A stretch of 30,468 nucleotides of DNA from Bdellovibrionales bacterium (GTDB taxonomy: Bacteria; Bdellovibrionota; Bdellovibrionia; Bdellovibrionales; UBA1609). How positions within the stretch are numbered: position 1 is the stretch's first letter; each line of letters begins with the position of its first letter. The DNA lies in contig JAYTDP010000197.1 in assembly GCA_043735865.1 (NCBI GenBank), positions 1-30,468 of the forward strand, written 5' to 3'. Shown piece after piece: positions 1-30,468 of the stretch. The position numbers were made by a program, and so were the translations under genes. The notes under the pieces are model-generated. The model was not told where the DNA came from. It did no database searches and worked only from the letters and a program-made list of their open reading frames with translations.

Positions 1-53
1 GTTTGTCCATTGCCCGGCTTGACGGTTTCCGTCTCGAGGGCCAATCTATAGCG

Positions 54-527
54 ATGGAAGAAAATCAGGTGTGGAAAAAATGTAGCCGCTGCAAGAACGC
101 AATATCGTATGGTTCGCCTTATTACGTTTGTAGCGTTTCGACATGTAATGGGCAGCGAACTGGGTACGTATTTTGCCGTCACCTCTGTTTTGAAGCCCAT
201 TTGCCGGGTGCACGTCATCGCGACGCGGGCGCTATAGAGCAAAAAGCGCCTTCGTCTGCGGCGCCGGACCGACCTTCGGAGCGAAAAATTATTGCTCCAA
301 AAGCCGCGTCAGTCGGAATGCCCTCGACCCATACATCCGGACCAAAAGAAATTCTAATTATCGCCTCTCGGCTGAAAGAATATATCGACGCCAAAAGCGG
401 ATTTAATACCTCGGGACAAGTGTTAGAAATTCTATCTGACTCTGTCCGAAACCTTTGCGACAGAGCGATAGCGAATGCACGCGAAGACGGCCGCAAAACT
501 GTATTAGACCGAGATTTTAAAAAATGA
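54..527 (+). CDS. Bacterial histone-fold protein with N-terminal ZZ-like zinc finger (ZZ-histone type), 157 aa
   Basis: N-terminal C-x2-C-x12-C-x4-C-x9-C-x3-C-x3-H-x5-H. A Pro/Ser/Ala-rich linker follows. C-terminal EILIIASRLKEYI...FNTSGQVLEILSD...AREDGRKTVLDRDF closely resembles the Bdellovibrio histone Bd0055 pattern (EVLVVTSKVK...NTS...DGRKTVMARD). ATG at 54 is preferred over the TTG at 3. Confidence 0.88.
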   Translation: MEENQVWKKCSRCKNAISYGSPYYVCSVSTCNGQRTGYVFCRHLCFEAHLPGARHRDAGAIEQKAPSSAAPDRPSERKIIAPKAASVGMPSTHTSGPKEILIIASRLKEYIDAKSGFNTSGQVLEILSDSVRNLCDRAIANAREDGRKTVLDRDFKK

Positions 528-1507
528 GGCCGGGCTCTATTCGTAAAATTCTCATCATTCGTTTTTCGAGTCTCGGAGATATCGCGCAAGCTTTTGCCGC
601 CGCCCAGCTTTTAAAAGCGGCGAATCCTCATGCCGAAATTCACTGGGTCACCCGATCCGATTTTACCGAATTTGTCCGCAGAATCCCCAGCGTATCGCGC
701 GTTTGGTCTCTTTTGCGTACCGATGGTGTTTTGGGTCTGTTAAAACTCGGACGAGACTTGAGACGTGAACAGTTTGATCTCGTCTATGACGCTCATTCAA
801 ATATGCGATCATACGTTTTATCGATATTACTTTGTCGCCCAGGGACGCGCACAGTTCGACGATCAAAAGAACGGGTGAAACGCTTCTTACTCTTTACTCT
901 TCGCCGCAATACCTTCGAAAAACCGTACCGAGCGGCATGGTCTTTTGTGATTCCACTTAAAGCATGGATTGAACTTCCGGCCATCTTGCCTACTATTGCC
1001 TGGCAATCGCGCTCAACCAATGTTTCCGTCGCAGATCTTATATTATTTGCGCCGAGCGCCGCGTGGGAGTTGAAAAAGTGGCCGATGGAGTACTGGCGTG
1101 ATTTAATCGGTCTCCTGCCGGATTACAAAATCGGCCTTCTTGGAGGTCCTGATGATAATTTCGATGAGTTGGTGACGGCCGCTCCGAACCGAGTTCAAAA
1201 TTTTGCCGGCAAAATGAATTGGTCTGAAACTGCACAAGCCATTCACGATTGCCTTCTCGTTGTTTCAGCTGACACCGGCGCACTGCACATTGCGGATAAC
1301 TTTAATAAACGATCGATTGCCCTGCTAGGGCCGACCGCCTTCGGATTTCCATCGCGACCGAATTCGACGGTCCTCGACATCGAACTTTGGTGCCGCCCGT
1401 GTACAAAAGACGGGCGCGGCAAATGTATCAACGCCGAATTTAAAAAATGCCTAAAAGATATTCGTCCCGCGGACGTAGCGTCGAAAGTTCAGGAACTTCT
1501 TCAATGA
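524..1507 (+). CDS. Glycosyltransferase family 9 (ADP-heptose:LPS heptosyltransferase, WaaF/RfaF-like)
   Basis: KILIIRFSSLGDI N-terminus, YDAHSNMRS, KKWP, DTGALHIA and ALLGPT are typical GT9 motifs. ATGA overlap with the upstream gene. Confidence 0.9.
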   Translation: MRPGSIRKILIIRFSSLGDIAQAFAAAQLLKAANPHAEIHWVTRSDFTEFVRRIPSVSRVWSLLRTDGVLGLLKLGRDLRREQFDLVYDAHSNMRSYVLSILLCRPGTRTVRRSKERVKRFLLFTLRRNTFEKPYRAAWSFVIPLKAWIELPAILPTIAWQSRSTNVSVADLILFAPSAAWELKKWPMEYWRDLIGLLPDYKIGLLGGPDDNFDELVTAAPNRVQNFAGKMNWSETAQAIHDCLLVVSADTGALHIADNFNKRSIALLGPTAFGFPSRPNSTVLDIELWCRPCTKDGRGKCINAEFKKCLKDIRPADVASKVQELLQ

Positions 1508-2802
1508 TTTACTTTTTCTTTTTACTCTATCGGCTCATTTTCATTCCACTTGCCGCCCTCGCGATTCCGCTTATTGCATTATTTAATTCGAAAGTCCGGA
1601 CCGGCCTCGTGCTACGGATGAAAGTCCGATCGCTCCGCTACCCGCTTAGCGAGCGCCCGTTTTGGATTCACGCTTCGAGCGGTGAATTTGAATACGCAAA
1701 GCCGGTGATTCGCGAGTTGAAAAAGCAATTTCCGACTATTCCGATTCTGGTGACTTACTTTTCGCCTTCTTACAAAGATCAAATCGCCCGGTTCTCAGGC
1801 GTCGATCGCTTCGAACCTCTGCCACTGGACTTGCCCGGGGCCGTCCACAGCTTCCTGGAGTTTCACAAGCCTCGTGCACTCCTCATTGCCCGAACGGATT
1901 TGTGGCCGGAGCTTCTTTGGCAGGTCAGCCGTAAGCGCATACCTTCTCTCCTTTTTTCTCACACGCGCAAAAAATCAACGCCGCTGCTTCATTTTTATTA
2001 TCGAGTCATTTACGCGCTCCTCACCGAAATCTTCGTCGTAAGTGAAAAAGACGCATTCGAAGTCGGCAAAACTTCAGTGAATCCGTTTATGGCCGCCGGT
2101 GACACGCGCTACGATCAGGTTCATTTTCGCTTGGGAGAAGCCAGGCGCCTGCCGGCCACTGTAGAACGCCTCGTTGTCGCCGGTGGCGATTTCGCCGTCA
2201 TAGCAGGGTCGACTTGGGGCGAAGACGAGGACATTCTGTTACCGGCTTTTGCAGCGCTAAAAGAGTTTCCATTTCGCTTCATTTTGGTTCCCCACGAGAC
2301 AGATGAGCACCATCTGTCCACGCTCAAGAAAAAAGCCAGTCACTTAAACCTTATGTTACGCTTCGCCAGTTCGACGGAAGATACACGAGAATCAAGAGTA
2401 AGTGTTATCGACCACAAAGGAGTTCTTGCCGATCTCTATCCTTTGGCGGGAGTCGCTTTCGTCGGCGGATCATTTAAAAAGAAAGTGCACAGCGTGATGG
2501 AAGCACTAGGAGCCGGTAAAATCGTGATCGTGGGCCCATACTATGAAAATAATCGCGAGGCCGTCGAATTTCACGACGTGCTCGTTCACGAGGATATACG
2601 AGCGGTCAATGTCGTGAAAGATTCCAAAGAATTTGAAAGTTTAGTCTTAAAAATTTCCGCATTGAGTCCAGAGTCACGAAAAGCCGCTGAGAACGTCATT
2701 CGGGCGCAGTTTCAGCGCCGCCTTGGTGCCACTGCAAAGGTGATTGACTGGTGCGATTTTCATCTCGAAAATAACGGAACATTCAATATTCCCATTGCAT
2801 AA
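1504..2802 (+). CDS. waaA: 3-deoxy-D-manno-octulosonic acid (Kdo) transferase
   Basis: N-terminal membrane anchor, WIHASSGE, DLWPE, GDTRYD, AGSTW, and AFVGGSF...HSVMEA. The start at 1504 overlaps the upstream stop (ATGA). Confidence 0.88.
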   Translation: MIYFFFLLYRLIFIPLAALAIPLIALFNSKVRTGLVLRMKVRSLRYPLSERPFWIHASSGEFEYAKPVIRELKKQFPTIPILVTYFSPSYKDQIARFSGVDRFEPLPLDLPGAVHSFLEFHKPRALLIARTDLWPELLWQVSRKRIPSLLFSHTRKKSTPLLHFYYRVIYALLTEIFVVSEKDAFEVGKTSVNPFMAAGDTRYDQVHFRLGEARRLPATVERLVVAGGDFAVIAGSTWGEDEDILLPAFAALKEFPFRFILVPHETDEHHLSTLKKKASHLNLMLRFASSTEDTRESRVSVIDHKGVLADLYPLAGVAFVGGSFKKKVHSVMEALGAGKIVIVGPYYENNREAVEFHDVLVHEDIRAVNVVKDSKEFESLVLKISALSPESRKAAENVIRAQFQRRLGATAKVIDWCDFHLENNGTFNIPIA

Positions 2803-2815
2803 AGGAACATAAAAA

Positions 2816-4123
2816 ATGCCGACGTCAACACCGACTCCCTTCGAGCCCATTCGCGAAAAAGCTGGGCTTAACGGTTACAAAAAAGGCGACGTTCTCGTGA
2901 TGTTCGGCGAACTGTTCGCTCGTGGTTACGCCAACGGCATAGTCGACGAAGCAACCAAGTTAGGGATGAAGGTTATTTTTTCTACCGTCGGGCGACGTGA
3001 GCCCGATCAGACTCTTCGACCTCTGAATGCGGCTGAGCTCGCAGAAAAGGACCAACCGTTAATCAATATACCGCTCGAAGCAGGATTCGACCTTGAAGCT
3101 GACTCAAAGGGCGTGCGCCCCGTCGATCAATTAAAAGAATACGGCCTCACCGGTTGGGAATCGGCAAAATTAGATTGGGCCAACATTGAAGAGGCTAAAG
3201 TTCGCGGCCGCGAACGCTTTCGAAAAAACGTCGATGCGTTTTTGCTTGAGGTAAAAAAAATTGTTCCGAACGGCGCCAACGTCTTATTTGTTCACACGAT
3301 GGCAGGCGGCTTTCCTCGAGCCAAAGTCGTAATGCCGATTGCCAATCGCGTCTTCAAAGGTTCGGGTGCACGATTTATGTCGTCGAAGATGTTTTGGGAG
3401 AGCGAGATCGGCAAGCTTTGCGATTTAAGTTTCAGCGAAGTCACTGCCCACACTTTTTCAGAACTCATTGAACGTTCGGCAGAACTCCGCGCGCAAATTG
3501 AAAAGGCCGGCGGGAAGGTCGGATACGCAGCGTATGGATATCACGGCAATGAGGCTCTCATTCATGGAAAATACACCTGGTTTTCTTACTCACCTTACCT
3601 GCAAGGTTGGGCGAAAATGGGTCTTGAAAACATCGCGCGGGACGCCTTTTCGAGAGGTATTAGAGCTTGCGTTTATAACGTGCCAGAGATCTTGACCAAT
3701 TCGTCGAGTATTTTTTTGGGCGTTGAAATCTCCCTTTATTCACTTATTGCAGCCCTGCGAAAGGAACAAGGCAACAGTGATAAAGTGAAAGGCGTTATCA
3801 CAAAATGCGAAGCGCTTCTTAAAGACGGACACACCTATCAAGATGTCGAGAGAGTCACGAGTCAGTATCTCGAAAATCCCGCAGTGCTCAACTTTCCGAA
3901 GTTTGAAAATTGGCCGCAGCACAATGGACCGGAGCAAATGGAACTGATGCGCCAAACATCCACCGCAATGCTCGAGATGCACAAGGATCAAAAAAATCTG
4001 TTAACGGCCGAATTGAGTGAAATTGTATTTCGCGCCTGCGGTGAAGTCATGTTAGCTGAAGCCTTTGGGCCACGAGGGCCCGCCCTATGGGTCGGACATG
4101 ATCTCGTGGCGAAATGCTTTTAA
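2816..4123 (+). CDS. fabMG: Probable FabMG-family enoyl-ACP reductase
   Basis: KKGDVLVMFGELFARGYANG, TVGRR, PLEAGFD, HTMAGGFPRAK, AYGYHG, YLQGWAK, PEILTNSS and WVGHD match my recollection of the FabMG family. SD-like AAGGA lies upstream. Not confirmed by search. Confidence 0.65.
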   Translation: MPTSTPTPFEPIREKAGLNGYKKGDVLVMFGELFARGYANGIVDEATKLGMKVIFSTVGRREPDQTLRPLNAAELAEKDQPLINIPLEAGFDLEADSKGVRPVDQLKEYGLTGWESAKLDWANIEEAKVRGRERFRKNVDAFLLEVKKIVPNGANVLFVHTMAGGFPRAKVVMPIANRVFKGSGARFMSSKMFWESEIGKLCDLSFSEVTAHTFSELIERSAELRAQIEKAGGKVGYAAYGYHGNEALIHGKYTWFSYSPYLQGWAKMGLENIARDAFSRGIRACVYNVPEILTNSSSIFLGVEISLYSLIAALRKEQGNSDKVKGVITKCEALLKDGHTYQDVERVTSQYLENPAVLNFPKFENWPQHNGPEQMELMRQTSTAMLEMHKDQKNLLTAELSEIVFRACGEVMLAEAFGPRGPALWVGHDLVAKCF

Positions 4124-4135
4124 ACCTAGATTGAT

Positions 4136-6796
4136 TTAATGGCAGTGCGATTCGGATCCAACCGACTTGCTATTATTCAACATAACCAAGACTCGCAAGA
4201 GAGCAAAGCGATCGACGGATAAGTCCGGCGCTTTCGGCAATCCGTTGTCCCCAGAAAAATGACCTTGGTCATCCCGCTCGGGAAGCAAATTCACTTTTAC
4301 CCCGCCAGTCGATTCGAATTCATAAAGTTCGGCTCGCGCACGTCGCGCCAGTGCTTTATCGGCTGGCGAGAGCATTGCTGGCATCACTGGAGTTGGTGAC
4401 GTATCAATCGGTGCTCCCCGGCTGTACTGGTAAGGATCGTCGTTAAAATACCAAAGATCCTTCCATAAAATATCCAGCTTATCGCTCCATGAATCACTCT
4501 CAGGAATACGTCCGTGCTTCACTAAGAAAACGAAAATTCCCTTCAGTTTAGCTACGCTGTACGAGTCGTTTTTCATTTCTTTGATTTTCTGAGAAAGGAA
4601 AATATGAAAGCGCGGGAATGACGCCATAACTTCTTGTCCGTTCAAAATCCCATCACGATTCGCATCGTAGACGGTGAACAAAACTTCGACGTAATGCAAA
4701 ACCGTTGAGATCGTTGCGATCTCAGCCTTTTCAATATAACGCCGATCTTCGCATGGAATCTTCGCAACCTCAGTCAGAGCGTTAAAGAAAACATCTCGGC
4801 TTTGCGGACTGAGACGATTCAGGTAACTCTGCATGTAGGGAAGATTTGAAATTTCATTAAAGTGATTTCTTCCGAAATTCGCTTGAAAGCAGCGGCGATC
4901 AATTTTTCGATTATTGAAAATGTCGTCTGGGGTGTTTTCAGTTCCGCAAACTTTAGAAGTATTGGAATAAAATTCCTGCCGAACTTCGCCGCCGGACCAA
5001 ATAAACGCAATCAGCTCGAGGCCTTCGGTAAATGTAAGAAGATGGCGTGGGTCACGGGAATCATCCGACGGAAGCTGAATGCCGTTTCCGCTGAAGGTAA
5101 ACATGTTGCCTTCACCAAAAGAACGATTCCCGACACGCTCACTCCGCGGATCAAGAAACTTAACGTCCGAACCCAAGGGCCGAATAGCTTGGTAGAAATT
5201 TTCCAGCTCTTCCATCGTCACACCGGACATAGCGACAGCACGTTCCGGCGTCGCGTAGCCGCGAATCAACAGACGCATCAGGCAACCAAAAATGTTGAGC
5301 CGGCTTAGATTTGAAAGGCCTAGCTTCACATTGTATTTTTTAAGTTCTTTTCGAGGGACAAGCCATACTCTCGCGTCTTTTTCGCGGAACATCGGTCGCA
5401 CGTTTTTCACGATGGATTCAATGTGATAAACGCGATTATCTTTTCCGATATTAGTACCCGTGAAATATTCCGACAGGTCGAGGGAATTCAGCGGATCCTC
5501 TAGGTGTTCGTCGGCAAGACCAGTCCATTTGACGTTCTTGGCGACTTGAACCTGAAGCGCGCTCAGAATACTTGGATTGACTTGCGCATGTAATTTTCGA
5601 AAAGCGAGTTGGCTTATGTATCTCTGCGAGTCGGCCCACACATAAAATTCTTTACGAGCTTCGTTTAGAGCCGATACCGTGAAACCTGAAACGCGGTTGT
5701 CGCCCACGAGTGAAGGGTCCTTTAATATTTTCCCAATCAGCAATCGAACCACCGGCTTAAGGGAGGAAGCCTGGGCGTTTAACGGCAGCATTTCAATTTT
5801 ACTAAGAGAATCGATAAGATGATCAAGGCTGTCGTAGGTGATCACATTATTCGGGTGGACATTGAGCGTGCTTTGAAGTGTTGCAAACAAATTTTCGACA
5901 AACTCAATTAAGCTTTCAAGGCCTTCTCCTTGGGTCAACGAAGGTCGGCGTCTTAACGTTTGACCCTCAACGTACAGACCGTAAAGTCGGGCGGCCGTTG
6001 TAAATAAAGGCTTCCAATCACTTGGTGAAATCGCGTCCGGGCTTGTTCCAAGCATAACCTCTTTAAACGACGCGATGACATTCCTCAGATCGTTCGGATC
6101 CGTGGCCTGAGGCCGCAACTCTTTCCATTTGATAAATAGACGGACTTCCGAAAGCAAACGTTGCAGTGAATCCATCGAGTAGGAGGCCTGAGACGAAATC
6201 AGTCTATCCGATAAAATTTCGGCCGTCTTTTTGAGTGCCGCCGTTGCCTCGCGGACAGTCTCACGACTCGCGTTGAAGCGTTCACCCTTTAGTTCGCTAT
6301 GAAGACCGTAAAGACGAATAAACGGCAGGTGCCGTGCCGCTTCGGACCGAATTACTTCAATGCATTCGAGCATTCTTTTAAATTCAGCGTGCGAAATAAA
6401 GTCCTCGGAGCCCCCCATAATGACGACTTTCACCTTCATCGCTTCTTTTAAAAGTGCCGGCTCAATTTTATTTTTGGGCAAATAGTGTCGATTTAGAAAT
6501 TCGGCGATTTCGCTTGGTGCGTAGCCCGTTCGATCTTTGCCTTTCGAATAAAATTCGAAATCCTGAAGGGCTCCCGTCACGCAACCCATGAAATTATCGA
6601 GCTCCGGGCGGCTCATGTTGCCGCTCAAATAAGAGTCGACTCGGGCGGTGATTTCTCCGAGGCAATTAAATTTAGACCGGCCGAGACTCGCATTCACTGG
6701 CGGAGCATTGTCACCGGTTTTAAGTTTACAACCGCCAATGATGACCGTCATCGCAATCGCGATTCCAAAAAGTATGTGGTGAGCTTTAGAAGACAT
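4136..6796 (-). CDS. Large predicted lipoprotein with EF-hand loop (paralog A), 886 aa, function unknown
   Basis: Start chosen at ATG 6796 with an AGGGGG SD upstream. Signal peptide and lipobox MSSKAHHILFGIAIAMTVIIGG|C. Canonical EF-hand loop DANRDGILNGQE. Collinear similarity to 8277..10481. Confidence 0.8.
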   Translation of the reverse strand: MSSKAHHILFGIAIAMTVIIGGCKLKTGDNAPPVNASLGRSKFNCLGEITARVDSYLSGNMSRPELDNFMGCVTGALQDFEFYSKGKDRTGYAPSEIAEFLNRHYLPKNKIEPALLKEAMKVKVVIMGGSEDFISHAEFKRMLECIEVIRSEAARHLPFIRLYGLHSELKGERFNASRETVREATAALKKTAEILSDRLISSQASYSMDSLQRLLSEVRLFIKWKELRPQATDPNDLRNVIASFKEVMLGTSPDAISPSDWKPLFTTAARLYGLYVEGQTLRRRPSLTQGEGLESLIEFVENLFATLQSTLNVHPNNVITYDSLDHLIDSLSKIEMLPLNAQASSLKPVVRLLIGKILKDPSLVGDNRVSGFTVSALNEARKEFYVWADSQRYISQLAFRKLHAQVNPSILSALQVQVAKNVKWTGLADEHLEDPLNSLDLSEYFTGTNIGKDNRVYHIESIVKNVRPMFREKDARVWLVPRKELKKYNVKLGLSNLSRLNIFGCLMRLLIRGYATPERAVAMSGVTMEELENFYQAIRPLGSDVKFLDPRSERVGNRSFGEGNMFTFSGNGIQLPSDDSRDPRHLLTFTEGLELIAFIWSGGEVRQEFYSNTSKVCGTENTPDDIFNNRKIDRRCFQANFGRNHFNEISNLPYMQSYLNRLSPQSRDVFFNALTEVAKIPCEDRRYIEKAEIATISTVLHYVEVLFTVYDANRDGILNGQEVMASFPRFHIFLSQKIKEMKNDSYSVAKLKGIFVFLVKHGRIPESDSWSDKLDILWKDLWYFNDDPYQYSRGAPIDTSPTPVMPAMLSPADKALARRARAELYEFESTGGVKVNLLPERDDQGHFSGDNGLPKAPDLSVDRFALLRVLVMLNNSKSVGSESHCH

Positions 6797-8201
6797 GCGA
6801 GAATCCCCCTTCGATCCGATCATTATCCCGATATTTAGAAATGAAACTTTGTACGCCATCAAATTTATCGGGAGCTCCAAATAAATCGAATCCGACGTAG
6901 AGCTTCCAGCTGATTTCAGGCGCGTAACCGAGCTGACCCATGAGCCACTCACCACGATCACTAAACGAATACGTATATTTAAGTTCGCTTGACCATTTCA
7001 AATGGCGCTGCGGATAGACGGGATATCTCGCACCAACTGACCACAATTTTTCGAATCCCATTTTCTGTGTGGATGAACTCAGCTGCGCCGAAATCAGGCC
7101 GCTATCATTGGTGGCGGCCTCATCGCGATACACGAAGCCAGAATAGACAAGCGCTCGGGTATCAAAAAAGTGAGAATCGCGAGAGATGCCTATACCGTAG
7201 TAGTTCGCATCACGAACGGGAGTTTGCTCCCATTCCGCCGGAAGCTTTGGATCACTGAAGCGTTCAGCAGTTGCCGACAAGTAGATGGCGGAGCGCTCCC
7301 CTTGAAATCCAGTTTCAGCGGTCGCTAATCGATGTCGGATGATCGACGGATGAATCACGGGCTCGATAACACCCGTTGCCAGGTTGTTGATCCCTTTAGT
7401 TTCGATCGAAATATGATATTGATTAGCCGGTTTATCGGCTACTGAGAAGCGAGACCAAGGCCCATAGGTGTCGTCACCCGTTCGTACGGAAAATCCAACT
7501 GATGGATTAAAGATAACCTCCGACACTTCCGGCTTCTCGACATTATACATGATTTCTCGATCGCCCTGGTTGATCTGTAGGCGCGAAACCGGTGGGCGGA
7601 ACCAACGGTTCCCTGAGACAAGCTGTCCGTTCTCAATTTTGAAATTCGCCTGCTGATCAGGAAGATGAATGCCCGATACGAAGGCCGTGAAATTGAGATT
7701 GCTGCGGCGGCTTTCGATGAAGAGGCCGGTCAGTCCCATTTGCTGAGGGCGGACGTAATCCCAACGGAAAAGCGGCTGCCATAGTCCTATTCCCCAGTCT
7801 GTGTCGAGCCGACTCCACTCGTGCCGTTGACGCCCGAAAGAAACAACCATGTGAGAATCGCCATCGCTTACACTTTTGAGGTCTCCAACTTGAGCGTAAA
7901 AGTCTGGAAAATAAAAATTAAAATCGTCTTTGTTCGACAAAGGGATGATTGCGCGAACGTCAGCTTTTGTCTTAAGAAAACCATTCAAGTAGACTCCGTC
8001 CGCGCGAAAACTCGGAAAGACCGTCGAATAGGTATTTGTTTGCGACTCATACGTTGAGTCGGTTACATATTGGGACTGGGAGATGCCGACCGAAAGTGAT
8101 TGCGCGTTCGACGGCGCAGCGAAAAGACAACACTGTGCAATCGCCACAAAAAGAGCGAGCATTCGTCTCGTAAAATAGGGATTTGAGAACTTGGTCTTCA
8201 C
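6786..8201 (-). CDS. Predicted outer-membrane beta-barrel protein (paralog A), function unknown
   Basis: Sec signal (..LFAAPSNA|Q), alternating hydrophobic/aromatic strands and a C-terminal beta-signal-like GGFSHVF. Paralog of 10498..11880. Start is GTG 8201 or ATG 8162. Confidence 0.78.
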   Translation of the reverse strand: MKTKFSNPYFTRRMLALFVAIAQCCLFAAPSNAQSLSVGISQSQYVTDSTYESQTNTYSTVFPSFRADGVYLNGFLKTKADVRAIIPLSNKDDFNFYFPDFYAQVGDLKSVSDGDSHMVVSFGRQRHEWSRLDTDWGIGLWQPLFRWDYVRPQQMGLTGLFIESRRSNLNFTAFVSGIHLPDQQANFKIENGQLVSGNRWFRPPVSRLQINQGDREIMYNVEKPEVSEVIFNPSVGFSVRTGDDTYGPWSRFSVADKPANQYHISIETKGINNLATGVIEPVIHPSIIRHRLATAETGFQGERSAIYLSATAERFSDPKLPAEWEQTPVRDANYYGIGISRDSHFFDTRALVYSGFVYRDEAATNDSGLISAQLSSSTQKMGFEKLWSVGARYPVYPQRHLKWSSELKYTYSFSDRGEWLMGQLGYAPEISWKLYVGFDLFGAPDKFDGVQSFISKYRDNDRIEGGFSHVF

Positions 8202-8276
8202 CGGCCGATTTTATCATTTTGGCCGGGAAACACTAAGCTTTGCCTCTTGTTTCAACTCACGTTTTGTAAAAACTAT

Positions 8277-10481
8277 CTAGTGGGCCGAGAGCGATGATAA
8301 AATTTTCAAAATTATCGAGCGATCCGCTGTTAGCTTCCAGCTTTTTTCGCTCCATTTCCAATTTAAGTACCTTAGAATAGTTAACGGTTTAGCCGGATTT
8401 GGGGCCTCTCCATAGCGAAGCATATAAGTGAAAAGCGCTCGAACTTCTTTCGCGTCGGCCACTGGATCAACACCCATGATCCCGGCGATGACAACTTGGA
8501 AAAGCGGTAAAGCAGTCAACCCTTCCTGCAGGTCCAAATATCCGTTTTGATCGACATCAAATCTGATCATTAGGACTTCAATGTACTGGAGCAAGACTCC
8601 CATTTCATAAATGTCATTGTTCTCGATCGGTGTCTGGGTGGCGCCGCCGGTGCGATTCGTAGTTTCGAGGCCGGTCAGTGCCGTCTTCCAGTCTTTGGCG
8701 TTCAAAGTCGCGAAGTACTCCACCATTTTCGGCATGTTCGCGTAATCGCGAGAAAATAGATCGCGATAATGCTGCCGGAAACAATGAACATCAATGGCAT
8801 CATCAGTATGCGGACAAAGAGCGGTGGAGGGATCCGCAGGATCCCCTACGAGATCAGCTCGCAGTAGCTTGCCCGTATTGATACCTGAATGAACAAAATG
8901 AGCATATTCAATAACTTCGTAAAAATTAATCTGAGTATCGCCGTTCGCACGGGTGGTAAATAGATTGGCCTCACGAAAAATTCTCGGGCCAAGTTCGGTG
9001 TCGTTTTCTTTCACGACATCTAATAAGACGAGGAACGGTTTTATCGCCGTGTACGCGGCATCAAATTCTTTTTCATTTACTCCGCCCAAATTGTGACGAC
9101 GTATCGGATCGGCAGTATAGGCCTGCATCACCAACCGGATAGCAACTCGAAGAGCGTTGTATTTCGTTTTTGAATAGATATCCCAGACTGCTGCTGGATT
9201 TCGCAGAAAAATAATTCGGCGCATAGAATCCATTGGCAAAACGTAGGTGTCTAAAACGCCTTTCATTTCTTCGATCGCCTCGACCCCCTGGCCGACCCGT
9301 TCGTTACCGATCAAATAAAATTGTACGGAAATGAAATTTTCGAATTCAGTTTCGAGGCGTTTCATTTCTGCAAGGGACCATCCCGGCACGTTTGTTCCAT
9401 ACTCCGGTAATATTTTGTCGACTAAGGTACTCCACAAATTTTGCATTTGGGCGAGCGAGATATTGAGCGGAAGCTTATATTTTTTTGCATATTCTTCGAA
9501 AAGATTGTCGAAGGCAGAAGATGGAATTATGTGGTCCGGTCGGCGTGCGAAAGCTTCATTAAGGATCATGAAAACGCTGCGGCCCATGCGTTGTGTTTCA
9601 TTCAGCATCGCAGCTGTCTTCATGCTGTCTTCGCCTAAGAACAGACCGAATCTCATCGAAGTCGAAAACGCGTGGCCACCGAACCGAAAGAGGCCGTCCC
9701 ATTCGTCGGGACCGATCACTCCCGAGTCACCCGGGAAAAGCACGGCTTTCGCGGCCGAAATAAGCGGAACAAATTCAGCCGCCTTTTTTAACCCGTCACC
9801 GTTACCTCGCCGCTCAAAAACAGAATTGAGTTCATTCAAAAAACTTTTAAAATCAGACAGCTTGTAAGTGACTTTTTGCTTCGCTATGAGCGAACCGACA
9901 CGAATTAAAATGTCTTCAAATTTCACAGCGGCCAATCCCACCACATCAGGGTCAGGCTTTTGGTCTTTCTTAGTTTGAAACAAAACTTTTATGTAAGGCC
10001 GCAACTCTTGCGACATGCCTCTCAGTTCTTCGAACAATTCAATCAGACGGTTCAGTTCTCTTTGCGTCAGATATAATTCGTGGCCGCCGATCAAAAGTTG
10101 CTTCACGTGCATAAACTGACTTAAGAGCTCGTCATTAATTTTAATCGCGTCCGGTTTGTCTCCGCCCAAAAAATTAGTTTCAAGAAATCGTCGGAGTTCG
10201 GTGGCCTTGTAACCCCGCTTAGGATCACTCCCTTCAACTCGGTTCATAAATGTGCTGATCGCACCTCGAAAGCACGTCCAAAACGCGTTCACTTCGTATT
10301 CAGATGCTTTTCCGTTAACGTAATTTTCCATGATATCAGGACTGTTTTGTAAGCAATCTGTGCCTTTAAGACTGACAATCGGCACCGTCACTCTTGGAGT
10401 GTCTTCGTTTTTACAGCTTAAAGTGACGATGAGAGCCGCGGTAATGACGCTCGAAATACAAATTCGCATTCGACGCGACAT
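8277..10481 (-). CDS. Large predicted lipoprotein with EF-hand loop (paralog B), about 734 aa, function unknown
   Basis: MSRRMRICISSVITAALIVTLS|C lipobox. Canonical EF-hand loop DVDQNGYLDLQE. Mostly helical character. Paralog of 4136..6796. Confidence 0.8.
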   Translation of the reverse strand: MSRRMRICISSVITAALIVTLSCKNEDTPRVTVPIVSLKGTDCLQNSPDIMENYVNGKASEYEVNAFWTCFRGAISTFMNRVEGSDPKRGYKATELRRFLETNFLGGDKPDAIKINDELLSQFMHVKQLLIGGHELYLTQRELNRLIELFEELRGMSQELRPYIKVLFQTKKDQKPDPDVVGLAAVKFEDILIRVGSLIAKQKVTYKLSDFKSFLNELNSVFERRGNGDGLKKAAEFVPLISAAKAVLFPGDSGVIGPDEWDGLFRFGGHAFSTSMRFGLFLGEDSMKTAAMLNETQRMGRSVFMILNEAFARRPDHIIPSSAFDNLFEEYAKKYKLPLNISLAQMQNLWSTLVDKILPEYGTNVPGWSLAEMKRLETEFENFISVQFYLIGNERVGQGVEAIEEMKGVLDTYVLPMDSMRRIIFLRNPAAVWDIYSKTKYNALRVAIRLVMQAYTADPIRRHNLGGVNEKEFDAAYTAIKPFLVLLDVVKENDTELGPRIFREANLFTTRANGDTQINFYEVIEYAHFVHSGINTGKLLRADLVGDPADPSTALCPHTDDAIDVHCFRQHYRDLFSRDYANMPKMVEYFATLNAKDWKTALTGLETTNRTGGATQTPIENNDIYEMGVLLQYIEVLMIRFDVDQNGYLDLQEGLTALPLFQVVIAGIMGVDPVADAKEVRALFTYMLRYGEAPNPAKPLTILRYLNWKWSEKSWKLTADRSIILKILSSLSAH

Positions 10482-10497
10482 ACATTTCAACTGGCAA

Positions 10498-11880
10498 TCA
10501 ATAGACATAACTGAACCCCATGCTCACGCGATCATTGGCGCGGAACTGACGAATGATTGCTTTATCATAACGAGTGACCTGGGAATCGTAGACGGCCAAC
10601 ATGTCGAAAGAGGCTGTGAGGACCCATTGGTCGAGAACATTGTATTGAAACTGACTCGTCAGCAAGGACCCGTTTTGAATGCGATCATAGGTCAATTCGA
10701 TTTTATTATGAAGACGCGTGAATTTGGACCAAATCGGATAATTGAGTCCGATTCGATAAGCTTCGAGCCAGCGGGTCCGAATCTCAAATTGCGATTGTGC
10801 TGAAACGGTGTCGCCCGAGTCTGGCTTCACAGAACCCCAACTTTTCAAGAGTCCACCGTACAATGTGAACGCCGAAGGTCCTTCTCCCACCAAATCATAC
10901 GACGCAATGGCCGTCGCCAATGTTTGATCTCCGATTTGTTGACTGATCAACCGCTCGTTTTCTGGCATTTTTTGCGGACGTTCATAGGTCAACGACGACA
11001 AAACTTTCCAGCGGTCGACTTGGCGACGCCAATCGGTGGTCATGATGTGATGATAAGGAAAAACCGGCACGACCGTAACCGGCGCCTCTTGAGTGGCATC
11101 GAGTAATCGCAAGCGATAATCGTAACTCATGAGCATCTGATTGATCGGTTTGTAGGCGTACCCAAAACCAACTCCGTCATTATCTGTCAGCTGATGATCG
11201 ACCCGAAAAGCCGCGCCCGGAGAAAATACAACTTTCGCTGTCCCAGGCCGATCGATCGAATATGTCAGTGGAGTAAGGTTGGGACCAATGAGAGCTTCAC
11301 TCGGAGGACTTATAAACCATGGGCTTTTTGATAAAAGCTGTCCATTTTCGGTGTAAAAATGCGGACCTTGCTCCGGAATATAAATCGGCGAGATCATACC
11401 GAGCCAGCGGGATGAGTCGCGCCGTGTTCCTTCAAAAAATAAACCGGTTAGGCCAACACTTTCGGGGTTCGCTTTGTTCCAGGCGAATCTAGGCTGCCAA
11501 AGTCCGCTCTCCCAGAATTCGTCGGCCTCACTCCATCCTTCTAGTTTACGTCCAAACGACGAGTCATATTTGTCGGAGTGGTAAGTGGTAAAAGCTTCGG
11601 TCGGATTAAGAAAAGGATATTCTTCAGTGAAGCTGTAGAAGGCATGTACATCGAGGTGATTCTCAAGTTTTCCGCGCTTACTCGAATAGTCGAGGTTTAA
11701 ACCCGCTGTCGAAAATTGACTTTCTGTAGCTTCGGTTCCGAAGTAGGCCTGACCAGAACTGAAATAAGATTCGTAGTTCGCTTCGAACGTGCTTTTCGCA
11801 ATCGCGAAAGCCCGCGCTTTTGGCGCAGGTAAAAAAGCGAACCCCACAATGAAGACGTACAAAAGTCGTGAAAATCTCAT
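10498..11880 (-). CDS. Predicted outer-membrane beta-barrel protein (paralog B), 460 aa, function unknown
   Basis: ATG 11880 with a GAGGA SD. Signal peptide MRFSRLLYVFIVGFAFLPAPKARA. C-terminal MGFSYVY. Shares FGR..W...D..W..GLWQP.F.W...P...GLTGLF with 6786..8201. Confidence 0.78.
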   Translation of the reverse strand: MRFSRLLYVFIVGFAFLPAPKARAFAIAKSTFEANYESYFSSGQAYFGTEATESQFSTAGLNLDYSSKRGKLENHLDVHAFYSFTEEYPFLNPTEAFTTYHSDKYDSSFGRKLEGWSEADEFWESGLWQPRFAWNKANPESVGLTGLFFEGTRRDSSRWLGMISPIYIPEQGPHFYTENGQLLSKSPWFISPPSEALIGPNLTPLTYSIDRPGTAKVVFSPGAAFRVDHQLTDNDGVGFGYAYKPINQMLMSYDYRLRLLDATQEAPVTVVPVFPYHHIMTTDWRRQVDRWKVLSSLTYERPQKMPENERLISQQIGDQTLATAIASYDLVGEGPSAFTLYGGLLKSWGSVKPDSGDTVSAQSQFEIRTRWLEAYRIGLNYPIWSKFTRLHNKIELTYDRIQNGSLLTSQFQYNVLDQWVLTASFDMLAVYDSQVTRYDKAIIRQFRANDRVSMGFSYVY

Positions 11881-12018
11881 GGCTTCCTCATCTGACAATA
11901 CCTTGAAGGCGTCACCCAGCAAGAGATATTGCCGGAATGTGCTGCAATCCGTTACTTAGCCTTGGGTTTGGAATTTTTGAATTTGACTGAGGTCTAGAAA
12001 AACGGCGCAATCTTCGAC

Positions 12019-13959
12019 ATGGACATCTATGACAAGCCCGAGTGGATCAAGGCCGGTTTCGTTTCGCAAAAGCAATACTTTGAGCTGTACCGAACGTCGC
12101 TCGAAGACGGCGACCAGTTTTGGGCGAAGCAAGCCGAGCGCCTCGACTGGTATAAAAAGTGGACCCGCGTACAAAACTCAACCTTTAAACGCCCGGTTCA
12201 CGTCGAATGGTTCACCGCCGGAAAGCTGAACGTTAGTTATAATTGCGTCGATCGCCATCTTGCCGACCGCTCGCATGAAACCGCATACGTGTGGATCCCA
12301 GAAAACAAGTCCGAACAAACTCTCAAGATCACCTACAAAACTCTTTCTGAAAAAGTAAATCGCTTGGCAAATGGACTACGCGAACTCGGCATCAAAAAAG
12401 GCGACCGCGTGACGATTTATCTGCCGATGATTCCCGAGGCCGTTTATTCGATGCTGGCATGTGCTCGTATTGGCGCGGTTCATTCCGTCGTTTTCGGAGG
12501 ATTTTCTCCGACAGCCATCGCCGATCGTCTAAAAGACTGTAAAAGCGAGTGGGTCATTACGGCTGACGAAGGATATCGCGGCGGGAAAACTATTCCGCTT
12601 AAAAAAAATGTGAAAGGCGCGATTGCTCTCGCACCTCTGGTAAAAAAAGTGGTCGTGATTGAGCGAACCGGCGCTATACGCAAGGACAAAAGCCTTTGGG
12701 ATGAAACTCGCGACGTTTGGTATTCGGATTTAACTGACAAGCAGCCGGTCACGTGTGAGCCGGAAGTGATGGACGCCGAAGATCCGTTATTTATCTTATA
12801 TACCAGTGGGTCCACCGGTAAGCCGAAGGGCGTCCTGCACACGACCGCCGGCTACCTGCTTTATGCTTCTTTTACTCACGAAATGGTGTTCGGCTATAGG
12901 CCCGGAGACATCTACTGGTGTGCAGCCGATGTCGGCTGGGTCACCGGCCATAGTTATATAGTGTATGGTCCGCTTTCAAATGGCGCGACGTCTGTGCTCT
13001 ACGAAGGACTCCCCACTTATCCAGATGCATCTCGCATGTGGGAGATCATCGATGACCATAAGGTGAATATCCTCTACACAGCACCGACGTTGATTCGCTC
13101 GCTCATGAAAGAGGGAGAGGAGTGGGTGAAAAAACACTCTCGGCAATCACTTCGAACCTTAGGATCAGTGGGAGAACCGATAAATCCCGAGGCCTGGCTC
13201 TGGTATTATCGAGTCGTCGGAGACGAGCGTTGCCCGATCGTGGATACATGGTGGCAAACTGAAACGGGCGGGATCTTGATCTCCCCTCTTCCGGGCGCGA
13301 CTCCCTTAAAGCCCGGATCGGCGACTCTGCCATTTTTCGGGATTGAACCGGTCATTGTGAACGATAAGGGCGTGCCTCTCGAGAAAGGCAACACGGGTCA
13401 CCTGTGTTTGAATCGCTCATGGCCGGGCCAAATGAGAACTCTTTATGGCGACCACAAGCGTTTTGAAGAAACTTATTTTTCTCAGTTCGCCGGACGTTAT
13501 TACACCGGCGATGAATGCCGCTACGATGAAGATGGTTATTTTTGGATCAACGGTCGCGCAGACGATGTTATTAATGTCTCAGGCCATCGTTTGGGAACGG
13601 CCGAAATTGAAAGCGCATTGATTACGCATCCAAAAGTCGCTGAAAGCGCCGTCGTCGGCTACCCGCACGACATCAAGGGCACGGGCATTTATGCGTTTGT
13701 CACTCTGCGCAAGGAGGTTTCGGCGACCGAAGAATTAAAAAAAGAACTAGTCGCGTGTGTTCGTAAAGAAATCGGCCCTATTGCGTCTCCAGATCTTATA
13801 CAGTGGGCACCGGCGCTACCAAAAACACGCAGCGGAAAGATCATGAGGCGCATCTTAAAAAAGATCGCGGCCAACGATTTCAAGGACTTGGGTGACACAT
13901 CCACTTTAGCAGATCCAGCGGTCGTCGATTCTCTTATATCTGAGCGGTTACAAAGGTAA
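12019..13959 (+). CDS. acs: Acetyl-CoA synthetase (AMP-forming)
   Basis: AMP-binding loop [11 protein letters not shown], plus [30 protein letters not shown] and [12 protein letters not shown] (regulatory Lys). Confidence 0.97.
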
Positions 13960-14021
13960 TTACGGCCGACAACAGACAACCGATCCTGTCAATTTATTGT
14001 AGCAGTTTTTAGTGAAAACTC

Positions 14022-14067
14022 CTGTCAATGCCATGGCTTTGACAGCAAAGCCATGGACGGCGGCTTT
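14022..14067. repeat. Cluster of overlapping inverted repeats downstream of acs (possible terminator/attenuator or operator)
   Basis: A 24-bp near-perfect palindrome ctgtcaa-t-gccatggc-t-ttgacag (14022-14045). A perfect 11-bp stem ccatggctttg/caaagccatgg (14031-14056). A 6-bp stem aaagcc/ggcttt running into a T-run (14047-14067). Confidence 0.7.
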
Positions 14068-14160
14068 TTGACCTGACCGATCAAATTCTTGCTGTTGAAA
14101 AAATAGAATTAAGGGTCGTATGATTTCATCACGACGGAGTGCGAAGGACCCAGGAAACTT

Positions 14161-14190
14161 TTGACAGTTTTTTGAGTCCCACCATATCGT
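14161..14190 (+). promoter_or_regulatory. Candidate sigma70 promoter for nrdAB
   Basis: TTGACA (14161-14166), an 18-nt spacer, then TATCGT (14185-14190), about 145 nt upstream of the nrdA ATG. Confidence 0.4.
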
Positions 14191-14334
14191 CTTTTGCGGC
14201 GTTCGTTGAAAGAAGAAAAAGAAGAAGTACTTCTAACGTGGGGTTCGAAGTTCTTCTGTCTAATAAGTTCGAGTTCTGAGAGAAAACTGAGTGCTTCTTT
14301 AGATGATGAAAGAGGCCGATTACGAGGGGGAAAT

Positions 14335-16974
14335 ATGGAAGTGACTGTCCAGAATAAAGAAAAGAGCGATGTGACAATGGAAACCGAAATAACGGCAAAA
14401 GGAACTGCGACGCCTGTCACGACTCCTCCGGCAAACAAAACCTACGACGAACGAGTTCTCGATCGAGAAAATCAGCCGCCACTCGGCGAAGAAGAAAAAG
14501 GTGCGCCACATATCATGCGCGTGAAAAAGCGCGATGGAACTTTACGTCCAGTCGACGTGACGAAAATCGTAAATGTGGTTATCGCGTGTTCATCGGGGCT
14601 AAAAGAAGTCGATCCGATGCGCGTGGCAACGAAAGTGATCAGCGGCCTCTATGATGGGGCATCGACCAAAGAACTCGACGAGCTCTGCATCCAAACTGCA
14701 TCCTTATTGATCGGCGAAGAGCCGGCCTATTCGCGACTGGCTGCGCGCCTCCTCTCGCGCTACATCGACGAAGAAGTTTCGACCCAAAATATTCGTAATT
14801 TTTATGCTTCTGTACAAAAGGGTTTCGAAAACGGTGTTATCTCGAAAGAGAAATTCGAATTCGTCCGCGAACATAAAGAGGCTTTGAATATCATCATCGA
14901 CGATTCGCGTACGCGTAAATTTGAATACTTCGGTCTTCGCACCGTTTACGATCGCTACTTATTACGCGACCCCGAAACCCGACAAGTTGTTGAGACTCCA
15001 CAATACTTCTTCCTCCGCGTCGCTTGTGGTCTTGCTCGCAATTTTGCCGAAGCTAAAGAGTTTTACGAGCTCATTTCGTCTCTCGATTATCTTCCGAGCT
15101 CACCGACGCTTTTCAATGCGGCAACTCAGAATTCGCAATTGTCGTCATGCTACCTACTCGATTCTCCTGAAGATGATCTCTCTTCGATTTACGAGAAATA
15201 TAGAGATGTCGCGTTACTATCGAAATTCGCCGGCGGCATCGGCCTTTCGTTCTCACGTGTTCGATCTCGTGGATCACTTATTAAGGGCACCAATGGTTTC
15301 TCGAACGGACTTGTTCCTTGGTTAAAAACTCTCGACTCTTCGGTCGCAGCAGTCAATCAAGGTGGCCGTCGCAAAGGCGCCGCGTGTGTGTATCTCGAAA
15401 CCTGGCACGCAGATATTGAGGAGTTTCTTGAGCTTCGCGATAACACGGGTGACGAAGGTCGCCGAACGCATAATTTAAATTTAGCGAACTGGGTTCCGGA
15501 TCTATTTATGAAACGTGTTGAAGCAGACGGCCTTTGGTCACTCTTCGATCCGAAATCAAAGCCAGAATTCGTTGATATGTTCGGCGAAGAATTTGAAAAA
15601 GCGTATATTGAGGCTGAAGAGAAAGGTGAATTCGCGAAGCAAATTAAAGCGCGCGAACTCTATTCGCGAATGATGAAAACATTGGCCCAAACGGGCAATG
15701 GCTGGATGACCTTTAAAGATGCCTCGAACCGCAAAAGCAATCAAACCGGTGAGCCTGGCAACGTCATTCACTTGTCAAATCTATGCACTGAGATTCTCGA
15801 GGTTACGAATAACGCCGAGACTGCAGTTTGTAATTTGGGCTCGATCAATTTGGCGAACCATGTGGTCGACGGTCATGTCGATTACGCAAAAATCGCTGAA
15901 ACAGCGCGTACCGCAATCAAATACCTTGATCGCGTTATCGACATTAATTTTTATCCGATTCCGCAATCCCATGCTTCAAACCGCAAATGGCGCCCAGTGG
16001 GTCTTGGCCTAATGGGTCTGCAAGATGTGTTTTTCAAATTGCATCTTCCGTTCGACTCGAAAGAAGCGCTTGAGGTTTCAACAACTATTTCTGAAACGAT
16101 TTACTACAATGCGCTTGAAGCGTCGGTAGAGCTGGCCGAAGAATCAGGACCACACGAAGCATTTGGGCTCACTCGCGCAGCCAAAGGCGAACTTCAGTTT
16201 GATAGCTGGGGCGTGACTCCAAAAGATACGAAAAAGTGGGATGCGCTTCGTGCTCGCATTCAAAAAAGCGGTCTTCGCAATTCTCTTATGATCGCGATCG
16301 CGCCGACGGCGACAATTGCATCGATCGCCGGAGTTTACGAGGCCACTGAACCGCAAATCTCAAACTTGTTTAAACGCGAAACATTGTCGGGCGAATTCAT
16401 TCAAGTGAACCGCTACCTTGTCTCTCGATTAAAGCAATTAGGCGTATGGAATGAAGACTTGCGTAATCGCATTAAGACGAGCGAAGGCTCGATTGCCGCG
16501 ATTTCGCAAATTCCGAGTGACGTTCGCGAAGTTTACAAAACGGTATGGGAAGTCCCGCAGAAATCATTAGTTGATTTGGCAGCTGCTCGTGGCGCTTACA
16601 TCGATCAAAGTCAGTCTTTGAATTTATTTATCGAGACTCCGACCATCGGAAAACTTTCTAGCATGTACATGTACGCATGGAAACAGGGCTGTAAAACGAC
16701 CTATTACTTGCGTTCACGTCCGGCGACGAAGATATCAAAAATCGGGTCGACCGGTGCTGACATCAAAGAAGGCATGACCGATCCGAATGCAGTAGGCGCG
16801 ACTGGCGCTCATGCAATGGCGACAGGTTCGAATACGGCCGTTTCAAGCGCAACAGCAATGCCTGCGACTGCGGTCGAATTAGTAGATGCTACCCCGGCGA
16901 AGAAAGTTTACAGCGATTCAGAGGCCCTCGCCTGCTCGCTTGAAAACCCAGAAATCTGCGAAGCTTGCCAGTAA
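14335..16974 (+). CDS. nrdA: Ribonucleoside-diphosphate reductase class I, alpha subunit with ATP cone
   Basis: ATP cone VKKRDG, SSCYL, SNLCTE, CNLGS, APTATIAS, KTTYYLR and C-terminal CxxC (CEACQ). ATG 14335 follows GAGGGGG. Confidence 0.96.
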   Translation: MEVTVQNKEKSDVTMETEITAKGTATPVTTPPANKTYDERVLDRENQPPLGEEEKGAPHIMRVKKRDGTLRPVDVTKIVNVVIACSSGLKEVDPMRVATKVISGLYDGASTKELDELCIQTASLLIGEEPAYSRLAARLLSRYIDEEVSTQNIRNFYASVQKGFENGVISKEKFEFVREHKEALNIIIDDSRTRKFEYFGLRTVYDRYLLRDPETRQVVETPQYFFLRVACGLARNFAEAKEFYELISSLDYLPSSPTLFNAATQNSQLSSCYLLDSPEDDLSSIYEKYRDVALLSKFAGGIGLSFSRVRSRGSLIKGTNGFSNGLVPWLKTLDSSVAAVNQGGRRKGAACVYLETWHADIEEFLELRDNTGDEGRRTHNLNLANWVPDLFMKRVEADGLWSLFDPKSKPEFVDMFGEEFEKAYIEAEEKGEFAKQIKARELYSRMMKTLAQTGNGWMTFKDASNRKSNQTGEPGNVIHLSNLCTEILEVTNNAETAVCNLGSINLANHVVDGHVDYAKIAETARTAIKYLDRVIDINFYPIPQSHASNRKWRPVGLGLMGLQDVFFKLHLPFDSKEALEVSTTISETIYYNALEASVELAEESGPHEAFGLTRAAKGELQFDSWGVTPKDTKKWDALRARIQKSGLRNSLMIAIAPTATIASIAGVYEATEPQISNLFKRETLSGEFIQVNRYLVSRLKQLGVWNEDLRNRIKTSEGSIAAISQIPSDVREVYKTVWEVPQKSLVDLAAARGAYIDQSQSLNLFIETPTIGKLSSMYMYAWKQGCKTTYYLRSRPATKISKIGSTGADIKEGMTDPNAVGATGAHAMATGSNTAVSSATAMPATAVELVDATPAKKVYSDSEALACSLENPEICEACQ

Positions 16975-17051
16975 TTTTATTCCTACTTAAACTCAATCGT
17001 GCGTCGGCTTAATCGCTGACGCCGTTATCGCACCCAGAAGGACAAAAGCAC

Positions 17052-18050
17052 ATGATCTTAGATCCAGGATTCAACTTAACTCTTCGACCAATGAAATATC
17101 CGATCTTTTTTGAGATGTATAAGAACGGAATTAAAAATAATTGGACGGTAGATGAAGTTGATTTTACTTCGGACGTGTCCGATCTCAAACAAAAGCTGAA
17201 TGAGCCAGAGCGCTTTTTAATTAAGCGTCTCGTTGCTTTCTTCGCCACCGGCGATTCAATCGTCGGCAATAATTTGGTCTTGAATTTGTATAAGCACATC
17301 AATGCTCCTGAAGCGCGCCTCTATTTGTCGCGCCAACTCTTCGAAGAAGCTTTGCATGTACAGTTTTACCTGACACTTCTCGATACCTATGTTCCCGATC
17401 CAAATGAGCGGGAGGAAGCTTTTGTTGCTATCGAAAGTATTCCTTCGATCAAGCGCAAAGGGGAATTCTGTTTTAAATGGATGGACTCAATCGAATCGCT
17501 CGATCGCATCGAAACTATTGAAGACCGTCGCAAATTTTTGATGAATCTCATCTGTTTCGCCGCTTGCATTGAGGGTCTCTTTTTCTTCGGCGCCTTCGCT
17601 TACGTTTATTTCTTGCGTTCGAAAGGTTTGCTAAGCGGCCTGGCTTCTGGAACCAATTGGGTTTTCCGCGACGAGAGTGCTCACATCGACTTTGCATTTG
17701 AAGTCATCAAAACGGCCCGCCTCGAAGAGCCGGAGCTTTTCGACGAGCGCATGCAAGAAATGGTTCGCGTCATGATCGATGAAGCGATCGACTGCGAAAT
17801 GGCTTTTGCACAAGAAATTTTGGCCCATGGTCTTTCAGGGCTTTCGATCAAGGATATGAAGACGTATTTACGTTTTGTCGGAAACTCACGACTTGAGCGA
17901 CTCGGCATCCAACCGAAAGAAAAAGTGAAGAACCCATTCACGTTTATGGAACTTCAAGATGCACAAGAGTTGACGAATTTCTTTGAGCGACGGGTATCGG
18001 CTTACCAGGTGGGCGTAACGGGCGACGTCAGTTTTGACGAAAATTTCTAA
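17052..18050 (+). CDS. nrdB: Ribonucleoside-diphosphate reductase class Ia, beta subunit
   Basis: Di-iron ligands in GDSIV, EEALH, IEGLFF and DESAH. Radical Tyr in HVQFY. NFFE near the C-terminus. Confidence 0.96.
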   Translation: MILDPGFNLTLRPMKYPIFFEMYKNGIKNNWTVDEVDFTSDVSDLKQKLNEPERFLIKRLVAFFATGDSIVGNNLVLNLYKHINAPEARLYLSRQLFEEALHVQFYLTLLDTYVPDPNEREEAFVAIESIPSIKRKGEFCFKWMDSIESLDRIETIEDRRKFLMNLICFAACIEGLFFFGAFAYVYFLRSKGLLSGLASGTNWVFRDESAHIDFAFEVIKTARLEEPELFDERMQEMVRVMIDEAIDCEMAFAQEILAHGLSGLSIKDMKTYLRFVGNSRLERLGIQPKEKVKNPFTFMELQDAQELTNFFERRVSAYQVGVTGDVSFDENF

Positions 18051-25352: not shown

Positions 25353-27920
25353 TTACAAAGTCATCGCCGCCTTCAGATACTTCCCTGTTTCGCTTTCTTT
25401 AACGGTGATAATTTTTTCTGGACTGCCGGTCGCGACGACTCGCCCGCCAGCACGCCCGCCATCGGGACCCATGTCGATCACGTAGTCACAGCACTTGATA
25501 ACGTCTAGATTGTGCTCAATCACCAATACGGTATTACCTTGGTCAACCAACTCTTGAAGAAGCTCAATTAATTTTCGAATATCTTCGAAGTGGAGTCCGG
25601 TCGTCGGCTCATCCAAAATATAAAGAGTTTTTCCGGTTCCGCGTTTTGACAACTCTCGCGACAATTTAATCCGCTGAGCTTCGCCCCCCGAAAGTGTTGT
25701 CGAGCTTTGGCCGAGCGCCAAATAATCGAGTCCGGTACGATGAAGAGTCTCAAGCTTACGATGGATGATGGAGTGATGCTTGAAAAAATCCAACGCCTCA
25801 GCGACAGTCATCTTTAAAACGTCAGCGATCGAGCGATCTTTATACTTAATGCTTCGTGTTTCCGGATTGTAGCGAGCGCCGCCGCAAGTATCACAGAGAA
25901 CATAGACGTCGGAAAGAAAATGCATTTTCACCCGCACCATTCCGCCGCCCTCGCAAGTGGCACATCGCCCGCCTTTGACGTTAAAACTAAACTGGCCTGG
26001 TTTGTAGCCACGAATTTTACTTTCATTCAAATTCGCAAACAAATCGCGGATCGTTGAAAAAAGCCCGACGTAAGTAGACGGCGTCGATCTCGGCGTGCGA
26101 CCGATCGGCTTTTGGTTGATCTGAATGATGCGGTCGATATGTTCGACACCTTCGATTCCGGTAAACGGCGACGGCGTCGAAGGCGCTCGGTTTAATTTCT
26201 GAGCTAAAGCCTTATAAAGAGTATCGATAATAAGAGTGGATTTGCCGCTACCCGAAACTCCGGTGACACCGCAAAAGGTGCCAAGCGGGATCGTCAGCGT
26301 TACATTTTTCAAATTGTTTCCGCTAGCACCTTTAACGATGAGCTTATGCCCGTTTCCTTTTCGTCGTTCAGTTGGCATCTTCACTTGAAGTTTCTTCGAT
26401 AAGTACTGACCAGTTAAGCTGTTTTTATTTTTCGCGATTTGCGACGGCGTCCCTGTCGCTATAACCTCACCGCCCAACCGACCAGCACGGGGGCCGATAT
26501 CAATCACGTAATCGGCCGCACGTATCGTATCTTCATCGTGCTCGACGAGAATCACGGTGTTGCCCCGATCACGAAGCTCTTTGATTATTTCAAGTAAGCG
26601 CTCATGATCACGAGGATGTAGGCCTATTGACGGCTCATCTAGAACGTAGAGAACGCCAACCAATGCCGAGCCAACCTGGGTGGCCAGTCGAATTCGCTGC
26701 ACTTCTCCGCCGCTTAAGGTTCTGGTCTGACGCTCGAGCGACAAGTACCCCGTTCCTACTCGAATCATGTAACTTAAACGATCACAAATCTGCTTGATGA
26801 TTTTCTCGGCGATCAATTTATCCCGGGTTCCGAGCTTTACGGAATCGAAAAACTCCGCCAGCTCTTCCGCAGACAGATGAGATAACGTCGCAATTGTTTT
26901 TCCTTCAAACAAAAATGAAAGTGACGATTGCTTGAGTCGCTGCCCATTACATGTTGGGCAAGTCTTGTACTCGACCTCAATTTCGTCTTCGTCTAGACTC
27001 TCTTCAGGAGCAGATTCGAAAACGGATTCTTCATAGCCGATGATCCCCATGCCCGCGCAAGTTTCGCAAGCCCCCCGCGGATTATTAAAGCTAAACATTC
27101 GAGGCTCTGGATCTGGAAACGAATACGCACATATCGGGCACGCACGATGGATAGAATACGTCTGAGCTTTTTTCCCCATCGCTTCTATAGTCACAAGGCC
27201 TTTTGAAAAAGAAAGAGCCCGGTTAATCGAGTCGCGTAGTCGGCTCACAAATTTTTCATCTACCACCAAGCGATCAACCAAAAGCTCGATATCGTGGCGC
27301 TTATGTTTTTCGAGCTTCTTCGCTTTTTCAAGATCGATCCACTCCCCGTCGATCTTCGCCTTTGTAAATCCACGCTTCATCCATTTCTGGAATTCCGCCA
27401 TGTATTCGCCTTTTTCTCCTTGGGCGACTGGAGCAGTGACGTAATATTTTGTTCCCACAGGCAGCTTCATCACCTCCAGAACAATTTGCTCGGGCTTTTG
27501 GGATTGCACAGGAATGTGGTGAATCGGACAATTTGGAATAGCGACTCGCGCGTAAAGGAGACGCAAAAAATCGTAAATTTCAGTGACGGTGCCAACCGTC
27601 GATCGTGGATTTGTCGAAATCGTTTTTTGATCGATAGCGATCGCCGGCGATAGTCCGGTGATCGAGTCCGCATCGGGCTTCTTCAGCTGCTCCATAAAAC
27701 TTCGAGCGTAGGCCGATAGACTCTCTATGTAACGCCGCTGTCCTTCAGCGTAGATGGTATCAAAAGCGATGGTCGATTTTCCACTCCCGCTTAAACCGGT
27801 AATGACCGTGAGCTTATTGCGCGGAATTTGAACGTCGATACCTTTTAAATTGTTTTCTCTCGCTCCACGGACCGTGATGCCTTCAAATGGAACTTCAGTG
27901 GACGGATCAATTTCGCTCAT
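25353..27920 (-). CDS. uvrA: Excinuclease ABC subunit A lacking the insertion domain, 855 aa
   Basis: Two Walker A motifs (GLSGSGKS, GVSGSGKS), two LSGGE signatures, zinc-finger Cys pairs and FSFNNP. ATG 27920 overlaps the fur 3' end. Confidence 0.95.
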   Translation of the reverse strand: MSEIDPSTEVPFEGITVRGARENNLKGIDVQIPRNKLTVITGLSGSGKSTIAFDTIYAEGQRRYIESLSAYARSFMEQLKKPDADSITGLSPAIAIDQKTISTNPRSTVGTVTEIYDFLRLLYARVAIPNCPIHHIPVQSQKPEQIVLEVMKLPVGTKYYVTAPVAQGEKGEYMAEFQKWMKRGFTKAKIDGEWIDLEKAKKLEKHKRHDIELLVDRLVVDEKFVSRLRDSINRALSFSKGLVTIEAMGKKAQTYSIHRACPICAYSFPDPEPRMFSFNNPRGACETCAGMGIIGYEESVFESAPEESLDEDEIEVEYKTCPTCNGQRLKQSSLSFLFEGKTIATLSHLSAEELAEFFDSVKLGTRDKLIAEKIIKQICDRLSYMIRVGTGYLSLERQTRTLSGGEVQRIRLATQVGSALVGVLYVLDEPSIGLHPRDHERLLEIIKELRDRGNTVILVEHDEDTIRAADYVIDIGPRAGRLGGEVIATGTPSQIAKNKNSLTGQYLSKKLQVKMPTERRKGNGHKLIVKGASGNNLKNVTLTIPLGTFCGVTGVSGSGKSTLIIDTLYKALAQKLNRAPSTPSPFTGIEGVEHIDRIIQINQKPIGRTPRSTPSTYVGLFSTIRDLFANLNESKIRGYKPGQFSFNVKGGRCATCEGGGMVRVKMHFLSDVYVLCDTCGGARYNPETRSIKYKDRSIADVLKMTVAEALDFFKHHSIIHRKLETLHRTGLDYLALGQSSTTLSGGEAQRIKLSRELSKRGTGKTLYILDEPTTGLHFEDIRKLIELLQELVDQGNTVLVIEHNLDVIKCCDYVIDMGPDGGRAGGRVVATGSPEKIITVKESETGKYLKAAMTL

Positions 27921-28449
27921 TCGTTTGGCAATCTGGGCAGATTCCGTAAAGTTCGAGAACATGCCCTGTAAGTTGAAACCCATTGTCGCGAGCGACGTGC
28001 AGCTGCAAATCTTCAATTTCTTTTATTGCAAACTCAACAATCTTTCCGCAATCCACGCAGGTTAAATGATCGTGGTGAGATCGAGGAGTCAGCTCATAAC
28101 GCGCCGGCAATCCGCCCATTCTGACTTCGGTGACGTAACCTTTAACAGTTAAATTCTTTAAAAATCGATACACCGTCGCGAAACCGATTTCAGGATATTG
28201 CTTGTGGATTAATTCGAAGACTTCTTGTGCGGTGACATGCGCTCGCCCTCGGCTCAAGCTTTTTAAAATCGCCATCCGTTGCGAAGTCACTTTAAGACCC
28301 ATGTCGCGAATGATTCGCTTCAAAGACCCCTCATCGAGCTTCTCACGTTTAAGTAAGATCTCTCCGGTATCGCGGCCGGCATTACCGCGCGCGAGTTTTA
28401 ATTTAGGCGATTGCGTATCTTCAGATGGTTTCGAGCTTGGGTCGAACAT
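27907..28449 (-). CDS. fur: Ferric uptake regulator family protein with N-terminal extension
   Basis: VTSQRMAIL, HVTAQEV, IGFATVYRFL, HHDHLTCVDCGKIVEF and CPDC. ATG 28449 follows GGAGG. Confidence 0.88.
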   Translation of the reverse strand: MFDPSSKPSEDTQSPKLKLARGNAGRDTGEILLKREKLDEGSLKRIIRDMGLKVTSQRMAILKSLSRGRAHVTAQEVFELIHKQYPEIGFATVYRFLKNLTVKGYVTEVRMGGLPARYELTPRSHHDHLTCVDCGKIVEFAIKEIEDLQLHVARDNGFQLTGHVLELYGICPDCQTNERN

Positions 28450-28480
28450 AGGACCTCCGTGAGGCATCTAAATTACGGAT

Positions 28481-28524
28481 AAATGAGAATGATTGTCAAT
28501 TAGAACTGAAAATCGTTTTCAATT
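28481..28524. promoter_or_regulatory. Two tandem Fur-box-like 7-1-7 palindromes overlapping the fur promoter
   Basis: TGAGAAT-G-ATTGTCA (28484-28498, 12/14 to TGATAAT-N-ATTATCA) and TGAAAAT-C-GTTTTCA (28507-28521, 11/14). A minus-strand TTGACA at 28494-28499 overlaps the first box. Confidence 0.75.
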
Positions 28525-28527
28525 AGG

Positions 28528-29481
28528 TTACGGCTGGTACCCGTTTTCGACACCCATTACTGCAACTGCAACTGCATCGTGAGGATGGAGGCTTTCGCGG
28601 TGATGCACGCGAACAAAGAAGTCCTTCAAATACGGAATTTTCATCGCCGCCAGCTTCAGTTTGCGGGCGGCGTCTTCGCAGAACATGAGGTTCGCGCCGT
28701 TTAAACGTGCGAACTCTTGTTCATCCACGCGCTTGACGGCACCTTGGACAGGTGTTGCGAGAGCCTGCTCGGCTAAGTCGATGAATTGTAACGGAGAGAG
28801 ATCCGCTTTTTGCACGAGCGAATCGCTACCAAATTTCAGGCGGAATTCCGCTTCGCTTCGTTGACTGTGCGGAACTGCCACAATTGAACTTTCGTTTTCA
28901 AGCCAAGTGAGTGCCGTCTCCATCGGGATCGACGGAAGATTTGAAAAGTCCTTCATAAATTTTTCTGCAACTAATTGACGCGAAAGCGCTGCCGAACATG
29001 GACAAGTGCTCGAATAGAGAACGCGCACTTCGACTTCATAACTTATCTGACCTTTTTCTAGAATGGCCGCGAGCGAAACAGGATAATGTCTCCACCCAGT
29101 CTCATCACTGATCAAAGCTTTACGCTTCACGGGTAACGTGAAACTCACTTTCACCGTGCTTGCAGTTGAAAGATCAGAATGGCTTTCAATAAAATCTTTG
29201 AGGACCGCATTCAACGTCTGAATGTTGAGTTCGCTTTTTTCGAAATGGTCGCGAACGTGACGATACAATCGCGACATGTGAATCCCTTTTGCTTGCGGAT
29301 TCACGAGATTCACGAATGCTTCGACCTGTGCTGGGATAGTAAAACTATGACCGTCACATAGGATCTTGACAGGCATTTCGATACAACGCATTCCGACACG
29401 ATCAAGAGAGGTCTCGTGTGCGGTTTTGGCAGACAGTGAAATATCCGGCAATTTCGATTCAGTTTTTTGCGGTTGAAGCAT
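28528..29481 (-). CDS. folE2: GTP cyclohydrolase I type B
   Basis: GIHMSR, STCPCS, HSQRS, FCEDAAR and ESLHPHDA. Confidence 0.93.
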   Translation of the reverse strand: MLQPQKTESKLPDISLSAKTAHETSLDRVGMRCIEMPVKILCDGHSFTIPAQVEAFVNLVNPQAKGIHMSRLYRHVRDHFEKSELNIQTLNAVLKDFIESHSDLSTASTVKVSFTLPVKRKALISDETGWRHYPVSLAAILEKGQISYEVEVRVLYSSTCPCSAALSRQLVAEKFMKDFSNLPSIPMETALTWLENESSIVAVPHSQRSEAEFRLKFGSDSLVQKADLSPLQFIDLAEQALATPVQGAVKRVDEQEFARLNGANLMFCEDAARKLKLAAMKIPYLKDFFVRVHHRESLHPHDAVAVAVMGVENGYQP

Positions 29482-29656
29482 GCGACGTTTCTACCAGCTC
29501 CCTCAGAGTTTTTCCATTTCTTTAACGCAGGAAGCCTCTCTGCTACGAAGAAGTTACGCTATCTTTACAACGTTAAAGCATTACATGAACAAATGAAGGT
29601 CCAGAAAAACGGCTGGAATCATTCACGAACAGCTCGAAATAGAGGAAGCTAACCCC

Positions 29657-30439
29657 ATGAAACAAATCCTGACCCCACTTTTTATCCTCGTTTTAAGCCT
29701 CTTTTTAATGGTCAACGCACGTGCCGAATATGCTTTCGATCAAGAGCATACGAGTCTGACGAAGGCATTAAGTAATGTCGTGGTTTATAAAGAAAACTCG
29801 GGAAGCGTGAAATATAAAGATCTCATCAAGAAGCCGGGCGACCTCATCAATTATTTAAAAGATATTGGTCACGTGAGCGAAAAAGATTTCAAGACTTGGA
29901 GCGAGCCGAATCAAATCGCTTTTTTAATTAATGCTTACAATGCCAATTCTTTGCAACTGGTGAAAGATTACTACCCGATTACGACTATCAAAAAAGTTCC
30001 CGGAACAAAAGACGCGATGAAAATGAAATTCTTCCGTTTGTTCGGAAAAGAAATGAGCCTTGAGTCTCTCGAAAATGATTTCTTGCGCAAAAATTATTCT
30101 GAGCCACGTTATCACTTTGCTTTGAACTGCGCGACGATCGCGTGCCCGCGCGTTCGAAACGAGGCCTATGTCGGAGCTAGATTAGATGAACAGCTGAATG
30201 ATCAAGTGAAAACGTTCGCGCGCGATACGTCCCGCAACAAAATTGACGTCGCTGAAAAGAATTTGCAACTGTCGCCTATCTTCGAATCCGTTGAAAGCGA
30301 TTTGCAAAAAGGCGGCATTTCGATTGGCAAATGGGTCGCGCCCTACATTTCTGACGACGAAGCAGTTCGCAAGGAACTTGTCGAAGGGAAATATAAAGTC
30401 AGTCACCTCGACTACAATTGGGATTTGAACAAAGAATAG
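29657..30439 (+). CDS. DUF547 domain secreted protein
   Basis: Signal peptide, AFLINAYN, EPRYHFALNCATIACP, LSPIF and YNWDLN. AGAGGA SD. Confidence 0.88.
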   Translation: MKQILTPLFILVLSLFLMVNARAEYAFDQEHTSLTKALSNVVVYKENSGSVKYKDLIKKPGDLINYLKDIGHVSEKDFKTWSEPNQIAFLINAYNANSLQLVKDYYPITTIKKVPGTKDAMKMKFFRLFGKEMSLESLENDFLRKNYSEPRYHFALNCATIACPRVRNEAYVGARLDEQLNDQVKTFARDTSRNKIDVAEKNLQLSPIFESVESDLQKGGISIGKWVAPYISDDEAVRKELVEGKYKVSHLDYNWDLNKE

Positions 30440-30468
30440 GCTAGAGGCCCAAAGATTTAAGCTGATCC

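What the first reader, a model, noticed from the sequence alone, without database searches (positions are those of the whole stretch)
54..527. Bacterial histone fused to a ZZ-like zinc finger
Seen: a six-Cys/two-His double zinc finger (81-218), a low-complexity linker, then a histone fold (about 345-524) ending in GRKTVLDRDF. That ending is the R-x-T-x4-D L2-loop motif of archaeal and bacterial histones. Established: Bdellovibrio encodes histone-fold chromatin proteins (Bd0055), prokaryotic ZZ-histones are a reported but functionally uncharacterised class, and some eukaryotic ZZ domains read histone N-termini. Inference: this may be a histone variant with a built-in reader or protein-interaction module that heterodimerises with the main histone.
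Basis: partly seen in the sequence, partly recalled or inferred. Interest (0 to 1): 0.8.

Follow-up and report, generated by a model that had tools for sequence, protein, structure and literature searches.

The report
Zinc-finger ("ZZ") bacterial histone gene
This gene encodes a small protein of a predatory-bacteria lineage that joins a two-zinc finger to a Bdellovibrio-type mini-histone; it is a clear but ordinary member of the "ZZ histone" class catalogued in 2024, and I found no bench study of what that class does.

Summary
Window 54-527 (+) encodes a 157-aa protein with three parts:
- a cross-brace zinc finger with eight invariant ligands (C10, C13, C26, C31, C41, C45, H49, H55);
- a disordered Ser/Ala/Pro linker;
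- a C-terminal short-alpha3 histone fold, 38% identical to HBb/Bd0055, with the RxTxxxxD motif.

It belongs to a family of more than 2,000 proteins from Bdellovibrionota. This is the "ZZ histone" class of Schwab et al. 2024; by elimination, its B. bacteriovorus member is Bd3044. This scan has already reported the class at least seven times on other DNA.

My best reading: the histone fold homodimerises (ipSAE 0.85, best control 0.00) and binds and bends DNA as HBb does, since 9 of 11 HBb DNA-contact residues are kept. The two basic fingers on flexible linkers add a second binding activity.

- in 11 near-complete genomes this fused histone fold is the only one found;
- relatives exist with two tandem histone folds, and others with the finger alone;
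- Schwab et al. report that the eukaryotic peptide pocket is not conserved.

The overlap with the downstream LPS genes is lineage-specific. Verdict: a new member of a known, untested class, of modest interest.

The parts
54..527 (+). Complete CDS of the ZZ histone (157 aa plus TGA stop)
   Evidence: ORF list and translation. Homologues are full length at 56-77% identity. The contig starts only 53 nt upstream, so the promoter is not in the window.
66..251 (+). N-terminal ZZ-like cross-brace zinc-finger domain (residues 5-66). Zn ligands are C10, C13, C41, C45 (C4 site) and C26, C31, H49, H55 (C2H2 site). Ligand span is nt 81-218.
   Evidence: Eight invariant ligands in 62 sequences. pLDDT is 90-96 in the full model and 85.6 when folded alone. 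The best non-family fold matches are eukaryotic ZZ domains, but weakly. The assignment of ligands to the two sites follows Schwab et al. and was not measured on the model. Net charge is +6.
252..344 (+). Disordered Ser/Ala/Pro linker (residues 67-97), with a semi-conserved basic-hydrophobic motif P-x-R-[RKI]-[IV]-[VI] (here S75-E76-R77-K78-I79-I80, nt 276-293)
   Evidence: pLDDT 50-66. Linker length in the family is 18-89 aa. R77 is present in 49 of 62 sequences, and I/V/L at position 79 in 50 of 62.
345..524 (+). C-terminal short-alpha3 histone fold of the HBb type (residues 98-157): alpha1 104-115, alpha2 121-144, one-turn alpha3 152-155. RxTxxxxD is R147..D154 (nt 492-515).
   Evidence: phmmer against PDB: HBb at E 4e-10. 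Foldseek: HBb at TM 0.84-0.89, rmsd 1.1-1.2 A. NCBIfam archaea_histone is weak, E 0.0025. Homodimer is predicted at ipSAE 0.85 against 0.00 for the best control.
524..527 (+). ATGA overlap: the stop of the ZZ histone gene overlaps the start of a family-9 glycosyltransferase gene. That gene is followed by a Kdo transferase gene and a FabMG gene.
   Evidence: Sequence and Pfam on the neighbours. The arrangement is not conserved: the closest relative has a DUF3095 gene in between, Bdellovibrio has other neighbours, and no shared neighbour appears in 15 loci.

Best explanation
The gene encodes a ZZ histone, a minor nucleoid-associated protein of Bdellovibrionota. B. bacteriovorus Bd3044 is inferred, by elimination, to be the member of this family in that species.

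Shown by computation here: a two-zinc cross-brace finger, a flexible linker and an HBb-type histone fold, with the fold predicted to homodimerise.

Inferred:
- The histone-fold homodimer binds DNA without sequence preference through backbone and minor-groove contacts and bends it, as HBb does.
- This fold is less basic than HBb (net 0 against about +3 over the aligned 58 residues). The two basic fingers (+6 each) and a basic linker motif, held on 30-residue tethers, therefore supply a second binding activity.
- That second activity is most likely extra contacts with nucleic acid or another acidic ligand, which would strengthen, bridge or target binding. It is unlikely to be reading of a histone N-terminus.
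- The finger is an autonomous module. Relatives carry it alone, with one histone fold or with two.
For: Family and class:
- 2,276 homologues, all from Bdellovibrio or Bdellovibrionota where a name is given.
- Schwab et al. 2024 define this architecture as ZZ histones, with the same ligand positions C10, C13, C41 / C26, C31, H49, H55.
- Hocher et al. 2023 describe Bd3044 as the longer second histone, present in 37% of Bdellovibrionota genomes. Here 14 of 40 relatives carry the long form.

Histone fold: E 4e-10 and rmsd 1.2 A to HBb.

DNA-contact residues listed for HBb (T8, S9, K10, K12, K16, N22, T23, S24, K52, T53, R57) map with an offset of +96 to A104, S105, R106, K108, D112, N118, T119, S120, K148, T149, R153. 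Nine of 11 are kept here. Across 62 members the counts are: S105 60/62, K/R106 62/62, K108 58/62, N118 61/62, T119 59/62, S120 59/62, K/R148 58/62, T149 61/62, R153 62/62. The RD clamp R147-D154 is invariant.

Homodimer: ipSAE 0.85, best of 3 controls 0.00. The mark was reached by 21 of 30 proteins solved as pairs of one chain and 0 of 23 solved as single chains. Relatives with ZZ plus two tandem histone folds also exist.

Finger: mean net charge +4.5 across the family. Conserved basic residues lie at positions 8, 9, 14, 15, 35, 54 and 56.

Autonomy of the finger: stand-alone forms of 65-97 aa exist, and there is almost always one copy per genome, fused or not.

Expression in B. bacteriovorus: low abundance, with bd3044 and bd0055 both peaking late in the growth phase.
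Against: - I found no experimental study of any ZZ histone in the library searched.
- The histone fold has net charge 0, and two HBb contact positions differ (T8->A104, K16->D112), so DNA affinity may be low.
- The homodimer pass may come from the model's memory of solved HBb dimers.
- The ZZ fold assignment is weak: Foldseek E 0.04-1.5, VIA Z <= 4.8, with RING, B-box and ribosomal zinc ribbons scoring alike.
- No ligand of the finger is known, and nucleic-acid binding by it is pure inference from charge.
Confidence: 0.6

Rival explanations
1. One reading: a histone variant whose fold heterodimerises with the abundant histone HBb. The ZZ finger then acts as a reader or protein-interaction module on chromatin, by analogy with the eukaryotic ZZ domains of p300, HERC2 and ZZZ3.
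For: - HBb-type and ZZ-type genes co-occur in 12 of the 14 relatives that have the ZZ type, including the same-genus genome.
- The two folds are 38% identical and superpose at 1.2 A.
- bd0055 and bd3044 peak together late in growth.
- The nearest solved folds of the finger are peptide-N-terminus-binding ZZ domains.
Against: - Eleven near-complete genomes have the ZZ-fused fold as their only histone fold, and 50% of proteomes in Schwab et al. have no second histone.
- ZZ proteins with two tandem histone folds exist.
- The homodimer is predicted confidently.
- Stand-alone fingers occur in genomes with no histone-fold match at all: G044, G052 and G061.
- The eukaryotic pocket residues are not conserved, and the finger is basic.
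- HBb aligns from its fourth residue, so it has almost no N-terminal tail to read.
Confidence: 0.15
2. Not a chromatin protein. The histone fold serves only as a dimerisation scaffold, as in TAFs or DUF1931 proteins, for a finger that works in protein-protein or RNA interactions unrelated to genome organisation.
For: - The finger exists alone and is kept at one copy per genome with or without the fold.
- The fold has net charge 0.
- Abundance is low in B. bacteriovorus.
- Schwab et al. caution that some prokaryotic histone-fold proteins may have other roles.
Against: The HBb DNA-contact set and RD clamp are almost invariant over 62 divergent sequences. A mere dimerisation scaffold would not need this.
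Confidence: 0.15
3. A locus-specific regulator co-translated with the envelope genes downstream (family-9 glycosyltransferase, Kdo transferase, FabMG), linking chromosome state to LPS synthesis.
For: The ATGA overlap at 524-527 and the tight same-strand array. The closest relative keeps the gene upstream of the same three genes.
Against: In that relative a DUF3095 gene lies in between. In Bdellovibrio and in 11 other relatives' loci the neighbours differ, and no neighbour family recurs in 3 or more of 15 loci.
Confidence: 0.05

Closest known systems
ZZ histones (alpha3-histone subfamily of Schwab et al. 2024, Nat Commun 15:7950, PMC11390915). Example D0LYE7 of Haliangium ochraceum. In B. bacteriovorus HD100 the second, longer histone Bd3044 (Hocher et al. 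2023, PMC10627809).
   Same: Same architecture and the same ligand positions in the family profile: an N-terminal C4 plus C2H2 finger, a linker, and a C-terminal 'bacterial-dimer-like' histone fold with RxTxxxxD. Same phylum-level distribution: 37% of Bdellovibrionota genomes in Hocher et al., against 14 of 40 relatives here.
   Different: Nothing of substance. In this clade the fourth ligand of the C4 site is C45 (C-x3-C), whereas the paper lists C43. Position 43 is His here and Val in most members. That Bd3044 is the ZZ histone of HD100 is inferred by elimination from two papers, not shown by sequence here.
HBb / Bd0055 of Bdellovibrio bacteriovorus ('bacterial dimer' histones; PDB 8cmp, 8fvx, 8fw7, 9ezz, 9f0e)
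   Same: Histone fold with a short alpha2 and a one-turn alpha3. 38% identity, rmsd 1.1-1.2 A. RD clamp and 9 of 11 DNA-contact residues are kept. A dimer is predicted.
   Different: HBb is a 60-66 aa singlet, abundant and probably essential. This protein has a 97-residue N-terminal extension with a zinc finger and a less basic fold (0 against about +3). Its B. bacteriovorus counterpart is of low abundance.
Eukaryotic ZZ-type zinc fingers (Pfam PF00569; p62/SQSTM1, HERC2, p300/CBP, ZZZ3, KCMF1, PRT1, BIG)
   Same: Cross-brace two-zinc fold of about 50-60 residues. These are the best non-family structural matches in PDB and in AlphaFold DB clusters: TM 0.5-0.6, probability up to 0.97-0.99.
   Different: No sequence-level match. 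No PF00569 hit was listed for any of 62 members, and the family profile finds no ZZ chain in the PDB. Spacing differs: C-x4-C in the second pair and C-x3-C in the third. The surface is basic, and Schwab et al. report that the N-terminus-binding pocket is not conserved. VIA Z scores (<= 4.8) do not separate ZZ from RING, B-box, HIT and ribosomal zinc ribbons.

Membership tests
ZZ histones (Schwab et al. 2024) | N-terminal domain with two zinc sites, C4 and C2H2 | tested here: met
   C10, C13, C26, C31, C41, C45, H49 and H55 are invariant in 62 sequences that fall to 35% identity. These are the same positions as the published profile, except C45 in place of C43.
ZZ histones (Schwab et al. 2024) | C-terminal alpha3-truncated, bacterial-dimer-like histone fold with RxTxxxxD | tested here: met
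   E 4e-10 to HBb. TM 0.84-0.89 and rmsd 1.2 A. R147, T149 and D154 are present and conserved.
ZZ histones (Schwab et al. 2024) | The finger has a ZZ-like three-dimensional fold | tested here: inconclusive
   The top Foldseek PDB and AFDB non-family hits are nearly all ZZ domains, but at E 0.04-1.5 and TM 0.45-0.6. VIA Z <= 4.8, mixed with other small zinc folds.
ZZ histones (Schwab et al. 2024) | Binds two zinc ions per chain | not testable with these tools
   Needs metal analysis of purified protein.
Pfam ZZ (PF00569) | Sequence match to the ZZ profile above the gathering score | tested here: not met
   No Pfam hit on this protein except PADR1 at E 4.7. PF00569 is not among the 25 listed of 29 families matched at E <= 0.1 by the 62 members.
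Pfam ZZ (PF00569) | Acidic pocket that binds a peptide N-terminus (p62, HERC2, p300, ZZZ3) | tested here: inconclusive
   The conserved acidic positions of the finger (47, 57, 62) all lie C-terminal to C45, and none lies beside the first two Cys pairs. The domain is basic, net +6. Schwab et al. state that the pocket residues are not conserved. No residue-level structural alignment was available to me.
HBb-type 'bacterial dimer' histones | Forms a histone-fold dimer | tested here: met
   Prediction only: ipSAE 0.85, best of 3 controls 0.00. The mark was reached by 21 of 30 solved one-chain pairs and 0 of 23 single chains. The pass may reflect memory of solved HBb dimers.
HBb-type 'bacterial dimer' histones | DNA-contact residues and RD clamp of HBb | tested here: met
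   Nine of 11 contact residues are kept (A104 and D112 differ). R147-D154 and D145 are kept.
HBb-type 'bacterial dimer' histones | Binds and bends DNA; abundant nucleoid constituent | not testable with these tools
   Needs EMSA or tethered-particle assays, localisation and proteomics. The B. bacteriovorus ZZ histone is reported to be of low abundance.
HBb-type 'bacterial dimer' histones | Single-domain protein of about 60-70 aa | tested here: not met
   157 aa with a 97-residue N-terminal extension.

The most novel reading that the evidence does not exclude
The conserved unit is the basic two-zinc finger, not the histone fold. It is kept at one copy per genome in about half of the Bdellovibrionota sampled. 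It occurs alone (65-97 aa), with a linker only, with one histone fold or with two. So it would recognise a conserved cellular ligand, either a nucleic-acid structure or an acidic partner. ZZ histones would then be adaptors that tether that ligand to bent DNA, and in some lineages they would also be the cell's only histone.
Probability: 0.25. Interest if true: 0.55.

Novelty: new member of a known kind. Interest (0 to 1): 0.3.

Why it matters
Bacterial histones were shown to be real chromatin proteins only in 2023-2025, and only the singlet types HBb and HLp have been studied. I found no bench study of the ZZ subclass, although culturable Bdellovibrio carries one. This copy adds no new kind of protein. 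The comparison made here does narrow the question:
- The fold is expected to self-pair and to keep HBb's DNA contacts.
- In at least 11 near-complete genomes it is the only histone fold found.
- The finger looks like an autonomous basic module and not like a eukaryote-style tail reader.

These points turn a vague 'reader-histone' idea into a few cheap bench tests on Bd3044.

Tried and rejected
- **Sequence link of the finger to known domains.** Pfam and NCBIfam on the protein gave only a sub-threshold archaeal-histone hit and nothing for the finger. Pfam on 62 members listed no ZZ hit. A profile of the finger against all PDB sequences gave only chance hits, such as cytochrome c3 at E 0.15. The ESM Atlas feature search on the finger gave scores under 0.9: short Myxococcota hypothetical proteins, DUF3330 and zf-FCS. 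These are leads only.
- **A histone partner in the own genome.** No HBb-type gene was found with the protein, PF00808 or NF043032. The assembly is only 82% complete, so this is not evidence of absence.
- **Conserved operon.** Rejected.
The only internal Met before the fold, M89, is not conserved (position 89), and no other aligned sequence has a Met there. No support in this clade.
- **In-frame stops reported inside histone-fold matches of several genomes**. In the two loci read (L025 and L026) the stop is the natural stop codon, read through at the end of the profile.
- **Heterodimer with HBb** was not modelled. Only one complex job was allowed, and any two HBb-like folds would probably pass against unrelated controls, so it would not discriminate.

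Full report
**1. What is in the sequence**

Window 54..527 (+) is an open frame of 157 codons ending in TGA. A longer frame from TTG at position 3 exists. Homologues start at the Met that matches ATG 54, and M1 aligns in 61 of 62 sequences. The contig begins at window position 1, so only 53 nt of upstream sequence is available.

- nt 81-218 are codons 10-55, from C10 to H55;
- nt 345-524 are codons 98-157;
- GRKTVLDRDF is residues 146-155;
- R147-K-T149-V-L-D-R-D154 is the RxTxxxxD motif.

**2. It is a real, conserved gene**

A word-indexed search found 2,276 homologues at E <= 1e-3. The 120 listed are 149-203 aa long and 51-77% identical. Where a source gives a name, it is Bdellovibrio, Bdellovibrionales or Bdellovibrionota. 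An exhaustive HMMER search of 50%-identity representatives found 652 clusters, 49 of them at E <= 1e-30.

In an alignment of 62 diverse members (down to 35% identity) the invariant residues are C10, C13, C26, C31, C41, C45, H49, H55, L127, R147, R153 and D154. H43 of this copy is not conserved; most members have Val there.

**3. The C-terminal domain is an HBb-type histone fold**

- Residues 98-155 match HBb/Bd0055 (8cmp, 8fvx) at E 4e-10, and the Leptospira histone HLp at 3e-5.
- The AlphaFold2 model has mean pLDDT 84. It shows helices 104-115 and 121-144 and a one-turn helix 152-155.
- It superposes on HBb at rmsd 1.1-1.2 A over 56-57 columns, with TM by target 0.84-0.89.
- Hu et al. 2024 list the DNA-contacting residues of HBb as T8, S9, K10, K12, K16, N22, T23, S24, K52, T53 and R57, and the RD clamp as R51-D58 with D49. 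With the offset of +96 taken from the alignment, these map to A104, S105, R106, K108, D112, N118, T119, S120, K148, T149 and R153, and to R147-D154 with D145.
- Nine of the 11 contact residues are kept here. Those nine positions are kept in 58-62 of 62 family members.
- The fold is less basic than HBb. Counting residues in the aligned 58 positions gives net 0 here and about +3 for HBb (my own count).

**4. The N-terminal domain is a two-zinc cross-brace finger, best described as ZZ-like**

- The spacing is C-x2-C-x12-C-x4-C-x9-C-x3-C-x3-H-x5-H.
- The domain is modelled confidently: pLDDT 90-96 in the full model and 85.6 when folded alone. It has three short strands, a helix at 43-53 and a closing strand at 60-64.
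- By sequence it matches nothing known. There is no Pfam hit, no PF00569 among the families listed for the 62 members, and no PDB chain found by the family profile.
- By structure, the best solved matches are almost all ZZ domains: p62 (5yph, E 0.044, TM 0.59), then KCMF1, BIG, HERC2, p300, PRT1 and MIB1. MYND and LIM domains appear among the weaker hits.
- In AlphaFold DB clusters, five clusters belong to the family itself. Most of the named hits after them are eukaryotic 'ZZ-type domain-containing' proteins.
- An exhaustive VIA search gave Z <= 4.8, with ZZ (Ada2, Nbr1, ZZZ3, p62, HERC2, CPEB1, CBP) mixed with RING, U-box, B-box, HIT and ribosomal zinc ribbons.

The ZZ label is therefore the best available fold name, not a statistically firm one.

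The domain is basic: net +6 here and +4.5 on average across the family. Conserved basic residues lie at positions 8, 9, 14, 15, 35, 54 and 56. The conserved acidic positions are 47, 57 and 62, all C-terminal to C45.

**5. Linker**

Residues 67-97 are rich in Ser, Ala and Pro and are modelled as disordered. Linker length ranges from 18 to 89 aa in the family. One motif recurs about 20 residues before alpha1: P-x-R-[RKI]-[IV]-[VI], here S75-E76-R77-K78-I79-I80. I read it as a possible extra DNA anchor. This is inference only.

**6. It is already a named class**

Schwab et al. 2024 define 'ZZ histones' as an N-terminal ZZ-type finger (a C4 and a C2H2 site, at profile positions C10, C13, C41, C43 / C26, C31, H49, H55) plus a bacterial-dimer-like histone fold. 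They make four further points:
- the fold resembles the ZZ domains of HERC2, p300 and ZZZ3;
- the eukaryotic pocket residues are not conserved;
- only 50% of proteomes with a ZZ histone have a second histone;
- the B. bacteriovorus copy is weakly expressed.

Hocher et al. 2023 name the two B. bacteriovorus histones. Bd0055 is abundant. Bd3044 is longer, less conserved and present in 37% of Bdellovibrionota genomes. By elimination, Bd3044 is the ZZ histone; this is my inference.

A 2025 preprint reports that bd0055 and bd3044 both peak late in the growth phase. A review states that both genes are essential. The passages of Hocher et al. that I read report deletion attempts only for bd0055.

I found no experimental study of a ZZ histone. 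This scan has reported the class at least seven times on other DNA, each time with the same verdict.

**7.

(a) Partner in the own genome. No HBb-type gene was found in this assembly with three different queries. The assembly is 82% complete in 350 contigs, and the same-genus genome G001 has both genes.

(b) Distribution across the phylum. Among 40 relatives, almost all have a short HBb-type gene and 14 have the long ZZ type. Two of those 14, both 99% complete, showed no short gene.
- In a 201-genome sample of the phylum, the finger was found in 102 genomes, with more than one match in only two of them.
- A histone fold was found in 170 genomes.
- In 11 genomes that are 92-99% complete, the single histone-fold match lies next to the finger match on the same strand and contig. 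These are G085, G115, G206, G213, G086, G158, G183, G110, G165, G176 and G215.
- An obligate heterodimer with a main histone is therefore excluded for those lineages.

(c) Tandem forms. Twelve of the 150 listed representative clusters carry the finger plus two tandem histone folds. This shows that folds of this family pair with each other.

(d) Homodimer prediction. Residues 95-157 scored ipSAE 0.85 against 0.00 for the best of three controls. The mark was reached by 21 of 30 proteins solved as one-chain pairs and by 0 of 23 solved as single chains. The pass may reflect memory of solved HBb dimers.

(e) Stand-alone fingers. Proteins of 65-97 aa that end just after the conserved A-P motif occur in complete contigs (L019-L022). 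Three genomes with such a finger had no histone-fold match at all: G044, G052 and G061. One locus encodes the finger plus linker with no fold (L029).

Taken together, the fold is expected to self-pair, and the finger works as an autonomous module.

**8. Genomic context**

The stop codon overlaps the ATG of a family-9 glycosyltransferase gene (ATGA at 524-527). Genes for a Kdo transferase and a FabMG enoyl reductase follow. The closest relative (77% identity) has the same genes with a DUF3095 gene inserted after the histone gene. Bdellovibrio has unrelated neighbours. No neighbour family recurs in 3 or more of 15 loci. The coupling is therefore lineage-specific and gives no general functional link.

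**9. Verdict**

The identification as a ZZ histone is supported. The heterodimer and tail-reader mechanism is not supported.

The most likely mechanism is a low-abundance, homodimeric, HBb-like DNA-bending protein whose two tethered basic zinc fingers add a second binding activity. Identity is close to certain (about 0.95). The mechanism is inferred (about 0.5-0.6).

This is a new member of a known but experimentally untested kind, of modest interest.

Noticed in passing
P0121, P0123, P0124, P0127, P0129, P0131, P0134, P0135, P0137, P0139, P0150, P0154 (representative proteins, not in the window): Relatives of 216-274 aa carry the zinc finger followed by two tandem histone folds ('ZZ doublet histones'). 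The main text of Schwab et al. 2024 contains none of 'doublet', 'tandem' or 'pseudodimer' outside its reference list. Twelve further representatives have two folds and no finger, and may be truncated at the 5' end.
   Followed up: partly
L019:2971-3198 (+), L020:2992-3219 (-), L021:2932-3225 (+), L022:2952-3149 (+): Stand-alone versions of the finger, 65-97 aa, end just after the conserved A-P motif and have no histone fold nearby. Three genomes of this kind (G044, G052, G061) have no histone-fold match at all. The finger is almost always present in one copy per genome, fused or alone.
   Followed up: partly
L029 (G202:C22:15000-16000, minus strand): A 115-aa protein with the finger and a linker that includes the basic-hydrophobic motif, but no histone fold. 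The only histone-fold match of that genome is on another contig.
   Followed up: no
L028 (G133:C11:70900-71700), and genus g65: Within one genus, some genomes have the fused ZZ histone as their only histone-fold match (G085, G115, G206, G213). Others have only a roughly 66-aa singlet whose fold scores as high as ZZ-type folds (E about 1e-33) and have no finger (G064, G133, G147, G186). This suggests recent gain or loss of the finger and a fuzzy border between 'bacterial dimer' and ZZ histones.
   Followed up: partly
L027 (G083:C437:12000-12800): Finger and histone fold lie next to each other but in different reading frames. This is a frameshift, a split gene or an assembly error in a fragmented assembly of about 480 contigs.
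   Followed up: no
window 524-4123, and L015:3012-4163: The window's ZZ histone gene overlaps the start of a family-9 glycosyltransferase gene, followed by genes for a Kdo transferase and FabMG. The closest relative has an extra DUF3095 gene between the histone gene and the glycosyltransferase gene, so one lineage gained or lost that gene.
   Followed up: partly
Literature: PMC11318664 against PMC10627809: A 2023 review states that both Bd0055 and Bd3044 are essential. The passages of the cited primary paper that I read describe deletion attempts only for bd0055, and say only that Bd3044 cannot readily compensate.
   Followed up: partly

Follow-up and report, generated by a model that had tools for sequence, protein, structure and literature searches.

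A duplicated outer-membrane beta-barrel and lipoprotein gene pair of Bdellovibrionota whose barrel is a remote homologue of DUF1302

A window of 30,468 nucleotides from a Bdellovibrionales bacterium (contig JAYTDP010000197.1) carries two paralogous gene pairs, each composed of a gene for an outer-membrane beta-barrel and a downstream gene for a large helical lipoprotein. We tentatively propose, at somewhat less than an even chance, that each barrel forms together with its lipoprotein a cognate, co-translated outer-membrane complex which acts as a substrate channel with a lid or binding subunit.

Organisation of the four-gene block

The four genes are co-oriented on the minus strand in the order barrel B, lipoprotein B, barrel A, lipoprotein A, as described in an earlier sequence-only reading of this DNA, and all of them are present in the ORF list:

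10498..11880, minus strand: barrel B, 460-aa outer-membrane beta-barrel precursor (ORF list)
8277..10508, minus strand: lipoprotein B, all-helical, 743 aa from ATG 10508 (734 aa from 10481)
6786..8201, minus strand: barrel A, 471 aa from GTG 8201 (458 aa from ATG 8162), 18-stranded model
4136..6796, minus strand: lipoprotein A, 886 aa, lipobox IIGGC
10498..10508, minus strand: overlap of barrel B and lipoprotein B, 11 nt, ATGTCTATTGA
6786..6796, minus strand: overlap of barrel A and lipoprotein A, 11 nt, ATGTCTTCTAA
8523..8558, minus strand: EF-hand loop of lipoprotein B, residues 651-662, DVDQNGYLDLQE, canonical pattern match
4631..4666, minus strand: EF-hand loop of lipoprotein A, DANRDGILNGQE, canonical pattern match
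8202..8276, minus strand: spacer between the pairs, 75 nt
11881..12018, no strand: divergent intergenic region common to the block and an acetyl-CoA synthetase gene

Barrel B most likely starts with the ATG at 11880, judging from GAGGAAG upstream of it, in agreement with the end coordinate of the sequence-only reading. The protein has a signal peptide (MRFSRLLYVFIVGFAFLPAPKARA), ends in GFSYVY and matched the barrel family profile with E 4.7e-147. The 75-nt gap between the pairs and the 11-nt overlap of barrel A with lipoprotein A, both reported before, were confirmed. The 16-nt gap reported between barrel B and lipoprotein B presumes the second ATG (10481), whereas the in-frame ATG 10508 leads to an 11-nt overlap. 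The latter is the likelier start because the same 11-nt overlap was found in 42/45 co-directional pairs of the family; the database gene call for lipoprotein B is also identical (743 aa). This start codon lies within the Tyr-Val codons of the barrel B beta-signal, and the GGGG of a Gly codon 7 nt upstream could serve as Shine-Dalgarno sequence. Likewise, lipoprotein A starts within His-Val codons of barrel A, with Gly-Gly codons (GGGGGA) 7 nt upstream. The spacer contains a 6-bp GC hairpin (CCGGCC ... GGCCGG) abutting the GTG of barrel A. The divergent intergenic region is presumed to be the promoter region of the block; a promoter and terminator scan of the spacer and the upstream region revealed signals no better than those of shuffled sequences.

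Duplication, linkage and distribution of the pair

An alignment of barrels A and B over 368 residues shows 30% identity (E 1e-38), and one of the two lipoproteins over ~780 columns shows 21% (E 3e-40), with a C-terminal extension of lipoprotein A relative to lipoprotein B. These alignments show paralogy of both gene types far beyond chance, and the shared barrel and lipoprotein motifs listed previously are visible in them. In the trees, A-type and B-type clades match between barrels and lipoproteins with no partner swaps; barrel B was placed within the B-type barrel clade and lipoprotein B within the B-type clade of its own tree (100% support). According to these trees, both genes were duplicated together, before Pseudobdellovibrionaceae and Bdellovibrio separated. 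This agrees with the old duplication already suspected from the strong divergence of both pairs.

Linkage was analysed for 47 barrels at 40 loci, which represent 16 families of the predatory phylum Bdellovibrionota. The lipoprotein gene adjoined the barrel gene in 47/47 cases, including two divergently oriented pairs; in the overlapping co-directional pairs, its ATG was located inside the terminal codons of the barrel gene, where the overlap codon was always TAT (Tyr) or CAT (His). No third gene was conserved beside the pair in the 40 loci. Kdo transferase and heptosyltransferase genes, which lie next to the A-type pair in the families f1 and f2 in two different orientations, were rejected as conserved partners since this synteny is confined to one order.

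Among 401 genomes, barrel and lipoprotein genes were co-present or co-absent by taxonomic family. The pair is present in 27/27 genomes of f1, 51/53 of f2 and 17/17 of f24, usually in two ancient copies, and searches of other families of this phylum found it in no genome (f16, 0/34; f21, 0/14; f13, 0/9). Every taxon-labelled match in the genomes and databases searched belongs to Bdellovibrionota. Word-indexed homologue searches returned only 6-14 relatives, and the use of an alignment as query gave no wider reach. Across the homologues, the lipoprotein varies from ~700 to 1200 aa at constant barrel length. Bdellovibrio bacteriovorus HD100, which can be cultured, has the pair (CAE80231, CAE80230) plus a second one. 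Public annotation misleads here in that the barrel is termed 'transposase' and its partner 'hypothetical'; a literature search by accession and keywords found nothing on the pair. In RNA libraries from four studies, contigs extend across the HD100 pair, at a depth which may reflect DNA carry-over and gives no condition-specific expression.

The barrels are distant relatives of DUF1302

Each barrel carries a signal peptide and, at its C-terminus, an aromatic beta-signal. As expected from the sequence-only reading, barrel A models as a beta-barrel (pLDDT 83.5, pTM 0.80). The model consists of 18 long strands, connected in alternation by short turns and long loops; the barrel follows the signal peptide directly, and neither a plug nor a periplasmic domain is present. 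Pfam and NCBIfam scans of all four proteins revealed no family, merely chance matches to CowN and RibE and a sub-threshold EF-hand, and a PDB sequence-profile search with the barrel gave nothing. The best solved-structure matches of the barrel, which include AlgE, indicate an AlgE/OccK-like fold (TM about 0.5). A language-model search provided DUF1302 (PF06980) as a lead, and predicted-structure matches to DUF1302 clusters showed TM 0.70-0.72 and rmsd 3-3.7 Å over ~380 residues.

Comparison by hhalign of the 47-sequence barrel alignment with DUF1302, represented by 22 PF06980-scoring proteins of the same phylum, resulted in a probability of 97.8% (E 8.8e-13, 347 columns), and profile HMM matches between the two families were reciprocal. 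The PF06980 Pfam model itself (gathering score 23.2 bits) matched neither barrel at E<=1, and a six-frame PF06980 search of the source genome gave 0 matches. These fold and profile comparisons show remote homology and place the barrel as a divergent branch of the DUF1302 superfamily; the former statement that no family could be recognised has to be revised for this protein. Conservation of the barrel is highest in L3 and L4, a pair of long loops that are probably folded into the lumen. Conserved polar residues are R111 (47/47), S117 (40/47), D120 (43/47), H277 (42/47), E/D283 (45/47) and D450 (43/47).

The lipoproteins appear to form a new helical family

In both window lipoproteins, the signal peptide terminates at a lipobox cysteine, C32 in lipoprotein B, which is at least 90% conserved among the homologues. 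A lipobox was identified in nearly all 47 homologues, apart from one split ORF and a few ambiguous N-termini. With signal peptide and lipobox, the sequence criterion for bacterial lipoproteins, these proteins are predicted to be lipidated. The B-type lipoprotein of Bdellovibrio has Asp at position +2; in E. coli lipoproteins, a +2 Asp is an inner-membrane retention signal, a point against the proposed outer-membrane complex.

The lipoprotein model is all-helical, with a poorly modelled C-terminal half (pLDDT 30-65). An internal repeat of ~110 residues was detected (95% probability, E 2.7e-8), and two cysteine pairs, C52/C79 and C565/C576, are conserved. Pfam, NCBIfam and fold searches gave no match to a family or fold, including TPR or Sel1 repeats; here the earlier verdict of no recognisable family holds, and the model appears to represent a new helical fold family. 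Lipoprotein B contains one canonical EF-hand loop, and the 12-residue loop pattern of DxDxDG type is canonical in both window lipoproteins and in only 24/47 homologues; calcium binding can therefore not be essential to the family. The Pfam EF-hand scores (PF00036, PF13499) of 16.6 (lipoprotein B) and 14.6 bits are below the cut-off of 25.4, and weak PDB profile matches (NCS-1, KChIP; E>=0.02) fell on the EF-hand stretch of lipoprotein B. The orthologue from B. bacteriovorus is annotated in UniProt as 'EF-hand domain-containing'.

Predicted complex of barrel and lipoprotein

Complex prediction, performed with lipoprotein residues 33-595, yielded a score of 0.50 compared to 0.02 for the best control, which was graded as weak support: unless a guess is likely beforehand, a pass at this level is wrong in the majority of cases. 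Three runs shared 75-91% of contacts. Together with the invariable adjacency, the conserved overlapping start and the matched trees, this weak pass argues for the earlier proposal that barrel and downstream lipoprotein are a cognate unit.

All confident barrel contacts were found in the loops L1, L4, L5, L6, L7 and L9, and the first ~15 lipoprotein residues past the lipidated cysteine were predicted to contact extracellular-type barrel loops. We infer from these models that the two proteins may bind each other in this geometry; suggestions on transport direction and substrate are given below in the same conditional sense. Conserved residues are not over-represented at the predicted interface, which is less conserved than average on the barrel (1.18 compared to 1.62) and average on the lipoprotein. 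Conservation thus lends the lid geometry no support, and the predicted geometry is not relied on here. For the role in prey contact that had been considered before, the only hint is the position of the predicted contacts on the long-loop face of the barrel, and the contacting residues are not conserved.

Comparison with known systems

DUF1302 proteins of Pseudomonas, Shewanella and others are 18-stranded barrels of AlgE/Occ-like fold with OccAB/OccK and AlgE as best solved matches at TM about 0.5 (PMC13499233). The barrels described here share with them the strand number and detectable remote homology, and in both systems a partner gene is located directly downstream, DUF1329 (PF07044) being proposed to bind the DUF1302 barrel. 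Unlike DUF1302, the present barrel remains below the Pfam threshold and the pair lacks associated RND, BNR or LuxR genes. The loop motif is GRKxxxWSxxDxxWxLGLWQP instead of GxQQVVWGExFGFxxADxVNPKD, and the partner is an all-helical lipoprotein of 700-1200 aa with no PF07044 match, in contrast to the LolB-like DUF1329.

SusC/SusD systems (RagA/RagB) of Bacteroidota resemble the pair in their barrel-then-lipoprotein cassette, helical lipoprotein and multiplication by duplication, as well as in the weakly predicted lid-on-loops geometry. SusC is a TonB-dependent transporter of ~1000 aa with 22 strands and a plug, whereas the barrel here comprises ~440 mature residues and 18 strands with neither plug nor TonB box. 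No match to PF07715, PF00593, PF07980 or PF14322 was obtained, and the lipoprotein showed no SusD fold. Slam proteins (type XI secretion) consist of a 14-strand DUF560 barrel and an N-terminal periplasmic TPR domain; no Pfam match to DUF560 was found, and the present protein is an 18-strand barrel from the signal peptide on. The SusCD-like or Slam-like logic suggested by the sequence-only reading thus does not extend to membership in either family.

The similarity to the AlgE/AlgK alginate export proteins of P. aeruginosa is limited to the general fold: neither Alginate_exp (PF13372) nor Sel1/TPR matches were found by Pfam, and no polysaccharide synthase neighbourhood occurred in the 40 loci. 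In addition, the order barrel-lipoprotein differs from that of AlgE/AlgK, and AlgK is periplasmic, in contrast to the lipoprotein contacts predicted here on the barrel loop face. Pfam revealed no sequence-family match of the barrel to OprD/Occ substrate-specific channels, which are not known to have a dedicated lipoprotein partner.

Possible functions of the pair

In the proposed channel complex, the barrel would be a passive, substrate-specific passage of the 18-stranded, plug-less type. The lipoprotein would be an accessory lid or binding subunit on its loop face: a large, lipid-anchored helical protein of repeated ~110-residue helix-loop-helix modules with two disulfide-type cysteine pairs and one predicted calcium-binding EF-hand loop. 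Each of the two anciently diverged pairs may serve a substrate of its own, and the analogy with DUF1302/DUF1329 makes hydrophobic or envelope-derived molecules plausible. As DUF1302 itself has no known function, this analogy transfers little.

From fitness data, 'export of a cell wall component' has been proposed for DUF1302, and the homologous barrel could accordingly let a lipidic or glycolipid envelope component out through the outer membrane, with the lipoprotein as periplasmic scaffold or adaptor, as AlgK for AlgE or as proposed for DUF1302/DUF1329 with an RND pump. AlgE among the best fold matches and the lipopolysaccharide genes next to the A-type pair in f1 and f2 favour such an export role, and the near-constant presence in f1, f2 and f24 suits a housekeeping function in the envelope. 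We regard it as unlikely, because the 40 loci show no conserved inner-membrane pump, synthase or periplasmic partner near the pair, the lipopolysaccharide gene synteny is restricted to one order, the pair was not found in whole families, TPR or Sel1 matches of the lipoprotein are absent, and the predicted contacts lie on the loop face and not at the periplasmic turns.

Location of these contacts, in particular those of the lipoprotein N-terminus, would also fit a dedicated translocon which displays its downstream lipoprotein on the surface, e.g. as an adhesin or a calcium-dependent prey-contact factor. One-to-one adjacency, translational coupling and cognate co-divergence are consistent with this function, and a lipoprotein of variable length beside a constant barrel resembles variable cargo on a constant carrier. 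The explanation is nevertheless improbable: the barrel differs from DUF560 in strand number and has no N-terminal periplasmic TPR or POTRA domain that could receive a substrate, known Slam cargos are beta-rich rather than large helical proteins, and the most conserved barrel residues reside in L3 and L4, as in substrate channels. Very improbable, finally, is an outer-membrane enzyme, e.g. a lipid or ester hydrolase, with the lipoprotein as regulatory or substrate-presenting subunit. The polar barrel residues conserved across the phylum point in this direction, as does an esterase role that was suggested as a hypothesis for DUF1302/DUF1329 on the basis of fitness data from P. putida. However, conservation of the Ser, Asp and His does not extend to the aligned DUF1302 profile, and charged residues would be conserved just as well in a channel lining or in salt bridges holding in-folded loops.

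Implications

Beyond the channel complex proposed here, one can speculate, as a long shot, that the pair constitutes a phylum-specific new transporter class, in which a TonB-independent, plug-less, 18-strand DUF1302-like barrel is capped on the extracellular side by a surface lipoprotein of stacked EF-hand-like modules capturing prey-derived hydrophobic molecules, possibly in a calcium-dependent manner. If true, this would give a first mechanistic handle on the DUF1302 superfamily. The homology ties the barrel to a widespread family with fitness phenotypes and without structure or mechanism. Furthermore, the codons for the C-terminal beta-signal of the barrel appear to contain the partner's ribosome-binding site and start codon, placing a sorting motif and a translational-coupling signal on the same bases. 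Few of the unannotated outer-membrane gene units encountered here in Bdellovibrionota are conserved as consistently as this pair, and as HD100 is genetically tractable, its function is directly testable.

Organisation and paralogy of the gene block

Four long open reading frames occupy positions 4136-11922 on the minus strand of the window, in the order barrel B, lipoprotein B, barrel A and lipoprotein A. The most likely coordinates were obtained by reading the junctions.

Most likely coordinates of the four genes
10498-11880, minus strand: barrel B
8277-10508, minus strand: lipoprotein B
6786-8201, minus strand: barrel A
4136-6796, minus strand: lipoprotein A

The 75-nt spacer between the pairs and the 11-nt overlap within the A pair, both claimed by the sequence-only reading, were found as described. 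The 16-nt gap that it gave for the B pair is obtained only if the second ATG is chosen; the ATG at 10508 leads to the 11-nt overlap typical of the family. Barrel A starts with GTG or, according to a database gene call, with an ATG at 8162, 13 codons later, and a perfect 6-bp GC hairpin (CCGGCC, 14-nt loop, GGCCGG; 8201-8226) ends on the GTG. Upstream of the block lie divergent genes for acetyl-CoA synthetase and ribonucleotide reductase, downstream convergent genes for FabMG, Kdo transferase and heptosyltransferase. The window's assembly (82% complete, 2.1 Mb) carries exactly two copies each of the barrel and the lipoprotein gene.

Barrels A and B share 30% identity across 368 residues (E = 1e-38), while lipoproteins A and B align end to end with 21% identity (E = 3e-40); the motifs listed in the sequence-only reading are present in both paralogue alignments. 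The lipoprotein tree revealed two well-supported clades (SH-aLRT 100% and 96%), each of which includes the window's Pseudobdellovibrionaceae-type family together with the Bdellovibrio family. The barrel tree is compatible with this topology and gives identical partner assignments with zero swaps. The trees thus bear out the proposed old duplication, in which barrel and lipoprotein were doubled as one unit before the Pseudobdellovibrionaceae-type and Bdellovibrio families split. The copies are still in tandem in the window's family and lie 30-55 kb apart in Bdellovibrio. These observations support the maintenance of two ancient versions of the pair.

Linkage between barrel and lipoprotein genes

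Among 401 Bdellovibrionota genomes searched in six frames, 277 gave a match to the barrel and 259 to the lipoprotein, the difference lying in the most distant families, in which the searches are less sensitive. The tallies per family were nearly equal: barrel and lipoprotein were each found in 27/27 genomes of family f1, 51/53 of f2 and 17/17 of f24, and neither was detected in the 34 f16 genomes or the 14 f21 genomes searched. In a sample of 40 loci from 16 families, a lipoprotein gene adjoins all 47 barrel genes, which upholds the suggestion that the two form a cognate unit. Forty-five pairs are co-directional with the barrel first; two, from one family, are divergent yet adjacent. The latter (loci L054 and L055 of genomes G128 and G009, family f20) encode barrels ending in F-I-F or Y-L-F and contain no embedded ATG.

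Clustering of all neighbouring open reading frames in the 40 loci revealed no third conserved gene, and LPS-core neighbours were seen in only two families, which belong to the same order. The A-type pair is bordered by Kdo transferase and heptosyltransferase genes in the window's family (positions 524-4123 of the window; convergent, with FabMG between them) and also in Bdellovibrio (locus L022, 9273-11596; divergent). This synteny is conserved at the order level through a rearrangement.

The B-type pair of Bdellovibrio bacteriovorus HD100 (barrel CAE80231, lipoprotein CAE80230) is spanned by RNA-library contigs from four studies, with uneven depth in one run, which is compatible with transcription of the pair without proving it. 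We found no paper naming these two accessions or the barrel-lipoprotein pair. The second pair of HD100 is located at about 2.266-2.269 Mb. Orthologues are labelled 'hypothetical protein' in public records and the B. bacteriovorus lipoprotein 'EF-hand domain-containing'. B. bacteriovorus barrel orthologues (P0196-P0204; locus L119, 5595-7028) are listed as 'transposase' or 'putative transposase' in RefSeq and UniProt. This label is wrong, as the protein has no transposase domain and models as an outer-membrane barrel, and it looks like a propagated mis-annotation.

A start codon within the beta-signal

In 42 of the 45 co-directional pairs an in-frame ATG is located exactly 11 nt before the end of the barrel stop codon. 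The codons TAT-GTN or CAT-GTN, part of the terminal Y/H-V-F beta-signal, create it; all overlapping pairs have TAT or CAT here, and TAC and CAC do not occur (window 6786-6796 and 10498-10508; loci L021-L059). The valine has been lost from the three exceptions among the co-directional pairs (SYSF, SYIF), which rules out an ATG at the overlap. In the two divergent pairs, where no partner start overlaps the barrel gene, the codon is TTC or TAC instead of TAT or CAT. About 7 nt upstream of the embedded ATG lie G-rich glycine codons, Gly-Gly forming a GGNGG stretch that is likely the Shine-Dalgarno sequence of the lipoprotein, placed within the C-terminal beta-signal of the barrel. At the level of sequence, the overlap pattern is strong evidence for translational coupling under selection.

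The barrel and its relation to DUF1302

Pfam and NCBIfam scans of all four proteins returned nothing but sub-threshold EF-hand matches near both lipoprotein C-termini. An AlphaFold2 model of the barrel built from a 15-sequence alignment showed a confident barrel (pLDDT 83.5, pTM 0.80) of 18 long strands with alternating short turns and long loops. Predicted-structure searches matched it to clusters bearing DUF1302 (PF06980) with TM values of 0.70-0.72 and an rmsd of 3-3.7 Å, and a language-model search indicated the same family. We therefore collected and aligned 22 proteins of the same phylum scoring above Pfam's DUF1302 threshold. Comparison of the barrel-family profile (47 sequences) with this profile gave a probability of 97.8% (E = 8.8e-13, 347 aligned columns), and plain profile HMMs matched reciprocally. 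On these grounds the barrel family is a divergent offshoot within the DUF1302 superfamily, yet no member by Pfam's own cut-off. DUF1302 is an uncharacterised family of 18-strand barrels without a solved structure, paired with DUF1329 (PMC13499233). A separate 413-aa protein above the DUF1302 threshold is encoded elsewhere in genome G048 of the window's genus (locus L020, contig 4: 51228-51818); the window's own 82%-complete genome gave no such match. Such proteins occur in 12/20 sampled f16 genomes, a family in which the barrel-lipoprotein pair was matched in 0/34.

Conservation in the barrel family is highest in loops L3 and L4 (GRKxxxWSxxDxxWxLGLWQP, GLTG, PxQGP, NPWF), along with the motifs KPxNQ, YH and NDR, as expected for in-folded, function-bearing loops. 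The polar residues R111, S117, D120, H277, E/D283 and D450 of barrel B are kept in 40-47 of 47 barrels phylum-wide (alignment A3). Ser, Asp and His are all represented in this set, whose residues could contribute to a channel lining or to a catalytic site.

The lipoprotein

The 47 lipoprotein homologues almost all possess a signal peptide that terminates in a lipobox cysteine. Conservation of the cysteines C52/C79 and C565/C576 reaches 90% or more, which fits disulfides in an exported protein. The lipoprotein model is all-helical, good only across residues ~40-360, with a recurring motif of helix, short bridge and helix. Profile self-comparison with hhalign detected an internal repeat of ~110 residues (95% probability, E = 2.7e-8), in lipoprotein B as tandem copies in the N-terminal half (residues ~68-175 and ~185-292) and a weaker third copy (~295-410). 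One canonical EF-hand loop lies ~90 residues before the C-terminus in both window lipoproteins and in 24/47 homologues. Fold searches gave no meaningful match. In genome G241 (locus L028) the B-type lipoprotein is split into overlapping frames (7725-8153 and 8120-10405), either by a frameshift, making it a possible pseudogene, or by an assembly error.

Predicted complex and possible function

The cognate B pair (barrel B residues 25-460, lipoprotein B residues 33-595) scored 0.50 in complex prediction versus 0.02 for the best control, graded 'weak support' by the tool. All confident barrel contacts fall on loops L1, L4, L5, L6, L7 and L9, the extracellular face in standard barrel topology; those of the lipoprotein involve residues 85-117 and the 15 residues that directly follow the lipidated cysteine. 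Conservation of the predicted interface residues is no higher than average and, on the barrel, below it. We regard binding as plausible and the predicted loop-face geometry as tentative. Membership in SusCD and Slam, whose logic the sequence-only reading had invoked, and in AlgE/AlgK was tested and fails.

From fitness data, export of an envelope component or ester metabolism has been proposed for DUF1302. That the present pair serves export or envelope biogenesis seems unlikely to us, and a Slam-like barrel translocating its own lipoprotein is more doubtful still. Least probable is an enzymatic barrel, in which the conserved polar residues would be catalytic.

Taken together, the data support a self-contained two-protein outer-membrane complex. 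We tentatively favour a channel with an accessory lipoprotein, because neither an energy-coupling nor an inner-membrane partner is kept beside the pair, because the barrel belongs to the channel type and its in-folded loops are conserved, and because the sole structural hint puts the lipoprotein on the loop face. The barrel would then act as a passive, substrate-specific channel and the lipoprotein as its lid or binding subunit.
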